This document shows positions 1 through 64,000 of a DNA stretch of 64,000 nucleotides, one piece after another. The position numbers were made by a program, and so were the translations under genes. The notes below the pieces were generated by a model. The model had not been told where the DNA came from and did no database searches. It saw only the letters and a list, made by a program, of their open reading frames with translations. This DNA comes from a phage: the sequence record PX915676.1. The stretch is one strand, 5' to 3'. Position 1 is the first letter of the stretch. Each line of letters starts with the position of its first letter.

Positions 1-3
1 GTA

Positions 4-201
4 ATGATGACTGTTCCTCTGAACACTCGTTACATTGCAATTGACAAGATGGGTTATGTATGGGCTTGGAAGATTAAGCCTAGCTATAACGCACTGTTTG
101 ATGAGTTTGTTTGTACTGGTACGTATAGTCCTACATTCTTAGGCTTATTTGGAGAGTTTGAAGGTCAGTATAAAATCATAACTCTCCCTGCTTGTGCTTG
201 A
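4..201 (+). CDS. hypothetical protein (possibly 5' partial)
   Basis: 65-aa ORF starting at ATG 4 next to window edge; no recognisable motif. Confidence 0.35.
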   Translation: MMTVPLNTRYIAIDKMGYVWAWKIKPSYNALFDEFVCTGTYSPTFLGLFGEFEGQYKIITLPACA

Positions 202-208
202 GGTTATT

Positions 209-373
209 ATGTTCAAGTGGTTTAAATATCTCTTCCATCTCCATGAATGGGAAACTGTAAAAGAGATTCGTTTAAATGTGTATGATGAGTTCGGTAAACT
301 AGAAGACACAGGGACTCGTTATATACTTCGATGTAAAACATGTGGTCATATCACCAAACGAGATATGATCTAA
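209..373 (+). CDS. small hypothetical protein with C-terminal CxxC
   Basis: 54-codon ORF; GAGG Shine-Dalgarno in TTGAGGTTATTATG context; ends ...CKTCGH. Confidence 0.4.
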   Translation: MFKWFKYLFHLHEWETVKEIRLNVYDEFGKLEDTGTRYILRCKTCGHITKRDMI

Positions 374-381
374 ATAATTCT

Positions 382-457
382 GCGCTCTTAGCTCAATGGA
401 TAGAGCAGTAGCCTTCTAAGCTATTGGTTACAGGTTCGAGTCCTGTAGGGCGCACCA
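382..457 (+). tRNA. tRNA-Arg (anticodon UCU)
   Basis: Cloverleaf folds by hand: acceptor GCGCTCT/AGGGCGC, D-arm GCTC-AATGGATA-GAGC, anticodon stem GTAGC/GCTAT with loop CTTCTAA (anticodon TCT), T-arm ACAGG-TTCGAGT-CCTGT, discriminator A and encoded CCA. Confidence 0.85.
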
Positions 458-463
458 CATTTA

Positions 464-578
464 GGGCTAGTATGGGTGCGGCACCAGAGTTAGTGTATCC
501 CTGTTGAGGCAAGTGCTTTTATAACAGTGGGAATTGCTTTCTTAGTGAGCTTCTGGTTCGATTCCAGATAGTCCACCA
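464..578 (+). ncRNA. tRNA-like element (non-canonical; possible degenerate tRNA or structured RNA)
   Basis: Canonical T-arm TCTGG-TTCGATT-CCAGA followed by ATAGTCC-A-CCA that pairs 6/7 with GGGCTAG at 464-470, but 115 nt long and no canonical D or anticodon arm could be folded. Confidence 0.3.
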
Positions 579-597
579 AATCAAATAGGAGGTAGTT

Positions 598-879
598 ATG
601 AGTTGGGGTGGTGTAATATCCTTAATCTGTATCTTCCTTGTCTGCATAGCCCTTACAGGCTGCGTACAGAGCCGTCCTGATGGATGGTGTGCAGTAGCAG
701 TGGAAGGTGTTTGTGTTTCTCGCTGGCATAAAGGTGAGAAGGTTCCTTCTGGTGAAATTGATATGCGTTACAGTGGTATCTCATGTCTGAATGGTGCAGC
801 AGTAGATGAGGAGACTAAAACCTTATCCGATGCGCAGTGGTGTGGTGGCTCTACAGTTACCACTGGTAAGGAGTGGTAA
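598..879 (+). CDS. predicted lipoprotein (Cys-rich), early gene
   Basis: AGGAGG SD 5 nt before ATG; N-terminal hydrophobic signal VISLICIFLVCIALTGC with lipobox L-T-G-C; mature part has 6 further Cys. Confidence 0.6.
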   Translation: MSWGGVISLICIFLVCIALTGCVQSRPDGWCAVAVEGVCVSRWHKGEKVPSGEIDMRYSGISCLNGAAVDEETKTLSDAQWCGGSTVTTGKEW

Positions 880-880
880 T

Positions 881-1042
881 GTGACTATTGAAGAACTCAT
901 TAGAACTCTTGAAAACTTATCTGTTACTTGTGGTCCAGATGCTATCGTCTACATCGAAGAACCTTCAGGGAATGAATACCCTGTGAAAGAGGTTCTTGAG
1001 TACTCAGTAGGAGATCTTTCATCAGTAACCCTAAGACATTGA
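881..1042 (+). CDS. hypothetical protein
   Basis: GTG start 7 nt after AAGGAG SD, overlapping the upstream stop; 53 aa. Confidence 0.4.
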   Translation: MTIEELIRTLENLSVTCGPDAIVYIEEPSGNEYPVKEVLEYSVGDLSSVTLRH

Positions 1043-1049
1043 GGTGTAT

Positions 1050-1298
1050 ATGACAGCTCATTATTGGAATACAAAGAAGCTTCTTGAAGAGATGGCTGGG
1101 GGTAGTAGGTTCCAGTTAAACTCCATGCTTCGAATGGATGCCCGCTCTTTACGTTTCCAAGTAAAGATTGGTAACTTCAGTGATGGCCTTTATTATACCT
1201 TGAAAGAAAGGATTAAGAAGACTCACTTCATCATATATGGACTCAAACCGAGAACATATGTTAACTACATGTATTGGGATACATGCTACGATAATTGA
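1050..1298 (+). CDS. hypothetical protein
   Basis: ATG after TGAGGTG SD; 82 aa. Confidence 0.45.
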   Translation: MTAHYWNTKKLLEEMAGGSRFQLNSMLRMDARSLRFQVKIGNFSDGLYYTLKERIKKTHFIIYGLKPRTYVNYMYWDTCYDN

Positions 1299-1305
1299 GG
1301 TTATT

Positions 1306-1527
1306 ATGTTATTTGAAGCTAAGCAAACATTACCAGTAGTTCCTTTGTCTACACTTCTTAGTGGGAGTGCTTTTAGACATGATAATGGTTTTTGGATTAA
1401 GGGCGACCAAGAGGTTGGAGGGTATATTACCTGCATCAACATCTGCAACGGCGTTGTTGACGGATTTCGTCCAGCCGCTGAAGTCACCCCTCAATCCAAC
1501 GCAAAGGTTGTAGGTTTAGTTTACTAA
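1306..1527 (+). CDS. hypothetical protein
   Basis: ATG in repeated TTGAGGTTATTATG initiation context; 73 aa. Confidence 0.45.
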   Translation: MLFEAKQTLPVVPLSTLLSGSAFRHDNGFWIKGDQEVGGYITCINICNGVVDGFRPAAEVTPQSNAKVVGLVY

Positions 1528-1735
1528 GGAGCCTGTATTAGTTGTTTTGGTGGCGGTGAAGTAGATGACGATGATGACATGGAATCCAACGGTACATGTC
1601 CTGATTGTGGATGTGAGACATGGGATGGGGTGTCTGTATACCCTGCCTGTAGTTACTCACCAGTGATCTGTAAAACATGTGGAGATCAACCTTGTGATCA
1701 GTCCTGTTAGTATCTTGATTGTCTACTTGACAGGT

Positions 1736-1927
1736 ATGGTGATAGTTTCAGCTCTGATAAAATTCCTTGACGTAAAAGGTAGTGTGGAGTTCAGAGGGTG
1801 GAACAACGAACCAAACCTATCAAAGATAGCAATTATAGTTTTTCTATGGCCTATCGTTGCTGTGGTTTTTATATCCCTTGTCTTGTGGGCTGCCCTGTGG
1901 GATTTTATACTCCCTAACAAGAACTAA
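1736..1927 (+). CDS. small membrane protein (2 predicted TM helices)
   Basis: ORF frame open from GTG 1679; first ATG at 1736; hydrophobic segments MVIVSALIKF and IAIIVFLWPIVAVVFISLVLWAALW. Confidence 0.4.
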   Translation: MVIVSALIKFLDVKGSVEFRGWNNEPNLSKIAIIVFLWPIVAVVFISLVLWAALWDFILPNKN

Positions 1928-2143
1928 GAACTTATCGTGAAGGATTCTTACGAGAGTCCTTTGAGATAGGACTTCAGATCTCCTATCAAACTAACATTCA
2001 CGTAACTAGCCCATAAGGGCGTTACCCTTTAATAACCCAGCCCACTAAGGGGGCGGGAGTTTAGTGCTGGATTGGCTTTACGCTTATTCCTACAAAGGCA
2101 ACCGATTGTTAGATCTTACATGCAATATTAATTAATAGGATAA

Positions 2144-2174
2144 GGGAGGATTCGTCCCCTCCCCCTATTTTATT
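2144..2174 (+). terminator. rho-independent terminator-like hairpin
   Basis: GGGAGG-ATTCGTCC-CCTCCC stem-loop followed by CCTATTTTATT. Confidence 0.5.
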
Positions 2175-2222
2175 GAATCTTTATCTAAGCAAGTCTTATA
2201 TAAACGTTTAATTGGAGGATGT

Positions 2223-2534
2223 ATGAAAGCACGAAGAACTATATGGACTCCGATGCAGATTGAAAATCTTCGGAGACTAATCAAAGAGTACTCAGTTCAA
2301 GAAGTTGCTCAGATTATGAATGTAACGGAGAATGCTGTTAACACAGCTTGCACTAAATTCGGAATATCAAGAGCTTCAATCCGAGTTAAATGGTCTGAAG
2401 AAGAAGACCAGTTCCTTATCCGTAACGCTGGGTTCATGTCTATTCAGAGAATGGCTGACATGCTCGGTAGAAGTTATGCTGCTGTACAGAACAGGGCATG
2501 TATGCACCTTAATATTAGCCTCAAACTTAAATAG
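2223..2534 (+). CDS. putative DNA-binding protein with two helix-turn-helix (Myb/SANT-like) repeats
   Basis: Two repeats of W-x...L...IA/MA...R pattern (WTPMQIENLRRL..VAQIMNVTENAV and WSEEEDQFLIRN..MADMLGRSYAAVQNR); GGAGGA SD. Confidence 0.45.
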   Translation: MKARRTIWTPMQIENLRRLIKEYSVQEVAQIMNVTENAVNTACTKFGISRASIRVKWSEEEDQFLIRNAGFMSIQRMADMLGRSYAAVQNRACMHLNISLKLK

Positions 2535-2542
2535 GAATCAAT

Positions 2543-2791
2543 ATGAAAATCACATATAAGAAAGAGGAAGTAGAAGCAGTAGAGCTAAGCTCTCTAGCTA
2601 ATGGTTCTGTGTTTAAATTCCCACACAATAAAGATCTTTATGTGAAAGGGGTTGTTACCTTAAGTCCTAACATCAAAATCCCAGATAACCGGATACCTAC
2701 TCTCCGGCTAGGTGATGGGGTTGTTTCAGCCCCTCTTGGTCGTTGTCAGGTTATCCCTGTGTCAGCTGAACTTTTAGTGAGTGGTTGCTAA
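2543..2791 (+). CDS. hypothetical protein, paralog family A copy 1
   Basis: 82 aa; shares length and spaced hydrophobic/Gly pattern with the next two ORFs. Confidence 0.5.
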   Translation: MKITYKKEEVEAVELSSLANGSVFKFPHNKDLYVKGVVTLSPNIKIPDNRIPTLRLGDGVVSAPLGRCQVIPVSAELLVSGC

Positions 2792-3036
2792 TGAAAATCA
2801 TCCCAAAGAAAAAGGATAATACGGTACGATTGGAAACAATCATTCCCGGAAACCCCTTCGTGGTTCAGCACGGAAGTGCCTCTCCTCAGTATTATATGAG
2901 GGTTGAAAATGCTTCTTGTAACATCCGTATAGCCAGTGGCTGGGTTCCTGTAGTGAATCTATCCACAGGTGTACTATCTGTTAAAGGTCTTGATGATCAG
3001 GTAGAAATGATTCGTATGTCTGTGGTTCAGGAGTGA
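2791..3036 (+). CDS. hypothetical protein, paralog family A copy 2
   Basis: ATG overlaps upstream stop (TAATG); about 81 aa. Confidence 0.5.
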   Translation: MKIIPKKKDNTVRLETIIPGNPFVVQHGSASPQYYMRVENASCNIRIASGWVPVVNLSTGVLSVKGLDDQVEMIRMSVVQE

Positions 3037-3038
3037 GA

Positions 3039-3284
3039 ATGAGCACGATACATATTAAGGTTCACAACAAAAAAGAAAAGAAACTCTTTGTTAAAGATCT
3101 GTCAACCGCTGACATCTTTACTTTAAAAGATGATGACAGTCAGGTCATTTATTTGATGATGCCTCTATCTGGTGGATATCGCAGAGCAGTTAATTTAGGT
3201 ACAGGCGAACCTCGTCCTGTTTCTGACACTCTTGAAGTTGGCGAGAAGTTTGCCAAAGCAGAGATCATCTTAACTCCGATGTAA
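3039..3284 (+). CDS. hypothetical protein, paralog family A copy 3
   Basis: ATG after CAGGAGTGAGA; about 81 aa. Confidence 0.5.
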   Translation: MSTIHIKVHNKKEKKLFVKDLSTADIFTLKDDDSQVIYLMMPLSGGYRRAVNLGTGEPRPVSDTLEVGEKFAKAEIILTPM

Positions 3285-3517
3285 GGGTAAGTAAGTGAAA
3301 ACAAAAGCATATTCTTATGATGATATGATTAACCAGAAAGGCTTCGGTCAACGACAGCCTGACGGTTCGATTATCTGGTTTGTAAACGGACAGAAAAAGG
3401 TAGCTAAATAAGCCCTCTTCTCTCCTCCTTTTAGTACTATGACGCCTCTCTGTGGGCGGCCCAATTTGCGTAGGGAATTCCCTCTACGCAGCCATGACTT
3501 TTTAAGGAATTTCCCCT

Positions 3518-3751
3518 ATGTCTAAAGTAAGCGCAATCGATGCAATCCGTCAACCGTTCCAGTTCCAATCCAAATCAACCCAAACCTTCAGCGAACCTAA
3601 GCAAATTCGCTTGGGTGGCACGGAGAAAACTGTGTTTGATCTGGCTAAAAACAAGAGCGTTACCGTAGTTGATGGCGGTACTCTGGTTAACGTTTCACAC
3701 CGCATTCGCACTGGCAAAACTGCCAAAGATCGTGCTAAGAAAGGTGAGTAA
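3518..3751 (+). CDS. hypothetical basic protein
   Basis: AAGGAA SD; 77 aa, Lys/Arg-rich C-terminus. Confidence 0.5.
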   Translation: MSKVSAIDAIRQPFQFQSKSTQTFSEPKQIRLGGTEKTVFDLAKNKSVTVVDGGTLVNVSHRIRTGKTAKDRAKKGE

Positions 3752-3993
3752 TGAAAATAGGGCAACCAGCTAAGGATGTTCTAGCGAAGATTAGTGATAT
3801 CTCTATTGGGGAAGTTTTCTCAGCAGAGCACTTTTCAAGTTACTACATGAAAATCCCTGACACTAAAGTAGAGGGTTGCATCATCCCTGCCAACGCAGTT
3901 AACCTGAACACAGGACATCTATCTGCATTCAAACCTGATTCACAGGTTACTGAGATCAAGGATGCTTATCTCGCATTTGGTGGGAATAAATAG
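3751..3993 (+). CDS. hypothetical protein
   Basis: ATG overlaps upstream stop (TAATGA); 80 aa. Confidence 0.5.
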   Translation: MKIGQPAKDVLAKISDISIGEVFSAEHFSSYYMKIPDTKVEGCIIPANAVNLNTGHLSAFKPDSQVTEIKDAYLAFGGNK

Positions 3994-4181
3994 AGTAACA
4001 TCTATAGCCTTCTTCGGAGGGCTATATGAGTTATTCTGACTCAACTAACCTAATCTTAATATATTTCCCGTATGGGGCCGATGCTAGGGAGAGGAACATT
4101 CCTCGAACATCCGTCGGATAGATATTTTAAGAGCAGGTTATCCACAGATATTGGGTAATATCTTTTTTGGATTTAAAGCTT

Positions 4182-4206
4182 GGCTCTTTTCGGAGAGTCC
4201 TTTTTT
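4182..4206 (+). terminator. terminator-like hairpin with T-run
   Basis: GGCTCT-TTTCGG-AGAGTCC imperfect stem followed by TTTTTT. Confidence 0.3.
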
Positions 4207-4225
4207 AAATTCAACGAGAGGAAAT

Positions 4226-4378
4226 ATGTCTAAATTAGATTTAAAACTGCTAGCAGCAGCGGTAGTGATTTGTGCACTAGCACTGGTAACGCAGAGAACA
4301 TCTGGATTTATTCAGTGTTTCTTTTCTGGACAATCCACTTATCAGTGGGTTATTGACGAGTGTAAACAACAGGAGTAA
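4226..4378 (+). CDS. small membrane/secreted protein
   Basis: ATG after GAGAGG SD; N-terminal hydrophobic stretch LLAAAVVICALALV; 50 aa. Confidence 0.4.
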   Translation: MSKLDLKLLAAAVVICALALVTQRTSGFIQCFFSGQSTYQWVIDECKQQE

Positions 4379-4380
4379 GT

Positions 4381-4743
4381 ATGAATACACGTCCCATCAA
4401 GGGCAACGTTAATATTGAAACTCTGAACAAGGTTGCATCAAACCTCGGTGGAATGTCCAACGATGAGCTTGAGCAAGAACTTGCTTGGATTGCAAATGGT
4501 ATCAAAGTTGCTAAAGGTAAGATTGCTCGTGAGCAAAGTAATATGAAAGCTCACAAGTATATCATCCGTCGTGCAAATATGTTACCGGAGCGGGTTGTAC
4601 ATCTTGCCCGTAAGAACTACGAAAGTGCTAAAGAAGCCCTGCTTGAAGCAGAATTTCAGAAGCATCAATTTATGAACAACTATCGAAACTTCCGAGATAT
4701 TCTCTATATCCGTAAATCGATTGAGTTGATTAAAAACCAATAG
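4381..4743 (+). CDS. hypothetical protein
   Basis: AGGAG SD; 120 aa. Confidence 0.5.
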   Translation: MNTRPIKGNVNIETLNKVASNLGGMSNDELEQELAWIANGIKVAKGKIAREQSNMKAHKYIIRRANMLPERVVHLARKNYESAKEALLEAEFQKHQFMNNYRNFRDILYIRKSIELIKNQ

Positions 4744-4754
4744 AGGTTGGTATA

Positions 4755-5954
4755 ATGTTTCCAGTAACATTAGAAGATACTGAAGGTAATGTTTTAACGG
4801 TCAACCCCCCTTGTTATGGGTTCCTTCAACTTCGCAACTATAATGGCGGCGTTGATGAAAATGATGACGAAGATGATGACTACTTCGACCCTAACATGTA
4901 TGAGGCAACTCATGGATGGAATATGCACGTTCGAGTGTGGCATGAAGAAGCTAACGTTCGTAGTGCTGATGGGGAAGAGTTCCTGTTAAGCCGAGAGATG
5001 GATATGTGTAAAATCAAACATATCTGGAACTCTGGAACTCACATGAAGATGTTAGGTTTTAGACGTTGGCGTGATGAAAAGCATGTAGCTGAAGCTTTAA
5101 GTTGGTGTTCGTATGAAGATGAAGACACACCTCCCAAGAATAACATCGAACGTTGGAACGACAAAAACCCTGAACATCGAACCACACCTCGTGCTGTACT
5201 GGAAGCTATGGAAGCATTTGTGGACAAAGATCGTCCCTCCTGTTTACGCTGGCACGATAAAGGTTTTATGGGGGTAGCAACTGAGAATATCCCTGCTGAT
5301 CGTTGTCTGTTCTATTTGATGTTAGACCGAACCTTCTATTGTGAAGATGAAGAGAGTCAAGTTGAAACCTTCCTCCATAAATGGTTGGTTGAAGGCTGGA
5401 CAATCCTTCAGGCTTATGTTTACTCACGAATGGTTAGCACTTACACTAACCTCTTGGGTGAAACGAAAGCAACTCTGGTTGGTAACGATTGGGATGCTTG
5501 TATTTTCCCAGCGTCACTATTTACGGTTGGCATGGCTGATAAATACGCTGAAGCATTTCAAGTGCCTTGGCGTCAACAGTCATATAGAGATGGATGCGGT
5601 CACTTTCGTGATGAAGACTTTAAGTGGATTCATTATGAGAACGACGAAACAGCAGAATTGCGAGTTAACAACTCAATGTTCTTGCCAGTGATGCACCCCG
5701 ATCTAGTAAAAGATGGGTCAGAGATACTTAAAGGTGATAATCTTTTGGTTAACTTTACCCGTCGCGTGTCTAAAAATGAGAGAACAGCTAACAGGTTAAT
5801 CTACGGCATTCGTGCCGAGGCTAAAGACCTGTTCAACATCTACAACATTGTTCAGCGATTTAGTAGTGGAACTCTGGACCAAAGTTCGGAGTATTCAGTG
5901 ATTCCGTCCTCTGAGTGGGATGGTGTTATGAGCGGATTATTTTTAGGAAAATAA
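4755..5954 (+). CDS. hypothetical protein (first gene of ligase cluster)
   Basis: 399 aa; AGAGGT SD; acidic patch DENDDEDDDYFDP; no motif recognised. Confidence 0.55.
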   Translation: MFPVTLEDTEGNVLTVNPPCYGFLQLRNYNGGVDENDDEDDDYFDPNMYEATHGWNMHVRVWHEEANVRSADGEEFLLSREMDMCKIKHIWNSGTHMKMLGFRRWRDEKHVAEALSWCSYEDEDTPPKNNIERWNDKNPEHRTTPRAVLEAMEAFVDKDRPSCLRWHDKGFMGVATENIPADRCLFYLMLDRTFYCEDEESQVETFLHKWLVEGWTILQAYVYSRMVSTYTNLLGETKATLVGNDWDACIFPASLFTVGMADKYAEAFQVPWRQQSYRDGCGHFRDEDFKWIHYENDETAELRVNNSMFLPVMHPDLVKDGSEILKGDNLLVNFTRRVSKNERTANRLIYGIRAEAKDLFNIYNIVQRFSSGTLDQSSEYSVIPSSEWDGVMSGLFLGK

Positions 5955-5964
5955 AAGGTTAGTT

Positions 5965-6936
5965 ATGTCAATCTCCACAACGATCGTACCTCTTAACCTT
6001 CAACAGGATTTAGGGGAACAGAAGTTCTTAGGTCGTGGGTGCTTCGGTATCCACAACTACATGCAAGGTCAAGTCGTATATGATGTTAATGACGAATGTG
6101 TAATGGAAGATGGGCGCCATAAACGCTTCAACCGTGACATTAACTTGCAATTGGAGATGTTGAATTACTGGACCCACTCTTTTCATGGTCATGTTCCATC
6201 TGATATTGAAAAGAACTTGATTGAAACAGCAGACATTATGAATTCTATGTCTTGCTATCGTGATGTATTTACTATCACTTCAGCGAACAGTGTTGCTGTC
6301 AATCTTCGTGAGCATCCAGCAGATCAGATCTTCACAGGACTTATGCTCTTCCGTAGTATTCTGGAAGGGCAATATCGTGGAATGGATTTCCTAGCAGAAG
6401 GAATTGAAGACAGGGAAGAGTGGCTGAAGCGTAAACGCATCGGCATCGCTCTAGTGTTAGCTGGGTTAGGTCGTGACTTCTTCGGTGGGTGGTCTCAACG
6501 AGGAAGAGCCAATGGTAGTAGCGAGAGCACCTCTATTGTTATTAACAACAATATGTCAGCAGCAGCATTCCTTCCTTTGGTTGTAGACTCTGATGAATAT
6601 ACGAAGCAAGTATGGGTTCAAAACCCCTTCGGTGTTGGCGACAATGAGAATGGTTATGTTCGTAACCACAACCAAGATGCCTTACGAAGATTTGCTCGTG
6701 CTAAAGATCAAGACCCAGACGAGTATGAAACAATGTCAGAGTGGTTAAGACTCTGGTCCAACTGTTATGGTCACAAACGTGAAGCAATAGACGACAAGTT
6801 GGGAAACATTACGGTACAAAACTTTACAGCCCGACTGATTCAAAGAACTGGAGCAGATTCCGGTCTTACTCTTGAAGAAGTTGGTAACACAATCTCATCT
6901 CTCTTTTCTGAACTAGTGGAGTATTACAATGACTAA
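5965..6936 (+). CDS. hypothetical protein (ligase cluster)
   Basis: 323 aa; AAAGG SD; no motif recognised. Confidence 0.55.
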   Translation: MSISTTIVPLNLQQDLGEQKFLGRGCFGIHNYMQGQVVYDVNDECVMEDGRHKRFNRDINLQLEMLNYWTHSFHGHVPSDIEKNLIETADIMNSMSCYRDVFTITSANSVAVNLREHPADQIFTGLMLFRSILEGQYRGMDFLAEGIEDREEWLKRKRIGIALVLAGLGRDFFGGWSQRGRANGSSESTSIVINNNMSAAAFLPLVVDSDEYTKQVWVQNPFGVGDNENGYVRNHNQDALRRFARAKDQDPDEYETMSEWLRLWSNCYGHKREAIDDKLGNITVQNFTARLIQRTGADSGLTLEEVGNTISSLFSELVEYYND

Positions 6937-7735
6937 GCGCAAATTCCTCATCGGCTCTGACCCTGAAATGTTCGTTCGTACTAGCAACGGTATCATCACC
7001 TCTGTAGCTGGTCTATTAGGATGTTCTAAGGACGATAAGATCGCTCTGGCTAAGGATGTTCGTCTTCAAGAGGACAACGTACTGGCTGAGTTTGACATTG
7101 ACCCACAGAGCGGTTTTGAAGCGTTTAACGATAACATGCAACGTGGTATTGATCTTACTAACAATGTCCTGAACAAACTGGATATGGAAACAGCTCCGGG
7201 TGTCAGCTCTCACATCTTCACCGAAGAAGAGATGAAAACCTTTAATGAATCAGCGTTCATCTTTGGATGCACTCCTGACTTCAACGCTTTCACTGGTCAG
7301 AAAAACCCATCCCCAACTTCTCAGAATAAGGGACTTCGTACTGCCGGTGGTCACGTACATCTTGGCGTAGTTGGTGCTTTGGATATCACTCTGCAAACTC
7401 AGATGATGCTGGGTGTGTTGTGTGACTACTTCCTGTCTCTCCCAGCAGTAATTATGGACAAAGATACTCGCCGTAAAGAACTCTACGGTAAAGCATCTGC
7501 AATCCGTTATAAAGACTATGGTATTGAATACCGTTCTCTGTCTAACTTCTGGATTAGTGATCGTGAAAACCGTAAGTTTGTTTACGATCAGGTTGACAAG
7601 GTTGTTCAGCAGTGTGATATGTCCACTCTGATGGCATTGCACTCTCGCCTTCCGATTGAGAAGCTTCATGAAATCATTAACGGGAACAACGTTAAAGAAG
7701 CTGACCAGCAGATCAAACTCCTTCAGGTAGCATAA
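6929..7735 (+). CDS. putative amidoligase (glutamine synthetase-like COOH-NH2 ligase), copy 1
   Basis: Motifs GSDPEMF, GGHVHLG and GIEYRSL resemble the E-x-E / HxH / E-[FY]-R signatures of that fold; assigned by eye. Confidence 0.45.
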   Translation: MTKRKFLIGSDPEMFVRTSNGIITSVAGLLGCSKDDKIALAKDVRLQEDNVLAEFDIDPQSGFEAFNDNMQRGIDLTNNVLNKLDMETAPGVSSHIFTEEEMKTFNESAFIFGCTPDFNAFTGQKNPSPTSQNKGLRTAGGHVHLGVVGALDITLQTQMMLGVLCDYFLSLPAVIMDKDTRRKELYGKASAIRYKDYGIEYRSLSNFWISDRENRKFVYDQVDKVVQQCDMSTLMALHSRLPIEKLHEIINGNNVKEADQQIKLLQVA

Positions 7736-7744
7736 GAGGTTATC

Positions 7745-8362
7745 GTGAGCTTAGTAGCTGATTTTTCTCATTACTATAATGGTACATGGATTGCTAAACG
7801 AGCAGGCAATATCAACCTTCCGTGTTTTGTGATTGGTGTTGAGCAGAGCGGTAACTTCCGCAGTGATGACTTCTCGCATGAAGCAGAACAGGCTCTGTAT
7901 TTTGTTGTAGAGCAGTGGTACAAGAACGAGCATGGGAATCTCCGAAACACTACGATGAATATTCCAGTGTTTGACCCAACCTTGATTCTTGAATCACCTG
8001 ATGTTGGTTATCTGTTCCATAACGGTAACACTGTAAGCTGGACTCATATCAATCCTGTTCGTCAGAGAGCGAAGGGTTTGATGGGTAACAAGATTCGAAA
8101 CGCTCCGGGGATTGGTCGTTCGATCTCTGGTGAAATGGTTTACAGTCTGTTCAATCCTGAATTTGATGGATTGGTTACTCGTTATATTTACATCAATCCT
8201 ACAGATGGTAAAGTGCATTATAAAGGTGCACTGGTAGGTCAGGTAGATCTGGAAGCGCCTCGTGACTCTTACGGTCAACAACCGATGCGACTTCTGGAAC
8301 ATTTTCATCACATCTCTGAAAACCTTAGCAATTATAATATTACGTTGGTGGATTCGTTATGA
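7745..8362 (+). CDS. hypothetical protein (ligase cluster)
   Basis: GTG start after AAGAGGT; 205 aa. Confidence 0.45.
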   Translation: MSLVADFSHYYNGTWIAKRAGNINLPCFVIGVEQSGNFRSDDFSHEAEQALYFVVEQWYKNEHGNLRNTTMNIPVFDPTLILESPDVGYLFHNGNTVSWTHINPVRQRAKGLMGNKIRNAPGIGRSISGEMVYSLFNPEFDGLVTRYIYINPTDGKVHYKGALVGQVDLEAPRDSYGQQPMRLLEHFHHISENLSNYNITLVDSL

Positions 8363-18020: not shown

Positions 18021-18554
18021 ATGAGTTTACTAGGAAGTATTGAACTGCATGATGTAATTGACAATGGCTATCTGGATGCGGAGCATAAGTATGTTAACGC
18101 TGCTAGTGTGGATATCCGTATTGGTGATACTATCCTTGTTGAAGAACAGGCTGATGGCATCGTTGATATTGATGCGAAAGAGAATCTTCAGTGGAAGGAA
18201 GTAAAGATTCCTGAAGAGGGTTTGGTTATCACTCCGGGTCAGTTCTTCTTGGCTCACTCTATGGAGGAGTTTAACCTTCCAGATAACATCTCAAGTCTGT
18301 TTGTTCTGCGTTCGTCTATGGCTCGTTGTGGTTTGAACCACCTTCACGCCGGTTGGGCAGATGCAGGATTTAATAGCAGTAAGCTGACATTTGAATTCCA
18401 TAACGTAACCAAGCACCACAGCTTACGAGTTCGTGCTGGTATGCGTGTTGGTCAGATGGTTATGTTTGAGCACTCTCATGCAGGGGAACACTCCTATGCA
18501 GTGAAGGGTCGTTATAATAACTCTGAAGGTGTGGTTGCATCTAAAGGTGTGTAA
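18021..18554 (+). CDS. dcd: dCTP deaminase/dUTPase-superfamily protein
   Basis: ASVDIRIGD and RSSMARCGL motifs typical of dCTP deaminase; AAGGA SD. Confidence 0.6.
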   Translation: MSLLGSIELHDVIDNGYLDAEHKYVNAASVDIRIGDTILVEEQADGIVDIDAKENLQWKEVKIPEEGLVITPGQFFLAHSMEEFNLPDNISSLFVLRSSMARCGLNHLHAGWADAGFNSSKLTFEFHNVTKHHSLRVRAGMRVGQMVMFEHSHAGEHSYAVKGRYNNSEGVVASKGV

Positions 18555-18752
18555 ATGAAAAAGTGGATTGTTCGTGTACATGATAACACGACTGGAGAGT
18601 TAGTAGCTGTAGATTTTGTTAAGACTCGAGAACACGCACGTAGGGTCAAAAATCAATACAAGTCTACTTTTAGACTTAACAAGGTTACAATTGGAAAAGC
18701 TATTGTGAATAGCGAAGGTGCTTTTATTGCCAACAGTAAGGTTTATTATTAA
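18555..18752 (+). CDS. small protein, paralog family B copy 1
   Basis: 65 aa; W-x-[VI]-R, TRE-x-AR and C-terminal SKV-[YH]-Y shared with next two ORFs. Confidence 0.5.
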   Translation: MKKWIVRVHDNTTGELVAVDFVKTREHARRVKNQYKSTFRLNKVTIGKAIVNSEGAFIANSKVYY

Positions 18753-18961
18753 TGAGACCGATCACTATGAGACAATTTTGGTTAGCAAAGATTAAGTGGG
18801 TATCAGGTGGCATGACTATGACTGCACTACCCACTCGCCAACAAGCTCGAGATTTTAAAAAGACTATGCTTACTGGTGACGTGGTCAATAGTATCAGTAT
18901 CCATAAGGCCAAGGAATATTCCTCTGGTCGTGTTTATATCAGCGGAAAGGTACACTACTAA
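18752..18961 (+). CDS. small protein, paralog family B copy 2
   Basis: 69 aa; start overlaps upstream stop (TAATG). Confidence 0.5.
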   Translation: MRPITMRQFWLAKIKWVSGGMTMTALPTRQQARDFKKTMLTGDVVNSISIHKAKEYSSGRVYISGKVHY

Positions 18962-19170
18962 TGAAAAAGATGTGGGCTATTAGAATTGTTTGGGAACGTG
19001 AGCAACACCTAGGCAAAGATAATATCAAACTGTTTGAAACTCGTGAAGAGGCTCGTATTGCTAAGAAGGAGTTGAAGACTCTGATCGGAACTATTAAAAG
19101 TGTTGACATTCATCGCTGGTACGAAGACCCTAGCTCGGGTTCTTTTATGTCTAAAGTAATTTATTACTGA
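18961..19170 (+). CDS. small protein, paralog family B copy 3
   Basis: 69 aa; start overlaps upstream stop (TAATG). Confidence 0.5.
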   Translation: MKKMWAIRIVWEREQHLGKDNIKLFETREEARIAKKELKTLIGTIKSVDIHRWYEDPSSGSFMSKVIYY

Positions 19171-19242
19171 TTGGTAGTAGATATGGTAACTCTCAAATGT
19201 ATATAGAGTACAATAAGAATTTGTATTTTACAGGAGAGAGTT

Positions 19243-19572
19243 ATGTTAGATTTGAGTAAAGTGGCCCCGCCCACTGAAGAGATTACAAAATCCAAGGTGA
19301 TGCAACAGTTTTATCATCGTGATATGCTTGGTCGCTTTATCAAGAATCGTGATGTTGTTGCTTGGTCTATTGGTAATCAGGGATATCTGTTGAAGGTTCT
19401 TCAGGTTACAGGTTCAACTGCTAAGCGAGTTAAGGTGTATGACCCTGAAATGGGGCGTTCTAAGTCAGTAGACCCACAGAACTGCATCGTAATTACCCAG
19501 CAGGTAATGGATAATATTGCACGTAATGTTGCTAACTCAGTTGAACTTGATGGAGAAAACCCAAATGCATAA
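19243..19572 (+). CDS. hypothetical protein
   Basis: GGAGAGAG SD; 109 aa. Confidence 0.45.
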   Translation: MLDLSKVAPPTEEITKSKVMQQFYHRDMLGRFIKNRDVVAWSIGNQGYLLKVLQVTGSTAKRVKVYDPEMGRSKSVDPQNCIVITQQVMDNIARNVANSVELDGENPNA

Positions 19573-20128
19573 GAATGTCTTTGATTTACCTGAGATTGGT
19601 CGTGACAGTTATAGTATGTTAGACCGGTCCGACCTATCAATCTCTCGCCTTGAAACGATGCAAGGTATGATTAGTGGAAACAGCCTAGAACACATCCTGA
19701 GCTGCTTACAAGCTAACATGGAACTCTTGCATATCAAAGCTAAAAACTACCACTGGAACGTCTCTGGTGCAGGATTTCAGGGTGTTCATGGTATGTTTGA
19801 TGAGCTGGAAGATTACGCACGACAGGTAGGAGATCGTATTGCTGAACGTATGCGTTACCACTGTGTTAAAGTGGATGCTACAGCAGCTAACTACCTCTCT
19901 CATTCTTGGTTCTCAGAGGGTAATGCTGATCTAGACATGGACGGTATGCTCTCTGATATGTGCATGACCTTGATGTGTATTATTGAGAAGATGGATGAGT
20001 TTGATGGTGATTTAGCCACCTACCCTGTCGATCAGAGTATGCTTCAAGAAATTAATGAAGGTCTTGGCAAGTATTGCTACTTCGTCAAGAGCAACATGTC
20101 CCATTCAAGTGGTGACGTGTCTTACTAA
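19565..20128 (+). CDS. Dps-like ferritin-fold protein
   Basis: KNYHWNVSGAGFQGVHGMFDELEDYARQVGDRIAER matches the Dps ferroxidase-site region; ATG overlaps upstream stop (ATGCATAA). Confidence 0.65.
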   Translation: MHKNVFDLPEIGRDSYSMLDRSDLSISRLETMQGMISGNSLEHILSCLQANMELLHIKAKNYHWNVSGAGFQGVHGMFDELEDYARQVGDRIAERMRYHCVKVDATAANYLSHSWFSEGNADLDMDGMLSDMCMTLMCIIEKMDEFDGDLATYPVDQSMLQEINEGLGKYCYFVKSNMSHSSGDVSY

Positions 20129-20189
20129 AAACCTCCGCCCTGTCTCCTAACCCGAGGTGGGGCGAACTTATTTATAAGGATATAGATAT

Positions 20190-20369
20190 ATGTTATCAGC
20201 AATCGTATGGGGTATTTGGGCTATCTTTATTGGTGGTGGTATTTATTGGGCTTCTGGTAAGCTTATTGAAGAAACTCCTGATAAGAAAGGTGAGATTCAA
20301 ACAGCATCAACCATCATGGTTATCGTAGCTGTTGTTATCCCATTCCTGCTTCACCTCCTGACTGCATAA
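20190..20369 (+). CDS. small 2-TM membrane protein (holin-like topology, function unknown)
   Basis: 59-aa ORF below the ORF-track length cutoff; AAGGA SD; two hydrophobic helices. Confidence 0.35.
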   Translation: MLSAIVWGIWAIFIGGGIYWASGKLIEETPDKKGEIQTASTIMVIVAVVIPFLLHLLTA

Positions 20370-20377
20370 GGATTTAC

Positions 20378-20653
20378 ATGTCTAAAGTAATTAAGTTTTA
20401 TAGTGATCAGTGTGCTCCATGTAAAGCAATGGCTCCTACCTTTGAGAAGGTTGTTAAGGAGTTTGATGTAGAAGTGGAAGAGATTAACATCCTTGAAGGT
20501 GATGGTCGTGAACAAGCTGTTAAGTATGGTATACGAAGCATCCCTGCTTTTGTTGTGCCTGACCGTAACAGTGGTGCACACTACAGCCTCTCCGGTATGC
20601 AGACTGAAGCAAACCTGAAAGCATTTTTGGACACAGCCCTGAGAAATAAGTAA
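20378..20653 (+). CDS. thioredoxin
   Basis: FYSDQCAPCKAMAP active-site region and GIRSIPAFVV cis-Pro region; 91 aa. Confidence 0.75.
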   Translation: MSKVIKFYSDQCAPCKAMAPTFEKVVKEFDVEVEEINILEGDGREQAVKYGIRSIPAFVVPDRNSGAHYSLSGMQTEANLKAFLDTALRNK

Positions 20654-20668
20654 TAAGGATATTCACGG

Positions 20669-21325
20669 ATGAATGAACAACTACAAGCAACATTAATCGA
20701 AGCTATGGGAAGTGATCGTAGCGTAGTAAACGCAGCTCGAGTTTCCTTTGGCGTAACCCGTGAAGGTGATTTAAATGAACGTGATGAACGTCTCATCAAC
20801 TTCCTCGCACGGGAAAAACACTGTACCCCATTCCGACACCCGCAAGTCAGCTTCCGATGCAAAGCACCTATTGCAATTGCGAGACAGCTGGGCAAGCATC
20901 AGGTTGGATTCTCGTGGAACGAAATGTCCCGGCGGTATAAAGATGGAGCAGTTGAAGTCTTCATCCCTAAAGAGATTTTTGCGAGACCTTCGGACCTCCA
21001 TGCAGGTTCAGGGATTCAACTCATCGACGGAGAGCGAGCTGAAGCATTAATGCTGATTAACGATGCATATGAAGCTTCTCTAGCAGCATATGACAAGTTG
21101 ATTGAATTTATTGCACCAGAGCAAGCTCGATTTGTTCTTCCTCAGGGGATGATCACTGAGTGGGTGTGGACCGGTTCTTTGTATGGCTGGTTTGAGTTGT
21201 GTCGTCAGCGACTCTCCTCTCACGCTCAATATGAAGTTCGAGTGTTTGCTAAATCTGTAGACGAAGAGATGGCTAAGATCTACCCAATCTCGTGGGCAGC
21301 CCTGAAGAAAACTTTGGAGAGTTAA
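20669..21325 (+). CDS. ThyX-like (flavin-dependent thymidylate synthase family) protein, divergent
   Basis: HCTPFRHPQVSFRC...LGKHQVGFSWNEMSRRY aligns to the ThyX core but has KHQ where the RHR of the RHR-x7-8-S motif is expected. Confidence 0.45.
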   Translation: MNEQLQATLIEAMGSDRSVVNAARVSFGVTREGDLNERDERLINFLAREKHCTPFRHPQVSFRCKAPIAIARQLGKHQVGFSWNEMSRRYKDGAVEVFIPKEIFARPSDLHAGSGIQLIDGERAEALMLINDAYEASLAAYDKLIEFIAPEQARFVLPQGMITEWVWTGSLYGWFELCRQRLSSHAQYEVRVFAKSVDEEMAKIYPISWAALKKTLES

Positions 21326-21474
21326 TATTGGAAGAAGATGATGATGATGTGTTCTGCACCAAGTGCGGAATGACAGTGGATGATGCATATGACCCAAGTG
21401 TAGAAATTTGTCCATGTTGCGGGGTATGTGAGTATTGCTGTTCTCATAATCCAGAGGATTAGCAGGAATTTCTG

Positions 21475-21708
21475 ATGAAAATCAAACATATTACAGATAT
21501 TCAGGAGGCATTTAGGATGCTTCCTCGAAGAGAGAAGGATAAGATTAAAAAGCTTATTCAAGTTTATGGTCATACATCTAAAGATGATGTAGACTATATG
21601 CCTTCTACTTTCGTAGAGTGTGGGATTGCTCGCGGTTTCACATTCGACCATAAAGTGTTTCAGCAATTCGTTGACCACTGGAGAAAAGATGGAAAAGAAA
21701 GTCTGTAG
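21475..21708 (+). CDS. hypothetical protein
   Basis: AGGAA SD; 77 aa. Confidence 0.4.
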   Translation: MKIKHITDIQEAFRMLPRREKDKIKKLIQVYGHTSKDDVDYMPSTFVECGIARGFTFDHKVFQQFVDHWRKDGKESL

Positions 21709-21874
21709 CTTCTGTAAGAAAGAGAAACCTATCGCCAACTTCAAACCTAACCCTGTAACTGGTCTGACCCATGTCATGTGCCACTCTTGCAGGATATATC
21801 TTGAAACAAAGCACACTATCAATAGGTTGCACTATTATCACCCAACAACATTCAAATTTAAGGTTGTGAAATGA
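21688..21874 (+). CDS. small zinc-ribbon protein
   Basis: MEKKVCSFCKK...MCHSC, two CxxC pairs; start inside upstream ORF end. Confidence 0.35.
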
Positions 21875-22194
21875 TTGACAGTAATACATTTAGGACTTCA
21901 AATGGAAGTGAAATAAGTCCCGCTGAAGTAATCAATCGGCATAGAAGGCAATTGATCATCCATTCCTACTTGTATTACTGGTTGGATGACCCTATCTGGT
22001 CTGATGATAAATGGCAACAAGTTGCTAATGATCTAGCGGAGCTGCAAGCTCTGTATCCAGAACCTACTGGAGTCTTTGACAACGAGTTTAAAGATTGGGA
22101 TGGTTCTACAGGTATGCATCTCCCACATAACGAAGCTGTTGCTTGTATGGCGACAGCTGTTTACAGACTTCATAAAGAGGTTAACGTCGCATGA
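21871..22194 (+). CDS. hypothetical protein
   Basis: 107 aa ORF, start overlaps upstream stop. Confidence 0.45.
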   Translation: MIDSNTFRTSNGSEISPAEVINRHRRQLIIHSYLYYWLDDPIWSDDKWQQVANDLAELQALYPEPTGVFDNEFKDWDGSTGMHLPHNEAVACMATAVYRLHKEVNVA

Positions 22195-22391
22195 GCGTAG
22201 TTTATGTTCTAGAAAGATACGCTGAAGATCACAGCAGTATTGTTGCCATATTTAAATATGCCCCGGATGTTGAGGATATTTTGAATGTGACTCACTTAAC
22301 TGATGTTGATAAAATCAAAGACCTCATCAGGAATGACAATGCCCACATAGGTGACTCTCTGTGGTCTCTTACTGAATGGACATTGTGGTGA
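22191..22391 (+). CDS. hypothetical protein
   Basis: 66 aa ORF. Confidence 0.4.
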   Translation: MSVVYVLERYAEDHSSIVAIFKYAPDVEDILNVTHLTDVDKIKDLIRNDNAHIGDSLWSLTEWTLW

Positions 22392-22573
22392 AGTGCTCTA
22401 AATGTGAAGGAACAAACCTTCATTTAAGTAACAAGGTTATCAGAGAGCTTGCTAAAGGCTCTCCAACCAAAGGGAAGAACAAACGATTTACTAACGTCAG
22501 GGTTTATACAGCAATCTGTAAAGACTGCTTAACTACTGAGTGTCATTACGAAGAAATTGGAGAGCGTAAATGA
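22376..22573 (+). CDS. small zinc-ribbon protein
   Basis: CSKCEG...CKDCLTTEC. Confidence 0.4.
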   Translation: MDIVVKCSKCEGTNLHLSNKVIRELAKGSPTKGKNKRFTNVRVYTAICKDCLTTECHYEEIGERK

Positions 22574-23307
22574 GTCGTCGTCAATCACGGAAAGAATCAC
22601 GGAAAGACCTTCGTCGGGAAGCACTTGTTACTCGTAAAGGTAAGCGAGAGTATGAAGAGGTTATTTTAGCAAAGCCTGTAGTCCCTCAGAACCAGTTTCA
22701 GTCTGAGCTACTCAATGCTATTAAGACTAAACAAGTTGTGTTCACAGACGCTCCTGCGGGCTGTGGTAAGACCTTTGTAATCACTTCCACGGTTATCGAT
22801 GCACTGAAGAGTGGTAAGATTCAGAAGATCATTCTGAGTCGCCCTTCGGTTGGCATGGGAAACTCTCTTGGGTTACTTCCGGGAGGAATGCGTGAGAAGT
22901 TTGAACCTTACCTGATGCCTATCATTGATGTTATTACTCAGCGATATGGTAAGGGATTCTATGAATGCCAAATCGGAAATGGTAACATTGAATTTGTACC
23001 TCTGGAATATCTCCGTGGTCGTTCTTTCAATGATGCTATTGTTATTGTTGATGAGTTCCAGAACACCACTAAAGATGAAGCCTTCTCGATCATGACTCGA
23101 TTGGGAGAAACCTCTCAGCTGTTCTGCATGGGCGATACTAACCAGCATGATATGCGTGGTCGTGAGAGTGGTCTTACTTGGGCTACTAACTTTATTGATG
23201 AACATGATCTGTATGAGTTTGCTGAGATTGTAGATGGTGAATCAGATGATATTGTTCGTTCTGGTTTCTGTAAGGCGATTGTTAAAGCAATGGAAAAGAA
23301 AGCTTAA
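22570..23307 (+). CDS. phoH: PhoH-like ATPase
   Basis: Walker A DAPAGCGKTF, conserved PhoH block ILSRPSVGMGNSLGLLPGGMREKFEPYLMP, Walker B IVIVDEFQN. Confidence 0.8.
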   Translation: MSRRQSRKESRKDLRREALVTRKGKREYEEVILAKPVVPQNQFQSELLNAIKTKQVVFTDAPAGCGKTFVITSTVIDALKSGKIQKIILSRPSVGMGNSLGLLPGGMREKFEPYLMPIIDVITQRYGKGFYECQIGNGNIEFVPLEYLRGRSFNDAIVIVDEFQNTTKDEAFSIMTRLGETSQLFCMGDTNQHDMRGRESGLTWATNFIDEHDLYEFAEIVDGESDDIVRSGFCKAIVKAMEKKA

Positions 23308-23318
23308 ACAGTAACTTA

Positions 23319-23327
23319 TAATGTATA
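23319..23327 (+). promoter_or_regulatory. TAATGTATA promoter-like motif
   Basis: Exact 9-mer 37 nt upstream of ATG 23364, one of several same-orientation copies. Confidence 0.4.
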
Positions 23328-23363
23328 CTCCTTAGTGTACACTGATATATTAAGGAGTTTTAA

Positions 23364-23678
23364 ATGGCAGATCATGTAGGAAAGAGAGATTATGCACAAG
23401 AAAGACGTACCGCAATTGCCCGTGGTGAGACAGGCGTTGGGAGCAAGAGCGGAGATGCTCAGCGCCACCGTGCACGTCGCATCGTTGAAAAGCGCGATGG
23501 AAAAGCTGCTGTCAGAGGTAAAGATGTTGGACACAAACGAGCTGTCAAGTCTGGAGGCTCTAATGCGTCAAGCAACTTACGTGTTGAATCAGTCAGCTCA
23601 AACCGTTCAAACGGCGGCAAAAGTGGTGATCGAGCTGGAAAAGCAGCTGGAGCACGCAAAGGAGCTTTAAGCTCATAA
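23364..23678 (+). CDS. hypothetical basic Arg/Gly-rich protein (frame ambiguous)
   Basis: TAAGGAG SD 7 nt before ATG; a second long ORF (23392-23670) is open in another frame over the same DNA. Confidence 0.35.
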   Translation: MADHVGKRDYAQERRTAIARGETGVGSKSGDAQRHRARRIVEKRDGKAAVRGKDVGHKRAVKSGGSNASSNLRVESVSSNRSNGGKSGDRAGKAAGARKGALSS

Positions 23679-23688
23679 AGAGGTTATA

Positions 23689-23982
23689 GTGTCAGCAGAA
23701 ACAAAAAGATGTACAATTCACACTTATTGTAAATTCTGTAAAGCAGAGGGTGTAAAAAGAGTTGCAACTTTAATGACCAAGTATTCTCCAAGTAGAGGAT
23801 ATAGGGACCACTATAAGCACTACTCTTGTAGTGATCACTCCCATCTATTAGAAGATACAGACCCGAATAGAACAAGGAGAGAGCATAACATCGACCTGAG
23901 AGCCACTCTCAAGGAAATGAAAAACAACTCTCGAAACAATCATTACACTGAAGCTGACTATCAAACTTGGCTTCGTCTATAG
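23689..23982 (+). CDS. hypothetical Cys/His-rich protein
   Basis: GTG start after AAGAGGT; CTIHTYCKFCK...CSDHSH. Confidence 0.4.
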   Translation: MSAETKRCTIHTYCKFCKAEGVKRVATLMTKYSPSRGYRDHYKHYSCSDHSHLLEDTDPNRTRREHNIDLRATLKEMKNNSRNNHYTEADYQTWLRL

Positions 23983-23986
23983 AACA

Positions 23987-24017
23987 AAGGCTGCCTAATC
24001 GGGTGGCCTTTTCTTTT
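23987..24017 (+). terminator. rho-independent terminator
   Basis: AAGGCTGCC-TAATCG-GGTGGCCTT stem with G-U pairs, followed by TTTTCTTTT. Confidence 0.55.
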
Positions 24018-24052
24018 ATATAAACCAAATTAAAACTTCTTAGGTAATAAAT

Positions 24053-24307
24053 ATGTCTATTGTAAAAATCGTAAATATTTTTGATGTAACCAGAGATGGC
24101 AAGATTGTTAAGTGGACTTTCACTAACCACCACAACAAATCAAACAAGATCATCGAACGGATGATTGAGATTAACCCAAAAACAGCTCGCACTAATGTAA
24201 TCCTTCGTGGTGCTGATGGTAAATTCATTTCTTATAAAAACAAAGACGTAGAAAAATCTTTCCGTGTTGCAGTAGAAAATCTCATCCCATTCCCTAAAGG
24301 AGTTTAA
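24053..24307 (+). CDS. hypothetical protein, paralog family C copy 1
   Basis: 84 aa; shares KTART-V-LR...GKFISY...PFPKG with next ORF. Confidence 0.5.
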   Translation: MSIVKIVNIFDVTRDGKIVKWTFTNHHNKSNKIIERMIEINPKTARTNVILRGADGKFISYKNKDVEKSFRVAVENLIPFPKGV

Positions 24308-24308
24308 T

Positions 24309-24593
24309 ATGAATAAGTTAGCTATGGTTCAAATTCGGGACACATACCCTAACCGCCCGGAGCAGAAACCGCGTACTTGGTCTTATCTGTTGGCTGAAAG
24401 TAAGACTATTGACAAATACGCTGTAGGGGTTGATGCTATTCCAACTAGTATCACATTGCTCCCTCACAAAACAGCCAGAACCCATGTGATGTTACGTGAT
24501 AGCAAAGGTAAGTTTATCTCTTATCGTGATTCACGAATCAATAATGAGATTAAATCTGCTATGGAATTTTTGATGCCATTCCCAAAAGGTTGA
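24309..24593 (+). CDS. hypothetical protein, paralog family C copy 2
   Basis: 94 aa; AGGAG SD. Confidence 0.5.
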   Translation: MNKLAMVQIRDTYPNRPEQKPRTWSYLLAESKTIDKYAVGVDAIPTSITLLPHKTARTHVMLRDSKGKFISYRDSRINNEIKSAMEFLMPFPKG

Positions 24594-24596
24594 GTA

Positions 24597-24755
24597 ATGA
24601 AAGAATATATTTACGTAGGACAGCGCTGGTTCGGTGATGAATGGGAAGGTGGTTACAGCGTTGTGAAAGCTTTTAAGTCTGAAGAAGATGCCAAGTCATG
24701 GGTCTTAAAAGATGACGTCGGTGAGAGAACTTACATTGAAGTAGAGGTGGAGTAG
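24597..24755 (+). CDS. small hypothetical protein
   Basis: 52-aa ORF below track cutoff; ATG overlaps upstream stop. Confidence 0.3.
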   Translation: MKEYIYVGQRWFGDEWEGGYSVVKAFKSEEDAKSWVLKDDVGERTYIEVEVE

Positions 24756-24756
24756 G

Positions 24757-25179
24757 ATGCCATTACCAGCTAGACACCAAAACCGTTTCTTAGTTCTCAA
24801 GTGGGATGATATCGAAATGAATCTCACTGAACATGAACTAGATTTGTTCCATGAATTATTATCAGAGATTCGCTCTGGTATTCCTGAACGTCAGTATGTG
24901 GTTATCAGTGATAAACACCCTCAAGAGTTTGAAGAAGCTTGGGGTATGAAGCTGGCCTACATTCAGAGAGCTATTAGAGAAAGAGAAGAAGTTGCTAATC
25001 AGAGGGTTGTGGCTCATCTGGTACGAGAACAGCCTCGTGAAGCCAGAGCTACACATACACCACCTCCGCCCCCTCCTTGGACAGTTGTCAACGGGACAGT
25101 TAGGGCTTATAGTGATGAAGCAACCATGCTGAATGTAGTAGAAGATAACCAAGCATTTACAGATTTACTTTACCAATAA
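24757..25179 (+). CDS. hypothetical protein
   Basis: GGTGGAG SD; 140 aa; proline run PPPPPPW. Confidence 0.45.
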   Translation: MPLPARHQNRFLVLKWDDIEMNLTEHELDLFHELLSEIRSGIPERQYVVISDKHPQEFEEAWGMKLAYIQRAIREREEVANQRVVAHLVREQPREARATHTPPPPPPWTVVNGTVRAYSDEATMLNVVEDNQAFTDLLYQ

Positions 25180-25195
25180 TTTAAAGGAGTATAAA

Positions 25196-27040
25196 GTGAG
25201 CAACCCGGACGCTCTTCCATTTTTGACAGAGATGACTGTCGCTGATATAATCTCTAAGCAAGCAAAGCACGGAGTGAGTTTCAACCGAAGAAATGCTCGG
25301 TGGTATGTTCACCTCCTTAAAGAGATTATTGTTAATATTGACAGAGAGTTGATTCCTCTCTTACCTAAGATGAGATTAGACGGCTCTACTTATATGAAGC
25401 CGTTTAAGAAGTCTGGAGCTTTGCAGAAATGGCCTCAAGCTTATTGTGATAGGGTTGGGCTGAAGAGAGAAGACATTGGCGGAGCTTTCACCTGTGTCGA
25501 ATACGTAGACTTTGACCCATCGAAAGATGCACGAGTTAAAGAAGCTCTTATGGATGAGGGCTTTCTTCCTCCAGAGTTTAACGTATCTAAGAAGCCTTGG
25601 AATACTTTCGAAATTAAGAAAGATATGAGAAAGTATGGAACATACCAAGCATGGTATACTGCTTGGATGCGAGGCAATGCTAAGCAAAAGCAGACAGCCG
25701 AGATGGTTGACGCTGATATTAAGAAGTTCTTAGAAAAGCATTTCAGGTTTAAGACTAAGAATTACATGAAGGCTTACGTATTTGGTTTGGGGTTGAACCC
25801 TAATCGCCGTAATCCTGTAACGTTTGATGAGATTAAGAAAGCGCTAGCCACATCAAACAAGTGGCCTACAGCTCCTACAAATCTCGAGGAGACTCTCGAA
25901 GAAGGGTTAGGAGGTGAGCTAGGGAGTGTCGGAAGTTTGCTTAAGAGACGCGTTGTAGCAGCTCACAGGCTAGGTCTTATCAATGGACTCATAGCAAAGG
26001 AACGCGAAGATGGTAAACTTTCGGCAGAAGCTAACAGCTGCGCTACGCCGACTTTTCGATTCAAACATCGTATCGTGGTTAATATTCCCTCCCGTGGTTT
26101 GTTTGGTCACGAGTGTCGCAGTTTGTTTGAGTCTGACTATAACTCAGACAGTGATCATTCTCGTCCTTTCATTATTACTAACGTTGTTCCTGATGGTTGT
26201 TATATACGAAAAGGTACTAACGTAATTTACGAGAAGGGTAAGCCGGGGAAGAAAGACAAACCTGTAGGTGCTTACAAATATTACATACCCGCTGGTAAAG
26301 AAGTATTCTTAGGGTATGATGGTTCTGGGCTTGAACTTCGCATGCTCGCTCACTACCTCATTAAAGAGTGTAGGGACATGCTTGCTGAAGCAATAGAAGA
26401 GAATAATCCAGCTAAGAAAGCTCTGGCAGAACGTGGTTTAGCTTCTGCTATTATGTATCGTGACATCCTCCTTGAAGGGGATATCCACTCCCACAACCAG
26501 AAACTTGCTGGTCTTCCTACTCGTGACAACGCTAAGACCTTTATCTACGCATTCAACTATGGTGCTGGTGATGCTAAGCTCGGTTCAATTGTAGGTGGTG
26601 GGGCTGACGAAGGTTCAGTGATGCGAGCACGTTTCTTAGCAGAGAACCCATGTATTGCAATCCTCATTGATCGTATGACAGAGAAAGCTGCTCAAGGATA
26701 CTTGATTGGTGTCGATGGTCGTAAGATTACAATGAGACGGGATGCCACTGGTAAGGTTATGGTTCATAAAGCCCTTAACACACTCCTGCAATGTGCTGGT
26801 GCTGTTGTTATGAAATATGCTATGATGTTCCTTAACAAGTGGATTGAGAAAGATAAGGTTCGTTGTGCTAAGGTAATTGATATGCACGATGAAGGTCAAT
26901 TCTCAGTAAACCGTAATGATGTACAGAAACTCAAAGAGCACACTGAGCTTTGTGTTAAGAAAGCTGGCGAGTATCTGAACATGGAATGTCCTCTGGCATC
27001 TGATTGTCAGATTGGACTTAACTGGATGCATACACACTAA
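25196..27040 (+). CDS. DNA polymerase, family A, polymerase domain only
   Basis: Motif A DGSGLELRMLAHY, motif B RDNAKTFIYAFNYGAG, motif C VIDMHDEGQF; AAGGAG SD before GTG; no exonuclease motifs in this ORF. Confidence 0.85.
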   Translation: MSNPDALPFLTEMTVADIISKQAKHGVSFNRRNARWYVHLLKEIIVNIDRELIPLLPKMRLDGSTYMKPFKKSGALQKWPQAYCDRVGLKREDIGGAFTCVEYVDFDPSKDARVKEALMDEGFLPPEFNVSKKPWNTFEIKKDMRKYGTYQAWYTAWMRGNAKQKQTAEMVDADIKKFLEKHFRFKTKNYMKAYVFGLGLNPNRRNPVTFDEIKKALATSNKWPTAPTNLEETLEEGLGGELGSVGSLLKRRVVAAHRLGLINGLIAKEREDGKLSAEANSCATPTFRFKHRIVVNIPSRGLFGHECRSLFESDYNSDSDHSRPFIITNVVPDGCYIRKGTNVIYEKGKPGKKDKPVGAYKYYIPAGKEVFLGYDGSGLELRMLAHYLIKECRDMLAEAIEENNPAKKALAERGLASAIMYRDILLEGDIHSHNQKLAGLPTRDNAKTFIYAFNYGAGDAKLGSIVGGGADEGSVMRARFLAENPCIAILIDRMTEKAAQGYLIGVDGRKITMRRDATGKVMVHKALNTLLQCAGAVVMKYAMMFLNKWIEKDKVRCAKVIDMHDEGQFSVNRNDVQKLKEHTELCVKKAGEYLNMECPLASDCQIGLNWMHTH

Positions 27041-27048
27041 GGTGAGTG

Positions 27049-27414
27049 ATGAAAGAAACCAATATCATCTACAGAACATTGAGATGTTTAGCTAAAGAGA
27101 GGGGGATGGAGGATTTCCTCCTCCAATATTATGAAATAGCTAAGACTGGAATTTATCCAAAATGGTTTAGTGAAGATCACGGATTATGCTTCAACTTTCG
27201 CTGTTATAAGAGGTATTACTATTTCACAAAGCATTTAGATATTGACGACATGAAGGATATGTTTAATCAAGAAAAGTTTTTGGACCCAACATACCCATTC
27301 GGATGTGATCAATATTTTAGAGATAGGGAAAACGGGGCACATCATAAGAATCCAAAACGACGGGCTTGGATTAAAGATACACTGAAAACTCTATATAGTA
27401 TTGAGGTTGAGTGA
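27049..27414 (+). CDS. hypothetical protein
   Basis: AAGGTGAG SD; 121 aa. Confidence 0.45.
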   Translation: MKETNIIYRTLRCLAKERGMEDFLLQYYEIAKTGIYPKWFSEDHGLCFNFRCYKRYYYFTKHLDIDDMKDMFNQEKFLDPTYPFGCDQYFRDRENGAHHKNPKRRAWIKDTLKTLYSIEVE

Positions 27415-27605
27415 TGAGTGTTCGTGGTTATTATGAATCTTGGGCCGTCTTTAGTGGTGGCTCCACTCTCGTAGCATTAAATGGTCAACTGTGTATCTTT
27501 GAGACAGAGAACTTAGCAATAACCAAAGCAGCAGAGCTAGTTCGAAAGTTTCCAAACAAGACATTCACAGTTAAAAGGATAGAAGTACCTGCATTGGTAG
27601 AGTGA
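27414..27605 (+). CDS. hypothetical protein
   Basis: 63 aa; ATG overlaps upstream stop. Confidence 0.4.
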   Translation: MSVRGYYESWAVFSGGSTLVALNGQLCIFETENLAITKAAELVRKFPNKTFTVKRIEVPALVE

Positions 27606-27788
27606 ATAAATAAGACGAATGAACTATTCTTATTGATTGGTTCGTAACAAGGAGATTGAAGTGGAAGAGATGCCATCGGATTGGTGTTATCGTCAGAGCG
27701 CCATCTGTAATGAACAAGGTCGTCCTGATGAGGCTGAGTTCTATCTAGAGCTAGCCGAACTGTGGAAAGAACGAGAGGAGAAAGAGTG

Positions 27789-27956
27789 ATGGAAGGTATT
27801 TACCGTAAACCGCCTCCAAAATATAACATCCTTTATACTGATGCAACAGGCGAGTTTAGGAGTGTGTTAGTTTACACGGATGAAGAACGAAACCAAATGG
27901 TTGCTGCTATTGAAGCCAATGGTGGTACAATCATGCGAATTTATAACATAACATAA
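27789..27956 (+). CDS. hypothetical protein
   Basis: GAGAGGAGAAAGAG SD before ATG; 55 aa. Confidence 0.35.
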   Translation: MEGIYRKPPPKYNILYTDATGEFRSVLVYTDEERNQMVAAIEANGGTIMRIYNIT

Positions 27957-27965
27957 GGAATATCA

Positions 27966-28142
27966 ATGACTGCTTCTGAATTAAAAGAAACCCTATCCAC
28001 TGAAGAAGGTAAAGCTTTCTTCTTATCTCAAGTACACTCTATGGGTAAAGATGCCCTTCGCCAAGCAGTCGTTGAGCTTACTGGTGTAGTGATTGACTTG
28101 AGTATTGAAAACGAAACACTTGAAGCTAAAGTGAACAGTTAA
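27966..28142 (+). CDS. small hypothetical protein
   Basis: 58-aa ORF below track cutoff; AAGGAA SD; followed by terminator. Confidence 0.35.
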   Translation: MTASELKETLSTEEGKAFFLSQVHSMGKDALRQAVVELTGVVIDLSIENETLEAKVNS

Positions 28143-28148
28143 ATAAGA

Positions 28149-28172
28149 AGCTGCCTTCGGGCGGCTTTTCTT
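28149..28172 (+). terminator. rho-independent terminator
   Basis: AGCTGCC-TTCG-GGCGGCT 7-bp stem with tetraloop, then TTTTCTT. Confidence 0.55.
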
Positions 28173-28188
28173 GTCTAAAGGATTTGAC

Positions 28189-28581
28189 ATGAATATTGGT
28201 TTAGATTATGATGACACTTACACAGCAGACAGACGACTGTGGAGAGATGTGATAGGCTTGATGAAAGAATACGGACATGATGTAAGATTCGTGACTTTCC
28301 GTTTCTCAGAGCCTAACGGTTATGATAACGTGGATATCCTCTACGATGCAGAGACCTTGCAGATTCCTATCATCTTTTGTAATGGTGTCCAGAAGGATGA
28401 GGTGTGTCGACAGTTAGGTTTCTTCGTAGATATCTGGATTGATGACTTCCCTGTTGGAATCCCCAAAAAGGACCACCTAGACGGTATGCTGAAGGGCGTA
28501 AGACTTAATGACCTTAGGGCAGCACCTCCTGTAGAAATAGCCGCTCCTGTGTACTCTGAAGAGCCTTTGGTGATTCGATGA
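28189..28581 (+). CDS. putative HAD-like phosphatase/nucleotidase
   Basis: N-terminal GLDYDDT (DxD-type nucleophile motif) and later VDIWIDD; assignment tentative. Confidence 0.35.
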   Translation: MNIGLDYDDTYTADRRLWRDVIGLMKEYGHDVRFVTFRFSEPNGYDNVDILYDAETLQIPIIFCNGVQKDEVCRQLGFFVDIWIDDFPVGIPKKDHLDGMLKGVRLNDLRAAPPVEIAAPVYSEEPLVIR

Positions 28582-28754
28582 AAAAGATAATTCTTTGGGC
28601 TTTAGGTATAGCTCTATTCCTATATCTTATCGATATCGGAGGGGATGCCAGTAGAGAAGACTGTGAAGTGAGGTTGTCTCAAGAGTTTAAGTCAGAGACA
28701 AAGTGGGTTAATGGTCGATGCTATGTAAAAGATTGGGGAAGAACTTCTCGATGA
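28578..28754 (+). CDS. small membrane/secreted protein
   Basis: 58-aa ORF below cutoff; hydrophobic N-terminus IILWALGIALFLYLI. Confidence 0.3.
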   Translation: MKKIILWALGIALFLYLIDIGGDASREDCEVRLSQEFKSETKWVNGRCYVKDWGRTSR

Positions 28755-28912
28755 AAAAGTATAGTGTATGGTTTAACGAGGTAGAAGAGGGTTTTGATGA
28801 AGTCGGAGGATGGGTAAATATCCTAAACACTGACGATATAGAAGAGGCCGAGAAGTGCGCCCTAAACTACAACTCTGGGTATTATGAAAGAAATTGGGAA
28901 TATGAGGAATAA
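28751..28912 (+). CDS. small hypothetical protein
   Basis: ATG overlaps upstream stop (ATGA); 53 aa. Confidence 0.3.
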   Translation: MKKYSVWFNEVEEGFDEVGGWVNILNTDDIEEAEKCALNYNSGYYERNWEYEE

Positions 28913-28914
28913 GA

Positions 28915-29136
28915 ATGATTTGGGTTCACACTTATAGAATTGGGAAGAAAGGGCTTACTACTATTCACACATCTGAAGATAGTGCTAAAGCATCTCAGGC
29001 TGTACTGAAAGGAAAGATCACACCTTATGTAGTTGCTGAAGAAAAGAAGAGTCCTCCAGTTCTGGAATACTTAGGAACAGGTAAAGCTTATACAGCACTG
29101 GATGTTATTAACAACAAACAAGGAGATATGGCATAA
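28915..29136 (+). CDS. hypothetical protein
   Basis: GAGGAA SD; 73 aa. Confidence 0.4.
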   Translation: MIWVHTYRIGKKGLTTIHTSEDSAKASQAVLKGKITPYVVAEEKKSPPVLEYLGTGKAYTALDVINNKQGDMA

Positions 29137-29138
29137 AA

Positions 29139-29354
29139 ATGGAATACATTGATAAATACTCAAGTGAAGATTCAACAGACGCTGAAGTTTTATTTATACT
29201 AAAAACAGACTGTCTTGAACATGGTCAACTTATCAATTTCATTGAGTTGGCAAAACTTAAAGAAGAGATTGATCAACTATATAGTGATGAGCAATCCAGA
29301 TTACTTTCTCTATCCCTTCTAGGTGATTTAACTTGCGATGGGTGCACTATCTAA
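29139..29354 (+). CDS. hypothetical protein
   Basis: 71 aa ORF. Confidence 0.4.
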   Translation: MEYIDKYSSEDSTDAEVLFILKTDCLEHGQLINFIELAKLKEEIDQLYSDEQSRLLSLSLLGDLTCDGCTI

Positions 29355-29363
29355 GAGGTCTTT

Positions 29364-29867
29364 ATGGCTGAAGTTTATTTTGCAGGGGATGGTCACTTAG
29401 GTCATCGCAACATCTGTAGTTTTCGTAAGCAATTTAAAACCATCGAAGAACATGACAAAGCAATTCTAGCTGCATTTGATCATGTAACTAAGCGAGATAA
29501 GATCTTCTTTACTGGTGATTGGGTGTTTGAAAAATATGCCCTTGATATCATCGCTGAAGTAAAAGGAGAGAAACATCTGGTCTTGGGGAATCATGACAAA
29601 TTAGAACTTCTCCCTGATATGATGAAAGTCTTCCGTAGAATCTCTGGTGATTATAAATATAAAGAGTTTTGGGTAACTCATATTCCTATTCACGCTGATG
29701 AAATGAGAGGGAAGTTTAATATTTATGCTCATACCCATAATCATGTAATTGATGATTGGAGATATTTCTGTACATCAATGGAGCAAATTAACTATAAAGC
29801 TGTTTCTCTGCAAGAGATTAGGAAGGTCTTTGATGAAAGAAGAAAAGAACAAGATCTCATTATTTAA
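29364..29867 (+). CDS. calcineurin-like metallophosphoesterase
   Basis: Motifs GDGHLGH, GDWV, GNHD and HTHNH; AAGAGG SD. Confidence 0.65.
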   Translation: MAEVYFAGDGHLGHRNICSFRKQFKTIEEHDKAILAAFDHVTKRDKIFFTGDWVFEKYALDIIAEVKGEKHLVLGNHDKLELLPDMMKVFRRISGDYKYKEFWVTHIPIHADEMRGKFNIYAHTHNHVIDDWRYFCTSMEQINYKAVSLQEIRKVFDERRKEQDLII

Positions 29868-29997
29868 AGAACCTGTAGTTTATAAAGACTCTATCAGAGA
29901 TCAATATAATGAGATGTTAAAGAAACAAGCTGATTCTAATCTTCGTTATCAGAGGATAGTAGAAAAATCTAATTTTAAAGGTTTACTTGAATGGTAA
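29833..29997 (+). CDS. small hypothetical protein
   Basis: GGAAGG SD; overlaps phosphoesterase 3' end out of frame; 54 aa. Confidence 0.3.
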   Translation: MKEEKNKISLFKEPVVYKDSIRDQYNEMLKKQADSNLRYQRIVEKSNFKGLLEW

Positions 29998-30098
29998 CTT
30001 ATATTCTTTACTTTTTAGCTTTCTTAGGAATAATCTTTTTATCTATTATTCTTGAATTTGGTTTAAGTAAGTTAGTTAATTATTTAGGTAATAAGTAA
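29991..30098 (+). CDS. small hydrophobic peptide
   Basis: 35-aa ORF MVTYILYFLAFLGIIFLSIILEFG...; below cutoff; weak support. Confidence 0.25.
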   Translation: MVTYILYFLAFLGIIFLSIILEFGLSKLVNYLGNK

Positions 30099-30345
30099 TT
30101 AATATTCTTTTAAATAGAGAATCAAAGTCCCTAGGAGTCCCTACAACCTAAATCAAGGATTCCTTAATTCTCTATTTTTATCTCGCAGGTGGCTCCTGCC
30201 CTTCGGTACTTGCAAGGGATTCTGTGAATTGCCCAATATACAAGCCTGCAATAACTTTATCAGCTATACAATATATACATTACTAGTGTGTTATATCTAC
30301 TACCAAAGATACTTATATTATATAGTACTCTTATCGGTATAAGCG

Positions 30346-30354
30346 TAATGTATA
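30346..30354 (+). promoter_or_regulatory. TAATGTATA promoter-like motif
   Basis: Exact 9-mer 60 nt upstream of ATG 30414 within a 315-bp AT-rich intergenic region. Confidence 0.4.
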
Positions 30355-30413
30355 CTATACATAACCGCTCAAAGAGAGCAACAATCTTTCAAATTAAATA
30401 AGGAAATTAAAAT

Positions 30414-31160
30414 ATGTCTATGATTCCAACTATCGCAACTGCTTCTCGTAAATCCAACTACGATGTAATCCCTGATGGTGAATACGAAGCACGTATCGTT
30501 CGTGTAGTAGGTTTAGGTGTTCACAATCGTGACCCTTGGATTGACCCGAAGACCAAAGCAGTAACCCCTAAGAATCCGGCTTTCCGTATGGATTTAGCTT
30601 TCGAGCTGATTGGTGTTGATGCTACTGGTAAAGATTCCGATGGTAAGGCATTAGAACCACGTCCGGCTTGCCAGTTCAAGAGCTATGATGTAAACCCACG
30701 AGCTAAGAACTCTGGTATTCTTGATCTTTGCAAGATGATTGACCCAAGTATTCAAGCACTGAAAGGTGATCTGTCTTGGTTCAAGGATGTTCTGTTAGGT
30801 CAGCCTGTTAACATTCTAGTTAACTCTTACACTAACAAAGCTGGTGAAATTAAAAACTCCATCAAGACCATTTCTCCAATCCCAACCAAATATCGTGCAG
30901 CAGTTGGTGAAGCTCGTAGTCCTCTGGTATTCTTCGAACCGTATGCTGAAACCGATGAGAACGTAGCATCCTATCAACTGATGTTTCCGTTCCAGCGCAA
31001 CCTGCTTACTCAAGCTAATGACGCTAAGAACATGCCTCTGGCTGGTCGTGAAATTACTCGTGCTTCTGAAACAGAGCAGAAAGAAGCTACTCCTTCAATC
31101 CCTACGATTGATAAAGAGCCTGCTTCTACTTACGAAGACGACAACGATAGCCCATTCTAA
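30414..31160 (+). CDS. putative single-stranded DNA-binding protein
   Basis: Acidic C-terminal tail ending YEDDNDSPF as in many SSBs; gene bracketed by promoter-like motif and strong terminator; inference only. Confidence 0.4.
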   Translation: MSMIPTIATASRKSNYDVIPDGEYEARIVRVVGLGVHNRDPWIDPKTKAVTPKNPAFRMDLAFELIGVDATGKDSDGKALEPRPACQFKSYDVNPRAKNSGILDLCKMIDPSIQALKGDLSWFKDVLLGQPVNILVNSYTNKAGEIKNSIKTISPIPTKYRAAVGEARSPLVFFEPYAETDENVASYQLMFPFQRNLLTQANDAKNMPLAGREITRASETEQKEATPSIPTIDKEPASTYEDDNDSPF

Positions 31161-31181
31161 TAACTCTCCTTGTTATAGCTT

Positions 31182-31206
31182 AGCCACCTCCGGGTGGCTT
31201 TTTTCG
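31182..31206 (+). terminator. rho-independent terminator
   Basis: AGCCACC-TCCG-GGTGGCT perfect 7-bp stem followed by TTTTTTCG. Confidence 0.7.
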
Positions 31207-31452
31207 TTGGAGACAACATGCAAAACACATTAAGTGATAACTTAGGGTTTATCGTTTTCTCAGCTCTTGTATTCTTTGGTGGTATGAAGTTTAACGAGTA
31301 CCAAACAGACAGTAGTAATCTGGATAAAGAGAAACATCAACAAGAGTTAGAGATTGAAAGAAATAGAGCAGCTGATGAAGTTGCTCAGAGGGTTCTTGCC
31401 GGTTTATCTAACTGGAAGAAGAACACGGAAACCGTTTATAAAGAGATGCATT

Positions 31453-32742
<1,290 letters not shown>

Positions 32743-32746
<4 letters not shown>

Positions 32747-33636
32747 GTGAAGAGGTAAAAGCTTTAAAGAAAGCTCTTGCAATTAAAATCAAACATTTAA
32801 ATTTCGTCAGAGATGAGTTGGAGGAGCTATCCAACTTATCAGGGTATGAATTACAGAATGAACTTGTAGAGTTTCAAATCAATGTTGATGGCGGTAGATA
32901 CGTAGAAACAACTAGAGCGATTTTACCTAAAGTTACTGGTAACAAAACTTCTCCAGTAGATTACTCACATGACCACACGGAGCAATTAGAAATGGAATCT
33001 CAAGGCAATCCAGCACTGACCAATATGGTGGGAGATTCCCACTATAAGCCTTTAGTAGTAATTCTTAATGGGCCTCCGGGTTGTGGTAAAGATACGATAG
33101 CCAATGCTTGGGTCAATGCCCATTCATACCACCACGGATATTCAACCAAATCCTTCAAGGAGCCAATGTACAGAGTAGCTGCTGCTGCACTAGGAATACC
33201 TCTAGAAAATTTTCTAGCACGCTATGAAGATCGTGAATGGAAAGAAAAACCTAGACCAGAATGGGGAGGGAAGTCTGTAAGAGATTTGATGATTTCTACA
33301 AGTGAAGACTTCTTAAAACCTATGTTTGGCAACAATCATATGGGGAATCTTGCTGTAAAAAGTATCAAACAAGAAGGGCTAGGTCAGGATGATATTGTCG
33401 TGTTTACTGACGGAGGTTTTGATGCAGAGGTACGAGAACTAGAAAAGAATTTCCATGTCCAAGTTGTCCAAGTTCTTAGAGATGGTTGCTCTTTTGATGG
33501 AGACTCTCGTTCATATATTGAAGGCGAACAGAGAAAAACATATCTACTGTTTAATGACTCAACCATCGAATCAGCAGTCTCAGATCTAGATTGGATTATT
33601 GCTCAAGCTCAGGATGATATTTATGGAAGAAGTTAA
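32743..33636 (+). CDS. P-loop kinase, dNMP-kinase-like
   Basis: Walker A LNGPPGCGKDT resembling the GxxxxGKDT of phage deoxynucleotide kinases; N-terminal coiled-coil. Confidence 0.5.
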
Positions 33637-34441
33637 GCTCCCTGAAGTTGCTATAGTGGATGCTGACGTTCTTCGATATGAAGTGGGTGCTCTTACTCAG
33701 GAGCATCCCTTTCTTGACACAGGACGTGTTCCAGTTGATTACAATTTCATGATTGAACGACTTCAGTACAAGATTGATACTATCATTGCTCGCTCAGGTT
33801 GTAATAAGGTTGTATTCTACTTCAGCGAAGGTGGTAACTTCCGTTTCGATGTTGCCAAGCAACAAGGTTACAAAGCAAACAGACCTCCAGGAGAAAGACC
33901 TTTTCACTGGCAAAACGTTGGCGATTACATTAAAGGTAAGTACGAATATATTGATGTATTTGGAAGAGAGGCTGATGACGCTCTAGCTGAGAGACAGCGT
34001 AGAGATAAGAACACTATCATCTGTACCAGAGACAAAGATTTATTAATAACCCCCGGATGGCACTATCGTTGGGCCTGTGGAGAGAAACAAAGAGAAGTAC
34101 CTCCTCATTATGTATCTGACTTGGTATCATGGCAAAACTTCTTCTATCAAATGTTGATTGGGGATGGGACAGATAACATTCCCGGATGCGGTGAACGTAA
34201 AGAAGTTATGTGGGGCGGTAAGCTCCAGCTACGACGTCAAGGTGTCGGGAAGAAAGCAGCAGCTAGTCTGTTGGCTGGTGTTACAGATAAGTGGACCATG
34301 TATCATATAGTACGAATGGAGTATTATAAGAAGTTCGATACTGAAGATGAAGAGAAGATGCTCGAGAATGCTCGGCTTCTTTTTGTTGGTCAGACTCCGG
34401 AAGACCTGTTCGACTGGACATGGTTAGATAAATCTTGGTAA
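33623..34441 (+). CDS. 5'-3' exonuclease / flap endonuclease (FEN family)
   Basis: IVDADVLRY, GREADDALAER and TRDKDLL motifs typical of 5' nucleases; AGGATGA SD. Confidence 0.6.
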   Translation: MEEVKLPEVAIVDADVLRYEVGALTQEHPFLDTGRVPVDYNFMIERLQYKIDTIIARSGCNKVVFYFSEGGNFRFDVAKQQGYKANRPPGERPFHWQNVGDYIKGKYEYIDVFGREADDALAERQRRDKNTIICTRDKDLLITPGWHYRWACGEKQREVPPHYVSDLVSWQNFFYQMLIGDGTDNIPGCGERKEVMWGGKLQLRRQGVGKKAAASLLAGVTDKWTMYHIVRMEYYKKFDTEDEEKMLENARLLFVGQTPEDLFDWTWLDKSW

Positions 34442-34454
34442 TAAGGATATTATA

Positions 34455-34634
34455 ATGGGTAAATTTGATTATCGTTCATATGATGAAAACTCCTCCAACC
34501 GTGAATCTCGTAAAGACCAAAAGATTAAACATCAGCTGTTTGATCAGAGAACTGGTCGTATTCCTCGTGAGGGTAAGGTGAGTCATCGTGTAAACAAACG
34601 AGTTTGGGAAGAAGCTGATTATGGCGAAGTCTGA
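34455..34634 (+). CDS. small hypothetical protein
   Basis: 59-aa ORF below cutoff; AAGGA SD. Confidence 0.3.
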   Translation: MGKFDYRSYDENSSNRESRKDQKIKHQLFDQRTGRIPREGKVSHRVNKRVWEEADYGEV

Positions 34635-35022
34635 GAAGACTCGCTGTAGTGGAATGTGGACTGAAGCTCGTTACAACTCTTTCATCAAGTCAGGGATTCG
34701 TTCTCTGACTAGAAAGTGGAAGCCCATGTTCGATGCACTAGCAGACGCCAAGACAGAGAAGAAGATTAATCCAAAGACAGGAAGACTGGCAATGCACTTT
34801 AAGTGTGCCATGTGTGGTTCTGACCACCCTGTAAAAGATATGGCTATTGACCACATAGAGCCTATAGTTCCCTTAGATCATGAAGCAACTTGGGATGAAA
34901 TCATCTCTCGTGCTCTGTGTGAGAAAGAAGGTTTTCAGGTTCTATGTAAAGACCCTTGTCATAAGATTAAAACAAAAGAAGAGAATGATGCAAGAAAACA
35001 ATTCAAAAAAGGAAATGAGTGA
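34621..35022 (+). CDS. HNH endonuclease
   Basis: CAMCGSDHPVKDMAIDHIEPI...LCKDPCHKIK (HNH with zinc-binding Cys pairs). Confidence 0.6.
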   Translation: MAKSEKTRCSGMWTEARYNSFIKSGIRSLTRKWKPMFDALADAKTEKKINPKTGRLAMHFKCAMCGSDHPVKDMAIDHIEPIVPLDHEATWDEIISRALCEKEGFQVLCKDPCHKIKTKEENDARKQFKKGNE

Positions 35023-35242
35023 TGATCAAAAATCTACGCAACAAGTGCTTCGCTTTCGCTATCGCAATTGGAGAGGCGAGGTTGCTGACCGGTCCGTTAT
35101 TCCACTCCGAACCTCCGTTGCTAGCTCCCGTTTTCATAACGGTGGCAAACCTTGTTGGATTATGACAGCGATAGATGTAGAGAAAGATGAGATTCGAGAG
35201 TTCAAACTCTCTGACATTATTCAGTATTACGATTTAATCTAG
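35015..35242 (+). CDS. hypothetical protein
   Basis: ATG overlaps HNH stop; weak RBS; 75 aa. Confidence 0.3.
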   Translation: MSDDQKSTQQVLRFRYRNWRGEVADRSVIPLRTSVASSRFHNGGKPCWIMTAIDVEKDEIREFKLSDIIQYYDLI

Positions 35243-35250
35243 GAACTGAC

Positions 35251-35412
35251 ATGATCACACAAGCAGATAAAAATAAACTCTTCGACTTAATCCACGACCT
35301 ATTAGAAGCTCAGAGCTTTATTGACAATGCCCATACTTGGGAGATGGAAGCAGCTGGAAAAGCTTTTGATGAAAGCGAAGAGAAGCTTATTAATTTTATA
35401 AACACAATCTAA
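35251..35412 (+). CDS. small hypothetical protein
   Basis: 53-aa ORF; AGGAA SD. Confidence 0.3.
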   Translation: MITQADKNKLFDLIHDLLEAQSFIDNAHTWEMEAAGKAFDESEEKLINFINTI

Positions 35413-35421
35413 GGGGGTTAT

Positions 35422-35514
35422 ATGAGTGAAGAAGTTGTAATTCTTGGTAGTAAAGCAGATTGGTTCACTGGTGGTATCTCAGGGTGCTTTGAAGATGAAC
35501 GCCCAGACCCCTGA
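35422..35514 (+). CDS. small hypothetical peptide
   Basis: 30-aa ORF after AAGGGGG SD; weak. Confidence 0.2.
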   Translation: MSEEVVILGSKADWFTGGISGCFEDERPDP

Positions 35515-35567
35515 AGAAAATTGGGATGTATGACGAATTTGATGGTTTTTAAAACTTAGAAATAATA

Positions 35568-35600
35568 AAGCCCCCTTCCTTTCGGTTGGGGGCTTTTCTT
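35568..35600. terminator. bidirectional rho-independent terminator at convergence of the two gene blocks
   Basis: AAAG-GCCCCC-12 nt loop-GGGGGC-TTTTCTT; A-run upstream and T-run downstream allow function on both strands. Confidence 0.6.
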
Positions 35601-35603
35601 TTA

Positions 35604-38600
35604 TCACTCCTTAGGTCGAACTCTTACACGGAGTCTCGATTGACGCTTACTGCGTTCAAGCTTCTCTGACAATGAGCCACGTTTAATCTTCGGCTTCCCT
35701 TCGTCATTAAACTTCTCCAAGAACTGCAAGTACTCAGTACGATTCGTTGTCTTGTAAGAAGGAATCTTGATATCAGGGTTCTCTTCAATCACACGTCTCA
35801 TCTTCGCTACATCATCCCTACCAAGCAACTTACTCTTAGCCTGTTCAGCTGTAGAACCAAAGATCTTCTCCAGTGCTCTAGATTTGTTACCGCCTGCGGA
35901 AGAAGCACCAAGTTTAGCAATAGCAGAGTAATCATCAGCACTAAACCAAGCTACTGGATTATCACCATACTTCTTCTTGTTTTCAGCAGCGGTCTGCAAT
36001 GCACGCACAAAGCGACGGTTGTTACCAGCCTTATCTGCACCATGAACCCTGTCTAAAACTTCAGCCACACTAGCCAACTCATCCAAGCTCTTCCCACTCA
36101 AGAAAGCTTTCTCTACTTTATCAGCAAAGACCTCTTCCTGTTGTTTAATGCTTTCCAAGATATCAGAATTTGCTTGAGATCTTTCATCATCAGGCAGAGC
36201 AGAACGAATCTTCTCCATCTCCAACTCTTCCTCTTGCAGTTTCTTAATATCAGAGTCAACCTTCTGAGCCTCCTCAATAGCCTTCCTAGTATCCGCATCC
36301 AAGTTATCAAGCTTACCTTCAGTATCTCCAGTAACCTTAACAATCTCTTTCTCGATAGGAGTCATTGATTCGTACTTCTTAGCAAACTTCTCAACATCAG
36401 CTTCGATACGAGAACGAGCATTCTGATGTTCAGTAGGAGTCATAGGTTTCTCAAGAAGTGCATAACGGTTGTCCATATAGGAACCAGCAAACGCTTCAGC
36501 ATCCTCTCTAGATATGCCCTTATCTTCCATAGTACGCATCAGGCGGCGATGAATGTCATCACGTTGACGTTGTACTGCCATAAGGTCATTCTCACGCTCT
36601 TGGGCCGCTTTAAGTTCTTCACTGCGCTTAACTCTCTTGTCCACATCAAACTTACGGTTCATCTCTTCCGCTTGCTCATACATCTTGTTCCACTTGGCCT
36701 GACGAGCATCTTCCTCTGCATCAGTTAAACGACGCTGACGATCAAGGTAATCTGACTCGGCGTTATGGATACGTTCGATATAACTACGGAACTTCTCTGG
36801 AGGAACTGGAGAGTTCTTGTCATGGTGAGCAGCCAACTGTTTCAATGTACGAGATTCCTGAGCCTCACGAACGGGTTTAGGTAAACCTTCCATCATCTTC
36901 TCAATCTCGCTCTTCTGAGCTGCAATAGCCTCTAGAGTTTTACGTTCATTCTCAACAACAGCCTTAGCATCCGAACGAGCCTGAGCCTTTTTCCTGAGTG
37001 TAGCAAGACGTTCTTCACGAGCCTGTAAATGCTTAGCAGCAGCTTCGTACTGAGAGTTCTTGTTAGCTTTGTTGAAGGCATTCACTTCTCTGTTATAGGT
37101 GTTAATAAACCCATCCCAAATATCCTTCATCTGACCAACTTCCAAAGCCTCTTCCCTACCAGCCTTCTCTGAAGATTTAAACTTCCCATCTACAAAGTCA
37201 TTCATCAGCTTACGCATAGCATCTTTCTGAGCAGGACGTAAAGGTTCTGAATCAATCAAAGCATCAATCTCAGACTGAAGCTCTTTCTTCTGGTCAACCA
37301 GCTTAGGAGCATTCTTGTTATCGAAAGCTTTATTCTCTTCTAGAGCTTGTTGGTACAGTCTATCAAACTCATCTTCACGCTGCTTCTGATACAACCTTTC
37401 AGCACGACGTTTCAGACTATCCAAGTTAGTTACGTTCCCACCTAAACCTTTCTCTTCAGCACGTAATGCCTTAGTAGCAATGTCTTCTGGCAGACCACGT
37501 TCCTTAACCCATTCAGCAAAATTAGTTCGTACAGTGTTGTTCTTAGCAGTAGCAATACCTTGCTGAGAAGCCAGCTGGTTACGAGCCATTTCTTCATGAC
37601 GTTCAGTGTTGATAGCATTGTCTTCCTGACGAATACGACGCATCAATTCCTTAGGATCACCTTTATAAGCCAAGAAGTTTTCAGCAGTAGCTTTAGCCTT
37701 AGCAGCCTTAGAGTACAGAGAACGAGCAAAACGTTCTGCACGATCTTTAGTAGCCTGACGAGCAGCACTTGACATAGCAGCTAAACGCTCTACACCACTT
37801 GCCGGTTTAACGTCCTGTACAGCTTCCTTAGGAGCTTTAGGAGCACGAGCAGGTAATGGCTCAGCTTTGACTGTTGGTTCCTCTACGGTTGGTTCTGGAG
37901 CCTGTGCGGCCTCTTCTTGAGCACGTTGCTGTTCCATTGCACGACGCTCCTCTAGAGGGTTACGAGCAGGGAGAGGTTCAGCCTGTGGAGCTTGTTCGAC
38001 TGGAGCTTCTTGAGCAGCAGCTGCCTCTTCTTCAGCGCGACGCTGTTCAGCCTGACGGATAGCACGTCTTTGCGCAACTAAATCACGAGCTGTAAGAGGG
38101 GTTTCTTGAGGAGCAGAAGAAGGAAGATTTTCTTCCGTCATAGTACTAGAAGAAGGCTCCCGAACCGGTTCGGTTTCCACGTCATTTTGCGTCTTAAATT
38201 TAATGTCATCAACAACTGGTTCTTCTTCCATTTTAGCACGAGCTTCATCAGCAGTAGATTTAGCACGAGCAACTTCCAAATCACCACGAGCCAGAGAGCG
38301 GATAGCTTCACTGTTAGATTCTTGTTGCTTAACACGTTGAGAACGGGCACGCTGAGAAGAGAAGCGATTCAGAGCATATTTAGCAGCACCGAGAGTGTTC
38401 ATTACCAGACTGGGTGAAGAAGCCTCACGGAATCCATCATCAGTCAGGGAAGTCCAACCACGATCTTGGTTGCTCATGAATTTAGCTGTATTGTTCAGAG
38501 TATAAGCATCTTGAATAGGATTAAAACCTTCAGGCATACCTTTCAGTTTCTTCAACCCACCAATAGCTTTCTTCATCTCTGGAGAAACATTATCAGCCAT

Positions 38601-40025
38601 CTTCTGTAGTTCAGCAGCTTTCTCTACAAAGTTATTAAAGTCTTCACCATCACGAGCTTTGAATCGATTTGCTTCATTGTAGAAAGTCTTGTAAGCATCA
38701 ATGAAATCACGGTCAGCTTGTGTACGGTTCTTAATATCAATCGGACTACCAGTAAAATCACCAGAAGCTCGGAGAGAGGTTAATTCACGGTCTAGATTAT
38801 CTAGAACATCTGTAAGAGCTTTCGTGTTGTCTTTGGTGTAGTCAGCCATTGCGTCCTTCATAGCAACAGCCTGCTTCTGGTTGTGCTCGTTATCAGCGAA
38901 TGCTTTACCACGAGTCTTAGCAGGAGAAGCTAAAGGGTTGAGGCCCGGAATGTTGGAATGTTCTTTCTGAACGGAAGCAGCTTTCTCAGCACGAGCTTGG
39001 TCAGTATTAAGAATACGCTGAGCGGCAGGAGAATCTACAGCAACAGCATCTGTAATACGGAATCCATTCTCATCCAGAAGGTTCAGAGCAGAAGCAGCGT
39101 TAGCAGTTTCAGCTTTAGAGTAAGCTTCTTTCAATTCATCAACATTCTTAGCACTACGAATCAGTTCATCATCAGCAGCAATATCGGTCTTCGCATACTC
39201 TGGAGTATTCTTGAAGACAGCAGAATCCGGACGGCTAATCAAACCATGAACCCCACCAACTGCACCACCGAATGCAGCACCCATAGCACCTTCTTCGATA
39301 GCACCTTCTAATACATTAGCAAAGGTTGTATCATCTCCATGCTTGTTCTGAGCTTCAGCAGCACCTACAAGAGCACCACCTTTAGCACCAGCCACTGCGT
39401 TAGTAGCAACGTTCTGACCAATACGTCCAAGTGTGGATTCAGCTGTACCGACAGCACCCGGAAGGATTCTCTGAGCCGCATAGTTAGCACCACCAACTAA
39501 GGCTGCATCTAGAATAGACTTATCTTCTCCCTCTTCAGGGGTTTGGTCTGCATATGCACGACCTGTCTCACGACCTGCGATGATAGCAGCAGCAGCCAAT
39601 GGGTTAGCAACTGTCAAACCGATATCACCAGCAACACCAGCATACTGACCGACAGTTTTACCAATCCCATCCTCAATCTTATCCATACGTTCTTTCAGAA
39701 GGTTCTGAGAGTTCTCTTGGATACGCTTACCATAACTAGTTTGTGCTCCAGCTAGATTCTCACCAATCTCAACTAAACCACCAATACCTTTAGCAGCACT
39801 AGCTGCAATATTTGCACCACCAGATTGAAGAGCATTTGACACACCTTGAGCAAACTCACCTATAGCACCACGTTCTTCTTGTTGTGGTTGTGCTATTGGT
39901 TGTTCCTCAGGAATAGAGCCACCTGCTGCCTTATATTGTTCTCTCATTTGAGCTTGTTGCTCCGGAGAGGCATTCAGATACGCAGGAGCTTTGGAAGCTT
40001 CTTCCCACGGTTTAATGTTAGCCAT
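35604..40025 (-). CDS. large virion-associated protein (1473 aa), repeat-rich
   Basis: Start taken at ATG with AAGGAG SD (track start 40070 is an upstream in-frame ATG); Gly/Ala-rich N-terminal region, long charged coiled-coil-like stretches, tandem EPLPAR-containing repeats; last gene of structural block. Confidence 0.5.
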   Translation of the reverse strand: MANIKPWEEASKAPAYLNASPEQQAQMREQYKAAGGSIPEEQPIAQPQQEERGAIGEFAQGVSNALQSGGANIAASAAKGIGGLVEIGENLAGAQTSYGKRIQENSQNLLKERMDKIEDGIGKTVGQYAGVAGDIGLTVANPLAAAAIIAGRETGRAYADQTPEEGEDKSILDAALVGGANYAAQRILPGAVGTAESTLGRIGQNVATNAVAGAKGGALVGAAEAQNKHGDDTTFANVLEGAIEEGAMGAAFGGAVGGVHGLISRPDSAVFKNTPEYAKTDIAADDELIRSAKNVDELKEAYSKAETANAASALNLLDENGFRITDAVAVDSPAAQRILNTDQARAEKAASVQKEHSNIPGLNPLASPAKTRGKAFADNEHNQKQAVAMKDAMADYTKDNTKALTDVLDNLDRELTSLRASGDFTGSPIDIKNRTQADRDFIDAYKTFYNEANRFKARDGEDFNNFVEKAAELQKMADNVSPEMKKAIGGLKKLKGMPEGFNPIQDAYTLNNTAKFMSNQDRGWTSLTDDGFREASSPSLVMNTLGAAKYALNRFSSQRARSQRVKQQESNSEAIRSLARGDLEVARAKSTADEARAKMEEEPVVDDIKFKTQNDVETEPVREPSSSTMTEENLPSSAPQETPLTARDLVAQRRAIRQAEQRRAEEEAAAAQEAPVEQAPQAEPLPARNPLEERRAMEQQRAQEEAAQAPEPTVEEPTVKAEPLPARAPKAPKEAVQDVKPASGVERLAAMSSAARQATKDRAERFARSLYSKAAKAKATAENFLAYKGDPKELMRRIRQEDNAINTERHEEMARNQLASQQGIATAKNNTVRTNFAEWVKERGLPEDIATKALRAEEKGLGGNVTNLDSLKRRAERLYQKQREDEFDRLYQQALEENKAFDNKNAPKLVDQKKELQSEIDALIDSEPLRPAQKDAMRKLMNDFVDGKFKSSEKAGREEALEVGQMKDIWDGFINTYNREVNAFNKANKNSQYEAAAKHLQAREERLATLRKKAQARSDAKAVVENERKTLEAIAAQKSEIEKMMEGLPKPVREAQESRTLKQLAAHHDKNSPVPPEKFRSYIERIHNAESDYLDRQRRLTDAEEDARQAKWNKMYEQAEEMNRKFDVDKRVKRSEELKAAQERENDLMAVQRQRDDIHRRLMRTMEDKGISREDAEAFAGSYMDNRYALLEKPMTPTEHQNARSRIEADVEKFAKKYESMTPIEKEIVKVTGDTEGKLDNLDADTRKAIEEAQKVDSDIKKLQEEELEMEKIRSALPDDERSQANSDILESIKQQEEVFADKVEKAFLSGKSLDELASVAEVLDRVHGADKAGNNRRFVRALQTAAENKKKYGDNPVAWFSADDYSAIAKLGASSAGGNKSRALEKIFGSTAEQAKSKLLGRDDVAKMRRVIEENPDIKIPSYKTTNRTEYLQFLEKFNDEGKPKIKRGSLSEKLERSKRQSRLRVRVRPKE

Positions 40026-40063
40026 AACGTCTCCTTTTATAAATAAAAATGTCCTACCCCCTA

Positions 40064-40072
40064 TATACATTA
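40064..40072 (-). promoter_or_regulatory. TAATGTATA promoter-like motif (minus strand)
   Basis: Minus-strand TATAATGTATATAGG 39 nt upstream of ATG 40025. Confidence 0.4.
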
Positions 40073-40092
40073 TAGAAGGCAGGACTTAGGTC

Positions 40093-41748
40093 TTATTGAG
40101 TAAACCAGCTAGTGTCTTCGACAGCTGATAAAGCACCATTAAGCTTAGGATTGGTTGCTGCACCACCAACTGCTTCTTCTGCTTGTTCAGAGAAAACACC
40201 TAGAGGGTCATAGAAACCACCAGAAGGGATTGCACGGTTAACCAATGCAGTAGCTCTCTTCTTATCCATACCAGAACCGATGTAAGCTTCAATCGTAGCT
40301 CTCTTAGCATCAGCAACACCTTTCATTGCAGAGGTGTGACCAACATTAGCTTGCTTACGAGCATAAGCAAGAGCAGAATCAGTAGGACGCCATCCAGATT
40401 TCAGCGCAAACTTGTTGCCAACACGAACGAAGATTGATGGGTCTTCTGCAAAGTGCCCCAAGTCTTCTTCGGTAAGAGAACGAGTAGCACCGATTTCAGC
40501 CCTTGCGGAGTTCATGATAGCCTGCATGTAAGCAGAACGAGCTGTCTGATAGTCTTTATCCTTAACAGCCTTATCAGCCAAATCCAAGTCTTTGTTAGAC
40601 TGGTTAAACAGGCCACCTTTCTCTGCCCACTGCTTAGCAACCGTACCTTCAGCTGTATTCTGAGCAAGACGAACTTCTTTCGGGTTAAAGTTAAAACTCT
40701 GAGCAGCTTGTTCAGCACGTTCAGCCTTAACTTTATCACGATAACCAATCAACTCTTTCTGACGTTCAAAGTTCATGTTAGCCCTTTCTTCAGCGGCACG
40801 ACGAGTTTCATCAGCACGCTCACGCATAGTTTGCTCTTGAATCTGTTGACGTCTATCCCATTCAGCATTTTGTCGTTCTTCACGAGCAGCATACAACGCT
40901 TCTTTCTGAGCAGGGTCTACAGCTCTCATCTTCAGTAGAGACGGGTCTCCGTTAGCAATAGCAGCTGCGATCGAGTCTTGAGAGAAGCCTTGTTCAATCA
41001 GAGCATCACGGTTAGCTTCCAGTTGCTTCTTAGTCTCATCTTGATTAGCCATTCCCTGACCAATCTGGAAAGCTTCGATAGGAGACTTACCTGACATGAT
41101 TGAAAGACCTACACCCATCAAACCTGTGTAGAAACTAGAGTTCTGATAGAATGGTTCTTTCTGTAATTTGTTCCAAGCTTCTGAAGGGTCTTTAGCTTTC
41201 GCAACTTGCAAGATATCGTTGTTAACACGTTCCTGATCTTTAGCACGAGTAGCAGCAGCCATTCCATCACCAGTGTCTTGTCCTTGAGCAAGAGTGTTAA
41301 TCACACCCTGTGCCTGTTCCACCTGAGAAGGAGTAAACTCCATAGGACCAGCTTCTAGTGGTTTAGGAGGAGGTGTTACCGGAAGAGGGTCACTAGGCAT
41401 AAGCCCAGCATCCTGTAAACCTTGATCAGTGGATAGGTTAGGATTAGCTGCTACAGGGGCCGGTGCTCCAATATCAATACCCTGAAGACTAGTAGGAGTT
41501 CCTTGATTCTGCTGTTCCATAAGACGTTGCTGGAATCCCGGATTAACCATAGCATTCTGATCTTCTTCTGCCTGAGAGACAAGACCTGCAAGAGATGAAG
41601 GTACAGCAGGACGTTGATACATAGAAATATCTGCTGTCTGAGTAGGTCTAGCCATATAAGGAGAGGCCGAAGCCGCTCCCGGATTAACACCATAGAAAGT
41701 ATTTCTCGGGTCACGACTTCTGACCTGAGCGTAAGTTGTCTGTTGCAT
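40093..41748 (-). CDS. virion structural/internal protein
   Basis: 551 aa; AGGAG SD; position in structural block. Confidence 0.5.
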   Translation of the reverse strand: MQQTTYAQVRSRDPRNTFYGVNPGAASASPYMARPTQTADISMYQRPAVPSSLAGLVSQAEEDQNAMVNPGFQQRLMEQQNQGTPTSLQGIDIGAPAPVAANPNLSTDQGLQDAGLMPSDPLPVTPPPKPLEAGPMEFTPSQVEQAQGVINTLAQGQDTGDGMAAATRAKDQERVNNDILQVAKAKDPSEAWNKLQKEPFYQNSSFYTGLMGVGLSIMSGKSPIEAFQIGQGMANQDETKKQLEANRDALIEQGFSQDSIAAAIANGDPSLLKMRAVDPAQKEALYAAREERQNAEWDRRQQIQEQTMRERADETRRAAEERANMNFERQKELIGYRDKVKAERAEQAAQSFNFNPKEVRLAQNTAEGTVAKQWAEKGGLFNQSNKDLDLADKAVKDKDYQTARSAYMQAIMNSARAEIGATRSLTEEDLGHFAEDPSIFVRVGNKFALKSGWRPTDSALAYARKQANVGHTSAMKGVADAKRATIEAYIGSGMDKKRATALVNRAIPSGGFYDPLGVFSEQAEEAVGGAATNPKLNGALSAVEDTSWFTQ

Positions 41749-41761
41749 ATTTATCTCCTAA

Positions 41762-42730
41762 TTAAGTACTAGCCAACCCACCGATTACACCCCCAGCTAA
41801 TGCACCCCAAGGTCCAAAGGAAGAGCCAGCTGCTGCACCACTCATAGCTCCACCAAGGAAACCACCTTTGCCACCAGATGTTTTAGTAGTTGTAGTTTGT
41901 CCGAGAGCACCATTAAGTACACCTGCTGCACCGAGTTGGTTATTGATATCTTGCCATCCCCAATTAGCTGCGTTCTGAGCATTCTGGTAGGCATTATCAT
42001 ATTCATTCTGTTGTTGCTGTTGTTGCTGCAACCCTGCATTCCATTGATTCATTATTTGCTGTTGAGACAAATTAGCACCCTGCTGACCTAGGTTAGAAAG
42101 GTTAGAACCAATATTAGAAAGACCAGAGAGAGCAGCTGCCTGATTCTGTCTATTACCAGAGAGGATGCTTTCAGCTTGGCTGATAGCCGAGTTATAGGCA
42201 CTGTTGGTAATATCTGTTGCTTGACCTTGCATCTGATTCAGAGCATCACCTTGGGCAAAAGATTTAGCCATACGAGCACCTGAACCTTGCTGACCCGCAT
42301 ATTGTTGAGCTAACTGAGGAAGAGCATTACGTGCTAGATTCTGTTGAACCTGTTCATTGTTAGCTGTAATGGCTGCTTGCACAGCGTCATCATCATACAG
42401 TTGACCAGCGAGAGCACCAATCTGTTCTCCAGTAATCCCACCTTGTCCAGAAAGGCTCTGATAGCCTTTATAGGCATTATCCAGATACCCTAACCCTTGA
42501 CCTGCTGCATCCATGTATTGCTGTGAGAGAGTGCCCAAAGCGCCAGATTGTGCTAGGTTATTAAGTGCCTCTGTCTGATTATTATTAAACCCTACATTGT
42601 CACGATAGACATAATCCCCTGAACTAGTATTACCAATCTGTTGGTTAAGCTGGTCAATATACTGTTGAATGTATTCAGGGCGAATCATTTGGGAAGTAGT
42701 TTTACTACCCCCGCCTCCGAAAAGTCCCAT
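41762..42730 (-). CDS. Gln/Asn/Gly-rich virion protein with C-terminal glycine-zipper
   Basis: AAGGAG SD; QQQQQQQN run; C-terminus GGAMSGAAAGSSFGPWGALAGGVIGGLAST. Confidence 0.45.
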   Translation of the reverse strand: MGLFGGGGSKTTSQMIRPEYIQQYIDQLNQQIGNTSSGDYVYRDNVGFNNNQTEALNNLAQSGALGTLSQQYMDAAGQGLGYLDNAYKGYQSLSGQGGITGEQIGALAGQLYDDDAVQAAITANNEQVQQNLARNALPQLAQQYAGQQGSGARMAKSFAQGDALNQMQGQATDITNSAYNSAISQAESILSGNRQNQAAALSGLSNIGSNLSNLGQQGANLSQQQIMNQWNAGLQQQQQQQNEYDNAYQNAQNAANWGWQDINNQLGAAGVLNGALGQTTTTKTSGGKGGFLGGAMSGAAAGSSFGPWGALAGGVIGGLAST

Positions 42731-42742
42731 ATCAAATCTCCT

Positions 42743-43795
42743 TTAGTTTGCTCCAAATGCCCCTAAGACACCACCTAAGATATTACTACCTGCTGTGGAT
42801 AACCAGTTAGACTGACCTTTCTGTTGAGAAAGATTAGAACCTCCAATCATAGGACCAGCCATTCCAGATTGCCCACCTGAGTTGTTATAGGAACTCCAAG
42901 CATTCTGAGTCTGTTGGTTAGGAGAGAAAGCACCCATACGACCTGCAATACCTAAACCAGTGATACCAGCACCTAGGAGCTGTTGTCCAGTATTAACCCC
43001 CGGAGCAGCATTCTTAATTGTATACCCAGCCATTGGGCTTACACTATTTAATACATTAAGTTGGTTGTTAAGCTGATTCCACCCATACTGCTGAGAGCCA
43101 ATAGCGTTCTGCCAATTAATATCAGCTTGAGCTTGAGCTTGTTGCTGTTGCAGATTACCAGCCATCAGCTGATTCTGAATAGCTTGTTGAGTTGCCTGAA
43201 CGCCTTGAGCACCAAGATTGAGGTTCTGTCCAGCTAAACCAGACTGAGCACCAAGCAACCCTCTCTGGAAGTTCTGATCTTGTTGCAGAGCACTTACACC
43301 CATATTCTTACCACTGATAGTACGAGACAGGTTAGTGTTAGCGTCATTCAAAGCAGCCCCTTGAGCCGCAGCCCTACGGAGAGAGCCAGAGTCAGAGCCA
43401 TTGCCAAGAGAGACATTAGAAGCTGCTTTGCTAGTAGCTTGTGCAAGGGCTGAGTTATTCAAACCTTTACTAAAGTTATTAACCCCTTCAGCTGTTACTC
43501 CACCACCATTAACAATATTCTGATACTGCTGGGCAAGAGCGTTTAATTGGTCCAACCCTTGCTGTGTACGTGGTGTATACATATCAGCTAGTTTCTTCTG
43601 AGTAGTAGAAGCTGCTAAGTTGTTCAGAGCACCTTGTTGGTTGCCATTAAACCCAGCCAGCTGTTGGGAGATGAATCCCGGATCGTTGTTCTGCATATTC
43701 TGAGCATTAGCAACAATCTGCTTCAGCAGGGCATCAACCTGAGAGGAAGGGGCCACTGTGGTTTTGCTAGAAGCTGATTTTCCAAATAAAGACAT
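42743..43795 (-). CDS. Gln/Asn/Gly-rich virion protein
   Basis: AAGGAGG SD; low-complexity Q/N/G composition like neighbour. Confidence 0.45.
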   Translation of the reverse strand: MSLFGKSASSKTTVAPSSQVDALLKQIVANAQNMQNNDPGFISQQLAGFNGNQQGALNNLAASTTQKKLADMYTPRTQQGLDQLNALAQQYQNIVNGGGVTAEGVNNFSKGLNNSALAQATSKAASNVSLGNGSDSGSLRRAAAQGAALNDANTNLSRTISGKNMGVSALQQDQNFQRGLLGAQSGLAGQNLNLGAQGVQATQQAIQNQLMAGNLQQQQAQAQADINWQNAIGSQQYGWNQLNNQLNVLNSVSPMAGYTIKNAAPGVNTGQQLLGAGITGLGIAGRMGAFSPNQQTQNAWSSYNNSGGQSGMAGPMIGGSNLSQQKGQSNWLSTAGSNILGGVLGAFGAN

Positions 43796-43814
43796 AAGTC
43801 CTCCTTAAAGATTA

Positions 43815-44597
43815 TTACTTTACACCAATGCTAGCCAAACGTCTGAGCACTGCTTGTGTTTGTGGACTGTACTGAGAACCTGCTGCATGTGGTGCACTTG
43901 CCCTCTGAACTGTTTGAGAAGTCGGAGGTTTACCAGCAAGCATAGCAGCTACACCTAATACTGCATTACCAAAGTTCTGTTGAGGCTTCTGATCTTCCCC
44001 TTCTTGTGCTTCATCAGAGTAAAACTCTACTGGATTTCCGCCTAAAGCACCTGTCTTAGAAGCAGTAATGTCTGCCTGAGTTGGAGCTTGTGCGGCCTTC
44101 TCTCTATCTAACAAGTCAGGACTAAACTGATTGACTGGTTGAACAGCTTGTAAAGCTCCAACAGGGTTAGCAATCTGAGAAGCTGCATCACCATAGAAAG
44201 GAAGAAAGTGTTTGTTGTTCATTGAGTCAAGGGCTTGAGGTGTAAATCCCTTTTTACCAGCGAACATTTGCTTAGCACCACCAATGCCTTCTGAGTAACC
44301 AACCATCGCCTTCTTAACATCACCATTAAAAGCTTTTAAATTATCTCTAATATAACGAGCACCCATATCAATGTTCTTTGCTGGGTCAAGTCTGTCTTCT
44401 AGTTTGTAACCGTAGTCTTTAGCCAATCCTTTACTGATCTGCATTAAACCTACAGGACCAGTTCCAGAAGCCACTGTAGGACGACCACTAGACTCCCTTT
44501 GGATTACAGCATGAATCAAAGCAGCAGGAATCCCATACTTCTTTGAAGCCTGTTGAACCATTGGGTCTAGTTCTTCAATACCCATTTTAATTGCCAT
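43815..44597 (-). CDS. lytic transglycosylase (SLT domain) virion protein
   Basis: VIQRESSGRPTVASGTGPVGLMQI (catalytic E-S and GLMQ). Confidence 0.7.
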   Translation of the reverse strand: MAIKMGIEELDPMVQQASKKYGIPAALIHAVIQRESSGRPTVASGTGPVGLMQISKGLAKDYGYKLEDRLDPAKNIDMGARYIRDNLKAFNGDVKKAMVGYSEGIGGAKQMFAGKKGFTPQALDSMNNKHFLPFYGDAASQIANPVGALQAVQPVNQFSPDLLDREKAAQAPTQADITASKTGALGGNPVEFYSDEAQEGEDQKPQQNFGNAVLGVAAMLAGKPPTSQTVQRASAPHAAGSQYSPQTQAVLRRLASIGVK

Positions 44598-44609
44598 AAT
44601 ATCTCCTTG

Positions 44610-45641
44610 TTATAGTCCAGCAAAAACCTTAGCTGCATTTATTACAGGAACTGACAAATTAACTACAGTATCAGCCCCTAGGTCGTAATTTTGATCCCAC
44701 TGAAATAGATACCTTCCATAGCCAGTTCCTATGCTAGAGCCACTCATTGTGTGAGATCTCATTTGCTGATATCTCCATCCACTGCCTTGGCCTTTTATCG
44801 CACCTATTCCAGAGGTAAGAGGTATCATAGGGTATGCCATTCCTGTGTTACCACCTCCTGAGCCTATAAAAGTATCAACAGTGAAAGGTGTTCTGTTAGT
44901 AGAGAAGACACATTGCGTGGTACCCGGAGAATAAATATTCAAACCTCCATTATGTTCCGGAACTCCTGCTCCATTGCAGAATACTGCAACTCTAGCAAAC
45001 ACAGAACCACCCTCATTAGTGTTGCCGTTTATGTAAGGTCTGTTCTGATAAACACGAATAACCCTGTCATCAGAGGTATAAGATAGTCCTATCCCTCCAT
45101 CAGACCAATTAGCAAACACAACAGCATTGGTCATATTGAACCCACCGATATTTGGTATCTGGAGTGCATTGTTTATGGTCCCCTGCCAAGCCCAAATACA
45201 TTGACCGACGACCCCACTATCAGATATCGAGAAGTAGTCTGCTGTATTAGAAAAGGTAATTCCGTAATTCCTATCCGCTCTAGGCCATATTTGATATACG
45301 TTGAACCCACAGTCAAATAAGGGGTTACTGCCGGGGTTCTGATTCAGAGTAACTCTAAAAGAGGAACTGTTTTCTACGTAGATGTTATTCACACAATAAA
45401 CATCAGGAACTAGGTTAGGAGGGACTTCCCATTGCCAGCATAAAGAACCGGTAGGAACAATAACTATCTGACCGCTGCCATCCCATCCACTAATAGGGAA
45501 AGATCTCCCAGCCCCATTAAAGTTAAAACTCCCTCTTATACTATTCTTGAACTGAGGGAAAGTGCTTCCGCTATCAATAAATAAGGGAGCGGGGGTTGCT
45601 GGCCCCGGCCCTACTGGTTGTGTCCATATTCCATATGCCAT
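44610..45641 (-). CDS. virion structural protein (possible receptor-binding protein)
   Basis: 343 aa, Gly/Asn/Ser-rich; GGGAG SD. Confidence 0.4.
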   Translation of the reverse strand: MAYGIWTQPVGPGPATPAPLFIDSGSTFPQFKNSIRGSFNFNGAGRSFPISGWDGSGQIVIVPTGSLCWQWEVPPNLVPDVYCVNNIYVENSSSFRVTLNQNPGSNPLFDCGFNVYQIWPRADRNYGITFSNTADYFSISDSGVVGQCIWAWQGTINNALQIPNIGGFNMTNAVVFANWSDGGIGLSYTSDDRVIRVYQNRPYINGNTNEGGSVFARVAVFCNGAGVPEHNGGLNIYSPGTTQCVFSTNRTPFTVDTFIGSGGGNTGMAYPMIPLTSGIGAIKGQGSGWRYQQMRSHTMSGSSIGTGYGRYLFQWDQNYDLGADTVVNLSVPVINAAKVFAGL

Positions 45642-45642
45642 A

Positions 45643-46611
45643 TTACCAACTCCCTATCCTGATTCTCAGAGCACCGCTTCCATCGTAGAAGTCTATTCTG
45701 TTACCATTCATCCACAATTGTGCCCCACCTGTGCCACCCATAACAAAGTCCCCACCAACAGTAAGTCTCCAGTTAGAACCCCACATAGAGCCAGCAGTAA
45801 TCTTATCCGCTGACAAGTTCTGAATCTGAGCATTGGAGATAGATACGTTATCAATCTGTGCCCATTGGATCCTAGCGTTGGCAATCTGAGCTGTTGTGAT
45901 GTTGACGTTCTTTATGTCAGCGAACTCCATCCTAGCCCTACCACCCTCAAACACAAAAGGTGTGTTACCAGAGCTGCCATCACCAACAATAAACTTGTTA
46001 GCTGTTACTTGGAATTGACTGTTTGTTCCGTTGTTAGTTAACTTGACCCCAGCATATCTTCCGTTTACTGTAGAGTTAATACCCCACGTAGCTTCATATT
46101 CAGAGAGCTTCATATACTGAGATAGGCTTCCATTAATATTTTGAATCTCTGTCTGAACCAAAGCAATCTCTTGACCTTGGTCGTTGACGATACCTTCTAC
46201 AGTTTGAATCTTGGTTGTGTTACCTTCAATACTTGTTTTAAAGCCAGATACAGTGCTTTCTAATTTTACAGGAGGTTGAACAGAATTATCCCAAATATCT
46301 TCAGTGGAGAGGTTCCCCATCTGTGTTTGGATATCGGCAATAGCTGTCTCTATCTCTGTAGTAATTCTATTCTCAAGCTCATCGAATTGTAGATTCATTG
46401 CATTAAGAGCTTTAATACGAACATCAATCTCTTCGTGAATTTCATCTATAGCTTGGAACATTTGGTTAGTAGCTGTGCTAACTTTTTGTAATTCATCATA
46501 CACGGCTACGTTATATGTTTCTGTGTCCTGTACATTATTGAGAAACCCAACGTTGTACGGGAGTGTGGTGTTATTGCGACCAGTGTTCTTACGAAAACCA
46601 CCTGCACCCAT
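45643..46611 (-). CDS. tail fibre-like protein
   Basis: Start taken at ATG after GGAGG SD (track start 46677 is TTG inside the upstream gene end); central coiled-coil-like region. Confidence 0.45.
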   Translation of the reverse strand: MGAGGFRKNTGRNNTTLPYNVGFLNNVQDTETYNVAVYDELQKVSTATNQMFQAIDEIHEEIDVRIKALNAMNLQFDELENRITTEIETAIADIQTQMGNLSTEDIWDNSVQPPVKLESTVSGFKTSIEGNTTKIQTVEGIVNDQGQEIALVQTEIQNINGSLSQYMKLSEYEATWGINSTVNGRYAGVKLTNNGTNSQFQVTANKFIVGDGSSGNTPFVFEGGRARMEFADIKNVNITTAQIANARIQWAQIDNVSISNAQIQNLSADKITAGSMWGSNWRLTVGGDFVMGGTGGAQLWMNGNRIDFYDGSGALRIRIGSW

Positions 46612-46620
46612 AAGTTCCTC

Positions 46621-46650
46621 CAAAACAATAAAAGGGGCACGAAGCCCCTT
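46621..46650 (-). terminator. terminator-like hairpin inside structural block (minus strand)
   Basis: Minus-strand GGGGC-TTCGT-GCCCC then TTTTATTGTTTTGG, between the stop at 46655 and the next RBS. Confidence 0.45.
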
Positions 46651-46654
46651 GTTG

Positions 46655-49600
46655 TTATCTCCGCCCGCCAACAGCAAACTCTATCGTTAAACCATTGATA
46701 GCAGCATTACTGTTAACATCATTATCTATAACATTATAGAAAAGGTATGGATGGTTCAGTCTCACAGAGACATGCCTGTCAACACCGATCGTGTATGTCT
46801 TAGATGTGTGTGGGTGTCCATATTCATTTGAGAATTGACTACCACCAGCTTCAAATATGTAAGTACCTGAACCAGTTGTCTGAGGTCGGAACCTGTTAAT
46901 ATGCTTCTGATTCCACTCATTTGTCACATTATCAAAATCTATACCAGTCCTCTCTAACCTCATTTCCAGAGGCTTCTCTATAATAACATCGTTTAGCCTG
47001 TCATAGAAATAGTCAAGAGCACCTACATCCACCTGATAGAATCCCCTCAAGAACGAACCTACTATAGTAACCCTCTGTCTGAAGTTTGTTGCATCCTTTC
47101 TCCAAACAAGTTCTTTAATAGATGGGTCATCCCAAGTGATTTCTTGGAAGTCAGACCAGATTGGACCTCTTTCTAAAACAGGAGGATCAACAAGACCAAT
47201 ACACTGAGCATATGGTATAGTACGGAAAGACCAAGTATCAAACTCGTAGTTCCATACAGCAGCTTTAGTACAAGCGAAGCTTTCTTTTGGTTCTCCCGGA
47301 CCTACGTACAGAACCCAAACTTCTTTCTTATCCTGATGCAAGTGTACTCGAGTTGCTAGAGGGTTAACCAGACACACCTCGTTAATCAACATGTTCTTGA
47401 CACGGTTAGATGCAATTGACTTCTTGGTTGCACCATTGTGTAAGATTACATCGTTCTGAGTAACTACGAAGTGACTACCTTCTACTTCAACCACACACTC
47501 AGGAGCAAGGATACCAGAGTCATTAAAGAGCTTCTTGAACATTAGAGGTTGGTACGTGTTATTAGTCGGAGAACCAATATACGTTTCAAACTCTGTGTAA
47601 ACGAACAAGTAATCTTTAAGAGGTAGGATATCAATCAAGCTACCATTAGAGTCAGCTAAATCAATGTAACCAGCATATCCATTCTCTAGAGCCTGAGTCT
47701 GCCCTACAATGTTAGAAGCTAAGTCCGAAGACACAACTCGATCATAGGCAAAGTCATCCCACAGCGTAGGAGCCTTGTTCTCATTGGCAAAGTTAGACCA
47801 ACGAAGACGAAGCGGATAGTTAGTGGTAACACCAGAAGCATTAGCTTCTCTCATATTCAGAGCAAAAAGACGGTTGTTAAAAGATCTTACTCTTTCACAT
47901 TTCCAGTTAAACTTCTTGACTGAAGGGTTTCCATCGTTATCAACAACTGTTTGCTCACCCCACCCCGGAAGGTCTACAAAGTATTCTGATTCGAATTCTT
48001 TTACCTGAGGAGTTTCATAGTGAGTTGTAGCAACTGCACAGTTAGAGATAACAGCGTGATACCAAGGATAGTCATCAAAAGCATCGTAGTCCTTCTGAGT
48101 CATCTGACTGACAGTACATGTTACGTTAATCTCTCCTTTACGAAGAGCAACCAGTTTGATAGATTTACCAGTAACTGAGGTTGTAGAAACATAACCAGTT
48201 TTATCAACAGACCACTGATAAGAGTACTCACCTTCTGGAGAAGCTGTGGCTGTAATGACAATCTCTTCACCAACATCAAGAGAAGCACTGACAATATCTA
48301 AGGTTACAGACGACAAAGGGGTTGCCAGTAAAGAAGCTCTTGCAAAACCTTCAATATCATTCACGTTAGAGTAGTCGTAGAAGTTGTTACCTTCATACAT
48401 CCCTGACGTATCAATACCGGATGTAGGCTCAGCAAAATAAATTGTCTCTTCACTTTCAGGAGGAGTTACTACTTCTTCCTCTTGAGTTTCTACTGACGCT
48501 GACACAGGAGCGGCAAATGCCATAGCACTTGTCATCATTGTCCTTCCAGCTAAATCCACACGTACAGTACAGACAGCAACTCTGTTACCTTCTTCAGTGG
48601 TAGCTGTAATCTCAGTAAAACCAGCAAGTAGAGCGTTGATCGTCCCTTGTGTGCTAGTCCCTGATACTGTTGCAATATTTGGATTAGAAGAGGTCCAAGT
48701 AATATTTTGATTAGGGGCGTTAGCAGGAGAAAGGGTAGCAGTTAAGATATACTGAGAACCTCTACTCACAGTAACATCTGACTGGCTTAAAGAGATACTA
48801 TCAATCTGAGGGATAGAAACAATCTCACAAGAAGCAGTCTTAGTCCCGTTATCAGCAGTGATTGTTACATTACCTTCTCCATTCGCTGTAATGACAGCAG
48901 TTAAAGAGTTGGCGTTAGGGGTTACGGATACAATAGAAGCATTATTGCTTGACCAAGTTACAGGGGTCTTGCCAGTAACAGCCGTGAGAGTAGTAGTCCC
49001 CCCTTTACGAATTGTAACAGTGTCTTGACTCAAGAAGATGCCTGAATCACCGTCGATAATATTAACAGCAATCTGAGCCACCACGGATTCATTGGCAGTA
49101 GAGATAGTTACTACAAGATTACCCTCTTTCTCAAAAGATGTTAGAGTAGCAAGTTTAGAGTCACTAGGGTCTACCGTAATACTTCCATAGGATGAGTTAC
49201 TAACCTCCCAAATAAGATCAGTATTGTTAGCATCAGCAGGGAGAAGAGAAACCTCTAGATTCTTGGTCTGATTGAAGTTCATTGAGATAGTTGATTCTTT
49301 AGGAACGATCTGAGAAACAACTGGATAAATCTTAATTGAGGCAGAAGCCTTCTTAGTGACTGTAGCAACCTTACGGCTAATATCAGTCAAGCTTTCATCT
49401 GTCAGTTTGTATAACTTCTTATCCGTACCTACAACAAGAAAGCTATTACCTGCGCTATAATAATCGAAAGGCATAGAAACGAAAGACAGAGGGGTTAAAT
49501 CCTTATCTTCATCTACATAAGAAAGAGGGGCATTGCCCCCCGTCTTAAATACTCTCTGCTCAACAAATCGAGCATTTATAGCATTAGTGAAAGCATTAGG

Positions 49601-49672
49601 AGCTAAGTCTGTCGGAGCCTGATCAGCGATAACGCCTACAGCACCTAATGACTTTATTGGATACAGCGCCAT
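46655..49672 (-). CDS. large virion protein with bacterial Ig-like (Big_2-type) domains
   Basis: 1005 aa; segments such as VSRGSQYILTATLSPANAPNQNITWTSSNPNIATV...VCTVRV. Confidence 0.55.
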   Translation of the reverse strand: MALYPIKSLGAVGVIADQAPTDLAPNAFTNAINARFVEQRVFKTGGNAPLSYVDEDKDLTPLSFVSMPFDYYSAGNSFLVVGTDKKLYKLTDESLTDISRKVATVTKKASASIKIYPVVSQIVPKESTISMNFNQTKNLEVSLLPADANNTDLIWEVSNSSYGSITVDPSDSKLATLTSFEKEGNLVVTISTANESVVAQIAVNIIDGDSGIFLSQDTVTIRKGGTTTLTAVTGKTPVTWSSNNASIVSVTPNANSLTAVITANGEGNVTITADNGTKTASCEIVSIPQIDSISLSQSDVTVSRGSQYILTATLSPANAPNQNITWTSSNPNIATVSGTSTQGTINALLAGFTEITATTEEGNRVAVCTVRVDLAGRTMMTSAMAFAAPVSASVETQEEEVVTPPESEETIYFAEPTSGIDTSGMYEGNNFYDYSNVNDIEGFARASLLATPLSSVTLDIVSASLDVGEEIVITATASPEGEYSYQWSVDKTGYVSTTSVTGKSIKLVALRKGEINVTCTVSQMTQKDYDAFDDYPWYHAVISNCAVATTHYETPQVKEFESEYFVDLPGWGEQTVVDNDGNPSVKKFNWKCERVRSFNNRLFALNMREANASGVTTNYPLRLRWSNFANENKAPTLWDDFAYDRVVSSDLASNIVGQTQALENGYAGYIDLADSNGSLIDILPLKDYLFVYTEFETYIGSPTNNTYQPLMFKKLFNDSGILAPECVVEVEGSHFVVTQNDVILHNGATKKSIASNRVKNMLINEVCLVNPLATRVHLHQDKKEVWVLYVGPGEPKESFACTKAAVWNYEFDTWSFRTIPYAQCIGLVDPPVLERGPIWSDFQEITWDDPSIKELVWRKDATNFRQRVTIVGSFLRGFYQVDVGALDYFYDRLNDVIIEKPLEMRLERTGIDFDNVTNEWNQKHINRFRPQTTGSGTYIFEAGGSQFSNEYGHPHTSKTYTIGVDRHVSVRLNHPYLFYNVIDNDVNSNAAINGLTIEFAVGGRR

Positions 49673-49681
49673 AATTCCTCC

Positions 49682-50485
49682 TTAGCTAATACGTCTCCAA
49701 ATGTGAGCTGCTCTGAATGGTGGCAAAGTGTTAATAGGTTGACGAGAAATATCATCACGACCAAGACTTACACTACCAGAGATTGTATGAGTATGTGTGT
49801 CATTATCAGTTCTCTGGCTGTAACCACCACCCGGACTATACCAGTTTGGCGAGCTGTTATGACCACTAGCATCTCCACGACCAAATACCATGTTGTGACT
49901 GTGAGTATTACTGGATAGAGAGAAGCTGGAGCCATTAACTGTCATCAAAGGTACGTTCTCAGTTCGAATAGTATTGAAGACACGACCACCAGTACCACCT
50001 GCTTGGAACTCAACTCTTTGAGCGTTAGGAACAGAACCATCAGGGTTTACTACACCAGTACCCATGATAACACCAGTCACTTTAGCCCAAGAGCCAAACC
50101 CTAAGGAGATTGAATCACCGGGGTTAATATCTTCTTCAGTGATGTAGTAAGAACCAATTCGATAGAGCTTATTCTCCATCCAGTTCTTCATGAACGCTTC
50201 CATCTGACCTTTAGTAACAACATCCTTGTCACCAGTTCCCGGAGTAACGTTCTTGATCATAAGACCACCAACATCCATTGCATCACCAGTAAACTTGAGC
50301 TTCTCTGACATAATCTTAAAGGTGTCAGAATCTATATCAACTGGCTCTGTAACATTGGGGAATGTGTTCTGTAACGTTTGTTTAATGAGGCGGATTTGAG
50401 CCGCCCCTTCGTAGATATAATCCCTGTCTCTAGGATAGAGTGGGTTTAAGTCGGTAATAACTACCGCATTAGTTTCGATAGCCAA
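49682..50485 (-). CDS. tail-associated protein
   Basis: 267 aa; Gly/Ser/Thr-rich C-terminal half; position between endolysin and tail genes. Confidence 0.4.
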   Translation of the reverse strand: MAIETNAVVITDLNPLYPRDRDYIYEGAAQIRLIKQTLQNTFPNVTEPVDIDSDTFKIMSEKLKFTGDAMDVGGLMIKNVTPGTGDKDVVTKGQMEAFMKNWMENKLYRIGSYYITEEDINPGDSISLGFGSWAKVTGVIMGTGVVNPDGSVPNAQRVEFQAGGTGGRVFNTIRTENVPLMTVNGSSFSLSSNTHSHNMVFGRGDASGHNSSPNWYSPGGGYSQRTDNDTHTHTISGSVSLGRDDISRQPINTLPPFRAAHIWRRIS

Positions 50486-50497
50486 AAGGCACCTCCA

Positions 50498-50989
50498 TTA
50501 ATATTTACCTTCGGTGTAAAGATCAGCTTCTGCAACCCTTCTGTTATGAAGACCCTGACTTCTCTGCTTCTCTCCCCTTACCGTTATTTTATCCCAACGA
50601 AGAAATTCGGAATAAACATCCCCTTTAACCTCTCCATTGATAACCTTCCTTAACTTAGATGTGCTCAAAGCCCCACTGCCAACATTGAAGTTGAAAGAAG
50701 TGAGTGCATCAAACTCATGAACTAGTAAAGGAACCTTTATATTCTTCTGAGTAGCACGAACAGAGTCTTGTGTGTCTCTATCTAGCAGAGCTAGACAATC
50801 CTCTATAGAATACGTTAATCCTTGTCTAACCGGATAACCATTCATATCGCGCGTAGCCCCTACACATATCGTCCAGATACCTGCGGAATCTTTATAAGCC
50901 TTTGTTCTCATACCCTCATGCTTCATGATGAATTCCATTCCAGCTGGGCTTAAGTTTAGTTGTACAGGTGGCAATGCGACGTTATCCAT
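50498..50989 (-). CDS. endolysin, GH24 lysozyme (T4 E / lambda R type)
   Basis: HEGMRTKAYKDSAGIWTICVGAT catalytic region and C-terminal FNVGSGAL...GLHNRRVAE block. Confidence 0.8.
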   Translation of the reverse strand: MDNVALPPVQLNLSPAGMEFIMKHEGMRTKAYKDSAGIWTICVGATRDMNGYPVRQGLTYSIEDCLALLDRDTQDSVRATQKNIKVPLLVHEFDALTSFNFNVGSGALSTSKLRKVINGEVKGDVYSEFLRWDKITVRGEKQRSQGLHNRRVAEADLYTEGKY

Positions 50990-51018
50990 TTCTAACCTCC
51001 TTTTGTAGTCCCTTTAAA

Positions 51019-51237
51019 TTAAGGTAGTATCTTTCTCAGAGCGTTAGATTCAGCATCAGGACAAATAACAACTAGGTTATTTTGAATTGTTCTCTGCTTA
51101 CATTGAGAGCTAAGTTTCTCTACTGGAGCAGGGACAGTTACTAATGGATGAACTGCGCTTACAGGAACTGCGGTTGATACCACAACGCCCGCACCTAAAC
51201 AGATTAAACCATATGCAGCTTGTTTCATCATTTTCAT
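51019..51237 (-). CDS. small exported/membrane protein adjacent to endolysin
   Basis: 72 aa; N-terminal hydrophobic segment AAYGLICLGAGVVVSTAV. Confidence 0.35.
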   Translation of the reverse strand: MKMMKQAAYGLICLGAGVVVSTAVPVSAVHPLVTVPAPVEKLSSQCKQRTIQNNLVVICPDAESNALRKILP

Positions 51238-51301
51238 TTGAGTGTCTCCTATAAATTAACCTCTTGGGATATATTAGTTTCATTACCTATTCACTAGTTT
51301 A

Positions 51302-51326
51302 ACTTCTAAAAGCCCCCGAAGGGGCA
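51302..51326 (-). terminator. rho-independent terminator (minus strand)
   Basis: Minus-strand GCCCC-TTCG-GGGGC followed by TTTTAGAAGTT. Confidence 0.5.
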
Positions 51327-51331
51327 ATCCT

Positions 51332-53524
51332 TTACTTAGCAGCCAGTTGAGCTTCTAACTCTTCTACACGCTTCAGCAAATTCTGAACAACCTGCATAGT
51401 GTCAAGTAGCATAGGAGTTGTGTCTAACTCTTTCTGCTCTTTCATAGAATCGCCGTTTCCAGTTCCGGGATACTTACGAGTCTTGACATACAGAGGTTCT
51501 ACCGTCTCTGCCTGCTGTGCAATGATACCACGACGAGATCGATTCTTCTCATCATCGTTGTAAACAAAGGATTTGAACTTCAGTCCTTTTATTACTTCAA
51601 TAGCTCTTTCTGCATCAATATCAACAATGTTATGTTTCAGGTTTTCATCCGAGACACCACTCTTTGTATAGCTAAAGTTTCCATAATCAGTTGAGCCATA
51701 CATCTGCCCGTCTATGTCGTAAAAATATCGACAGAACCTTCCGTTGTCTCCTCCAATAGTTGTACAGGCGATACCGAAGGCGTCATTTCCCGGCAAATAC
51801 ATATGATACCCAACCTTGGTTGGATAACCATTAGGTTTAGATCCTCCAATAGAATACCCACGCACCACTGTGTCAGAGCCACTAGAAATCGCCACCCTGT
51901 CCATTCCATCGGTGGTTAAATTGTTTGGCCCCGCATCCGTCAGTCCAGACCAAATTCCAGTTGGTGTGTACATGCGGAATGGGTTTGTCTTACCAGACTG
52001 CCTAAAATCAACAGTGCCATCCTCATAAAACTTATAAGCGTGAGTACTTGCACCTTGTGCTTCAATCACGGCAGAACAAACACTCCCCCAAGAAGAGGAA
52101 ATATACATACGAGCATATTGAGAGGAGGTTGGGTTAGTATATTTAGATTCTACCTTACCACCAACCACAGAAGTATTTAGAGCCGGAGCTGCGCTATCAC
52201 TATTAATGACACTCCAAGAAGTGTTAGCAGCGACAAACCCACCATGAGCACGAATAGTCCAAACACCAACAAAGTTACGACCCATAATCTCATCAGAACT
52301 TGCACCATAAATAGCATTAGATCTAGAAGCATCAATATTCAACGTGTTGAAACGACCTTCAATAGTTATCTGGTTATCGGGAATAGAATCACCTCTGCCA
52401 TCAGGGAAGAGGTTGTTGTTAGTTACAAAAGCACCGGTAGTAACGCCAAAAGTTTGAGCATAGCTACTGCCAGAGTAACCTGCTACAGCACCTGTTATGT
52501 TTGGAGCAGCTGATTCAAAAATATCCCCATTAGCAGAAGAAGAACCACCATCACCTCTACCATATAAAGCCCGAACAGACCCTTCCTGAATACCATTCCT
52601 ATCCGGAACACGAAATGTAGTAGAACCATCACCAGTAGAGTATCTACCACGCTTAAATTTATCAGATAGCCACAAAGAGTCTTCAATAGGAGACAATAGT
52701 TGAGCGTAAGCCCACAAGTCTGGGTAATCAGCACGATTTAGAAGCTGACCATCAGAAAATATTTCAAAAGCTGGAATGAAAGCTCGACTGTCTCGGAGGT
52801 GGAAATCACCAATACCGAAGTTAGAGATACCGCTCATTGTAGGACCACCAGAGCCACCACCACTGTTACGAAGTTGTCTCAAAGTGACGGCATCATAATC
52901 ACCAACCGCATCAGGAACAGTTACTGGTTGAGTGAAAGTAACTTTCTGTGTGAGCTGTTTGATATCAGAGTTAATCCCTGTACGAGTAACACCAACAGTC
53001 CGACCCTTGGAGTCTTTAACATAAGAGCCAATAGCAGCAAAAGGTAGGTCATCAATCTCAGGACGATAGCGTTTAGAATAAACAGGGTACTTAGTTTCTA
53101 CCCCAGAGTCATTCTGGTCAACAACCTGAAGACGACCAGCAGAATGAATCTCTACACCTTGAACTGAAGAGGCATAACTACCAATCTTGATTGAGTTATC
53201 AGTAGTAACTTTCATCATATCAACTGATTCTACACCATTAGCTCCAGTAGAACGGAATGGGGTGTCATTAACAACCCAAGGGTCTTCTCGGAACAGAGCA
53301 CCAGACATGATAGGTTGAATCGAATCCAGCACAAAATCTTTAGACGCGCCCTCTGTTTTAGTTTGATAGGTAGCAGCTGCGTCGGTTTTCTGTAAATATT
53401 TTCCGGTGAGGTTAATAGCTCCAGCCTGTCCATCTACAGTAGAAACCCCAACAACAGCCGCGTCTCTGGTTACAACCACATGAGGCATCATTATACCAGA
53501 TTTGGGCATTAATTCTCTAGACAT
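51332..53524 (-). CDS. tail fibre/spike with C-terminal S74-type intramolecular chaperone domain
   Basis: C-terminal DENLKHNIVDIDAERAIEVIKGLKFKSF...RRGIIAQQAE...LEAQLAAK; AAGGAG SD. Confidence 0.6.
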   Translation of the reverse strand: MSRELMPKSGIMMPHVVVTRDAAVVGVSTVDGQAGAINLTGKYLQKTDAAATYQTKTEGASKDFVLDSIQPIMSGALFREDPWVVNDTPFRSTGANGVESVDMMKVTTDNSIKIGSYASSVQGVEIHSAGRLQVVDQNDSGVETKYPVYSKRYRPEIDDLPFAAIGSYVKDSKGRTVGVTRTGINSDIKQLTQKVTFTQPVTVPDAVGDYDAVTLRQLRNSGGGSGGPTMSGISNFGIGDFHLRDSRAFIPAFEIFSDGQLLNRADYPDLWAYAQLLSPIEDSLWLSDKFKRGRYSTGDGSTTFRVPDRNGIQEGSVRALYGRGDGGSSSANGDIFESAAPNITGAVAGYSGSSYAQTFGVTTGAFVTNNNLFPDGRGDSIPDNQITIEGRFNTLNIDASRSNAIYGASSDEIMGRNFVGVWTIRAHGGFVAANTSWSVINSDSAAPALNTSVVGGKVESKYTNPTSSQYARMYISSSWGSVCSAVIEAQGASTHAYKFYEDGTVDFRQSGKTNPFRMYTPTGIWSGLTDAGPNNLTTDGMDRVAISSGSDTVVRGYSIGGSKPNGYPTKVGYHMYLPGNDAFGIACTTIGGDNGRFCRYFYDIDGQMYGSTDYGNFSYTKSGVSDENLKHNIVDIDAERAIEVIKGLKFKSFVYNDDEKNRSRRGIIAQQAETVEPLYVKTRKYPGTGNGDSMKEQKELDTTPMLLDTMQVVQNLLKRVEELEAQLAAK

Positions 53525-53564
53525 TTAAATCTCCTTAAAGCTCCCCGAAGGGAGCATTGTTAAA

Positions 53565-56123
53565 TTACTCAGAAGGCATTTCAACACGAACTGAAATAAA
53601 AGCATCACTCGGGATATCAATAGGATCGCCGTCAGAGAAACCTTCTATCTCATTTCTAGCAAAAACCGGAGAGGTTGGATGGGTTCTGTGATAGGTTTTA
53701 ACTAAAATAGAACCATCTTCTTTAATCTCATAGTCCAGCCAAATCCTAGGTTGTTTGTTGCGGTCAGTAGGAATTTCAAAGCCGCCGTCAATGCCTCCCC
53801 ATTTTGCATCTGCGTTTAAGCCAAGGCAACCGGTAATCAAGTACTCACCAACATTTTGCCGAATGACATTAACCCCCTCAGATTCCTCGTTCGTCTCATA
53901 TCGACCGTTGGAGTAAATATGAACTACCGGAGATGCCGCTTTGATAAATCCGTTTACATCAACAGTGGTGTTTTTGTTTGTAAGACAATGGACATATTTT
54001 GTTGTTCCGTCTGCAATCCTTATTGCGTAAGATATACGACCATATTGTGAGGCTTCTCCACCAGATCCTGCATATGACACACCGTGGGCAACCCAGAAGT
54101 TAGTGTCCTCTGGCTGCATATACCAGTAGCAGTTAAACATGTCTAAAGTAAACAGGCCGTTCCCGGAGGCATGTTGAACACGATCACCAATACCACCTAC
54201 GCCTGAATTTGCTGGGGTGTTACTTAGCGCTCCAATATTGAACCTTGCACCAGCAGCATCTCCAGCCCCTGTCCCACCACTAGCAATAGGTACATTATCC
54301 AGAGTAGAAACACTTCCCAACCCTAGATTAGAACGAGCACTAGCAGCATCTTTAGCTCCAGTGCCTCCTCTTTCAACACCTAGAGCCAAATCGCCAACTC
54401 TTCCAGGCGAGGTACTGTAACATCCCCACCCATTATTATCCACAAAGAGGTAGGTTTCTTTGTTAGGAGACAGTAATCTACTCTCCCCAGAGGCTTGATC
54501 AACTCTATCTATAGATAAATTGGAACGAGCAGCATCAACAGTAGTTGCTCCTGTACCACCATTAGCTATAGGAATTGTGTTGAGTGTAGCTATGGAGCTT
54601 AGACCTAGATTAGAACGAGCACTAGCAGCGTCTTTAGCTCCAGTGCCTCCTTGTGTGACAGACAGTGCTGTAGTGAGTCCCGTGAGGGATGTTATATCAG
54701 AGTTTGTACCAGAAGCGGCAGCACCTAAAATTGATCTGGAGATGTTCACATTACCAGTAATCTCATCAGGAGCTTGGTTATTTACAGTAACAACATAAGG
54801 TTTCTGAGCCTGTACAGACCCATTGTACTGAGAGTCTTTATCAGAATCTGGTGCTCTTATTGCCTCCCCTCCAGTCCAATCAGGAAGTCGAATGTTGATA
54901 AAATTAGTAGAATCTGCATCGGTAATACCATCTGCCAATTTACCCCAAGAGAAGTATTGTTTAGCCCCTGCTTGCCATTCAGTTTCAGAAACAACAGGAA
55001 GTTGTCCACTGACAAGGGATGGGCCTAAATCTGAAGCAGACTCTTTAGACACTAGACGACCATCGGCTGGAAGAACGCCCGGATAGGAGATATTCTTCGT
55101 TGGGTCATAAGGGAACATTACCATCTCACCAAGATATAGAGAAGGGTTTCCTGTTGGAATGGTAATGTCAATATTACCACTGGAGTCTGGAGAACGGAAG
55201 TTAACGGTAAGGATTCTACCTTCAGTCTTAACAGGAGTTAACGTCTTGTCAGCAGCAACAGTGTAAAACTCATACTTAGTAGCTTCCCAAACTAAGACTT
55301 TCTCTCCAACTTGACGATATTGAGCGTCAGCGTCAGCTTCTGCTTTTGATTGGTACGTCTTGGTAGTTTTATCAAACTTGTCATTAATCTCTTGACGACT
55401 ATACTGAGCAACGTTCAGAACATTTCCTAAACCTACCGTCTCTTTGTCGATTGTTAGAGCAACCTCCCCATCAAGAGCTGGACCGCCGTTAACAGAGACA
55501 GAACGAACAGATGGGATTAAGTTAGCAATGTTATCTAGAGTAGTTTTGTGAACAGTGTTGTCATCTTTGTCAACATAGAAACCCAAGTCACCTAACTCTG
55601 GAACACCAGTAGGAGCTGTGTCCAAATCCTTAACAGAACCATCCTTTCCGGGTTCGCCTTCTGGGATACCTAAAGAAATTACACCAGTGTTAGGGTTAAA
55701 AGAACCAGTAGCTGAGGTTCCCGGAGGAAGTGTGGTTACATCGACAGACATTCCTAACAGAACGTCAAGCTGATTTTGGACTTCAATAAGTTTCTGGTTA
55801 ATCAGAGCGACTGCGTTATTTGCATCAGAGACTGCTGCGTTAGTTTGAGCAATCAAGTTCATCAGACGAGCATCTTGATCTTTAAAGTCCTGCTTAAGAG
55901 CTTCGATATCCTGCTTCATCAGAACACCTTGCTGATACAAACGTTCTACTTCAGCGATCAGGTCATCAATTGTACCAAACTTAGACTCTGCTAACAGTGC
56001 CCAATATTTGGAGTCAGCTGCATATTCTGCTGCTTGCTTGTAAGCTCCAATAGAGCCTTCAGTAGCACCAAACTGCCCAACGTTATTCACTGCATCAGGT
56101 GCTTGGTTATTATAAACGATCAT
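53565..56123 (-). CDS. tail fibre protein with internal tandem repeats
   Basis: 852 aa; motif GGTGA-x-DAA-x-AR-x-N[LI] present four times. Confidence 0.6.
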   Translation of the reverse strand: MIVYNNQAPDAVNNVGQFGATEGSIGAYKQAAEYAADSKYWALLAESKFGTIDDLIAEVERLYQQGVLMKQDIEALKQDFKDQDARLMNLIAQTNAAVSDANNAVALINQKLIEVQNQLDVLLGMSVDVTTLPPGTSATGSFNPNTGVISLGIPEGEPGKDGSVKDLDTAPTGVPELGDLGFYVDKDDNTVHKTTLDNIANLIPSVRSVSVNGGPALDGEVALTIDKETVGLGNVLNVAQYSRQEINDKFDKTTKTYQSKAEADADAQYRQVGEKVLVWEATKYEFYTVAADKTLTPVKTEGRILTVNFRSPDSSGNIDITIPTGNPSLYLGEMVMFPYDPTKNISYPGVLPADGRLVSKESASDLGPSLVSGQLPVVSETEWQAGAKQYFSWGKLADGITDADSTNFINIRLPDWTGGEAIRAPDSDKDSQYNGSVQAQKPYVVTVNNQAPDEITGNVNISRSILGAAASGTNSDITSLTGLTTALSVTQGGTGAKDAASARSNLGLSSIATLNTIPIANGGTGATTVDAARSNLSIDRVDQASGESRLLSPNKETYLFVDNNGWGCYSTSPGRVGDLALGVERGGTGAKDAASARSNLGLGSVSTLDNVPIASGGTGAGDAAGARFNIGALSNTPANSGVGGIGDRVQHASGNGLFTLDMFNCYWYMQPEDTNFWVAHGVSYAGSGGEASQYGRISYAIRIADGTTKYVHCLTNKNTTVDVNGFIKAASPVVHIYSNGRYETNEESEGVNVIRQNVGEYLITGCLGLNADAKWGGIDGGFEIPTDRNKQPRIWLDYEIKEDGSILVKTYHRTHPTSPVFARNEIEGFSDGDPIDIPSDAFISVRVEMPSE
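54323..54650. repeat. 46-bp near-identical direct repeats inside tail fibre gene
   Basis: CTAGATTAGAACGAGCACTAGCAGC[A/G]TCTTTAGCTCCAGTGCCTCC at 54323-54368 and 54605-54650. Confidence 0.7.
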
Positions 56124-56132
56124 ATTATCTCC

Positions 56133-56885
56133 TTATACACGAGAAGTACGAATACCATAAATATCAGGCAAGCTGCTCTGAAGTCGAGTCATGTTATTCG
56201 GAATTGCGATAGGTGAACCTGAGTACTCTTGTTTCTTATTCTGCTCTACTATTTCATCAAGGATAGCTTTTCCTAATGCTGACCATTTCTGAACTCCATT
56301 ATCATCTTGAACAAACAGACAAGCATGACGTAGGGTGAAATACAGAAGAAGCTCTGGTGCGATAGTAAGAATAGCACTCGTATCTGTATCTTCGTGGAAT
56401 TCCGGTGGGTCTGCATAATAACTAAGAATTACTGAGTTTTCTGCTGGAATCAAAGGACTTCCATCATCAGGGTAAACAGGAGTATCTGCTTCAATACTAG
56501 GGTAGAAAATAAAACGACTCCCGAAACGAGCAAAGTTAACAGGCTGGTTGTTCCAGTGAGATGGGTTAACTGTTCCATGCTGTCTACGATAGCTAATCTC
56601 TTCAGGAGATGTTACTTGGAAGATTGTACCATCTTTGGCTCTCATCATCCACTGAGCTTCTAAGTAATCAGGAGGAATATAAGCCACTCCATCTTTGATA
56701 TCTAAATAGACTTCTTTTTCCAGAGGAGGAATACGTAAGTTACGATAAATCTCTTTCTCTGCAAAGTTAATAAAGTTTGGAATTTGATTAACAAATTCGT
56801 CATCGTCCCTATCTGCCCAGAGGGCCACGGCCTTCTTTAGCCACCCATAGGTATTGATGGGGTATTGAACATCTGGCATTGCCAT
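56133..56885 (-). CDS. virion structural protein
   Basis: 250 aa; AAGGAGG SD; preceded by promoter-like motif. Confidence 0.45.
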   Translation of the reverse strand: MAMPDVQYPINTYGWLKKAVALWADRDDDEFVNQIPNFINFAEKEIYRNLRIPPLEKEVYLDIKDGVAYIPPDYLEAQWMMRAKDGTIFQVTSPEEISYRRQHGTVNPSHWNNQPVNFARFGSRFIFYPSIEADTPVYPDDGSPLIPAENSVILSYYADPPEFHEDTDTSAILTIAPELLLYFTLRHACLFVQDDNGVQKWSALGKAILDEIVEQNKKQEYSGSPIAIPNNMTRLQSSLPDIYGIRTSRV

Positions 56886-56918
56886 AGGTTGTCCTCCTTG
56901 TTATATGTAGACAAAGAA

Positions 56919-56927
56919 TATACATTA
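56919..56927 (-). promoter_or_regulatory. TAATGTATA promoter-like motif (minus strand)
   Basis: Minus-strand TAATGTATA 34 nt upstream of ATG 56885, just downstream of a terminator. Confidence 0.4.
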
Positions 56928-56950
56928 CACACTAGCTTGTATAGGTCTTA

Positions 56951-56978
56951 AAACAAGAAAAGCCACCCGAAGGCGGCT
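56951..56978 (-). terminator. rho-independent terminator (minus strand)
   Basis: Minus-strand AGCCGCC-TTCG-GGTGGCT then TTTTCTTGTTTT. Confidence 0.55.
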
Positions 56979-56984
56979 TTATTC

Positions 56985-58259
56985 TTATGCACCAGATTTA
57001 ACAATATAAGTACGGAATATCGTAGAAGCTGGGTCAGTTCTCATTGTTACTTTAGTATCTTCACTGGTAATAGGAGCTGACAGTGTGATTGTCAATACCT
57101 GACCAGAAAGAGACAATTCCATCAAACCTGCATCAGTACCTTCTACATCATACATCAGTTTGCCGGTAAGAGCACCCTGAGGTACACCATCAAACCGAAC
57201 AACACCCGGTTGAGCCGAGTCAGTGATCGTGATAGTATCAGTAGCAAGTGGGTTTTCTGGAGCGCCTACAACAGTTGTGTTAGTTACCTGTGATGCAACT
57301 AATCCCATCAGTTTAGGAGTCGCAGTAAAACTGCACGTTGCTTGAACAGAAGGTATAGTTTTATGAACAGCTTTAACTGAAATCATTTCATCACCCGGAT
57401 CAAGAGCAAGTGTCACATCACCATCAGCTGGGTCAATAGTACCTGCTTCTGCTGGAGTAATTGTGACAGTGTAATCACTAGGAGAGGAATTACCAAAGAG
57501 GAACATAACACCGAAGTTTAACAGAGAACCACCAACCTGAGGTGGTAGCTCACTAGCCCTAATGTCAGGCTTAGGAACCACACCATTAACGTTAGCTGTT
57601 GCTGTAACAGAAGTTTGAACCTTATGAGTTGCTTTAACTGCATAATCACCGCTCGCGTTGTTAGTCAGAGTGAGCAGTCCAGTGTTAACGTCTATAGAGG
57701 CGTTAGTGTTAGGGGTTACGACATAACTAAACTCAGAAGCTGGTTTGTTACTAGTGAACATTTCAGCAAATGTTACCGTATCTTCTCCCATTTTACCAGT
57801 AACTGTTTTACCAGTAACGGTAGCTTTAGCAGTAACTCCCGTAAAGGTTACAGTGGCCTCTACACCAAGCTGAGTTTTGTGAGTAGCTTTAACAGTTACT
57901 GTCCCAGATGCGTTATTACTTAGAGTCAATACACCCGCTGTACTTACAGATCCTGCTGAAGTTGGGGAAACAACAAAAGAATAATCTTCTGCTACTGAGT
58001 TAGTTGCTGTAAACATTGTAGTGAAAGCTGTGGTGCTGCCACCCACTTTCCCTGTGATATTAGCTTTAGCTTCAATAGTGGCTGGCTCAAAAACAGACTG
58101 AACTGTAGCTGTCCCTGTCTTACCACCTTTAGTAGCCGTAATAGTTGCTGGGGTTTCTTGCGACGCACTCGGTGCAGTATACAACCCAGAAACAGAAACA
58201 GCCCCACCGCCTTCAACGGACCAGTTAAATCCAGTTGTGCTAGTGGAGCCATCACTCAT
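56985..58259 (-). CDS. virion protein with repeated Ig-like beta-rich segments (possible capsid decoration protein)
   Basis: 424 aa, Thr/Val/Ser/Gly-rich repeated segments; directly downstream of capsid gene. Confidence 0.4.
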   Translation of the reverse strand: MSDGSTSTTGFNWSVEGGGAVSVSGLYTAPSASQETPATITATKGGKTGTATVQSVFEPATIEAKANITGKVGGSTTAFTTMFTATNSVAEDYSFVVSPTSAGSVSTAGVLTLSNNASGTVTVKATHKTQLGVEATVTFTGVTAKATVTGKTVTGKMGEDTVTFAEMFTSNKPASEFSYVVTPNTNASIDVNTGLLTLTNNASGDYAVKATHKVQTSVTATANVNGVVPKPDIRASELPPQVGGSLLNFGVMFLFGNSSPSDYTVTITPAEAGTIDPADGDVTLALDPGDEMISVKAVHKTIPSVQATCSFTATPKLMGLVASQVTNTTVVGAPENPLATDTITITDSAQPGVVRFDGVPQGALTGKLMYDVEGTDAGLMELSLSGQVLTITLSAPITSEDTKVTMRTDPASTIFRTYIVKSGA

Positions 58260-58342
58260 CTCTGCTGTAGCTGTAAACTGCTGAGTAGCCCCCGTCAGAA
58301 GACTTGCAACTGACGAAGGACTAACAGTTACGGTATCTACTG

Positions 58343-59404
58343 TTACGCCGCCGCTACCTTTCCCGCAGCAGTGAACAGAACGCCGGAAGCATACGGGTTG
58401 CGGTGACGCAGACCAACTTCCATTTCAATCATCCACTTCTCGTAAGAACCGTCTTTAGCCAGTTCAGTACGTTTCGGAGCACGCAGAACCATCTGAGTCC
58501 AGTCAGCGCTACGGAAGAAGTAAACTGCATCGGTAGGCATCCAACGGTTAACGATGATTTTGTAGCTCTGGCCCAGCGGGTCAGTGATGCTGTTAACTTC
58601 GTAGATGAACTGCTTGGTGTTCTCAAAGATACGCTTACGTGAACCCTGAGTATTTTCTTGCAGACCAGCGAAGATCTTAGCATGAGCCGGGTTAATCATG
58701 ATGATATCTGCTTCAGAACCAGCGGTATACAGTTGCAGAGTCATATCAAAGATATCAGCTTCGTCGAAACCAATGTTAGTGGTCGGGTTAGAAGCATTCT
58801 GTGCAACTTTAACAGTTACTGCACCAGTATCCGGGTCAGCAGGACCATTCTTGGTCTTGTCAACAACGCCACCAGCCAGACCACCGTGAGCACACAGGAA
58901 CTGGAATGCACCAGTCTTACGAGCTGCATGGGTGTCATTCAGACCAACGACAGCAGGATCAGTTGCAGAGTTAGTCAGGTACTGGTCAGCCAGAACGTCG
59001 GTACGAGCCTGACCGGACAGAAGGATTTTCTCGAGGTCACGCTTGATCTCTTTACCTTTCTTCTCCAGCTGATACATCAGTTCACGACCACGACCGTAGT
59101 TAGCGGTGGTGTTAGCAGTATCAGAAACACGAACAACCTTACGCAGAATCTGAGTAACGTTGGATTTGATAACGGTCGGTTTCATTTCACCGTCTTCAGC
59201 ACGAGAGCCTTCGACGTGTGCGTTATTACCGTCAACGCTTGCCAGTGCATCGGTCTGCCAGCTAAAGATAGTCTGGTTGATAGACTCTTTACCGGTCATA
59301 GATACGAATGGGGTATCCTGAGGGGACAGAACAGAAATCCAGTTAGCAAAAGAAAGTTTTTTACCATTCTGGTCATACGATACAAATAAAGTTGGATTAG
59401 CCAT
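58343..59404 (-). CDS. major capsid protein (by position and size)
   Basis: 353 aa; TAGGAG SD; lies between acidic scaffold-like gene and a terminator-bounded unit. Confidence 0.55.
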   Translation of the reverse strand: MANPTLFVSYDQNGKKLSFANWISVLSPQDTPFVSMTGKESINQTIFSWQTDALASVDGNNAHVEGSRAEDGEMKPTVIKSNVTQILRKVVRVSDTANTTANYGRGRELMYQLEKKGKEIKRDLEKILLSGQARTDVLADQYLTNSATDPAVVGLNDTHAARKTGAFQFLCAHGGLAGGVVDKTKNGPADPDTGAVTVKVAQNASNPTTNIGFDEADIFDMTLQLYTAGSEADIIMINPAHAKIFAGLQENTQGSRKRIFENTKQFIYEVNSITDPLGQSYKIIVNRWMPTDAVYFFRSADWTQMVLRAPKRTELAKDGSYEKWMIEMEVGLRHRNPYASGVLFTAAGKVAAA

Positions 59405-59444
59405 GTTATGTTAGCTCCTATACTATTAATAATTAATTTGTCGA

Positions 59445-60521
59445 TTAATCTACGAGGAATTTGAATGCGTCTTCGTGACTAACGCGACCCTCTGCGAATG
59501 CCTTGGCAACCTTAGCGTTGTCGGGCTTATTGGAAGTGCGAGACTTTGCAGCATCAGACTTCACAACCTTGCGTGGAGCACCGGGACGTTTAATCTTAGC
59601 CATCACCTGTTGCTTACCTTTATCAAATTGGTATGCTTTATGGAGAGCTAGGAAAATAGACGGACGGTTTTCCTTCAATACTTCTTCTTCAGTAGCACCT
59701 AAGTCAATTGCGTATTGCATTAAGTTTTGATATAAGTTTTCATCCCAATTTGGAATCTCACGTTTCAGAATATTAACACATTCAATGCTCTTGGCTTGGA
59801 AAGCTTCCTGCTCTTTAGCTGCTGCTTCCTGCTTAACACGCATCTGAGCCTGTTCAAGCTGTTGACGGCGAGCTGTGTACTTCTCTAGGAAACGTTTGTT
59901 TTCAACATACGCTTGAGGATCTTCTACTGCAAGCTTGTCCCAATCAAAACCGTTATAATCTTCAATTACTCGGTCTGCTTCTAAAGACGCTAGTTCTAAT
60001 ACATCCTTCAAACCTACTACACGTTCCTCAAATGCTTCCATATGACGCTGAAGAGTTGATTCTCGTTCTGTCATATCAGCACCAGTAAGATAGCCATTAG
60101 AAAGTTCTTCAATAGTCATCTCACGTCCATCAGGAAGGGTGATAACGGTTTCGTAGTCTACATCAAAGACTTCACCTTCACCGTCAGCAGAATCATCTTC
60201 ATATTCTGCATCGCTTGAATCTTCTTCCTCTTGTTCTTCTGCTTCAGAGGATTCATCTTCATCTTCTTCGACTTCGCCTTCCTCTTCATGATCTTCCCAA
60301 CCATCTTCATCTTCGAACTTAAGCTCATCGCTTTCACCGAGAAGGTCGGTATCAAAGTCGAAATCGTCACCGTCTTTTTCCGGGAACTCATCGTCAATGT
60401 CCACTTCTGGTTCTTGTTCAGATTCTAATCGACCGAGTTCTTCTTTGAAAGAACCTTTCAGGTCATCCAGTTGGAGGAAAGATTTAAAATCGTTCGGGTC
60501 AATATAATTATCTTGTGGCAT
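59445..60521 (-). CDS. scaffolding protein (acidic)
   Basis: 358 aa with long Asp/Glu run (EEEGEVEEDEDESSEAEEQEEEDSSDAEYEDD) and helical C-terminal half. Confidence 0.5.
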   Translation of the reverse strand: MPQDNYIDPNDFKSFLQLDDLKGSFKEELGRLESEQEPEVDIDDEFPEKDGDDFDFDTDLLGESDELKFEDEDGWEDHEEEGEVEEDEDESSEAEEQEEEDSSDAEYEDDSADGEGEVFDVDYETVITLPDGREMTIEELSNGYLTGADMTERESTLQRHMEAFEERVVGLKDVLELASLEADRVIEDYNGFDWDKLAVEDPQAYVENKRFLEKYTARRQQLEQAQMRVKQEAAAKEQEAFQAKSIECVNILKREIPNWDENLYQNLMQYAIDLGATEEEVLKENRPSIFLALHKAYQFDKGKQQVMAKIKRPGAPRKVVKSDAAKSRTSNKPDNAKVAKAFAEGRVSHEDAFKFLVD

Positions 60522-60757
60522 TATGAAACATCTCCTGCACTATTGATAGCAGCTTTTATGACCTCTTTTAAGCTACCAACCATTTTATACTTTTGATAAC
60601 AATCTTCGCGTTTCTTATTCTCATGAGGTTCTGTTTGAACTATCTCTGTCATGAGTCTTTCTTTCAATGCCTCTAATGCTGCGTCAAGACTGCCGTTAAG
60701 GTTGAGAGCCGCCAAAGCGGCGGCGTGCTCTTTATTAAATTGATGTCTAATGTTCAT
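60521..60757 (-). CDS. small hypothetical protein
   Basis: 78 aa between portal and scaffold genes. Confidence 0.35.
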   Translation of the reverse strand: MNIRHQFNKEHAAALAALNLNGSLDAALEALKERLMTEIVQTEPHENKKREDCYQKYKMVGSLKEVIKAAINSAGDVS

Positions 60758-60766
60758 TCGACGTCC

Positions 60767-63010
60767 TTAGTTTTTACTTCCAAGACGTTTGCCTGGAATC
60801 CGTGAATCTTTGAGAGAAGCTTGTTGCTCTTTCTTAGTTACATTAGCTTCTTTCTTTTGGAGTTCCAAAGTTTTATCCTGAACACGAGCTTGCTGAACAA
60901 TCTTCTCTTGGTCTACCTGATGAGACATAACCATCTGCAATTCTTTCAGTATAGATTCATACTGACGGACCTGCTGTTGCATAAGAGCTAACTTGTGCTT
61001 AGCTTGTTCCAGAGTAGCATTGTTATCTTCTTTACGGTTTTCCAGAGTCATTGCATCTGCTGCATTTTCTTGCTTGAATTGCAACTCTTCCTGACGTAGA
61101 CTTAATTCATCCGCAGCTTTCTGCTGTTCGAATGTAGTACGTTCACGTTGGTCGAATGCATCAGCAATCATCTTCTGAGAAGAAGCCTGTACGTTCTCAA
61201 CCTGTGCTTTAGTCATCTCGAGCTGGAGGATTTCCATCGGAGAAGGTTCTGGAGGCTGATACTGTTCCAGAGGCAGAAGGTATTTATGTGTATCTTTAAT
61301 ACCCATCAACTCAAAGATCTGTGCAGTCATGTAACGATCTTGCTCCAAACCAAAGAGAGGCGCTAACTGTGCATCTGCTGCAATCAGCTGTTTCAAGCTA
61401 ATCAGTTTCTGTGCACGTTCTGCTTTCTCATTAGGAGAGATAGCTACAACAACTTGGAGGTTGTGACGAGCTGGTAATTGTTTTGGGTTTACCTGAATCA
61501 TACCACGAGGGGTTTGTACCTCGATAGGAACTTCACCATTTTCTCTGATAAGGTTGTAAATACCACGCATCAATTCAACCATACCATTGTGAGCAATGTT
61601 ACGACATACCATACGGAGGCGGTTCTGTGCAGCATTCATCATCAAGCCGACGGTTGCATAAGCGTTATCATTCTTAAACACATCAGGGTTGATGCCCATG
61701 CCTAGTTTGGTTACACCTGTACGTGTCTCTTTAAGCTCCTCAGACATGCCTAGGAGGCCGTCAATACCTTGAGGTAGGTTATGGTATGGGAACAGGTCAA
61801 TAGCGTCCTGACGTTCCATTTCAACCACTCCACCGGGACGGTTATCAAGCAGAGAGCGACGATCGTATGCACCAACAAGAGCTTTGTATCGACCATAGTT
61901 AGCATTGTTGACGTTATCAATATAACCACGAACTAACGCGGTACGTAAATCCTGAATATCTTTCGTAATGTCATAAACTGATTGACCATAGAAGGAACCC
62001 GGAATCGGATACGGACAGAAGGTTACAAACGGAATGTGAGTTACTTCTTCAGTGTGAAGGATATGCTCACCAGCTTGAATAACCTGATAGAGTTTAGACT
62101 CTTTATTCTTATCTAGAACACCAGTACGAATGTAGTGCTCGTAAACCCAAACCATAGAAGCAATATCTTCGGTATCTGTACCAATATCAGCATCAATATC
62201 CTGACGCCAGTCAGTACGAGACCAAGCAACTGTAGATTGAGTAGTATCCATCGTGTCTGTCCAGTCGTTGAATGCTTCAATCTCGTCTTTAGGGAAGCCC
62301 ATAGCAACCAGATCTTCTTTAGAACGACGAACACGATGACAGAAGTATTGTGCATCTGCAAAAGAGGTAGCATGTTCGTCAACAAAGATTTGCTCTGAAG
62401 GGACATATTCAACTTTCACACGTTTAACAGTTTGTTCGTAAGTAACTTTAACATCCACTGTACCATCTTCATTTTCTTCAGTGAAGATTTCCAGATTCTT
62501 GAGTCCACCAGCTTCTAATCCCTGAACATATGCAGCCAATGCTTCCGGTGGTACACCTTCAGCTTCTTCAGTTTGAGTAGAAGTTTGTTCATCCCAATAA
62601 TACTTGATAAAAGAGTTACGAGTAACTAGACATTCTTGTGCAGCAGAAGAGATAATATTGTATCCCGGATTATCACGCAGAAGAATTTGGTTAACTAGTT
62701 TAGTTGCTACATCAGCAGCATCAGAATCCTGTTGGTTGTCAGCTACGAAAGTAACTGCTTCATCACCAGAACAGAATACGTTAATAATATCTTGCAATGT
62801 ACCGTTAACAGATTCCCAAACAGTACGATCTACCCAACTAGAGCTGCCAGCAGTTACTGGTGCAGGTAAGTTACCATAGAAATATTCCCAAGCTTCACGA
62901 GCATAGCCCTTAACAGCCATGTCCACGTAACCTTGAGCGTAATTAAAACGACGTTGAAGGTCAACACGTAACTCGTCCAACACCTCTTCACTATATTTTT
63001 GCTTAGCCAT
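60767..63010 (-). CDS. portal protein
   Basis: 747 aa; directly downstream of terminase gene; C-terminal coiled-coil/charged tail. Confidence 0.65.
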   Translation of the reverse strand: MAKQKYSEEVLDELRVDLQRRFNYAQGYVDMAVKGYAREAWEYFYGNLPAPVTAGSSSWVDRTVWESVNGTLQDIINVFCSGDEAVTFVADNQQDSDAADVATKLVNQILLRDNPGYNIISSAAQECLVTRNSFIKYYWDEQTSTQTEEAEGVPPEALAAYVQGLEAGGLKNLEIFTEENEDGTVDVKVTYEQTVKRVKVEYVPSEQIFVDEHATSFADAQYFCHRVRRSKEDLVAMGFPKDEIEAFNDWTDTMDTTQSTVAWSRTDWRQDIDADIGTDTEDIASMVWVYEHYIRTGVLDKNKESKLYQVIQAGEHILHTEEVTHIPFVTFCPYPIPGSFYGQSVYDITKDIQDLRTALVRGYIDNVNNANYGRYKALVGAYDRRSLLDNRPGGVVEMERQDAIDLFPYHNLPQGIDGLLGMSEELKETRTGVTKLGMGINPDVFKNDNAYATVGLMMNAAQNRLRMVCRNIAHNGMVELMRGIYNLIRENGEVPIEVQTPRGMIQVNPKQLPARHNLQVVVAISPNEKAERAQKLISLKQLIAADAQLAPLFGLEQDRYMTAQIFELMGIKDTHKYLLPLEQYQPPEPSPMEILQLEMTKAQVENVQASSQKMIADAFDQRERTTFEQQKAADELSLRQEELQFKQENAADAMTLENRKEDNNATLEQAKHKLALMQQQVRQYESILKELQMVMSHQVDQEKIVQQARVQDKTLELQKKEANVTKKEQQASLKDSRIPGKRLGSKN

Positions 63011-63036
63011 CTATTCTCTCCCTCGGTTGATAGCTT

Positions 63037-63064
63037 AAATAAAAGAAGGGAGGACAAACCTCCC
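63037..63064 (-). terminator. terminator-like hairpin between terminase and portal genes (minus strand)
   Basis: Minus-strand GGGAGG-TTTGT-CCTCCC followed by TTCTTTTATTT. Confidence 0.4.
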
Positions 63065-63071
63065 CCTTACT

Positions 63072-64000
63072 TTAGTAACTCTGATTCCATCTGCTTACGT
63101 TTGCCTCATACAAAGAAGCACTTCCGTAGCTAACGTCATGCTTAGAGCGACCACGATGTGTAACAGAGCACGCTGAATAGCGCATTGCATCCATTAAGTC
63201 ATCATGTTCTTTAATAATCTTACCAACCTTACGGTGATATCTAGCTTTCTCTTCGAATAGCTTAGCGTTAGCGGCTGTGTTAAAGACTTTAAAGCGTCCA
63301 CTCATCATTCTTTCTCGGATATCTGTGATTCCCGGTTCTACAAAGAAGTTCTTTTTACCATCCATTCCAATTTTGTTGTAGAAGGTCTCACTCTGTACGT
63401 TAACTCCTGCATTCTTATAGAATTGAGCAACAGATGAACCACTACCTTTCTCAATATTGTCCGCATCGTGCGGCAGGATGACAGGAATCCACTGACCACG
63501 ACCATTAATAGCTGGAGCATGATACACTGGAGTAAAGCCACCTTCTTTATATGAGTCGTAAACATAGATAGTATCCGTGTTTGCATCGTAAGCTGTCCAA
63601 ACAGCAGCAGTTGGGTGATCAATACCAATATCAATTGCACAGACACGTTTCCACGTATCAGGAATTTCGAATGGTTCACATTTAATTGTGTCATCCGATA
63701 CATCATATATCAAACCACTTCCTAACAATGGCATACCTTTCGAACGCATCTCTAACTGCCACGCTGGAATACCTTCAGTCATATCTTTTATATCTTGGTC
63801 AGTGATATGTCCACCTAGGTCTGCATGAGCATCCCACCAAGAAGCATTCTGGAAATATAGAGAACCTGTGTTCTCATCTCCTTCACCTTTCATAAATTTA
63901 TCTACCAGTTCAGTTAAACCGTTCTCTGGTGTAGCTGTAATTGTAACTAGACCTTTAGTTGTGAGTGTACGTGTGACGCACTGTGCGAATATAGCCATAG
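63072..64000 (-). CDS. terminase large subunit, C-terminal (nuclease) part; 5' end outside window
   Basis: Asp-containing blocks VCAIDIGIDHPTAAVW and IYVYDSY plus C-terminal HDDLMDAMRY; ORF runs to window edge. Confidence 0.7.
   Translation of the reverse strand, partial: MAIFAQCVTRTLTTKGLVTITATPENGLTELVDKFMKGEGDENTGSLYFQNASWWDAHADLGGHITDQDIKDMTEGIPAWQLEMRSKGMPLLGSGLIYDVSDDTIKCEPFEIPDTWKRVCAIDIGIDHPTAAVWTAYDANTDTIYVYDSYKEGGFTPVYHAPAINGRGQWIPVILPHDADNIEKGSGSSVAQFYKNAGVNVQSETFYNKIGMDGKKNFFVEPGITDIRERMMSGRFKVFNTAANAKLFEEKARYHRKVGKIIKEHDDLMDAMRYSACSVTHRGRSKHDVSYGSASLYEANVSRWNQSY

Follow-up and report, generated by a model that had tools for sequence, protein, structure and literature searches.

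A conserved, unannotated and non-canonical alanine-type tRNA-like RNA gene in Kuravirus-type phages

A tRNA-like cassette behind tRNA-Arg(UCU)

What does the DNA immediately behind the tRNA-Arg(UCU) gene of a Kuravirus-type coliphage (SU10/phiEco32 group, Gordonclarkvirinae) encode? Kuraviruses are reported to encode a single tRNA (PMC9965538). In record PX915676.1, of which we analyzed one stretch of 64,000 nt (hereafter the window), this tRNA lies in a run of small early genes on the plus strand and is followed by a segment that the original prediction described as a 115-nt tRNA-like element that does not fold as a canonical tRNA. Three options were offered for it: a decayed tRNA, an interrupted tRNA, or a tRNA-mimic RNA. 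No paper describing this element was found in the literature. Its anatomy, its boundaries as a cassette, its conservation and its relatives in other phage tRNA clusters can all be observed directly.

The upstream gene is canonical. As predicted, tRNA-Arg(UCU) is 76 nt long (382-457, plus strand) with an encoded CCA, and it is called by both ARAGORN and the Rfam tRNA model (RF00005, 72.4 bits); it would be the upstream partner of the element in the same transcription unit. An AU-rich spacer, CAUUUA (458-463), leads from its CCA to G464. The last base of this spacer, A463, is the first base of a conserved block (463-578) and would be the −1 base for RNase P. Six bases past the tRNA-Arg CCA, GGGCUA (464-469) forms the 5' strand of an acceptor helix and pairs with UAGUCC (569-574), which is followed, as read from alignments, by a discriminator A575 and an encoded CCA (576-578). 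The third acceptor pair from the end is a G·U (G466·U572), and all six pairs are invariant in the seven distinct sequences. The T-arm UCUGG-UUCGAUU-CCAGA (552-568), with its stem at 552-556/564-568 and its UUCGAUU loop, is invariant as well. The T-arm, acceptor strands and A-CCA end that had been predicted are thus all present at 464-578. As assessed by motif statistics, the T-loop motif GGTTCRANTCC occurs at just two sites when both strands of the window are counted, in tRNA-Arg and in the adjacent element, against an expectation of 0.2 in shuffles, none of which reached two. This tRNA-like anatomy, beside a real tRNA on the same strand, is far beyond chance.

The original prediction found no D-arm. 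A D-arm-like hairpin is nevertheless present in the constrained fold described below (473-486), with a 3-bp stem (473-475/484-486) and an 8-nt loop, GUGCGGCA. This loop carries G480 and G481, candidate counterparts of G18 and G19 that would be expected to dock on the T-loop. The stem pairs are invariant, and the one variation in the hairpin, G478A, falls inside the loop. The acceptor can be drawn either with six clean pairs or, as ARAGORN draws it, with seven including a G470·A568 mismatch and with a 4-bp T-stem. Either way, the acceptor/T branch is 11 bp (6/5 or 7/4), not 12, which could impair its use by RNase P, EF-Tu or AlaRS.

Downstream of the second CCA lies an AU-rich leader (579-600) with a Shine-Dalgarno sequence AGGAGG (587-592) and an ATG at 598, as read from the sequence and the ORF listing. 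The gene starting there encodes a 93-aa predicted lipoprotein, whose homologue in SU10 is annotated as a putative lipoprotein. This leader is the same as the one found directly after tRNA-Arg in phages without the element. In ES17 and phiEco32, the tRNA-Arg CCA continues straight into AAUCAAAUAGGAGG and the next gene. Compared with these two phages, the window has a 121-nt block inserted after the tRNA-Arg CCA, ending in a CCA of its own. The element is therefore a discrete cassette inserted at the junction between tRNA-Arg and the leader.

The slot after tRNA-Arg varies within the group. It is empty in phiEco32 and ES17, filled by the element in carriers, and occupied in ECBP2 by an unrelated 95-nt hairpin RNA ending in CUACCA; in Paul and YF01, an HNH endonuclease gene lies beside tRNA-Arg. 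The element itself is found in three upstream contexts. It follows the standard tRNA-Arg, a different tRNA-Arg that comes with a 10-11-nt spacer (CHD5UKE1 and YF01) and is associated with an HNH gene, seen beside the tRNA in YF01, or rearranged tRNA-Arg remnants (TH38 and TH42, the latter also with the longer spacer). In YF01, TH42 and CHD5UKE1, the spacer is a different one of 10-11 nt (e.g. AUUUUAAACA), and conservation still begins at A-GGGCUAG. As shown by alignments, the conserved block extends from A463 to A578 in every context.

The location of the cassette invites the idea that it acts in cis, either as a processing or punctuation signal whose tRNA-shaped handle would attract RNase P and RNase E and so lead to cleavage of the early polycistronic mRNA, or by setting or stabilizing the 5' end of the downstream lipoprotein mRNA. 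The next start codon follows the element after 19 nt, there is no promoter or terminator match between the genes that flank it, and such a signal would need the acceptor and T-arm alone, in keeping with how strongly the relatives described below differ in their interiors. Phages without the element, however, have tRNA-Arg in the same position before the same leader, CCAAAUCAAAUAGGAGG, so a second handle adds nothing obvious. Because an action in cis would also leave the invariant interior, the preserved G·U pair and A73 unexplained, we regard it as very unlikely.

Conservation and relatives in phage tRNA clusters

A blastn search of the element against 50,697 phage records returned 30 kuravirus-type copies, and otherwise only short matches to tRNA-Gln T-arms. 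The full element is present in 30 GenBank genomes, mostly of Kuravirus but including Nieuwekanaalvirus EP335, and is annotated in none of the 30 records. Over 116 nt, the copies are 98.3-99.1% identical, compared with 64-95% for the flanking ORFs. Four of the 116 sites vary within the element (3.4%) versus 13 of 19 in the spacer after the CCA (68%), and the mean pairwise difference is 1.4% in the element versus 24% in those 19 nt. A Fisher test of element against spacer, with the spacer under-counted at 9/19, gave p = 1.6e-6. The variable sites are 478, 487, 511 and 536; the remaining 112 are fixed. For the site pairs 478/536 and 511/536, all four combinations are present. Since the haplotypes thereby fail the four-gamete test, they do not reflect a single recent sweep, and the variation at these four sites appears to be old, recombining or recurrent, on an otherwise frozen sequence. 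There are signs in these alignments that the element is under purifying selection. The notion of a decayed tRNA is contradicted by the contrast between the element, its spacer and its flanking ORFs, and by the persistence of the element behind three upstream contexts.

A non-functional tRNA remnant could nonetheless look conserved if it had spread recently, hitch-hiking with tRNA-Arg and homing-endonuclease traffic. The range of the element is indeed narrow, with 30 genomes that are all at least 98.3% identical and no divergent copy in GenBank phages, HNH endonuclease genes adjoin tRNA-Arg in YF01 and Paul, and no Rfam covariance model recognizes the element. In addition, most kuraviruses are without it, which means that it is dispensable. 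The high identity could in part be due to recent spread by homing or recombination. As a full account, however, a hitch-hiking remnant seems unlikely, considering that conservation stops exactly at the tRNA-like ends, with 13 variable sites in the next 19 nt, that the four-gamete test speaks against one recent sweep, and that the element occurs in two genera (Kuravirus and Nieuwekanaalvirus) and three upstream contexts. Moreover, all four substitutions leave the tRNA-like fold intact, and the same acceptor design occurs in unrelated phage tRNA clusters.

These clusters were found by pattern searches. Three element-specific patterns found no homologue in IMG/VR, a full-frame pattern found none in metagenomes and bacterial genomes, and 5,426 E. 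coli genomes gave no match to the element at E ≤ 1. A 5' pattern found a single locus in IMG/VR (L079), the rest being coding noise. A pattern restricted to the 3' part (T-loop, NNN and TAGTCCACCA) found tRNA-like elements in phage tRNA clusters; its bacterial matches were either coincidental ones in coding DNA or the 3' fragment of a tRNA-Ala. As this pattern fixes the 3' strand, the independent evidence from the G·U pair in the relatives is limited to the G on its 5' side.

The 131-nt element at L079 has in common with the kuravirus element its acceptor with the G·U, its first bases, GGGCUA[A/G]UAUGG, and a motif, GAGUU(U)AGUG. Its T-stem abuts the 6-nt 3' acceptor strand, as in the kuravirus element, and it has a clean hairpin, GUGG-UUCGCAG-CCAC, with an alanine CGC anticodon, U33 and A37. 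A near-canonical tRNA-Ala(UGC) precedes it by 95 nt. At L060 and at L066/L068/L070, there are 64-nt mini elements (GGGCUUA...UAGUCC-ACCA) in arrays of 10 to 37 tRNAs, placed between tRNA-Ser(CGA) and tRNA-Arg(UCU). They keep the G·U, and the sequences, read by eye, show compensatory changes in both internal hairpins between two lineages. The L075/L080 lineage has A-U in place of the G·U. The 3' part of the mini elements resembles the tRNA-Ala of Pectobacterium phage Wc4. Thus L079 and the mini elements share with the kuravirus element the acceptor GGGCU(U)A/UAGUCC-ACCA, a T-stem that abuts the 6-nt 3' strand and a position in a tRNA array, but differ from it in the length and sequence of their interiors.

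A separate marine phage family also follows tRNA-Arg(UCU). Its members combine an acceptor and a T-arm with a tiny D hairpin and a long arm, carry ACCA, and have covariation support from six pairs with compensatory changes. We rejected the idea that these marine RNAs and the kuravirus element form one family, since the marine covariance model scores tRNA-Arg at 17.8 bits and the element at 8.3 bits. Judged by this model, the two have no specific relationship.

Alanine-type features, folding and decoding

Counted from the CCA end, the acceptor reads G1-C72, G2-C71, G3·U70, C-G, U-A and A-U, with A73 as discriminator. In E. coli, G3·U70 and A73 are the identity set of AlaRS. The acceptor, GGGCUA/UAGUCC-ACCA, is that of E. 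coli tRNA-Ala, GGGGCUA/UAGCUCC-ACCA, minus one base pair. The AlaRS identity elements, to which G2-C71 contributes, are thus present at the sequence level, and they are invariant in the seven distinct sequences. Because of this identity set, the RNA is plausibly charged with alanine.

Whether an RNA with such an acceptor also decodes is a different matter. ARAGORN, in default, intron, mitochondrial and tmRNA settings, does not call the element a tRNA or tmRNA, and Rfam at E ≤ 10 has no RF00005 match for 458-582; tRNA finder and covariance model alike recover tRNA-Arg from the region and pass over its neighbor. The statement that the element does not fold as a canonical tRNA is borne out by this, as it stays below the tRNA family thresholds of both tools. 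The acceptor helix, discriminator, CCA and a T-arm with 5-bp stem and UUCRANY loop are all there, whereas no anticodon arm with a 5-bp stem and a 7-nt loop (U33, purine 37) stands at the canonical distance from the D- and T-arms. The closest candidate is an anticodon-like hairpin at 528-544 (stem 528-532/540-544, loop AUUGCUU), which ARAGORN draws after in-silico deletion. This hairpin, which appears only once ∼39 nt are removed, contains two G·U pairs and U37 and comes with a variable region of 7-8 nt. Within its loop, U535 G536 C537 reads as an alanine anticodon; it becomes UAC in the many relatives in which 536, one of the variable sites and the middle base of the candidate anticodon, is A.

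Systematic in-silico deletion gave no tRNA at the default ARAGORN threshold. At a 95% threshold, there was a single call, tRNA-Ala(UGC) on removing 486-524, and at 90%, equivalent tRNA-Ala(UGC) calls were obtained up to removal of 488-526. When the interior was shuffled, 92/120 sequences gave some tRNA call and 19/120 (16%) gave Ala, so the tRNA-Ala(UGC) call is not significant alone. After these shuffle controls, the deletion scan was downgraded as proof of an interrupted tRNA-Ala. The same scan of L079 gave tRNA-Ala(CGC) at the default threshold, with Ala in 2/100 shuffles.

To compare folds, acceptor and T-arm were imposed as constraints in ViennaRNA. The preferred tRNA-like fold (−30.2 kcal/mol) has a long irregular arm of 57 nt and ∼20 bp in the position of the anticodon arm (487-543, apical loop 511-514), separated from the T-arm by an 8-nt linker. 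Forcing the anticodon-like arm instead gives −25.2 kcal/mol, which is 5 kcal/mol worse. All four variable sites fit the long-arm fold, as 478 and 511 fall in loops, and 487 and 536 keep their pairs (100%): A-U replaces G·U at 487:543, and U-A replaces U·G at 494:536. True compensatory double changes are absent among kuravirus copies, which are too alike for covariation statistics, and there the shuffle control gives no information. The unconstrained MFE is −37.7 kcal/mol, 7.5 kcal/mol below the tRNA-like fold, with a z-score of just −1.9. We rejected the MFE fold, in which CCAGA (484-488) pairs with the T-stem so that the T-arm is lost, and which is broken by G487A in EP335. We also discarded the hairpin at 536-550 that had been put forward as presenting TTA, because A536 breaks its closing pair in three of seven aligned sequences. 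In these models, the long arm is the better fold, and the anticodon-like hairpin is probably vestigial.

We considered whether the element could still be a decoding tRNA-Ala(UGC), with an expansion of ∼39 nt at the junction of D-arm and anticodon arm that would persist as an extra arm or be taken out by some unspecified splicing or repair route. The case for it comes from the ARAGORN drawings obtained on deleting 486-524 through 488-526, which have U33, a 5-bp anticodon stem, G3·U70 and A73, and from the default-threshold call in the L079 relative. The drawings, however, require a relaxed threshold and have alanine counterparts in 16% of shuffled interiors, their anticodon arm loses to the long arm by 5 kcal/mol, position 37 is U, and the acceptor/T branch is 11 bp. 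Furthermore, variants with A536 and an alanine acceptor would read valine codons, and the phage of L079 has a normal tRNA-Ala beside the expanded copy. As for removal of the expansion, group I and II introns are longer than 39 nt, and E. coli is not known to have a tRNA-splicing endonuclease. E. coli also has multiple tRNA-Ala(UGC) genes of its own. A decoding role is thus improbable. The weaker anticodon arm, the variable 536 and the 11-bp branch led us to treat the loop as a probable vestige, and with the anticodon region rebuilt as a 57-nt long arm in the model, the element most likely does not decode.

The option of an interrupted tRNA fares accordingly. Removal of ∼39 nt (488-526) does yield a tRNA-Ala(UGC) at a relaxed threshold, but a similar result in 16% of shuffles weakens it, and the 39 nt fit no intron type. 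A tRNA containing a group I or II intron was rejected, as the extra ∼39-57 nt compare with a ribozyme core of >200 nt and Rfam gave no intron match. An anticodon-loop intron was rejected on the basis of a negative ARAGORN -i run at the default threshold; a relaxed run (-ps80, 80% of the default threshold) produced one spurious call, which spans tRNA-Arg.

The ancestry of the element is ambiguous, because its 3' end also resembles tRNA-Gln: its last 33 nt match a Jiaodavirus tRNA-Gln at 30/33 positions (E = 9e-3). When the 5' 38 nt or an in-silico "spliced" 76-mer were used in blastn, there was no match to tRNA-Ala, only 3' resemblance to the T-arms of tRNA-Gln and tRNA-Ile.

Several other identities were rejected. 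Protein coding was dismissed since overlapping ORFs are just 23-42 aa and lack support, and an antisense regulator since the element has no match of at least 12 nt elsewhere in the window, direct or reverse-complement, and none at E ≤ 1 in the E. coli genomes mentioned above. A hammerhead-like CUGUUGA (501-507) was rejected by eye, as the essential A6 and GAAA are absent.

Known systems and a proposed mode of action

No known RNA family accounts for the element. Rfam scans of the region at gathering threshold and at E ≤ 10 gave tRNA-Arg, one antisense artefact and one shifted YrlA match; at E ≤ 10, the latter was the sole family match to the element, and no usable identification resulted. The YrlA match (RF02553) scores 14.1 bits (E = 3.7) against a gathering threshold of 69 bits, and lies at 402-510, overlapping tRNA-Arg; it was rejected. 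There is a likeness in kind, as YrlA and the bacterial Y RNA-like mimics are non-decoding, ∼110-130 nt long, and carry a tRNA-like module of T-arm and D-arm. YrlA has its RNA ends in a Ro-binding stem, and a loop closes its acceptor. The element differs from this topology in that its RNA ends form the acceptor with the CCA.

The nearest analogue in placement is found in phage T4, whose RNAs were sequenced in the 1970s. What the small stable RNAs of phage tRNA operons do is a long-standing question (PMC3014915), and no role has yet been assigned to the two stable RNAs of T4, RNA C (139 nt, species 1) and RNA D (119 nt, species 2) (PMC3014915; PMC9697503). Both are similar in size to the element and belong to a tRNA transcription unit, in which tRNA-Arg(UCU) is followed at once by RNA D and RNA C. 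Like the element, RNA C has a canonical T-arm beside an acceptor-like 3' strand, and the gene for RNA D, as that for the element, encodes a terminal ACCA. In RNA C, the third acceptor pair is not a G·U and the CCA is not encoded, and the interiors and predicted folds of both T4 RNAs differ from those of the element. By blastn against the 50,697 phage records, no homology with RNA C or RNA D was detected, which leaves only the placement after tRNA-Arg(UCU) in common, and no Rfam family matches the T4 rnaC/rnaD region or the element. The element belongs to a known kind, i.e. stable tRNA-like RNAs associated with tRNA clusters.

The tRNA-like domain of tmRNA (SsrA) is the nearest analogue in design. 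It too combines an alanine-type acceptor (G3·U70, A73 and CCA) with a T-arm; its D region is reduced, and a long helix replaces the anticodon arm. Its acceptor/T branch is 12 bp, compared with 11 bp in the element. At just 116 nt, the element yields no tag-peptide call in ARAGORN, and nothing in it points to pseudoknots or an mRNA-like domain. Identity as a tmRNA was rejected, as ARAGORN tmRNA mode was negative and no family of the tmRNA clan matched in Rfam at E ≤ 10. In one 113-kb viral contig (L081), a site with the UAGUCC-ACCA 3' acceptor end is spanned by a permuted tmRNA, which is an ARAGORN prediction without Rfam confirmation. Canonical tRNA-Ala shares with the element the acceptor sequence, G3·U70, A73, CCA, the T-loop, the GG of the D-loop and, possibly, a UGC loop with U33. 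The element differs from it by having six rather than seven clean acceptor pairs, ∼39 extra nt, and a weak anticodon arm that competes with a stabler long arm, and by staying below ARAGORN and Rfam thresholds.

The element is a real, conserved, unannotated and non-canonical alanine-type tRNA-like RNA gene. The explanation that we favor, with somewhat better than even confidence, is that 464-578 is a functional gene for a non-decoding RNA of this type, which acts in trans as a mimic. We rank it above the decoding expanded tRNA-Ala, the hitch-hiking remnant and the cis signal, and a tRNA-mimic RNA is also the best supported of the three options initially offered. For the expression, processing sites, charging and biological role of this RNA, we infer the following scheme. 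The element would be co-transcribed with tRNA-Arg(UCU) in an early-gene operon, and the RNA would be excised by the tRNA-maturation enzymes of the host, through an RNase P cut 5' of G464 and an RNase E-type cut in the AU-rich spacers followed by exonuclease trimming to the encoded CCA. It would then fold as an L-shaped mimic, with the acceptor helix, the T-arm, the D-like GG hairpin at the elbow and the long arm, and might be alanylated by AlaRS. Finally, it would act in trans on a tRNA-binding partner, e.g. AlaRS, EF-Tu, SmpB or a tRNA-targeting defence protein. As an accessory gene of the early region, it could plausibly have a role in counter-defence or host takeover.

A more far-reaching proposal, which we consider doubtful, is that the kuravirus element, L079 and the 64-nt mini elements make up an undescribed class of phage RNAs that are charged by AlaRS, have no working anticodon and do not decode, with a G3·U70/A73 acceptor on an 11-bp acceptor/T branch as their hallmark. 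If this class is real, its members might mimic the tRNA-like domain of tmRNA, occupying SmpB and blunting trans-translation, serve as decoys for host defences that target tRNA acceptor ends, or donate alanine to a non-ribosomal transferase.

If the RNA is charged yet does not decode, it would give a phage a novel means of exploiting or blocking the tRNA machinery of its host, and the favored explanation makes a specific biochemical prediction, namely that charging by AlaRS depends on G466·U572. More generally, conserved genes derived from tRNAs can escape the standard tRNA finders when phage genomes are annotated. The system is tractable, as the host is E. coli and phiEco32 and ES17 are natural relatives free of the element. 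Carriers include Bas90 and Bas91, whose names we take to denote the BASEL phage collection.

Alternative pairing within the tRNA-like element

The pentanucleotide CCAGA occurs twice in the tRNA-like element, at window positions 484-488 and 564-568, and either copy can pair with UCUGG at 552-556. In the unconstrained minimum free energy structure of the 115-nt tRNA-like element, it is the copy at 484-488 that is paired, which abolishes the T-arm. The duplicated motif might act as a folding trap or as a switch. The alternative pairing by CCAGA 484-488 is weakened in the related phage EP335 by a G487A change.

Other tRNA-like elements in phage genomes and viral contigs

An 88-nt tRNA-like family is found in environmental phage contigs, apparently marine, at L013:3135-3224, L016:72-160, L021:12685-12773, L025:6028-6116 and L054:6569-6657 (all on the - strand), L032:6334-6422 (+ strand) and about 12 additional IMG/VR loci. 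These elements start 2-4 nt past the CCA of a tRNA-Arg(UCU). In every member, a tiny hairpin (GCA-GGUU-UGC) and a 7+5-bp arm, whose 11-nt loop is conserved as CYWAGGCGUCA, are found together with an acceptor, a T-arm and a terminal ACCA, and compensatory changes occur at six pairs across the family. Neither ARAGORN nor Rfam gave a call for this family.

Mini elements of 64 nt are present at L066:501-564 (+ strand), likewise in L068 and L070, and at L060/L078:7791-7854 (- strand). They have the form GGGCUUA...UAGUCC-ACCA, with G·U as the third acceptor pair, and lie within arrays of 10-37 tRNAs, with tRNA-Ser(CGA) on one side and a short tRNA-Arg(UCU) on the other. Compensatory changes in both internal hairpins separate the two lineages, and none of the tools used called these elements.

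L079 encodes a 131-nt expanded tRNA-Ala(CGC)-like element (2352-2482, - strand), in which the acceptor and 5' motifs of the window element recur and which lies 95 nt 3' of an odd 78-nt tRNA-Ala(UGC) called by ARAGORN (2577-2654, - strand), for which Rfam gives just a weak tmRNA match (16 bits). In L081, a 113-kb viral contig, ARAGORN predicts a permuted (two-piece) tmRNA at 4456-4935 (- strand), with no confirming Rfam tmRNA family at that position. UAGUCC-ACCA, the 3' acceptor end of the window element, recurs inside this predicted gene, and GGGCUAC occurs ∼28 nt downstream of that CCA.

The tRNA-Arg(UCU) locus in kuraviruses

The position after tRNA-Arg(UCU) that the window element occupies is filled in Escherichia phage ECBP2 by an unrelated 95-nt RNA (L049:6006-6100, - strand, corresponding to JX415536 67513-67607). 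This unannotated RNA, found in ECBP2 alone, has CUACCA at its end and is predicted to fold into a single long hairpin (-44.4 kcal/mol, z = -5.8). ACCA-ended RNA cassettes appear to accumulate at this position.

The tRNA-Arg adjoining elements of the window type is a recombination hot spot. Its 5' half has been replaced in TH38 (L010, ∼518-600), and a chimeric remnant is found in TH42 (L058, ∼590-700), both records being labeled UNVERIFIED. In YF01 (L057, 674-1189), CHD5UKE1 and Bas91, an HNH endonuclease gene overlaps a different tRNA-Arg(UCU), and in Paul (L002, 1127-1746) a third tRNA-Arg is followed by an HNH gene. These HNH genes and rearrangements are reminiscent of segB in the T4 tRNA cluster.

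Neighboring and other genes

Downstream of the window element, a 93-aa ORF (598-879, + strand), annotated in SU10 as a putative lipoprotein, has a signal peptide-like N terminus and a lipobox-like LTGC. Because other small genes replace this ORF in SR02 and others, the neighborhood of the element as a whole is accessory. Kuraviruses also carry a ligase/transferase gene cluster (10179-17385 in Bas90, L059, in the homologous region of the genome). No connection between this cluster and the tRNA-like RNA was found, but aminoacyl-tRNA-dependent chemistry is an idea to bear in mind. The annotations in the cluster are a RimK-like S6 glutaminyl transferase, an amidoligase, a COOH-NH2 ligase, a glutamine amidotransferase and a gamma-glutamyl cyclotransferase.

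Follow-up and report, generated by a model that had tools for sequence, protein, structure and literature searches.

A predicted outer-membrane lipoprotein encoded in the early region of a Kuravirus-type coliphage is a probable LptD-directed exclusion factor of the Rtp45 family

Introduction

A small gene near the beginning of the phage sequence PX915676.1 appears to encode a lipoprotein, which raises the question of what the protein does for the phage and which partner it binds in the host. The window analysed here, the whole stretch of 64,000 nucleotides read 5' to 3' on one strand, belongs to a Kuravirus-type coliphage of the phiEco32/SU10 group. Kuravirus-type coliphages, including PGN6866, ES17, SU10 and Paul, have about 88-93% nucleotide identity to its first 3 kb. 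In SU10 the gene has gp104 as its ortholog, which is annotated as 'putative lipoprotein'; the phiEco32 ortholog is annotated as 'putative phage lipoprotein', and the BASEL genomes list the gene as hypothetical.

Rtp45 (UniProt Q333D9) is the superinfection-exclusion lipoprotein of the siphophage Rtp, and the cryo-EM structure 9RPS contains it as chain D together with Shigella LptDE and LptM (PMC12685063). In this complex Rtp45 lies between LptE and LptM, bound to closed LptDE at the membrane interface on the periplasmic side. Rtp45, which has a Cys30-Cys38 disulfide, sends a long beta-hairpin up the LptD lumen and displaces the extracellular loop 4 of LptD by up to 20 Å, thus blocking the binding of the receptor protein (PMC12685063). 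Small siphophages carry the Rtp45-type gene immediately upstream of that for an LptD-binding receptor protein, such as Rtp44 of Rtp and RBP_Oeko of Oekolampad, and the receptor-protein genes lie beside the gene for a J-like tail tip (PMC8594841, PMC12685063). Four unrelated families of receptor proteins, directed to FhuA, BtuB, LptD or YncD, occur at this locus; among them, LptD is targeted specifically by DUF6453 (bioRxiv 10.64898/2026.04.02.716166). For Kuraviruses, the current receptor model is O-antigen and LPS core (PMC11990801), with the long fibres on O-antigen and the short fibres on LPS core.

Results

The features of the window that bear on this question are collected in Table 1. The start of the gene is fixed at position 598, because an in-frame TAG at 586-588 leaves no possible start upstream, and both the open reading frame and the strong AGGAGG Shine-Dalgarno sequence described in a previous sequence-only reading of the window were found at their places. 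The dN/dS of the gene was 0.18-0.30 versus three orthologs (SU10, Bas91 and Bas94). It is therefore a genuine gene, and one that purifying selection maintains.

Table 1. Coordinates of the lipoprotein gene, its parts and the related features in the window
Feature	Position	Strand	Details and evidence
tRNA-Arg(UCU)	382..457	+	ARAGORN; Rfam tRNA 72.4 bits; just upstream of the lipoprotein gene
Shine-Dalgarno AGGAGG	587..592	+	read from the sequence; ATG five bases on
Lipoprotein gene	598..879	+	93 aa plus TAA stop; ORF list, PF24052, phrog_4281, 9rps_D, dN/dS
Signal peptide, residues 1-21	598..660	+	aligns with those of all family members
Lipobox L19-T20-G21-C22	652..663	+	C22 codon 661-663; PROSITE core pattern matched
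Rtp45-like conserved core, residues 26-62 (RPDGWCAVAVEGVCVSRWHKGEKVPSGEIDMRYSGIS)	673..783	+	phmmer alignment to 9rps_D; AF2 pLDDT ~90
Variable insertion between C63 and C82	784..843	+	alignment; AF2 pLDDT ~60
C-terminal strand ending K-E-W	844..876	+	AF2 strand 81-92, pLDDT 84-92; alignment
Overlapped Rz/Rz1-like pair	31194..31568 and about 31453..31713		spanin candidates of the window
SU10 gp19 homolog (DUF6453)	44610..45641	-	343 aa; tblastn, phmmer, PF20051, phrog_1265
Tail needle, SU10 gp18 homolog	45643..46677	-	Phage_Tail_Tip PF09327 E=5.5e-27; BLASTP to J proteins

The signal peptide proposed previously is borne out by a long and very hydrophobic h-region, in which residues 6-20 (VISLICIFLVCIALT) have an average Kyte-Doolittle value of 3.06, and the lipobox L-T-G-C, noted as canonical, indeed agrees with the PROSITE lipobox core pattern at L19-T20-G21-C22. 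On the other hand, residues 1-7 hold no Lys or Arg, contrary to the rule on the n-region that goes with the PROSITE pattern. Such an n-region is unusual for a Sec signal, and the family alignment shows that the uncharged N-terminus (MSWGGV...) is kept in all Kuravirus alleles. A long hydrophobic core of a signal peptide can compensate for an uncharged n-region. Sorting by the Lol system is governed by the residue at position +2 after the lipidated Cys (the +2 rule). Since this residue is Val, not Asp, the protein, with its predicted lipidation at C22, is expected to be sorted to the outer membrane. The count of six more cysteines in a mature part of 70 residues needs correction. The cysteines are at positions 11, 16, 22, 31, 39, 63 and 82; C11 and C16 lie inside the signal peptide, and four (C31, C39, C63 and C82) follow C22 in a mature protein of 72 residues.

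The assignment of the gene to the early region holds by synteny, as its ortholog SU10 gp104 falls within the early genes of SU10, CDS 69-125 (PMC4281155). Because the tRNA-Arg(UCU) gene lies just upstream, the lipoprotein gene appears to be part of a tightly packed early transcription unit. A promoter scan gave nine sites against 11.4 expected, without enrichment, and no sigma-70-like site was found just upstream of the gene, which is probably covered by a long early transcript. An element at 464-578 was also considered as a tRNA and rejected, with no support from ARAGORN, Rfam or the fold z-score (-0.47). The lipoprotein is present in 97 Gordonclarkvirinae records, in length classes of 93, 99 and 108 aa, and the closest allele compared, the PGN6866 protein, is 97.8% identical to that of the window.

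The lipoprotein matched the Pfam family PF24052 ('Phage_lipoprotein') with E=6.6e-36 and 122.6 bits (gathering cut-off 27 bits), residues 3-93 covering the whole profile (positions 1-80 of 80). The model is also matched by Rtp45, SH6 gp50, the F20 lipoprotein and the Oekolampad protein. The protein also matched phrog_4281 (PHROG function: not known) with E=7.9e-35, and Rtp45 falls into this PHROG as well. These were the sole significant Pfam and PHROG matches, and a scan of NCBIfam returned no match for either the lipoprotein or the gp19 homolog described below. For the Cor family, the FhuA-blocking lipoproteins of T1, phi80 and N15, the comparison consisted of these Pfam and PHROG scans. When the PDB was searched with phmmer, one chain was significant, Rtp45 in 9rps_D (E=7.8e-16), and in the family alignment the two proteins are 46% identical overall. 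By sequence, the window protein is thus a clear homolog of Rtp45. A 1541-aa repeat protein (P0015), tried as a further homolog, was dropped, as its match to the variable loop is compositional.

The conserved residues follow the Rtp45 structure. In an alignment of 25 family members C22, G29, C31, C39 and G60 are invariant, and C31 (688-690) and C39 (712-714) align with the Cys30-Cys38 disulfide of Rtp45. The family C-terminus reads ...SKEWN in Rtp45 and ...SREW in the Oekolampad protein. Between C63 and C82 there is an insertion of 17-32 residues that is absent from Rtp45 and varies in length among the Kuravirus alleles (93, 99 and 108 aa). Because C63 and C82 are always present or absent together (both in 12 sequences, neither in 13), a second disulfide that closes the variable loop is predicted. 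The mean pLDDT of an AF2 model built from 23 homologs was 79, with values of about 90 for the core and low values for the C63-C82 insertion. When this model was compared with the PDB by Foldseek, the top and only credible match was again 9rps_D (probability 1.00, 39% identity), with a TM-score of 0.75 normalised on the target and an rmsd of 4.1 Å. The modelled fold of the lipoprotein is therefore like the experimental structure of Rtp45. For complexes, AF3 predictions were reported to be wrong even for Rtp45 (PMC12685063).

The same genome encodes a DUF6453 protein. tblastn of the window with RBP_Oeko (E=2.8e-11) and with Rtp44 (E=3e-10) led to the gene of the SU10 gp19 homolog, and a two-sequence profile of Rtp44 and RBP_Oeko matched the same interval with E=1.8e-15. 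The encoded protein matched PF20051 (DUF6453), to which both Rtp44 and RBP_Oeko belong, with 84.6 bits (cut-off 25), and phrog_1265 with E=9.5e-109 (Rtp44, E=8.8e-99); phmmer against the PDB returned 9rpt_C only (E=1.9e-9). In the alignment, it is collinear over its full length with the proven LptD binders. Existing annotations of gp19 are 'membrane protein', 'hypothetical protein' and 'moron'. On sequence grounds, we regard the gp19 homolog as a candidate for the cognate receptor-binding protein, with a receptor that would be masked by the lipoprotein. In SU10 virions, gp19 was undetected in two proteomic studies, in which gp16-18 and gp20-24 were detected.

Directly upstream of the gp19 gene lies the gene for the homolog of gp18, the tail needle of SU10 (PMC9509320). 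Annotated needle homologs start at 46611, which gives 322 aa. The needle matched residues 905-1107 of Rtp43 (BLASTP E=1e-5) and residues 868-1079 of the Oekolampad J protein (E=2e-7), thus aligning with the final 200-230 residues of siphophage J proteins. Judged by homology, this podovirus carries all three parts of the LptD module of siphophages: the J-like tip, the DUF6453 protein and the PF24052 lipoprotein. The lipoprotein gene of the module has moved to the early operon. It lies about 44 kb from the gp19 gene and on the opposite strand, so that the adjacency seen in small siphophages is absent here.

How regularly the two families occur together was examined in a sample of 27 IMG/VR loci with a PF24052-family member, comprising 19 small-siphophage, 3 Webervirus and 5 Kuravirus loci. 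A DUF6453 gene was found immediately downstream in 19 of the 19 small-siphophage loci and about 9.9 kb away in all three Webervirus loci, so that the lipoprotein and DUF6453 co-occur in each of the 22 non-Kuravirus loci. None of the five Kuravirus loci had a DUF6453 gene within 10 kb, as expected with the two genes 44 kb apart. Contigs that carry P0012 were too short for their gene context to be read. Adjacency of the lipoprotein and receptor-protein genes is typical of the PF24052 family and does not define it, since the Webervirus members are also unlinked. In a single comparison, neither the lipoprotein nor a DUF6453 protein nor a J-like needle could be detected in Salmonella phage 7-11, a distant prolate podophage that has head and replication genes in common with the phage of the window. 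Within Kuravirus, the window gp19 is 100% identical to that of Bas90, and the window lipoprotein is 75.8% identical to the Bas90 protein. The alleles of the two genes thus reassort, and this would fit binding of the lipoprotein to the periplasmic side of the receptor, which is conserved.

Discussion

We propose that the lipoprotein is probably an LptD-directed exclusion factor of the Rtp45 family, made early and placed in the outer membrane. This reading, built on homology and modelling, is favoured because of the family membership, the conserved disulfide and fold, the co-occurrence with DUF6453 and the early position of the gene. The superinfection-exclusion or receptor-masking role suggested previously has thus gained support from homology, predicted fold and genomic association, and its target can now be named as LptD. 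In the mechanism that we envisage, the lipoprotein would dock next to LptE and LptM on the LPS translocon LptD, from the periplasmic side, and would push its disulfide-stapled beta-hairpin into the lumen of the LptD barrel. Extracellular loop 4 would then be held where receptor-binding proteins of the DUF6453 type cannot engage, and the infected cell, as well as the debris left by lysis, would no longer adsorb LptD-dependent phages. Such exclusion would guard the infected cell and spare the progeny from loss on debris. With gp19 encoded in this genome directly behind the J-like needle, the phage's own progeny are probably among those excluded. Within the PF24052 family, binding to LptD from the periplasm with a block of the receptor protein is known for Rtp45 only (PMC12685063). 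We infer that the Kuravirus lipoprotein binds LptD and excludes phages in this way, and that gp19 is on the virion. The disulfide-bracketed insertion of 17-32 residues could change the docking or the target.

Whether Kuraviruses use LptD is a matter on which we are evenly divided. From the sequences compared, they may use LptD via gp19, after O-antigen, the lipoprotein then being the cognate self-exclusion factor. We find it neither likely nor unlikely that the gp18 needle, gp19 and the Rtp45-type lipoprotein of Gordonclarkvirinae form a three-part kit in common with small siphophages. If the LptD-receptor reading is true, for which we see an even chance, the terminal receptor would be LptD, either instead of the LPS core that is now assumed or in addition to it. 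In that case the move of the lipoprotein gene to the early operon would mean that the protein is made before the late receptor protein. All ES17-resistant mutants had lost O-antigen (PMC11990801); because lptD is essential, resistance screens would return O-antigen mutants. The failure to detect gp19 in SU10 virions casts doubt on self-exclusion through gp19. A full-text search found no paper that links Kuravirus, phiEco32 or Gordonclarkvirinae to LptD or Rtp45, and as far as the literature searched shows, the LptD-receptor hypothesis for Kuraviruses is new.

It is possible, though we doubt it, that the lipoprotein binds LptD to shut out siphophages only, the Kuravirus itself having no use for LptD and gp19 not being a virion receptor protein. 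The two SU10 virion proteomes would agree with this, as would the facts that O-antigen and LPS core so far explain host recognition by Kuraviruses and that the lipoprotein and gp19 alleles reassort independently, as in the comparison with Bas90. However, independent reassortment is also expected if the lipoprotein binds a conserved periplasmic face, and a 37 kDa tip protein in 1-3 copies could have been missed by proteomics beside 715 copies of a capsid protein of similar mass (38.5 kDa). Moreover, gp19 and the lipoprotein are conserved in similar numbers of Gordonclarkvirinae genomes, the gp19 gene sits in the late tail operon directly after the J-like needle, its product is collinear with proven LptD binders, and lipoprotein, gp19 and needle are jointly missing from Salmonella phage 7-11. 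Alternatively, the fold may have been kept while the target diverged, so that another outer-membrane protein is bound, or LptE/LptM rather than the LptD lumen. The hypervariable C63-C82 insertion, which Rtp45 lacks, and the only moderate identity to Rtp45 could be read in this way. We nevertheless consider a diverged target improbable: the best-conserved part of the protein is the disulfide/hairpin core (RPDGWC...GVC...W..G.KVPSGEIDMRY), the host species is the same and its LptD is highly conserved, and the sampled PF24052 members co-occur with the LptD-type family of receptor proteins.

We give still less weight to the idea that wedging in LptD serves to slow the insertion of LPS and O-antigen or to weaken the outer membrane. 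The supposed benefit, help with lysis or limited adsorption of O-antigen-dependent progeny, is to our minds just as improbable. Rtp45 does fill the closed LptDE lumen and blocks the movement of loop 4 needed for the open state, and expression of its Oekolampad homolog in E. coli failed, possibly a sign of toxicity (PMC12685063); in addition, these phages depend on O-antigen (PMC11990801). However, Rtp45 was co-overexpressed with LptDE and the text consulted reports no toxicity (PMC12685063), surface O-antigen is plentiful, and a single lytic cycle would not clear it away (an argument from PMC11990801), and a holin, an endolysin and a spanin pair are already encoded by the phage. That the protein is an o-spanin (an Rz1-like outer-membrane lipoprotein) or another component of lysis can practically be dismissed. 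Like the o-spanins, it would be a small, cysteine-containing lipoprotein of the outer membrane, but no i-spanin gene embeds, overlaps or adjoins its gene, whose neighbours are the tRNA gene and small early ORFs. The gene lies in the early region, the mature protein has only 2 Pro in 72 residues, the window contains a separate overlapped Rz/Rz1-like pair (Table 1), and the homology to Rtp45 is strong.

Taken alone, the lipoprotein is one ordinary member of a family with a mechanism worked out in 2025. What gives it a wider meaning is the combination with gp19 and the J-like needle, which together predict a protein receptor, LptD, for coliphages that are widely isolated and have been proposed for therapy. 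Standard knockout and transposon screens would be blind to this receptor, as lptD is essential and the loss of O-antigen masks it. Being essential and conserved, LptD would be an attractive target for phage steering, and expression of the lipoprotein would show by simple genetics whether any given phage depends on LptD. The analysis also corrects misleading annotations, 'hypothetical protein' for the lipoprotein and 'membrane protein; moron' for gp19.

The closest known systems are Rtp45 and Oekolampad bas18_0026, which belong with the window protein to PF24052 and to PHROG 4281. In common with Rtp45, the protein has the lipobox Cys, the disulfide pair, the RPDGWC...VPSGEIDMRY core and a C-terminal K/R-E-W, and a DUF6453 receptor protein is encoded in the same genome. 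Unlike Rtp, a small siphophage, the phage of the window is a prolate podovirus; its lipoprotein gene is early and about 44 kb from the receptor-protein gene, whereas the Rtp45 gene lies immediately upstream, and the Kuravirus protein differs in its uncharged n-region and in the hypervariable insertion with the second Cys pair. Separation of the two genes is also found in Weberviruses (Klebsiella phages of the F20 type), where the PF24052 gene lies among replication genes, about 10 kb from the DUF6453 gene. These are siphophages of Klebsiella, and their lipoproteins have a classical MKK-type signal peptide and are 39% identical to the window protein.

The logic of the proposed system is that of T5 Llp, an early, small outer-membrane lipoprotein that sits on the periplasmic side of the phage's own receptor, FhuA in this case, and blocks the binding of the receptor protein (PMC9586334). 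Llp acts by long-range allostery and Rtp45 by physical displacement of a loop (PMC12685063). The FhuA-Llp structure is in the PDB (PMC9586334). At E<=10, the PDB sequence search with the window lipoprotein returned only 9rps_D and an unrelated carrier, with no chain described as Llp, and the 23 matches listed by Foldseek at E<=10 likewise included nothing described as Llp or FhuA-Llp; in these searches, similarity to Llp was thus undetectable in both sequence and fold. For the use of LptD by a podovirus, the N4-like Pseudomonas phage DEV, which binds O-antigen and then LptD as its protein receptor (PMC12892993), provides a precedent. DEV differs from Kuravirus in host, virus family and receptor proteins; with DEV as the precedent, the same O-antigen-then-LptD route is predicted for Kuraviruses.

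The window genome is a mosaic

In the window, the gp19 homolog (DUF6453) is 100% identical to that of the Kuravirus-type phage SkaterBoy_Bas90. The lipoprotein, a predicted superinfection-exclusion protein of the Rtp45 family, is the 93-aa allele, with 97.8% identity to PGN6866, FH3 and 1-6af and only 75.8% identity to its Bas90 counterpart, a 99-aa allele. The window genome is a mosaic, and its lipoprotein and gp19 genes reassort independently.

In public records, gp19 is labeled either ‘membrane protein; moron’ or ‘hypothetical’. Because Rtp44 and RBP_Oeko, the receptor proteins of the siphophages Rtp and Oekolampad, bind LptD, the PHROG label of phrog_1265 looks wrong.

Features of the window and of a related locus
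Feature	Location	Strand	Remarks
Small early ORF	window 194-373	+	Single CKTC motif close to the C-terminus
tRNA-like element, 115 nt	window 464-578	+	Flanked by tRNA-Arg and by the Shine-Dalgarno sequence of the lipoprotein gene
Lipoprotein	window 598-879	+	93 aa
Small early ORF, 43 aa	window 1579-1710	+	9 Cys in a dense pattern (MESNGTCPDCGCETWDGVSVYPACSYSPVICKTCGDQPCDQSC)
Strong terminator-like hairpin	window 2144-2163	+	GGGAGG...CCCTCCC, then a T-rich tail
Rz-like i-spanin	window 31194-31568	+	Transmembrane segment at the N-terminus
Rz1-like o-spanin	window about 31453-31713	+	ORF in the +1 frame; carries a classical lipoprotein signal
gp19 homolog	window 44610-45641	-	DUF6453 / phrog_1265 protein
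gp18 needle	window 45643-46677	-	J-C-terminus-like
Family member P0011	L014 6001-6285		Logan SRR28250349, 50-kb contig; second Cys pair present

Neighborhood of the lipoprotein gene

The tRNA-like element upstream of the lipoprotein gene has a tRNA-like acceptor stem, a T-arm (GGTTCGATTCC) and CCA at its 3’ end. Neither ARAGORN nor Rfam called a tRNA in it, and its fold z-score was -0.47. Near-identical copies are carried by SU10 and by Bas91, even though the tRNA-Arg allele of Bas91 differs; Bas94 does not have the element. It may represent a decayed or interrupted tRNA.

Cysteines are densely arranged in both small early ORFs, whose products may be small early proteins that bind zinc. The terminator-like hairpin is also part of the early region: it follows the lipoprotein gene cluster on the downstream side, and the gene of a D5-like regulator lies just after it. 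Elsewhere in the window, the i-spanin and o-spanin genes form an overlapped spanin pair, the o-spanin being the second lipoprotein gene of the window.

Relatives of the lipoprotein in other phages

The metagenomic family member P0012, found on two contigs of ~640 bp each (L012 and L013) that hold no gene context, has a siphophage-type signal peptide (MK...). Its long C63-C82 loop (DEKAYRERDMETQANWKKSDFISRATHCGG), the variable insertion between the second Cys pair, is nearly the same as in the 108-aa Kuravirus allele P0008, which suggests exchange of the loop or the gene between lineages. P0011 belongs to a different phage, where its gene neighbors are of auxiliary and early types (KilA-N, TerB, NAMPT, PRPP synthetase and TerC); as in the window, the gene does not adjoin a receptor-protein gene, here within 6 kb.

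Salmonella phage 7-11 (L010/L011), a distant prolate podophage, has no such lipoprotein, no DUF6453 protein and no J-like needle. Their joint absence in this single genome is consistent with the three being one acquired module.

Follow-up and report, generated by a model that had tools for sequence, protein, structure and literature searches.

Five small genes in the stretch of phage DNA analyzed here, a window of 64,000 nucleotides from sequence record PX915676.1, encode members of one ancient and widespread phage protein family. A preliminary description of this DNA had drawn attention to three consecutive open reading frames of 81 to 82 amino acids between positions 2543 and 3284, and these reading frames (copies A, B, and C) are exactly where they had been placed. 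The observation is real, and it is larger than was first stated. The trio is incomplete, with two further copies, D and Z, present in the same window, and the five copies lie as follows.

1306..1527, plus strand: copy Z, 73 amino acids, ortholog of phiEco32 gp104, phrog_6570
2543..2791, plus strand: copy A, 82 amino acids, ortholog of phiEco32 gp97, phrog_7832
2791..3036, plus strand: copy B, 81 amino acids from the ATG, ortholog of phiEco32 gp96, phrog_7431
3039..3284, plus strand: copy C, 81 amino acids from the ATG, in the slot of phiEco32 gp95, phrog_12612
3751..3993, plus strand: copy D, 80 amino acids, phrog_12612, 467 bp downstream of C

The three consecutive genes had been described as joined by overlapping stop and start codons. 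This is correct for A and B, where the stop codon of A overlaps the start codon of B in the sequence TAATG, and the ATG of C lies 2 nucleotides past the stop codon of B, with GGAG in front of it. An alternative GTG start for C at position 3033 would overlap the B stop codon; the RefSeq orthologs use the 81-amino-acid form. The start codon of D overlaps the stop codon of a preceding 77-amino-acid gene, again as TAATG, and Z has a GAGG ribosome-binding site 5 nucleotides upstream of its ATG.

We compared the copies with each other by Smith-Waterman alignment, taking z-scores against 2000 shuffles. The scores were high for A and B (8.9 to 9.5), B and D (11.6 to 11.8), and A and D (6.3), and Z scored 7.2 against A and 7.0 against D, while all 26 of the 26 control comparisons with non-family neighboring open reading frames were null. 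C reached a z-score of 4.6 with D (p = 0.001); its scores of 2.2 to 2.5 with B and 0.2 to 0.4 with A are not significant alone. Within the trio, therefore, A and B are clearly related and C is not convincingly tied to them by pairwise comparison. C is instead bridged to the rest of the family by phiEco32 gp95, the C allele of that phage, because gp95 scores against both C (z-score of 44) and D (13.2). C and D also fall into one PHROG, phrog_12612, with E values of 3.6e-37 and 5.9e-30, respectively, and Z matches phrog_6570 (E value of 2.2e-24) and shows cross-matches to the PHROGs of A and B.

We also built an independent HMM from 132 distant members of the family, from which every sequence sharing 40% or more identity with a window copy had been excluded, and ran it against all 636 open reading frames of at least 40 codons in the window. 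Exactly five of them matched, namely, D (E value of 9.6e-20), B (1e-16), A (6.7e-13), Z (9.3e-10), and C (3.5e-8), and the next best reading frame had an E value of 0.2, about 7 orders of magnitude weaker. Together with the pairwise z-scores, these matches to A, B, and C bear out the proposal that the three reading frames are diverged paralogs, although the alignment by which it was to be checked succeeds directly for A and B only, with C reached by way of D, gp95, and the HMM and not through significant A-C or B-C scores. The common spacing of glycine and hydrophobic residues that had been noticed in the trio is found as well, with F24, Y33, L56, and G59 (A numbering) invariant in a four-way alignment of A, B, C, and D.

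If the resemblance were a matter of chance composition among short open reading frames, the insignificant A-C and B-C scores would be expected, and so would the low probabilities of 1 to 9% obtained for C with hhalign, a comparison of shallow ortholog profiles (Neff of about 1.2 to 1.6) that is uninformative for C. Chance does not produce z-scores of 6 to 12 alongside null controls, nor an HMM that separates five copies from the 631 other reading frames of the window, and the chance reading is further opposed by the fold that the copies are predicted to have in common and by the conservation of these reading frames under purifying selection, both described below. It is refuted, and we leave it practically no probability.

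The family extends far beyond this phage. When 1.84 billion proteins were searched exhaustively with HMMER, we obtained 549 cluster representatives at E values of 1e-3 or lower, most of which are stand-alone proteins of 69 to 83 amino acids, and six two-domain fusions of 140 to 184 amino acids were found (P0084, P0088, P0098, P0123, P0164, and P0192). Two long repetitive proteins among the 549 clusters look like false positives. The family consensus reads MKI..K...v.F..L..GdvF....YYMK.....NaVNL.tG.....d..V.pv.AELVV. The window copies give significant full-length matches to profiles made from members outside the Kuravirus group and are stand-alone proteins of about 70 to 85 amino acids with the MKI, G-x-x-F, Y-Y-M-K, and V-N-L-x-T-G motifs and a late Val; C deviates in that A-D-I-F replaces G-x-x-F and in having a five-residue N-terminal extension. 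Phage N4 gp21 matches the family HMM with an E value of 7e-16 and a Kuravirus-only profile with 9.7e-7 and belongs to phrog_7431, the same PHROG as B, and ORF65 of Pseudomonas phage PaP3, in phrog_8365, matches the family HMM with 9e-8. On the strength of such cross-PHROG matches, at least nine PHROGs (7832, 7431, 12612, 6570, 10911, 8365, 16423, 9955, and 34455), all labeled "unknown function," make up one superfamily.

Neither the window copies nor 73 diverse members had a sequence match in Pfam, NCBIfam, or the PDB, and Pfam anti-defense families such as Tad5 and Lar_restr_allev were among those without a match. One source labels the A ortholog P0068 as "Tma20," an assignment that we rejected given that PUA-domain profiles do not match. 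A tblastn search with the family consensus gave no matches, which we tentatively attribute to the masking of its K/E-rich sequence as low complexity, and a further word-indexed protein search yielded few additional relatives. When the early region of PaP3 was searched for an array, ORF65 was the single clear member. The window genes at 5965-6936 and 4755-5954 (orthologs of gp87 and gp88) were considered as homologs of PaP3 orf49 and orf50 and discarded, with BLASTP E values of 0.011 or worse. In the literature on phiEco32 gp95-98 and gp104, N4 gp21, Kuravirus anti-defense genes, and phiEco32 paralogs, we found no account of the family or of its function.

The window comes from a Kuravirus, that is, a phiEco32-like coliphage and a podophage of Escherichia coli, with a genome of ∼77 kb. 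Positions 2200 to 4100 are matched by 98 phage records, nearly all of them Escherichia or Shigella phages of about 76 to 78 kb, and the closest records, ES17, EK5, NJ01, and KBNP1711, are from Kuravirus and sister genera in the Gordonclarkvirinae. The A-B-C block is syntenic with phiEco32 gp95-97, and Z corresponds to gp104. In phiEco32 the gp95-97 block belongs to the early class, transcribed by the host sigma70 RNA polymerase, and the early block of phages of this type consists mostly of small genes without known function that are thought to serve host takeover (PMC8948821, PMC9965538, PMC4281155, PMC12276001). The preliminary description had called the trio early genes, and synteny with a block of this experimentally defined class supports it; by the same transfer from gp95-97 and gp104, A, B, C, and Z are all probably early and sigma70 dependent. 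Sigma70-like promoter sites showed no excess in positions 1 to 5000, with 9 sites against 11.4 expected from shuffles. Since the window opens inside the early region, equivalents of gp109 and gp113-115 would fall upstream of position 1.

Three further features frame the array.

2144..2163, plus strand: candidate terminator, a GC hairpin with a T-run behind it, from a consensus scan, within the 295-bp gap that precedes the regulator gene
2223..2534, plus strand: helix-turn-helix (HTH) gene, "transcriptional regulator, D5-like," 103 amino acids, phiEco32 gp99, directly upstream of the array
4182..4199, plus strand: candidate terminator-like hairpin followed by TTTTTT, from a consensus scan, downstream of D

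The regulator matches phrog_323 (E value of 1.2e-28) and Pfam Sigma70_r4_2 (1.7e-7) and lies outside the small-barrel family. An HTH regulator gene is found 5′ of the array in six Kuravirus and Nieuwekanaalvirus relatives (ES17, EK5, phiEco32, NJ01, KBNP1711, and WFI101126); in the seventh relative, IME267, no gene is annotated as a D5-like regulator. The candidate hairpin at 4182..4199 may close the block that runs from the regulator to D. An Rfam scan of positions 1 to 8000 gave a tRNA as its single match.

We took a census of the family in seven relatives by scanning their early regions with the family HMM, and the counts were as follows.

phiEco32: 9 copies (gp95-98, 104, 109, and 113-115)
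NJ01: 10 copies, five in a row among them
KBNP1711: 9 copies
WFI101126: 8 copies, one of which is A truncated to 56 amino acids
IME267: 5 copies
ES17: 5 copies in the ∼8 kb sampled around the array
EK5: 4 copies in the ∼8 kb sampled around the array

The counts strongly support an expansion of the family to 8 to 10 copies per genome in the fully examined early regions of phiEco32, NJ01, and KBNP1711, and the portion of the early region that lies in our window adds a phage with at least 5 copies. The copies are spread over several clusters of the sigma70-transcribed early region. Segmental duplication of this region was considered as their origin and rejected, given that the paralog pairs among 44 phiEco32 early-region proteins (BLASTP, E < 0.05) are family members, with the sole exception of gp125 and gp92, a weak pair (E value of 0.007). 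Among the 98 related records, the window copies and their slots are distributed as follows.

Copy B: 76 of 98 records
C slot: filled in 73 of 98 records, with two allele classes (32 at 80% identity or above and 41 below 60%)
Copy A: 40 of 98 records, 20 of them at 60% identity or above
Copy D: 37 of 98 records, 18 of them at 88% identity or above

D is absent from the site that it occupies in the window in ES17, EK5, and phiEco32. These data strongly support a turnover of copies between genomes by gain, loss, truncation, and replacement.

The similarity between copies points to a considerable age. The best partner of B is the metagenomic protein P0086 (z-score of 15.2), which ranks above D and A, and the best partners of C after its ortholog gp95 are P0086 (8.8) and P0097 (8.6), with A and B far lower. 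The clearest paralog pairs of phiEco32, gp98 with gp109 and gp104 with gp113, are not adjacent, and in a DNA-level repeat search the similarity between A and B was confined to the first 26 nucleotides, which are 77% identical. Because the copies are as near to members in unrelated phages as to their own neighbors, they are old and not the outcome of a recent local triplication. The "tandem triplication" of the preliminary description, if taken to have happened in place, is not supported, since similarity within the trio does not exceed similarity to members from unrelated phages.

We calculated dN/dS from orthologs across the seven genomes, first per gene and then for loops and scaffold separately. 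The gene-wide values were 0.17 for A, 0.17 for B, 0.14 for C, 0.22 for Z, and 0.04 for D, about the same range as the neighboring genes (0.05 to 0.30). Loops exceeded scaffold in A (0.27 versus 0.13) and in B (0.58 versus 0.08), and C and Z showed no difference. No value rose above 1 at either the gene-wide or the loop/scaffold level, and orthologs of each copy are 80 to 97% identical between genomes. Each retained copy is under purifying selection, with faster loops in A and B. Such arrays had been called typical of loci under diversifying selection, which is not supported by ortholog values of 0.04 to 0.22 or by loop values that stay below 1 in A and B too.

A recent triplication in place of one early gene, with the products diversifying fast in an arms race with host defense, would account for three adjacent genes of near-identical length with coupled starts and for the short stretch of nucleotide identity at the beginning of A and B, and it could draw on the array gene content that differs between relatives and on the loops of B, which evolve ∼7-fold faster than its scaffold. 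It would not account for paralogs that have diverged from each other as much as from members in unrelated phages, for a PHROG that B shares with N4 gp21 and not with A or C, or for the nonadjacent position of the clearest phiEco32 pairs, and the high identity and low dN/dS of the orthologs run against it as well. We consider this scenario very improbable, and a recent timing of the duplication is largely refuted.

AlphaFold2 models of B (pLDDT of 78.3) and C (pLDDT of 84.3) are both all-β with six strands, and the predicted fold of the two proteins is an SH3-like small β-barrel. The B and C models have 29 of their top 50 predicted viral structures in common and each retrieves the ortholog of the other with a TM score of about 0.6, but they are not fully independent since the input alignments held the other paralogs. 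The nearest structural matches are PWWP, Tudor, ribosomal protein L2 C-terminal, EF-P domain I, Spt5 KOW, and UvrD Tudor domains. Across the 73 diverse members, M1, G20, F23, G60, and V71 (B numbering) are near-invariant, with G20, F23, G60, and V71 conserved in at least 90%, and hydrophobic strand positions are strongly conserved. The conserved columns are thus glycines and hydrophobic residues of the core and turns; the only conserved aromatic residues, F23 and Y34/Y35 (B numbering), sit in strands with a core-like pattern, and no conserved basic or aromatic surface position was found across the family columns. The segment from YYMK to VNL, which forms the loop between strands 3 and 4, is gap rich and of high entropy, varying in both length and sequence. 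The pattern is that of a constant scaffold with variable loops and not that of an active site.

From this pattern we infer that the copies could be early protein-binding modules, each paralog with a different host target, a reading for and against which we find the balance even. It draws on the early position and small size of the genes, the lack of catalytic residues, the scaffold with its variable loops, the presence/absence polymorphism between relatives, and the fact that distant homologs lie among small accessory genes arranged in runs. These runs consist of small open reading frames in one direction, and one of them (L004) also carries Tad5 and Lar restriction-alleviation genes; the neighborhoods of three distant homologs showed no recurrent partner gene. 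Each paralog would be a nonenzymatic binding module that is synthesized within minutes of infection, and its variable loops and surface would bind a distinct host protein, with the outcome that host machinery is redirected or a defense neutralized. The TAATG overlap of stop and start codons would couple the translation of neighboring genes, and the natural two-domain fusions found elsewhere suggest that copies may also work in pairs. Host takeover or anti-defense, as the preliminary description had it, is the type of function that circumstantial evidence makes most plausible. Given that B and the C slot are conserved and present in about three-quarters of the relatives, a housekeeping early role fits better than a fast-turnover anti-defense role. 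It speaks against the protein-binding reading that SH3-like folds occur just as often in proteins that bind nucleic acids or ribosomes.

The main rival reading takes the copies for barrels that bind nucleic acid or cellular machinery (DNA, RNA, the ribosome, or RNA polymerase) and tune early transcription or translation, possibly together with the adjacent HTH regulator. The best structural neighbors, which include L2, EF-P, Spt5 KOW, and the RNA polymerase-binding UvrD Tudor domain, would suit such a role, as would the position of the array directly behind a conserved HTH regulator gene in six of the relatives examined. The charge of the proteins is of two kinds: the window copies have pI values of 5.6 to 8.9, with A, B, and C mildly basic (8.0 to 8.9), as a nucleic-acid-binding protein might be, whereas the family overall is acidic, with a median pI of 5.0, 68% of members below 6, and 6% above 8.5. 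The conserved positions are core and turn residues, with no basic or aromatic surface position among them. The Pfam KOW profile (PF00467) matched none of the five copies or the 73 diverse members at an E value of 0.01 or lower, and neither the window copies nor the diverse members matched Pfam Tudor, PWWP, or PUA. RNA polymerase purified from phiEco32-infected cells carried gp36 and gp79 as its only phage proteins (PMC12276001). Weakened by the acidity of the family and by this copurification report, the machinery-binding reading seems to us improbable, even as the foremost competitor.

The copies might also act on the phage itself, as homo- or hetero-oligomeric barrel assemblies or as chaperones or regulators of phage proteins. 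The existence of natural two-domain fusions, the probable cotranscription and translational coupling of several copies, and the conservation of B and C in most relatives are all compatible with this. Yet the set of copies varies between close phages that share replication and structural genes, other phages make do with a single copy, and ring formers of the Sm/Hfq type, which we considered as a specific candidate and rejected, are missing from the top 60 structural matches. We hold a phage-internal role to be quite improbable and keep protein binding to host targets as the working interpretation.

Paralogous small early genes are an ordinary type of feature in a lytic phage, and what gives the finding its value is that a widespread and expanded family is now cleanly defined. 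At least nine PHROGs of "unknown function" are merged into one superfamily with a defined fold, the N4 and PaP3 genes included, and the family supplies about 8 to 10 of the roughly 110 to 125 genes of a Kuravirus. Kuraviruses are isolated and used as therapeutic coliphages, and two-thirds of their genes lack an assigned function (PMC9965538). Should the copies turn out to be host-specific effectors, their pattern of presence and absence could serve in practice to mark host range; otherwise, a large block of phage dark matter is still more cleanly annotated. A handful of 80-residue proteins also makes a compact and experimentally tractable set of targets.

Among known systems, the Tudor, PWWP, KOW, L2 C-terminal, EF-P domain I, DtxR C-terminal, and FeoA domains resemble the window family in fold class and are not fellow members: the sequence identity of such SH3-like domains to the family is 4 to 23%, their Pfam models do not match, and the family is mostly acidic. 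Within the same phage group, phiEco32 gp79 is a small phage-specific protein that lacks homology to known factors and whose action consists solely in its binding to a machine of the host (PMC12276001). It has no sequence relationship to the family, no other reading frame of the window matching the family HMM. Its action is reported to fall in the middle phase of infection, and family members are absent from the phage proteins reported to copurify with RNA polymerase (PMC12276001). The true sequence homologs N4 gp21 and PaP3 ORF65 agree with the window copies in length, motifs, and predicted fold, but N4 and PaP3 have just one copy each, compared to at least 5 in the window and 8 to 10 in whole relatives. 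Both are uncharacterized and therefore supply no mechanism.

The host-takeover module of SPO1, the class I genes of T7, and the early genes of T4 and T5 are tiny, packed genes in one direction that the RNA polymerase of the host transcribes as infection begins. The content of such early blocks varies between related phages, and their products usually bind a host protein. These blocks consist mostly of unrelated genes, whereas here one fold is reused 5 to 10 times.

In poxviruses, in the multigene families (MGFs) of African swine fever virus, and in the paralog expansions of jumbo phages, a small scaffold has been amplified into diverged copies near a genome end, and copies are gained and lost between strains. 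The present family could be the phage counterpart of these immune-evasion multigene families of eukaryotic viruses, an SH3-like scaffold reused 5 to 10 times per genome in which each paralog neutralizes a different defense or takeover target through its loops, a proposal that we regard as doubtful. Were it true, differences in the set of copies (A, D, those of the gp98 and gp109 types, and the two C alleles) would help to set the range of E. coli strains infected by each Kuravirus. Compared with the multigene families and the jumbo phages, the genome here is only ∼77 kb, and its copies are ancient and not recent "accordion" duplicates.

Across the related phages, the position of C, the third of the adjacent array genes A, B and C, is occupied by two classes of allele. 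It lies as follows:

Window 3039-3284: gene C
phiEco32 6220-6468: gp95, in the same position

By tblastn, 32 records carry at this position a sequence at least 80% identical to window C, while in 41 records the identity falls below 60%. Since phiEco32 gp95 is itself only ∼54% identical to window C, we take the diverged class (<60%), on sequence identity, to be probably of the gp95 type. The gp95 allele is also much nearer than window C to D, the family copy at 3751-3993, with z scores of 13.2 and 3.9, respectively.

Two other related phages carry family copies with these features:

WFI101126 9588-9758: truncated copy of A, 56 aa
WFI101126 9325-9591: further divergent family member, adjoining the truncated A
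NJ01 637-1926: five family members in an unbroken row, at the start of the early region

The 56-aa copy of A in WFI101126 is apparently a decaying paralog, and the divergent member beside it had no counterpart among the other genomes examined. The row of five in NJ01 is the longest family array seen. One of its members is annotated as a "putative two-domain glycosyltransferase" and a neighboring gene as a "DNA helicase," labels that look spurious because the proteins are only 58 to 77 aa long. A similar question of naming concerns P0068, an ortholog of A (74% identical), which one public source calls "predicted ribosome-associated RNA-binding protein Tma20," a name supported by no profile or fold result.

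A distant family member, P0099, is present as a single copy on a 119.7-kb metagenomic phage contig (L004):

L004 1-46 and 8107-8298: P0099 and its small-ORF run

The long run of small ORFs around it also has matches to Tad5 (anti-Thoeris), Lar restriction alleviation and YodL.

Directly upstream of the array, the regulator gene, an ortholog of phiEco32 gp99, gave two sets of matches:

Window 2223-2534, + strand, residues 18-41: Sigma70 region 4-like
Window 2223-2534, + strand, residues 54-93: HTH or Myb-like

From its sequence, this regulator appears to hold two helix-turn-helix units.

Further features at the RNA level are found among the small early genes:

Window 382-457, + strand: tRNA-Arg, anticodon TCT
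Window 198-213 and 1295-1310, + strand: exact 16-nt repeat TTGAGGTTATTATGTT
Window 4003-4027, + strand: hairpin TATAGCCTTCTTCGGAGGGCTATA with a CTTCGG loop and without a T-run, directly 3' of the D stop codon

The tRNA-Arg occupies the same position in phiEco32, EK5, WFI101126 and IME267. The repeat TTGAGGTTATTATGTT covers the ribosome-binding site and ATG both of a 59-aa ORF ending at 373 and of family copy Z (1306-1527), giving an identical translation-initiation region to two otherwise unrelated genes. The hairpin behind D could be an RNA-stabilizing or processing structure, and a second hairpin downstream, at 4182-4199, is the better terminator-like candidate.

In the kuraviruses, and likewise in Pseudomonas phage PaP3, to which they are not related, the small early genes adjoin a similarly annotated block:

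Window 6929-7735 and downstream: ligase/transferase block
PaP3 12293-17656: ligase/transferase block

Two large genes separate the block from the small genes in each case (window 4755-5954 and 5965-6936; PaP3 orf50 and orf49), and BLASTP of the window pair against the PaP3 pair found no similarity. The annotations of the block in the kuraviruses and PaP3 comprise a COOH-NH2 ligase, an amidoligase, a GlmS-like aminotransferase and a RimK-like glutaminyl transferase.

Follow-up and report, generated by a model that had tools for sequence, protein, structure and literature searches.

A KHQ-type ThyX and a predicted dUMP-forming dCTP deaminase in a phiEco32-like coliphage: a probable thymidylate-supply module

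The window analysed here, that is, the whole stretch of 64,000 nucleotides (sequence record PX915676.1; G+C content 42.6%), belongs to a virulent phiEco32-like coliphage (Kuravirus, Gordonclarkvirinae). Its dCTP deaminase-like and ThyX-like genes lie on the + strand where a preliminary description had placed them. In near-identical phages, 'dCTP deaminase' and 'thymidylate synthase ThyX' are the existing annotations of these genes. The following features are relevant:

18021..18554, + strand: dCTP deaminase, predicted bifunctional (direct dUMP-forming dCTP deaminase/dUTPase type); 177 aa; Pfam DCD, TIGR02274
18555..19170, + strand: tandem array of three small paralogues (ORFs of 65, 69 and 69 aa) between dcd and thyX; PHROG 4939, unknown function
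19517..20128, + strand: Dps/ferritin-like protein, 'DNA binding protein' in the annotation of relatives; Pfam Ferritin 2.9e-07, PHROG 3636 3.3e-55
20378..20653, + strand: thioredoxin-fold protein with a CxxC motif ('CAPC'); Pfam Thioredoxin 2.7e-13
20669..21325, + strand: ThyX (flavin-dependent thymidylate synthase), KHQ-x8-S-R-R-Y motif type; 218 aa; Pfam Thy1, TIGR02170, AlphaFold2/Foldseek
32743..33636, + strand: P-loop protein, dNMP-kinase-like, with a possible dTMP-to-dTDP step; PHROG 139

The deaminase matched Pfam DCD at 3.6e-34 and NCBIfam TIGR02274 (dCTP deaminase) with 107.6 bits against a cut-off of 92.8. Its best PDB relatives were 4xjc, which we take to be the B. halodurans enzyme, and 2qxx of M. 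tuberculosis, the top match reaching 58.8 bits, a modest similarity. In the alignment with the E. coli enzyme, E125 corresponds to the catalytic E138, S98 to S111, R102 to R115 and D114 to D128, and the protein thus appears as a TIGR02274 family member with the catalytic Glu and the nucleotide-site Ser and Arg in place. A published residue rule assigns to the bifunctional type an aromatic residue instead of the Arg at E. coli R126, together with Ser102, Asp119 and Gln148 of M. tuberculosis; the Arg of the monofunctional enzymes blocks the hydrolytic water and dUTP hydrolysis (PMC3360063). In the phage protein, W112 stands opposite E. coli R126, and the counterparts of M. tuberculosis S102, D119 and Q148 are S98, D114 and Q146; the E. 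coli residue at the Gln position is Ala. With W112, S98, D114 and Q146, the phage deaminase carries the residues of the rule for the bifunctional dUMP-forming type (EC 3.5.4.30), and it is predicted to be bifunctional and to form dUMP.

The three small paralogues between dcd and thyX, for which BLASTP of pairs gave E = 2e-06 and 0.011, were left outside the proposed pathway. NCBIfam Dps models scored under their cut-offs for the Dps/ferritin-like protein, and a terminator-like stem-loop was observed 3′ of its gene at 20136-20164. The thioredoxin-fold gene lies 15 bp upstream of thyX. The dNMP-kinase-like label given earlier to the P-loop protein agrees with PHROG 139 ('deoxynucleoside monophosphate kinase', 3.7e-56), whereas Pfam and the PDB sequence search matched the P-loop alone and no Pfam or NCBIfam family scored over its cut-off.

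The ThyX ORF matched Pfam Thy1 at 1.2e-43 (149.5 bits against a cut-off of 24.8; profile positions 1-190 of 191) and the TIGR02170 thyX equivalog with 128.1 bits against a cut-off of 87.9. The AlphaFold2 model (pLDDT 96.2, pTM 0.90) was matched by Foldseek to T. maritima ThyX structures with a TM of 0.80-0.82 and a probability of 1.00. The ORF is a full-length ThyX with the ThyX fold (PF02511, TIGR02170, EC 2.1.1.148). In the HMMER alignment, residues 71-90 ('ARQLGKHQVGFSWNEMSRRY') stand opposite 'ARQWFRHRIA-SYNELSGRY' of T. maritima TM0449, which confirms the KHQ reported at first sight in place of the expected RHR. From T. maritima to the phage protein, R78 becomes K76, H79 is kept as H77 and R80 becomes Q78; the following loop is one residue longer; S88, R90 and Y91 are kept as S87, R89 and Y90, and G89 becomes R88. 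The phage pattern K76-H77-Q78-x8-S87-R88-R89-Y90 thus faces R78-H79-R80-x7-S88-G89-R90-Y91, and the literal signature R-H-R-x7-8-S fails on it, both Arg being replaced while the His, the Ser and the spacing are retained.

Apart from these two arginines of the triplet, the aligned dUMP-contacting residues are conserved in the phage ThyX. It retains H51, R72, Q73, H77 and E85 (H53, R74, Q75, H79 and E86 of T. maritima) as well as S87, R89, Y90, R154 and R181 (S88, R90, Y91, R147 and R174), and Q73, E85, S87, R89, Y90, R154 and R181 are invariant among 70 diverse members of the KHQ branch. Mutagenesis of M. tuberculosis ThyX by Ulmer et al. in 2008 reportedly made both arginines part of an essential extended motif, an essentiality that counts against a dTMP-forming reading of the KHQ ThyX. 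The roles of the T. maritima nucleotide and flavin contact residues were in part taken from published work (PMC6514825, PMC3498832). The description of RHR as dUMP-binding proved incomplete: in solved ThyX structures the triplet mainly hydrogen-bonds the phosphates and ribityl of FAD (PMC6514825), although Arg78 and Arg80 are listed among the dUMP contacts too (PMC3498832).

KHQ was found in 119 of the 120 closest ThyX homologues, down to 53% identity, so it is neither a chance event nor an alignment artefact. In the 150 clusters (50% identity) nearest to the phage protein, non-RHR triplets likewise predominate, with 68 cases of KHQ, 15 of KHK and one of RHR. The branch spans many unrelated phages, including Salmonella 7-11, Roseophage SIO1, a T4-like cyanophage, Erwinia Faunus and Vibrio Thalassa. 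Chromosomal KHQ-type genes, with housekeeping genes around them, occur in Spirochaetia, Chloroflexota, Nitrospinota and Poribacteria. On a 1.79-Mb Spirochaetia chromosome, thyX adjoins dihydroorotate dehydrogenase (pyrD), an OMP-decarboxylase/phosphoribosyltransferase fusion (pyrF/pyrE) and citrate synthase; in a Chloroflexota locus it adjoins pyruvate-dehydrogenase-type E1-beta and E2, and in a Nitrospinota locus LytB/IspH. KHQ is thus the norm in a large ThyX branch and not peculiar to the source phage. The proposal that KHQ signals a different substrate or chemistry is therefore unsupported, since the type is common to a large branch, chromosomal housekeeping genes among it, and the other dUMP-contact residues are unchanged. 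Because both Arg are replaced across most of this large branch, the literal RHR-x7-8-S signature describes only part of the ThyX family. One published ThyX phylogeny filtered sequences by their degree of deviation from that motif (PMC2826268), and filters of this kind risk dropping or flagging the large and widespread KHQ branch.

The loss of the triplet arginines is presumably compensated. In the KHQ branch, the Arg beside the conserved Ser (S-R-R-Y instead of S-G-R-Y) would take over phosphate binding, which would then have moved from the triplet arginines to a relocated one. R88 is present in 96% of the KHQ-branch members, and in a few relatives 'ERSMRY' replaces 'EMSRRY', so that an Arg is retained on either one or the other side of the Ser. 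At the equivalent position of PBCV-1 ThyX, the side chain of Gln-89 is able to fill the dUMP phosphate pocket (PMC3498832). The Kuravirus clade also differs from the wider branch in a loop, where the branch consensus 'WR.R....KQGS' is replaced in the phage protein by 'IFARPSDLHAGS', with F104, H111 and A112; this counts against the dTMP-forming reading.

Taken together, the two enzymes probably form a dCTP to dUMP to dTMP module that raises dTTP for the 42.6% G+C genome with no need for DHFR. The bifunctional deaminase is predicted to convert dCTP directly into dUMP, ammonia and pyrophosphate without release of dUTP. ThyX, predicted to be a homotetrameric flavoenzyme, would then convert dUMP into dTMP with the carbon of methylene-tetrahydrofolate and the reducing power of NADPH via the flavin; it would release tetrahydrofolate and not dihydrofolate, which is why DHFR would be unnecessary. 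Phosphorylation of the dTMP could fall to the phage P-loop kinase-like protein or to host Tmk, with host Ndk acting next. The net result would be a shift of pyrimidine deoxynucleotides from C to T, suiting a genome of 42.6% G+C in a host of ~51% G+C. Gene identity, fold, residue conservation and the distribution of motif types are direct observations of this work, whereas the bifunctionality of the deaminase, the dTMP product and the relocation of the Arg are inferred; no assayed member of the KHQ branch was found. The occurrence of the KHQ branch also among bacterial housekeeping genes makes ordinary thymidine supply most likely, not exotic DNA chemistry. The dTTP boost that had been offered as one of two outcomes is well supported.

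The usual dUMP-to-dTMP reaction might also proceed with a different treatment of the flavin in the KHQ branch (FMN, weaker FAD binding or another reductant), given the changes at positions binding the FAD phosphates. In solved structures, RHR makes hydrogen bonds to the ribityl of FAD and to its AMP and FMN phosphates (PMC6514825); both triplet arginines are replaced in the phage protein, and the thioredoxin-like gene 15 bp upstream would be a candidate reductant. However, H77 and H51 are retained, Lys is still able to bind phosphate, and no thioredoxin gene adjoins thyX at the cellular loci inspected; we regard altered flavin handling as rather unlikely. A modified pyrimidine, the other outcome offered earlier, draws on the remarkable resistance of Gordonclarkvirinae to restriction-modification systems, which has no known protective mechanism and for which the BASEL authors speculate on covalent DNA modification (PMC11990801). 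On such a route the ThyX-like enzyme would release another C5-substituted dUMP, such as the 5-hydroxymethyl-dUMP that arises when the exocyclic-methylene intermediate is hydrated; the P-loop kinase-like protein would phosphorylate it before its incorporation into DNA as a modified thymidine that shields the DNA from restriction, and further decoration might come from an upstream cluster (phiEco32-type) of amidoligase, amidotransferase and ATP-grasp genes. Acid quench of the ThyX reaction is said to have trapped 5-hydroxymethyl-dUMP in the hands of Mishanina et al. in 2012. The replacement of both motif arginines, the extra loop change of the Kuravirus clade (loss of R...KQ), the presence of the kinase-like protein and an unexplained amidoligase cluster in the genome, and the enrichment of EcoRV sites are all in favour of it; if true, it would explain the resistance and provide the first ThyX-fold enzyme serving DNA base modification. 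However, KHQ itself cannot signal modified-base chemistry, because chromosomal housekeeping ThyX genes share it, and the fully active T. maritima ThyX is likewise without the R...KQ loop motif. Hypermodification in phages ViI, M6, SP10 and PhiW-14, as studied by Lee et al. in 2018, is reportedly built on 5-hydroxymethyl-dU, with a ThyA-type dUMP hydroxymethylase, a DNA 5-hmdU kinase and aGPT-Pplase transferases. The expected thymidine-hypermodification genes (e.g., a ThyA-type hydroxymethylase) were not among the annotations of a 43-kb stretch of the near-identical phage Bas90. GATC (z = -12.4) and CCWGG (3 sites where about 83-88 would be expected) are avoided, and nine 6-bp palindromes are absent; the palindromes that contain thymine (PstI, SacI, NsiI and KpnI sites, GATC) are strongly avoided, though EcoRV sites are not (39 observed against 16 expected). 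Such avoidance implies cuttable sites, so the DNA is arguably cleavable by type II enzymes, and restriction profiling contributed to the mapping of the phiEco32 termini (PMC9965538). A modified pyrimidine in the phage DNA is therefore unlikely, and we give little credence to the release of a C5-substituted dUMP other than dTMP.

The replacement of thymidine by deoxyuridine, the 'most simple' suggestion of the BASEL authors, was based on the restriction-modification resistance, the dCTP deaminase and a nucleotidyltransferase (PMC11990801). The deaminase would then raise dUTP, as for the deoxyuridine DNA of PBS1, with a ThyX-like protein that is inactive or otherwise employed; that a separate dUTPase gene is not annotated in the Bas90 43-kb stretch is consistent with this. 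However, uracil-DNA phages are not known to carry a thymidylate synthase; they encode uracil-DNA glycosylase inhibitors, and their amplification with archaeal-type polymerases is awkward, whereas 99 records related to the source phage were sequenced routinely. The deaminase bears the marks of the dUMP-forming type, which removes dUTP instead of accumulating it, and an intact ThyX is retained throughout the group, its aligned uracil- and flavin-contact residues conserved save for the two Arg. The dUMP-forming-looking deaminase and the intact ThyX thus argue against deoxyuridine DNA, which we consider highly improbable. Overall, the original observation at this locus is confirmed and its interpretation partly supported, but mostly not; thymidylate supply is the preferred reading.

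Among known systems, the closest are T. maritima ThyX (TM0449, PDB 1O26), of the same fold and length class and about 32-33% identical across its chains, and T. thermophilus ThyX (PDB 6J61), which was likewise aligned with the phage protein. The phage ThyX differs from that of T. maritima in Lys, Gln and Arg at R78, R80 and G89 and in one additional residue between the triplet and the Ser. For the KHQ branch no solved structure was found, and the top PDB sequence matches all carry RHR. One match (3e-16) is 4P5A, named 'Thymidylate synthase ThyX' by its depositors, which we take to be PolB, a ThyX homologue and UMP/dUMP C5-methylase of polyoxin biosynthesis; if it has this function, the ThyX fold is able to change substrate. 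In PolB, the change lies in recognition of the sugar 2′-OH via extra loops and tyrosines, not in the RHR triplet. The KHQ types of other phages and of chromosomes share the architecture [KR]-H-x-(V/I)-G-x3-(N/S)-E-x-S-R-R-Y and the same invariant residues; in the loop, the enterobacterial-phage clade that includes the source phage reads 'F.RP..LH.GS', and the wider KHQ branch 'R.R....KQGS'. The deaminase shares the aromatic residue at E. coli R126, the Ser/Asp/Gln set and the catalytic Glu with M. tuberculosis Rv0321 (2QXX) and M. jannaschii DCD-DUT. PBCV-1 ThyX, which the literature calls a standard ThyX, is distant from the phage protein (E = 1e-07), and the deaminase of PBCV-1 is a member of the dCMP-deaminase family, unlike the phage dCTP deaminase. 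In PBCV-1, a virus of 40% G+C in a host of 66% G+C, the dCTP/dCMP deaminase and ThyX shift the dCTP:dTTP ratio (PMC10142491). The predicted module resembles this pair (A596R and A674R) in that a low-G+C virus of a higher-G+C host likewise combines a cytosine-nucleotide deaminase with ThyX, raising dTTP relative to dCTP.

The region carrying both genes matched 99 phage records, with 97-98% identity over the full length to Escherichia phages KM01, EK5, SGF2 and SkaterBoy_Bas90; these relatives are phiEco32-like podoviruses of ~77 kb (Kuravirus, subfamily Gordonclarkvirinae). The matching records already name the two genes 'dCTP deaminase' and 'thymidylate synthase (ThyX)', and the gene identities and names are known from the databases. 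The features discussed here are:

4755-14135, gene block typical of phiEco32-like phages
6929-7735, phiEco32-type COOH-NH2 ligase (PF14395), within that block
16641-18011, nucleotidyltransferase of 456 aa, directly upstream of dcd
18021-18554, + strand, dcd, dCTP deaminase of 177 aa
18555-19170, tandem array of three small genes (65, 69 and 69 aa), contiguous and located between dcd and the gene that follows
20136-20164, stem-loop
20669-21325, + strand, thyX, flavin-dependent thymidylate synthase of 218 aa
21871-22194, stand-alone 107-aa protein related to NAD-dependent DNA ligase
32354-32746, SLOG-family (YAcAr/YspA-like) protein

Both genes lie inside a one-strand block of replication and nucleotide-metabolism genes, which runs from primase/helicase, an exonuclease subunit and the nucleotidyltransferase, through dcd, the three small ORFs, a hypothetical protein, a Dps-like protein, a small ORF (annotated hypothetical), thioredoxin and thyX, to PhoH, DNA polymerase, a sigma factor, the SLOG-like protein, a dNMP-kinase-like protein and an exonuclease. 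The 43-kb stretch of Bas90 used for comparison has neither ThyA nor DHFR among its annotations, and the 'phosphatase' that it lists near the sigma factor was not seen at the equivalent window position, where the ORFs are spanin-like.

The ThyX ORF has a full-length Pfam Thy1 match (1.2e-43) and scores above the curated cut-off of TIGR02170 thyX. When HMMER aligns the protein to T. maritima TM0449 and to T. thermophilus ThyX, the match is unambiguous around the signature, and ARQLGKHQVGFSWNEMSRRY pairs with 'ARQWFRHRIA-SYNELSGRY' of TM0449. An AlphaFold2 model computed from 70 homologues is very confident (pLDDT 96.2, pTM 0.90), and its superposition on T. maritima ThyX structures gives TM 0.80-0.82. 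Profile matches, alignment and superposition all bear out the preliminary description in placing KHQ where RHR is expected, with the following correspondence.

Signature residues of T. maritima ThyX and their counterparts in the phage protein
R78: K76
H79: H77, kept
R80: Q78
Loop between triplet and Ser: one residue longer in the phage protein
S88: S87, kept
G89: R88
R90 and Y91: R89 and Y90, kept

The description of RHR as dUMP-binding, on the other hand, was half the story: the first Arg does contact dUMP, together with the isoalloxazine ring, but in solved structures the triplet hydrogen-bonds to the AMP phosphate, ribityl and FMN phosphate of FAD (PMC6514825).

KHQ is found in 119 of the 120 closest homologues (identities from 90% to 53%), the remaining one carrying KSQ. 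When 1.84 billion cluster representatives were scanned in full with HMMER, 353 clusters scored E <= 1e-30, and a motif pattern search of the best 150 of these located the triplet in 128, as KHQ (68), KHK (15), RHQ, KHT and RHT (5 each), many others, and RHR (1); a Petrotogaceae cluster bearing RHR was the sole one named among ten distant representatives looked up. The branch consensus is [KR]-[HS]-x-(V/I)-G-x3-(N/S)-E-x-S-R-R-Y, in which the third triplet position is free and Arg directly follows the conserved Ser in 96% of members. Phages with a ThyX of this branch are taxonomically scattered, including Salmonella 7-11, Yersinia PYps4T, Erwinia Faunus, Staphylococcus Pel53, Vibrio Thalassa, Pectobacterium phiTE, Roseophage SIO1, Rheinheimera phages and a T4-like cyanophage contig. 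In a hand alignment of selected phage proteins, RHR...SGRY is kept in Thermus YS40, Pseudomonas Quinobequin and Mycobacterium I3, and ...SRRY is found in Bacillus Gemini (KYV), Streptomyces SaltySpitoon (KYA), Klebsiella P19-618 (KHK) and SIO1 (KHK). Going by these counts, KHQ is not unusual within ThyX. Three metagenomic relatives (P0122, P0136 and P0193) are long, at 352-642 aa, and their signature loop is interrupted by an insert ending '...VVHN' just before (S/C)-x-x-E-x-S-x-R-Y, which we read as a putative intein inside the ThyX motif.

The branch also extends to cellular genomes. A pattern scan based on a 15-sequence ThyX alignment, covering each prokaryotic species by a single genome, gave 50 loci; the motif was checked in 29 and was KHQ in 21, the remainder being KHK, KHE or KHA. 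Several of these loci sit on long contigs, and their surroundings are plainly not those of a phage:

Spirochaetia, complete 1.79-Mb chromosome OZ251568.1: thyX with, as neighbours, dihydroorotate dehydrogenase, an OMP-decarboxylase/phosphoribosyltransferase fusion, citrate synthase and aldo-keto reductase
Chloroflexota: thyX after pyruvate-dehydrogenase-type E1-beta and E2
Nitrospinota: thyX adjoining LytB/IspH
Poribacteria: thyX between an enolase-superfamily gene and an aminotransferase

A ThyX amid the pyrimidine-biosynthesis genes of a small Spirochaetia chromosome would most simply be the thymidylate synthase of that cell. Two other loci were rejected as cellular: one labelled 'Prochlorococcus' adjoins what we take to be a T4 gp32-like single-strand-binding protein and was assigned to a cyanophage contig, and another (L041) looks like phage DNA from its ORFs.

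The ThyX active site is built from three subunits. At positions aligned with T. maritima nucleotide and flavin contacts, the phage protein has H51, R72, Q73, E85, S87, R89, Y90, R154 and R181, and seven of these nine are invariant in 70 diverse branch members. R89 and R181, the arginines that face the uracil ring, are both retained, although substitutions there would be expected if the enzyme had switched to a cytosine substrate. The suggestion that KHQ signals new chemistry is therefore not supported, given that the triplet is common across a large branch that includes cellular genes and that the contact residues are kept. T. maritima R165, N163 and N169 were considered as further lost flavin contacts and dropped, as canonical T. 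thermophilus ThyX differs there too.

Where R80 is lost, an Arg has been gained immediately behind the conserved Ser; a few relatives have 'ERSMRY' instead of 'EMSRRY', so that an Arg still stands before or after the Ser. At the equivalent position of PBCV-1 ThyX, the Gln-89 side chain is able to enter the dUMP phosphate pocket (PMC3498832). On these grounds we propose that the phosphate-binding arginine may have been relocated to after the Ser in the KHQ branch. The loop motif 'R.R....KQ(G/A)S', found in the wider branch and in T. thermophilus ThyX, is replaced in the enterobacterial-phage clade, including this phage, by 'F.RP..LH.GS' (F104, H111, A112; R106 invariant). By alignment, this deviation is the one feature truly particular to that clade; it is not disqualifying, because T. 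maritima ThyX, the best-studied active enzyme, likewise lacks the motif.

The gene described as dCTP deaminase-like was confirmed as such (Pfam DCD 3.6e-34, above the TIGR02274 cut-off). The best-scoring solved relatives of its product were 4xjc, presumably the bifunctional B. halodurans enzyme, and 2qxx of M. tuberculosis. The latter is a bifunctional dCTP deaminase/dUTPase; monofunctional deaminases have a conserved Arg (E. coli R126) on the hydrolytic-water site, salt-bridged to the catalytic Asp, and bifunctional ones carry Phe or Trp instead and need Ser102, Asp119 and Gln148 in M. tuberculosis numbering (PMC3360063). The phage deaminase has W112 at the R126 position, and S98, D114, Q146 and the deamination Glu E125 are present; E. 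coli has Ala at the Q146 position. Owing to W112 together with S98, D114 and Q146, the phage enzyme is predicted to make dUMP directly. This is the exact ThyX substrate, and such a route would leave the dUTP pool unenlarged.

Several neighbours were also characterized. The nucleotidyltransferase matches PHROG 12715 (2.4e-245) and, weakly, the PolyA_pol head domain (0.0023); a PDB sequence search found no solved relative. The three small genes after dcd (PHROG 4939) are distant paralogues of one another, each ending ...V(Y/H/I)Y(Y). The 107-aa protein comprises the N-terminal Ia (NAD+-binding) domain of NAD-dependent DNA ligase (PF22745, 3.7e-35) and nothing more; relatives call it 'DNA ligase', though the catalytic domains are missing. 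The stem-loop (11 pairs, 7 G-C), with a T-rich tail behind it, lies 8 nt past the stop codon of the Dps-like gene. A role as terminator or attenuator between the dcd gene group and the thioredoxin-thyX pair is possible; the promoter and terminator scan that located the stem-loop was overall no better than shuffles. The SLOG-like protein scores 27.9 bits in Pfam, just under the 28.2 cut-off, and matches PHROG 289; the overlap of its stop with the start of the dNMP-kinase-like gene suggests that the two may be a functional pair acting on nucleotides. A PDB sequence search with the kinase-like protein gave nothing useful. Further members of the 4755-14135 block, known from the Bas90 annotation, are an amidoligase, a GlmS-like glutamine amidotransferase, a RimK-like ATP-grasp enzyme and a gamma-glutamyl cyclotransferase. 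Pfam gave no match for the large ORFs 4755-5954 and 5965-6936, and the block may make a peptide-like metabolite or carry out a modification.

Gordonclarkvirinae reportedly withstand restriction-modification systems unusually well. The BASEL authors named the nucleotidyltransferase as a DNA-modification candidate and, from it and the dCTP deaminase, speculated that the DNA contains deoxyuridine (PMC11990801); against this stand the predicted dUMP-forming type of the deaminase and the conservation of an intact ThyX. A literature search for papers from 2024 onward mentioning Gordonclarkvirinae found none settling the question. In the window, GATC occurs 141 times against ~300 expected (z = -12.4) and CCWGG 3 times against ~83-88, and CTGCAG, GAGCTC, CCCGGG, AGGCCT, CACGTG, CCATGG, CGTACG, TGGCCA and GGGCCC are absent, these nine 6-bp palindromes including the PstI, SacI, SmaI and NcoI sites. 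Such avoidance would be expected if the phage DNA is open to cleavage by type II enzymes, and part of the restriction resistance may stem from it. AT-rich palindromes are enriched, namely GATATC (EcoRV, 39 against 16 expected), AATATT and GTTAAC, and EcoRV resistance, if applicable, would be left without explanation; the surplus of EcoRV sites counts on the side of a thymidine modification made through the phage ThyX. Weighed against the very strong palindrome avoidance and the use of restriction profiling in mapping part of the evidence for the phiEco32 termini (PMC9965538), such a modification is considered unlikely.

The likeliest role of the module is thymidylate supply, in which the bifunctional deaminase would convert dCTP to dUMP and ThyX would convert dUMP to dTMP. 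In the ThyX reaction methylene-tetrahydrofolate is the carbon donor only and tetrahydrofolate is regenerated, so DHFR would not be needed (PMC9931769). Phosphorylation of dTMP to dTDP could be performed by the P-loop kinase-like protein or host Tmk, and dTTP would follow. The G+C content of the window is 42.6%, and that of E. coli is ~51%. To the database identities, this analysis adds the predicted direct formation of dUMP, the arginine-relocation hypothesis for the KHQ branch, and the failure, judged by motif, of the literal RHR signature for a large ThyX branch that also appears to serve cells. The dTTP boost envisaged in the preliminary description is supported by the dUMP-forming marks in the deaminase, the intact ThyX and the low G+C content, and by PBCV-1, a documented precedent for the same pool-shift logic of deaminase plus ThyX (PMC10142491).

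Follow-up and report, generated by a model that had tools for sequence, protein, structure and literature searches.

Three small genes that stand in tandem directly after a phage dCTP deaminase gene (dcd) are real, co-translated protein-coding genes, and they belong to an orphan family of basic proteins that is core to the subfamily Gordonclarkvirinae. Alignment statistics and a shared profile identify the three, here called A, B and C, as true paralogs, and the distribution of their relatives dates the triplication as ancient, not recent. The trio is one case of a variable array, with two to four copies in the slot after dcd in each related lineage examined and zero to two extra copies in a second slot. 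The best explanation that we can offer for its function, and we offer it tentatively, is that the three are co-translated, non-enzymatic binders of polyanions (nucleic acid) acting together during replication. Table 1 lists the relevant features of the window, by which we mean the whole 64-kb stretch of phage DNA that was analysed.

Table 1. The array and its surroundings in the window
Feature	Position	Strand	Properties	Basis or location
dCTP deaminase gene (dcd)	18021-18554	+		PF22769 DCD, E 3.6e-34
Candidate Shine-Dalgarno of A, AAAGGTG	18543-18549	+		In last codons of dcd
Paralog A	18555-18752	+	65 aa; pI 10.2; net charge +8	ORF list
Candidate Shine-Dalgarno of B, AAGGT	18738-18742	+		In Lys-Val codons of A
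Paralog B	18752-18961	+	69 aa from ATG 18752, 64 aa from ATG 18767; pI 10.4-10.6	
Candidate Shine-Dalgarno of C, AAGGT	18947-18951	+		In Lys-Val codons of B
Paralog C	18961-19170	+	69 aa; pI 9.5; net charge +4	Last array gene
gp36-type phage-sigma promoter of gene 68 ortholog	19172-19203	+		WAATGTATA search
Gene 68 ortholog	19243-19572	+		Next gene after trio

Coordinates and sequence agree with the earlier note on this DNA, which described three back-to-back small ORFs with TAATG overlaps after the dCTP deaminase gene. The dcd stop codon TAA occupies 18552-18554 and the ATG of A abuts it at 18555. Both internal junctions (A/B and B/C) read TAATG, with a 1-base overlap of stop and start at 18752 and 18961. 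Every start (A, B and C) has a Shine-Dalgarno sequence 5-10 nt upstream, the AAGGT before B lying 9 nt upstream of the A/B TAATG junction. For B the Met6 position (18767) is the start in many orthologs, and the alignment of B with phrog_4939 begins at residue 6.

The proteins are only 26-27% identical to one another in pairwise comparison, and their relationship was therefore scored against shuffled sequences and profiles. Smith-Waterman z was 7.6 for A-B and 10.3 for B-C, scores reached by none of 2000 shuffles in either case, and 4.4 for A-C (6 of 2000 shuffles). All three match phrog_4939 (PHROGs v4) over its full length, profile positions 1-67 of 67, with E-values of 2.1e-27 (A), 2.6e-27 (B) and 2.7e-27 (C). 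The tandem triplication that had been proposed from the letters of the sequence is thus borne out. A family HMM matches A, B and C and nothing else in the whole 64-kb window, and it gives exactly three matches in 50 kb of phage Bas90. There is no nucleotide-level repeat within 18400-19300, so the triplication is detectable at the protein level only.

Of the motifs put forward earlier for the trio, W-x-[VI]-R and TRE-x-AR fit A (WIVR, TREHAR) and C (WAIR, TREEAR) exactly and B (WLAK, TRQQAR) loosely. Like them, the proposed tail SKV-[YH]-Y was slightly over-generalised; A (SKVYY) and C (SKVIYY) fit, B (GKVHY) does so loosely. A pattern that covers the family as a whole is W / [TS]-R-x-x-[AS]-R-x-x-K, in which the W, both R and the K are invariant, while the T, the A and a final Tyr are retained in at least 90% of members. 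This C-terminal Tyr is the last residue in every Gordonclarkvirinae member, despite identities of 20-30% and variable lengths. A stripe of Arg/Lys residues is conserved at the start of the helix.

Each protein is a single domain of about 7.5 kDa, and all family members tested are strongly basic (pI 9.5-10.75, net charge +4 to +11). Structure prediction, which the earlier note had suggested as a check, gave confident beta-beta-alpha-beta-beta models: with a 52-sequence alignment as input, AlphaFold2 reached a pLDDT of 89.3 for B and 87.9 for C, and the order of elements is identical in the two. In the model of C these elements are a strand (residues 2-11), a second strand (22-25), a helix (28-39) and two further strands (45-56 and 60-63). 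Independent BFVD models for orthologs of the other paralogs superpose with TM 0.67-0.85; apart from orthologs, BFVD gave only weak matches in phages LAh_8 and CsaP_009 and in SE131, which is 7-11-like. In the models the conserved Trp lies in strand 1, T-R-x-x-A-R-x-x-K forms the helix start, and the Tyr is C-terminal. The sequence varies mainly in the loop that links strands 1 and 2, in the helix end with the loop that follows, and in the last hairpin, which in C is hypervariable.

The earlier note had left the trio without an assigned function, and the databases and literature searched agree in holding no assignment. For 52 family members no Pfam match was better than E 0.0067, and A, B and C had none. 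The best matches in NCBIfam (E 0.09) and PADLOC (E 0.02) were far below cut-off, a PDB sequence search gave no meaningful match, and Rfam gave nothing in the trio region. Structure comparison found no recognised nucleic-acid-binding fold or motif; its closest comparisons included PsaD and generic two-layer alpha/beta sandwiches (ACT, PII, RRM, cyclase-palm-like, topoisomerase IA subdomain). As modelled, the family fold is simple and without an informative relative. No mention of these genes, of their paralogy or of phrog_4939 was found in the literature searched.

Three leads on the fold or function were tried and rejected. A W-x-V ... T-x-x-E-A pattern in small beta-beta-alpha-beta domains is a feature of DUF2188 (PF09954) and of the YegP domain DUF1508 (PF07411); neither was present among the Pfam matches of the 52 members at E-values up to 10. 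The combination of beta-grasp sheet order and flexible C-terminal Gly-Gly tail that defines the ubiquitin-like modifiers (ThiS, MoaD, ubiquitin) is absent from the trio. A DNA-mimic anti-restriction role of the Ocr, ArdA and Ugi class, considered in view of the restriction resistance of the Gordonclarkvirinae, is excluded by charge, the pI of the family being 9.5-10.75. Ocr, ArdA, Ugi and p56 are likewise small phage proteins made before or during replication, but they are strongly acidic whereas the trio family is basic, and there is no sequence or structure match between them.

The 4-kb stretch around the trio is 95-98% identical to about 60 Escherichia/Shigella podophages of the genus Kuravirus, subfamily Gordonclarkvirinae, with FS2B and SkaterBoy_Bas90 (Bas90) as the best DNA matches (97.8-97.9%). 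The window is itself a Kuravirus, a phiEco32-like coliphage. Kuravirus records annotate the orthologs of A, B and C as hypothetical proteins. In the type phage phiEco32 the orthologs are gp71, gp70 and gp69, respectively (YP_001671816, YP_001671815 and YP_001671814; amino acid identity 92% for A, 87% for B and 80% for C), which sit between the dCTP deaminase (gp72) and gene 68. Others occur in SU10, Bas90, NJ01 and further phages, in the order dcd, three small genes, gene 68 with its gp36 promoter. Ortholog counts were based on tblastn against 50,697 phage records: B was found in 99 of 99 related records (the number that the 4-kb DNA query matched), C in 95 and A in 65. B co-occurs with C almost universally, the two being joined by the coupled junction.

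Wider searches returned the same group of phages. A word-seeded search of 5.8 billion proteins gave 93 clusters in three orthologous groups. An exhaustive HMMER search of 1.84 billion representatives gave only 19 clusters at E < 1e-3, and all of these whose genomic context was examined belong to this phage group; a further search, with a more diverse profile, brought no relatives from beyond it. A locus search with a single protein query found one IMG/VR locus only, NJ01.

The array itself has a recurrent layout in which dCTP deaminase is followed by two to four tandem members joined by TAATG or TGATG, a gene of 109-110 aa, and a Dps/ferritin-like gene; this order recurs in four divergent loci (L007, L009, L012 and L016). 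The trio, placed between dcd and the gene 68 ortholog with overlapping stops and starts, is a member of this dcd-proximal array of the Gordonclarkvirinae. Two members follow dcd in the Suseptimavirus phages ECBP2 and PAS59, and divergent metagenomic relatives have three or four in the slot. When five divergent clusters were looked up, four were in the dcd slot, with P0107 and P0108 in the second slot before ThyX, and all sat within the same gene module. The second slot, between thioredoxin and ThyX, holds two extra members in two Suseptimavirus-like metagenomic contigs (L012 and L013) and one in 4E8 and NJ01; it is empty in the window. In SU10, 4E8 and ECBP2 the array is separated from dcd by small inserted genes that are unrelated to the family.

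In a neighbour-joining tree the Suseptimavirus genes fall inside the B and C clades, so the duplication that separated B from C predates the genera. A is confined to Kuravirus and is a later addition, or was lost elsewhere. The second-slot genes form a separate clade. In a different phage family, Salmonella phage 7-11 and related Moazamivirus phages have one remote member (HMM E 1.7e-6), unannotated in the RefSeq record, with the motif KTRAEARAHKK and the C-terminus ...YKKVR rather than Tyr. It is located elsewhere in the genome, adjacent to neither dcd, thioredoxin nor ThyX. This remote single copy indicates that the family is older than the Gordonclarkvirinae.

Selection was measured as dN/dS (Nei-Gojobori) in the annotated frames of six Kuravirus genomes. 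Values were 0.17-0.41 for A, 0-0.16 for B, which is the most conserved and most widespread member, and about 0.1-0.35 for C (informative pairs), compared with 0-0.05 for the flanking genes dcd and 68, so that the trio runs at 5-10 times its neighbours. Since the range of 0.02-0.4 is below 1, A, B and C are by this measure under purifying selection, weaker than that on the neighbouring genes. The trio is also conserved among lineages with saturated synonymous sites. Frameshifted copies of A occur in two metagenomic clusters, P0060 and P0087.

Alleles are exchanged gene by gene between lineages, to judge from their mismatched sources and from contrasts in dS. Compared with Bas90, the window is 99% identical in dcd and gene 68, and 93.9%, 96.7% and 84.3% identical in A, B and C; dS is 0.19, 0.15 and 0.41 for A, B and C versus 0.03-0.045 for the flanks. 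Between 4E8 and SU10 the flanks have a dS of about 1, yet C is nearly identical (dS 0.03). The dCTP deaminase of the window is 100% identical in amino acid sequence to the Bas90 and SU10 proteins, A is 100% identical to that of Bas91, and B is 98.4% identical to that of FS2B. The C allele of the window differs more than that of any deposited phage, with a best amino acid identity of 82.6% in the phage collection and 87% in metagenomes. Some C-type proteins (P0086 and P0088) bear a B-like C-terminal hairpin, which hints that paralogs have recombined.

Part of the conserved tail serves two purposes. Codon tables were compared over 10 loci with 18 internal array members. In 16 of the 18 the Lys/Glu-Val codons four residues from the end are AAG-GTN or GAG-GTN, and this pair serves the next gene as its Shine-Dalgarno sequence, 9 nt upstream of the overlapping start. 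The terminal Kuravirus member retains Lys-Val but has it coded as AAA-GTA, a non-Shine-Dalgarno form. At internal positions the conserved K-V, as read from these codons, doubles as the ribosome-binding site of the next gene, and this part of the tail is there under nucleic-acid constraint. We also considered whether conservation of the tail might be a mere by-product of the downstream start, and rejected this: terminal members keep V-x-Y, usually preceded by Lys, and its retention where there is no downstream gene shows that a protein-level constraint is real. With a Shine-Dalgarno sequence inside each preceding gene and the TAATG overlap, the three proteins should be made together and in similar amounts. 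A unit duplicated from its ATG through the TA of its stop codon brings a ribosome-binding site with it; the dual-use Lys-Val codons illustrate how tandem duplication can yield, in a single step, an array with coupled translation.

On its 3′ side the transcription unit of the trio is bounded by the promoter of gene 68. [quoted passage not shown] The AATGTA is centred at -11.5, and the C-terminal domain of gp36 contacts a G at -37 and an A at -34 (PMC12276001). The window has six WAATGTATA sites. One such element, AAATGTATA at 19195-19203, stands between the stop of C and the gene 68 ortholog, and its -35 region TGGTAGTAG begins 2 nt after that stop. Centring AATGTA at -11.5 places the predicted transcription start at about 19210, with G19173 at -37 and A19176 at -34. 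This intergenic promoter region is conserved in all the diverged loci. The conserved TTGGTAGTAGATAT after C was also considered as an operator for the trio; its match to the gp36 promoter's -35 region makes such a role unnecessary.

No gp36-type motif is found on the plus strand anywhere in 1-19194; this, together with the promoter after C, makes the trio the tail of the upstream transcription unit. The same unit contains a COOH-NH2 ligase (PF14395), an Amidoligase_2 (PF12224), a glutamine amidotransferase, a gamma-glutamyl cyclotransferase and a RimK-like ATP-grasp gene, in addition to a primase/helicase, a DNA polymerase exonuclease subunit, a nucleotidyltransferase and dcd. Gene 79 lies upstream of the trio and gene 36 downstream of it; since PMC8948821 classes the two as middle genes, genes 69-71 are probably delayed-early or middle.

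What the proteins do must be judged from their size, charge, conservation and setting. They are too small for enzymes and have no catalytic motif, which argues for non-enzymatic binding proteins, and the high positive charge that all of them share suggests a polyanionic ligand, with nucleic acid (phage DNA or RNA) as the likeliest. The neighbourhood of the trio is one of replication and nucleotide metabolism. Under the reading that we tentatively prefer, the conserved scaffold (the strand-1 Trp, the T-R-x-x-A-R-x-x-K helix start and the C-terminal Tyr) would display the more variable loops, and the proteins would bind phage DNA or RNA in the replication phase. An ancestral homo-oligomer or monomer may have given rise to a hetero-oligomer of paralogs, or to several sub-specialised binders. 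That all Gordonclarkvirinae keep B and nearly all keep C, in coupled form, while 7-11 has a single copy, favours an oligomer or sub-specialisation over three unrelated jobs. The independent reassortment of A, B and C alleles argues against tightly co-evolving interfaces.

Small basic nucleic-acid-binding proteins of phages, such as lambda Cro and Xis, Mu Ner and Com, T4 DsbA and phi29 p6, are like the trio in size (60-100 aa), in high pI, in being expressed in the early or middle phase and in lacking an enzymatic motif. The likeness is one of kind alone; a relationship to the trio was detected neither in sequence nor in fold. Their folds are helix-turn-helix, winged-helix, zinc-finger or other, not beta-beta-alpha-beta-beta.

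Some observations on the family run counter to nucleic-acid binding. The conserved Arg and Lys residues could be structural, through cation-pi contacts or salt bridges to the Trp and Tyr. A basic charge is compatible with an acidic protein surface as partner as well. The higher dN/dS and varying copy number fit the usual pattern of genes for host interaction better than that of core replication factors.

The last of these points leads to the main alternative, one that we consider somewhat unlikely although it deserves serious weight: that the proteins are host-takeover or anti-defence inhibitors, each paralog binding a different or differently allelic host protein through its variable loops, with an arms race that makes the array grow, shrink and swap alleles. 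Such a role would account for the dN/dS of 0.2-0.4 against 0-0.05 in the flanks, for the replacement of alleles (the C dS of 0.41 with Bas90, the near identity of C in 4E8 and SU10), for the copy number of two to four with a second slot in some lineages, for the hypervariable hairpin of C and for the unrelated small genes inserted beside the array in SU10, 4E8 and ECBP2. It could also be connected with the unexplained restriction-modification resistance of the Gordonclarkvirinae (PMC11990801). It sits poorly with B, which is not patchy in distribution, being present in 99 of 99 records with a dN/dS of 0-0.16 and a fixed place in the replication module; nor are strongly basic proteins like the acidic DNA-mimic anti-restriction class, and PADLOC gave no match to any known defence-related model. 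More improbable is that the trio supplies accessory, scaffold or regulatory subunits to dCTP deaminase, ThyX, thioredoxin or a hypothetical nucleotidyltransferase-linked DNA-modification pathway. Both slots of the family in the Gordonclarkvirinae adjoin dcd or thioredoxin/ThyX, the trio of the window comes directly after dcd and is translationally coupled to it, and the BASEL authors suggest that dcd and the nucleotidyltransferase may create a DNA modification (PMC11990801). Nevertheless, the single member of 7-11-like phages is beside none of these genes, in SU10, 4E8 and ECBP2 the array tolerates separation from dcd by unrelated genes, and dcd and ThyX are nearly invariant while the trio alleles swap, which is hard to fit to a tight interface.

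The C-terminal Tyr raises the question of a substrate. RimK acting on ribosomal protein S6, tubulin tyrosine ligase and Pup-type tagging would be parallels for ligation at a protein terminus. We regard it as very unlikely that the trio proteins are substrates or carriers of the phage amidoligase/ATP-grasp system with the Tyr carboxylate as ligation site, even though Tyr is last in every Gordonclarkvirinae member, including terminal ones that lack the overlap constraint, the ligase, amidoligase and ATP-grasp genes share the transcription unit of the trio, and 7-11 carries both the enzyme cluster and a family member. That member ends in ...YKKVR; the exhaustive search gave only 19 clusters, whose examined contexts all lie in this phage group, with no sign of the family in other lineages, and the enzyme cluster is carried by other phage groups as well; and the terminal Tyr may simply pack against the sheet. 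That the ORFs are untranslated, spurious or decaying remnants is scarcely credible. The frameshifted A copies in P0060 and P0087 could be read that way, and proteomic or ribosome-profiling data were not found in the literature searched, but the purifying selection in the annotated frames, the conservation over lineages with saturated synonymous sites, the Shine-Dalgarno sequence at each start and the confident predicted folds all speak for translated genes.

Gordonclarkvirinae are described as ‘remarkably resistant’ to restriction-modification systems by a mechanism that is not known (PMC11990801), and the location of the trio adjoins genes proposed to underlie this resistance. As a long shot, the trio, as a phage-specific set made together with the dCTP deaminase and nucleotidyltransferase, might be the missing non-catalytic part of it, by coating or marking replicating phage DNA or as the carrier in a pathway of DNA or protein modification via the C-terminal Tyr. 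If true, both the fold family and the mechanism of anti-restriction or modification would be new.

As a genomic feature the trio is ordinary, a lineage-specific tandem expansion of a small gene. The genes have been deposited since 2008 as hypothetical proteins and were already grouped in one PHROG. New here are the proof of paralogy and selection, the age and variable architecture of the array, the confident orphan fold, the signature of basic helix and terminal Tyr, the in-codon ribosome-binding sites and the exact operon boundary. A whole subfamily of coliphages in therapeutic use has this family among its core genes, and no relatives of the family by sequence or fold are known. Its basic helix start and terminal Tyr make a clear signature that can be mutated directly. 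Deletions are feasible in Bas90 and Bas91, which infect O-antigen-restored E. coli K-12 and whose arrays differ little from this one.

The Lys-Val codons near the C-terminal ends of internal array members, spelled AAG-GTN or GAG-GTN, provide at the same time the Shine-Dalgarno sequence for the gene that follows. This dual-use rule is obeyed by 16 of the 18 internal array members whose codons were compared over ten loci. The terminal member of the three tandem paralogs (A, B and C), C, retains Lys-Val, but spells it AAA-GTA. Coordinates of these and other features are collected in the table. At 2543-3284 the window holds another trio of adjoining small ORFs, which overlap at their junctions and encode 82, 83 and 83 aa; its second and third ORFs are 29% and 17% identical to the first, and it is presumably the 'first' triplication implied by the earlier note.

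Features of the array, its relatives and the gp36-type promoters
Feature	Location	Strand
Shine-Dalgarno for A, in last codons of dcd (dCTP deaminase gene)	window 18543-18549	+
Shine-Dalgarno for B, in Lys-Val codons of A	window 18738-18742	+
Shine-Dalgarno for C, in Lys-Val codons of B	window 18947-18951	+
TTGGTAGTAGATAT and gp36-type motif, first copy	window 19171-19203	+
TTGGTAGTAGATAT and gp36-type motif, second copy	window about 30305-30274	minus
Inserted 68-aa Cys-rich ORF, SU10 (gp072)	L002 3113-3319	
Inserted 68-aa Cys-rich ORF, 4E8	L011 1886-2092	
Inserted 63-aa hydrophobic (membrane-like) ORF, ECBP2	L005 1398-1589	
Second-slot family member, 4E8	L011 4577-4792	
Second-slot family member	L003 6064-6273	
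Second-slot family members, Suseptimavirus-like metagenomic contig	L012 4771-5213	
Family member, Salmonella phage 7-11	L017 946-1167 (NC_015938 40945-41166)	minus

Downstream of C, the 14-nt element TTGGTAGTAGATAT is found 10 nt 5′ of a motif of the type used by the phage sigma factor gp36. Of the window's six promoters with such a motif, exactly two have the element and the other four lack it. The element is kept in all diverged relatives. In a published cryo-EM complex (PMC12276001), the C-terminal domain of gp36 touches the bases at -37 and -34. These positions are taken by the G and the A of TTGGTAGTAGATAT, which is therefore the -35 region of the gp36-type promoter.

The alleles of the array are mosaic, gene by gene. 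A is 100% identical to its counterpart in phage Bas91 and B 98.4% identical to that in FS2B, while C (18961-19170) is an unusual allele, for which the 50,697 deposited phage genomes offer nothing closer than 82.6% amino acid identity; in contrast to this divergence, the genes flanking the array are 99-100% identical between the window and Bas90. The junction of dcd with the array is a hot spot for insertions: SU10 and 4E8 carry an unrelated Cys-rich ORF between dcd and A, and ECBP2 an unrelated hydrophobic one at the same position.

In other lineages the interval between the thioredoxin and ThyX genes is a second slot, holding one or two extra family members; in the window (20653-20669) it is only a 15-nt gap. 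Phage 7-11 has a single remote member (73 aa; motif KTRAEARAHKK; HMM E-value 1.7e-6), not shown in the listed RefSeq annotation, where the overlapping ORF gp055 is annotated in its place. The 7-11-type member was found also in SE131, SeKF_80 and pSal-SNUABM-01.

Directly 3′ of the Dps/ferritin-like gene is a strong terminator-like hairpin (20136-20164; 11 pairs, seven of them G-C), the sole terminator candidate of such strength on the + strand from 12 to 22 kb. The phiEco32-type peptide-ligase cluster lies 5′ of the array on the same strand (6929-14135, +), and comprises a COOH-NH2 ligase (PF14395), an Amidoligase_2 protein (PF12224), a glutamine amidotransferase, a gamma-glutamyl cyclotransferase and, by homology to the Bas90 annotation, a RimK-like ATP-grasp protein. 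A tRNA gene at 382-454 (Rfam RF00005, 72 bits) is probably the counterpart of the tRNA-Arg annotated in Bas90.
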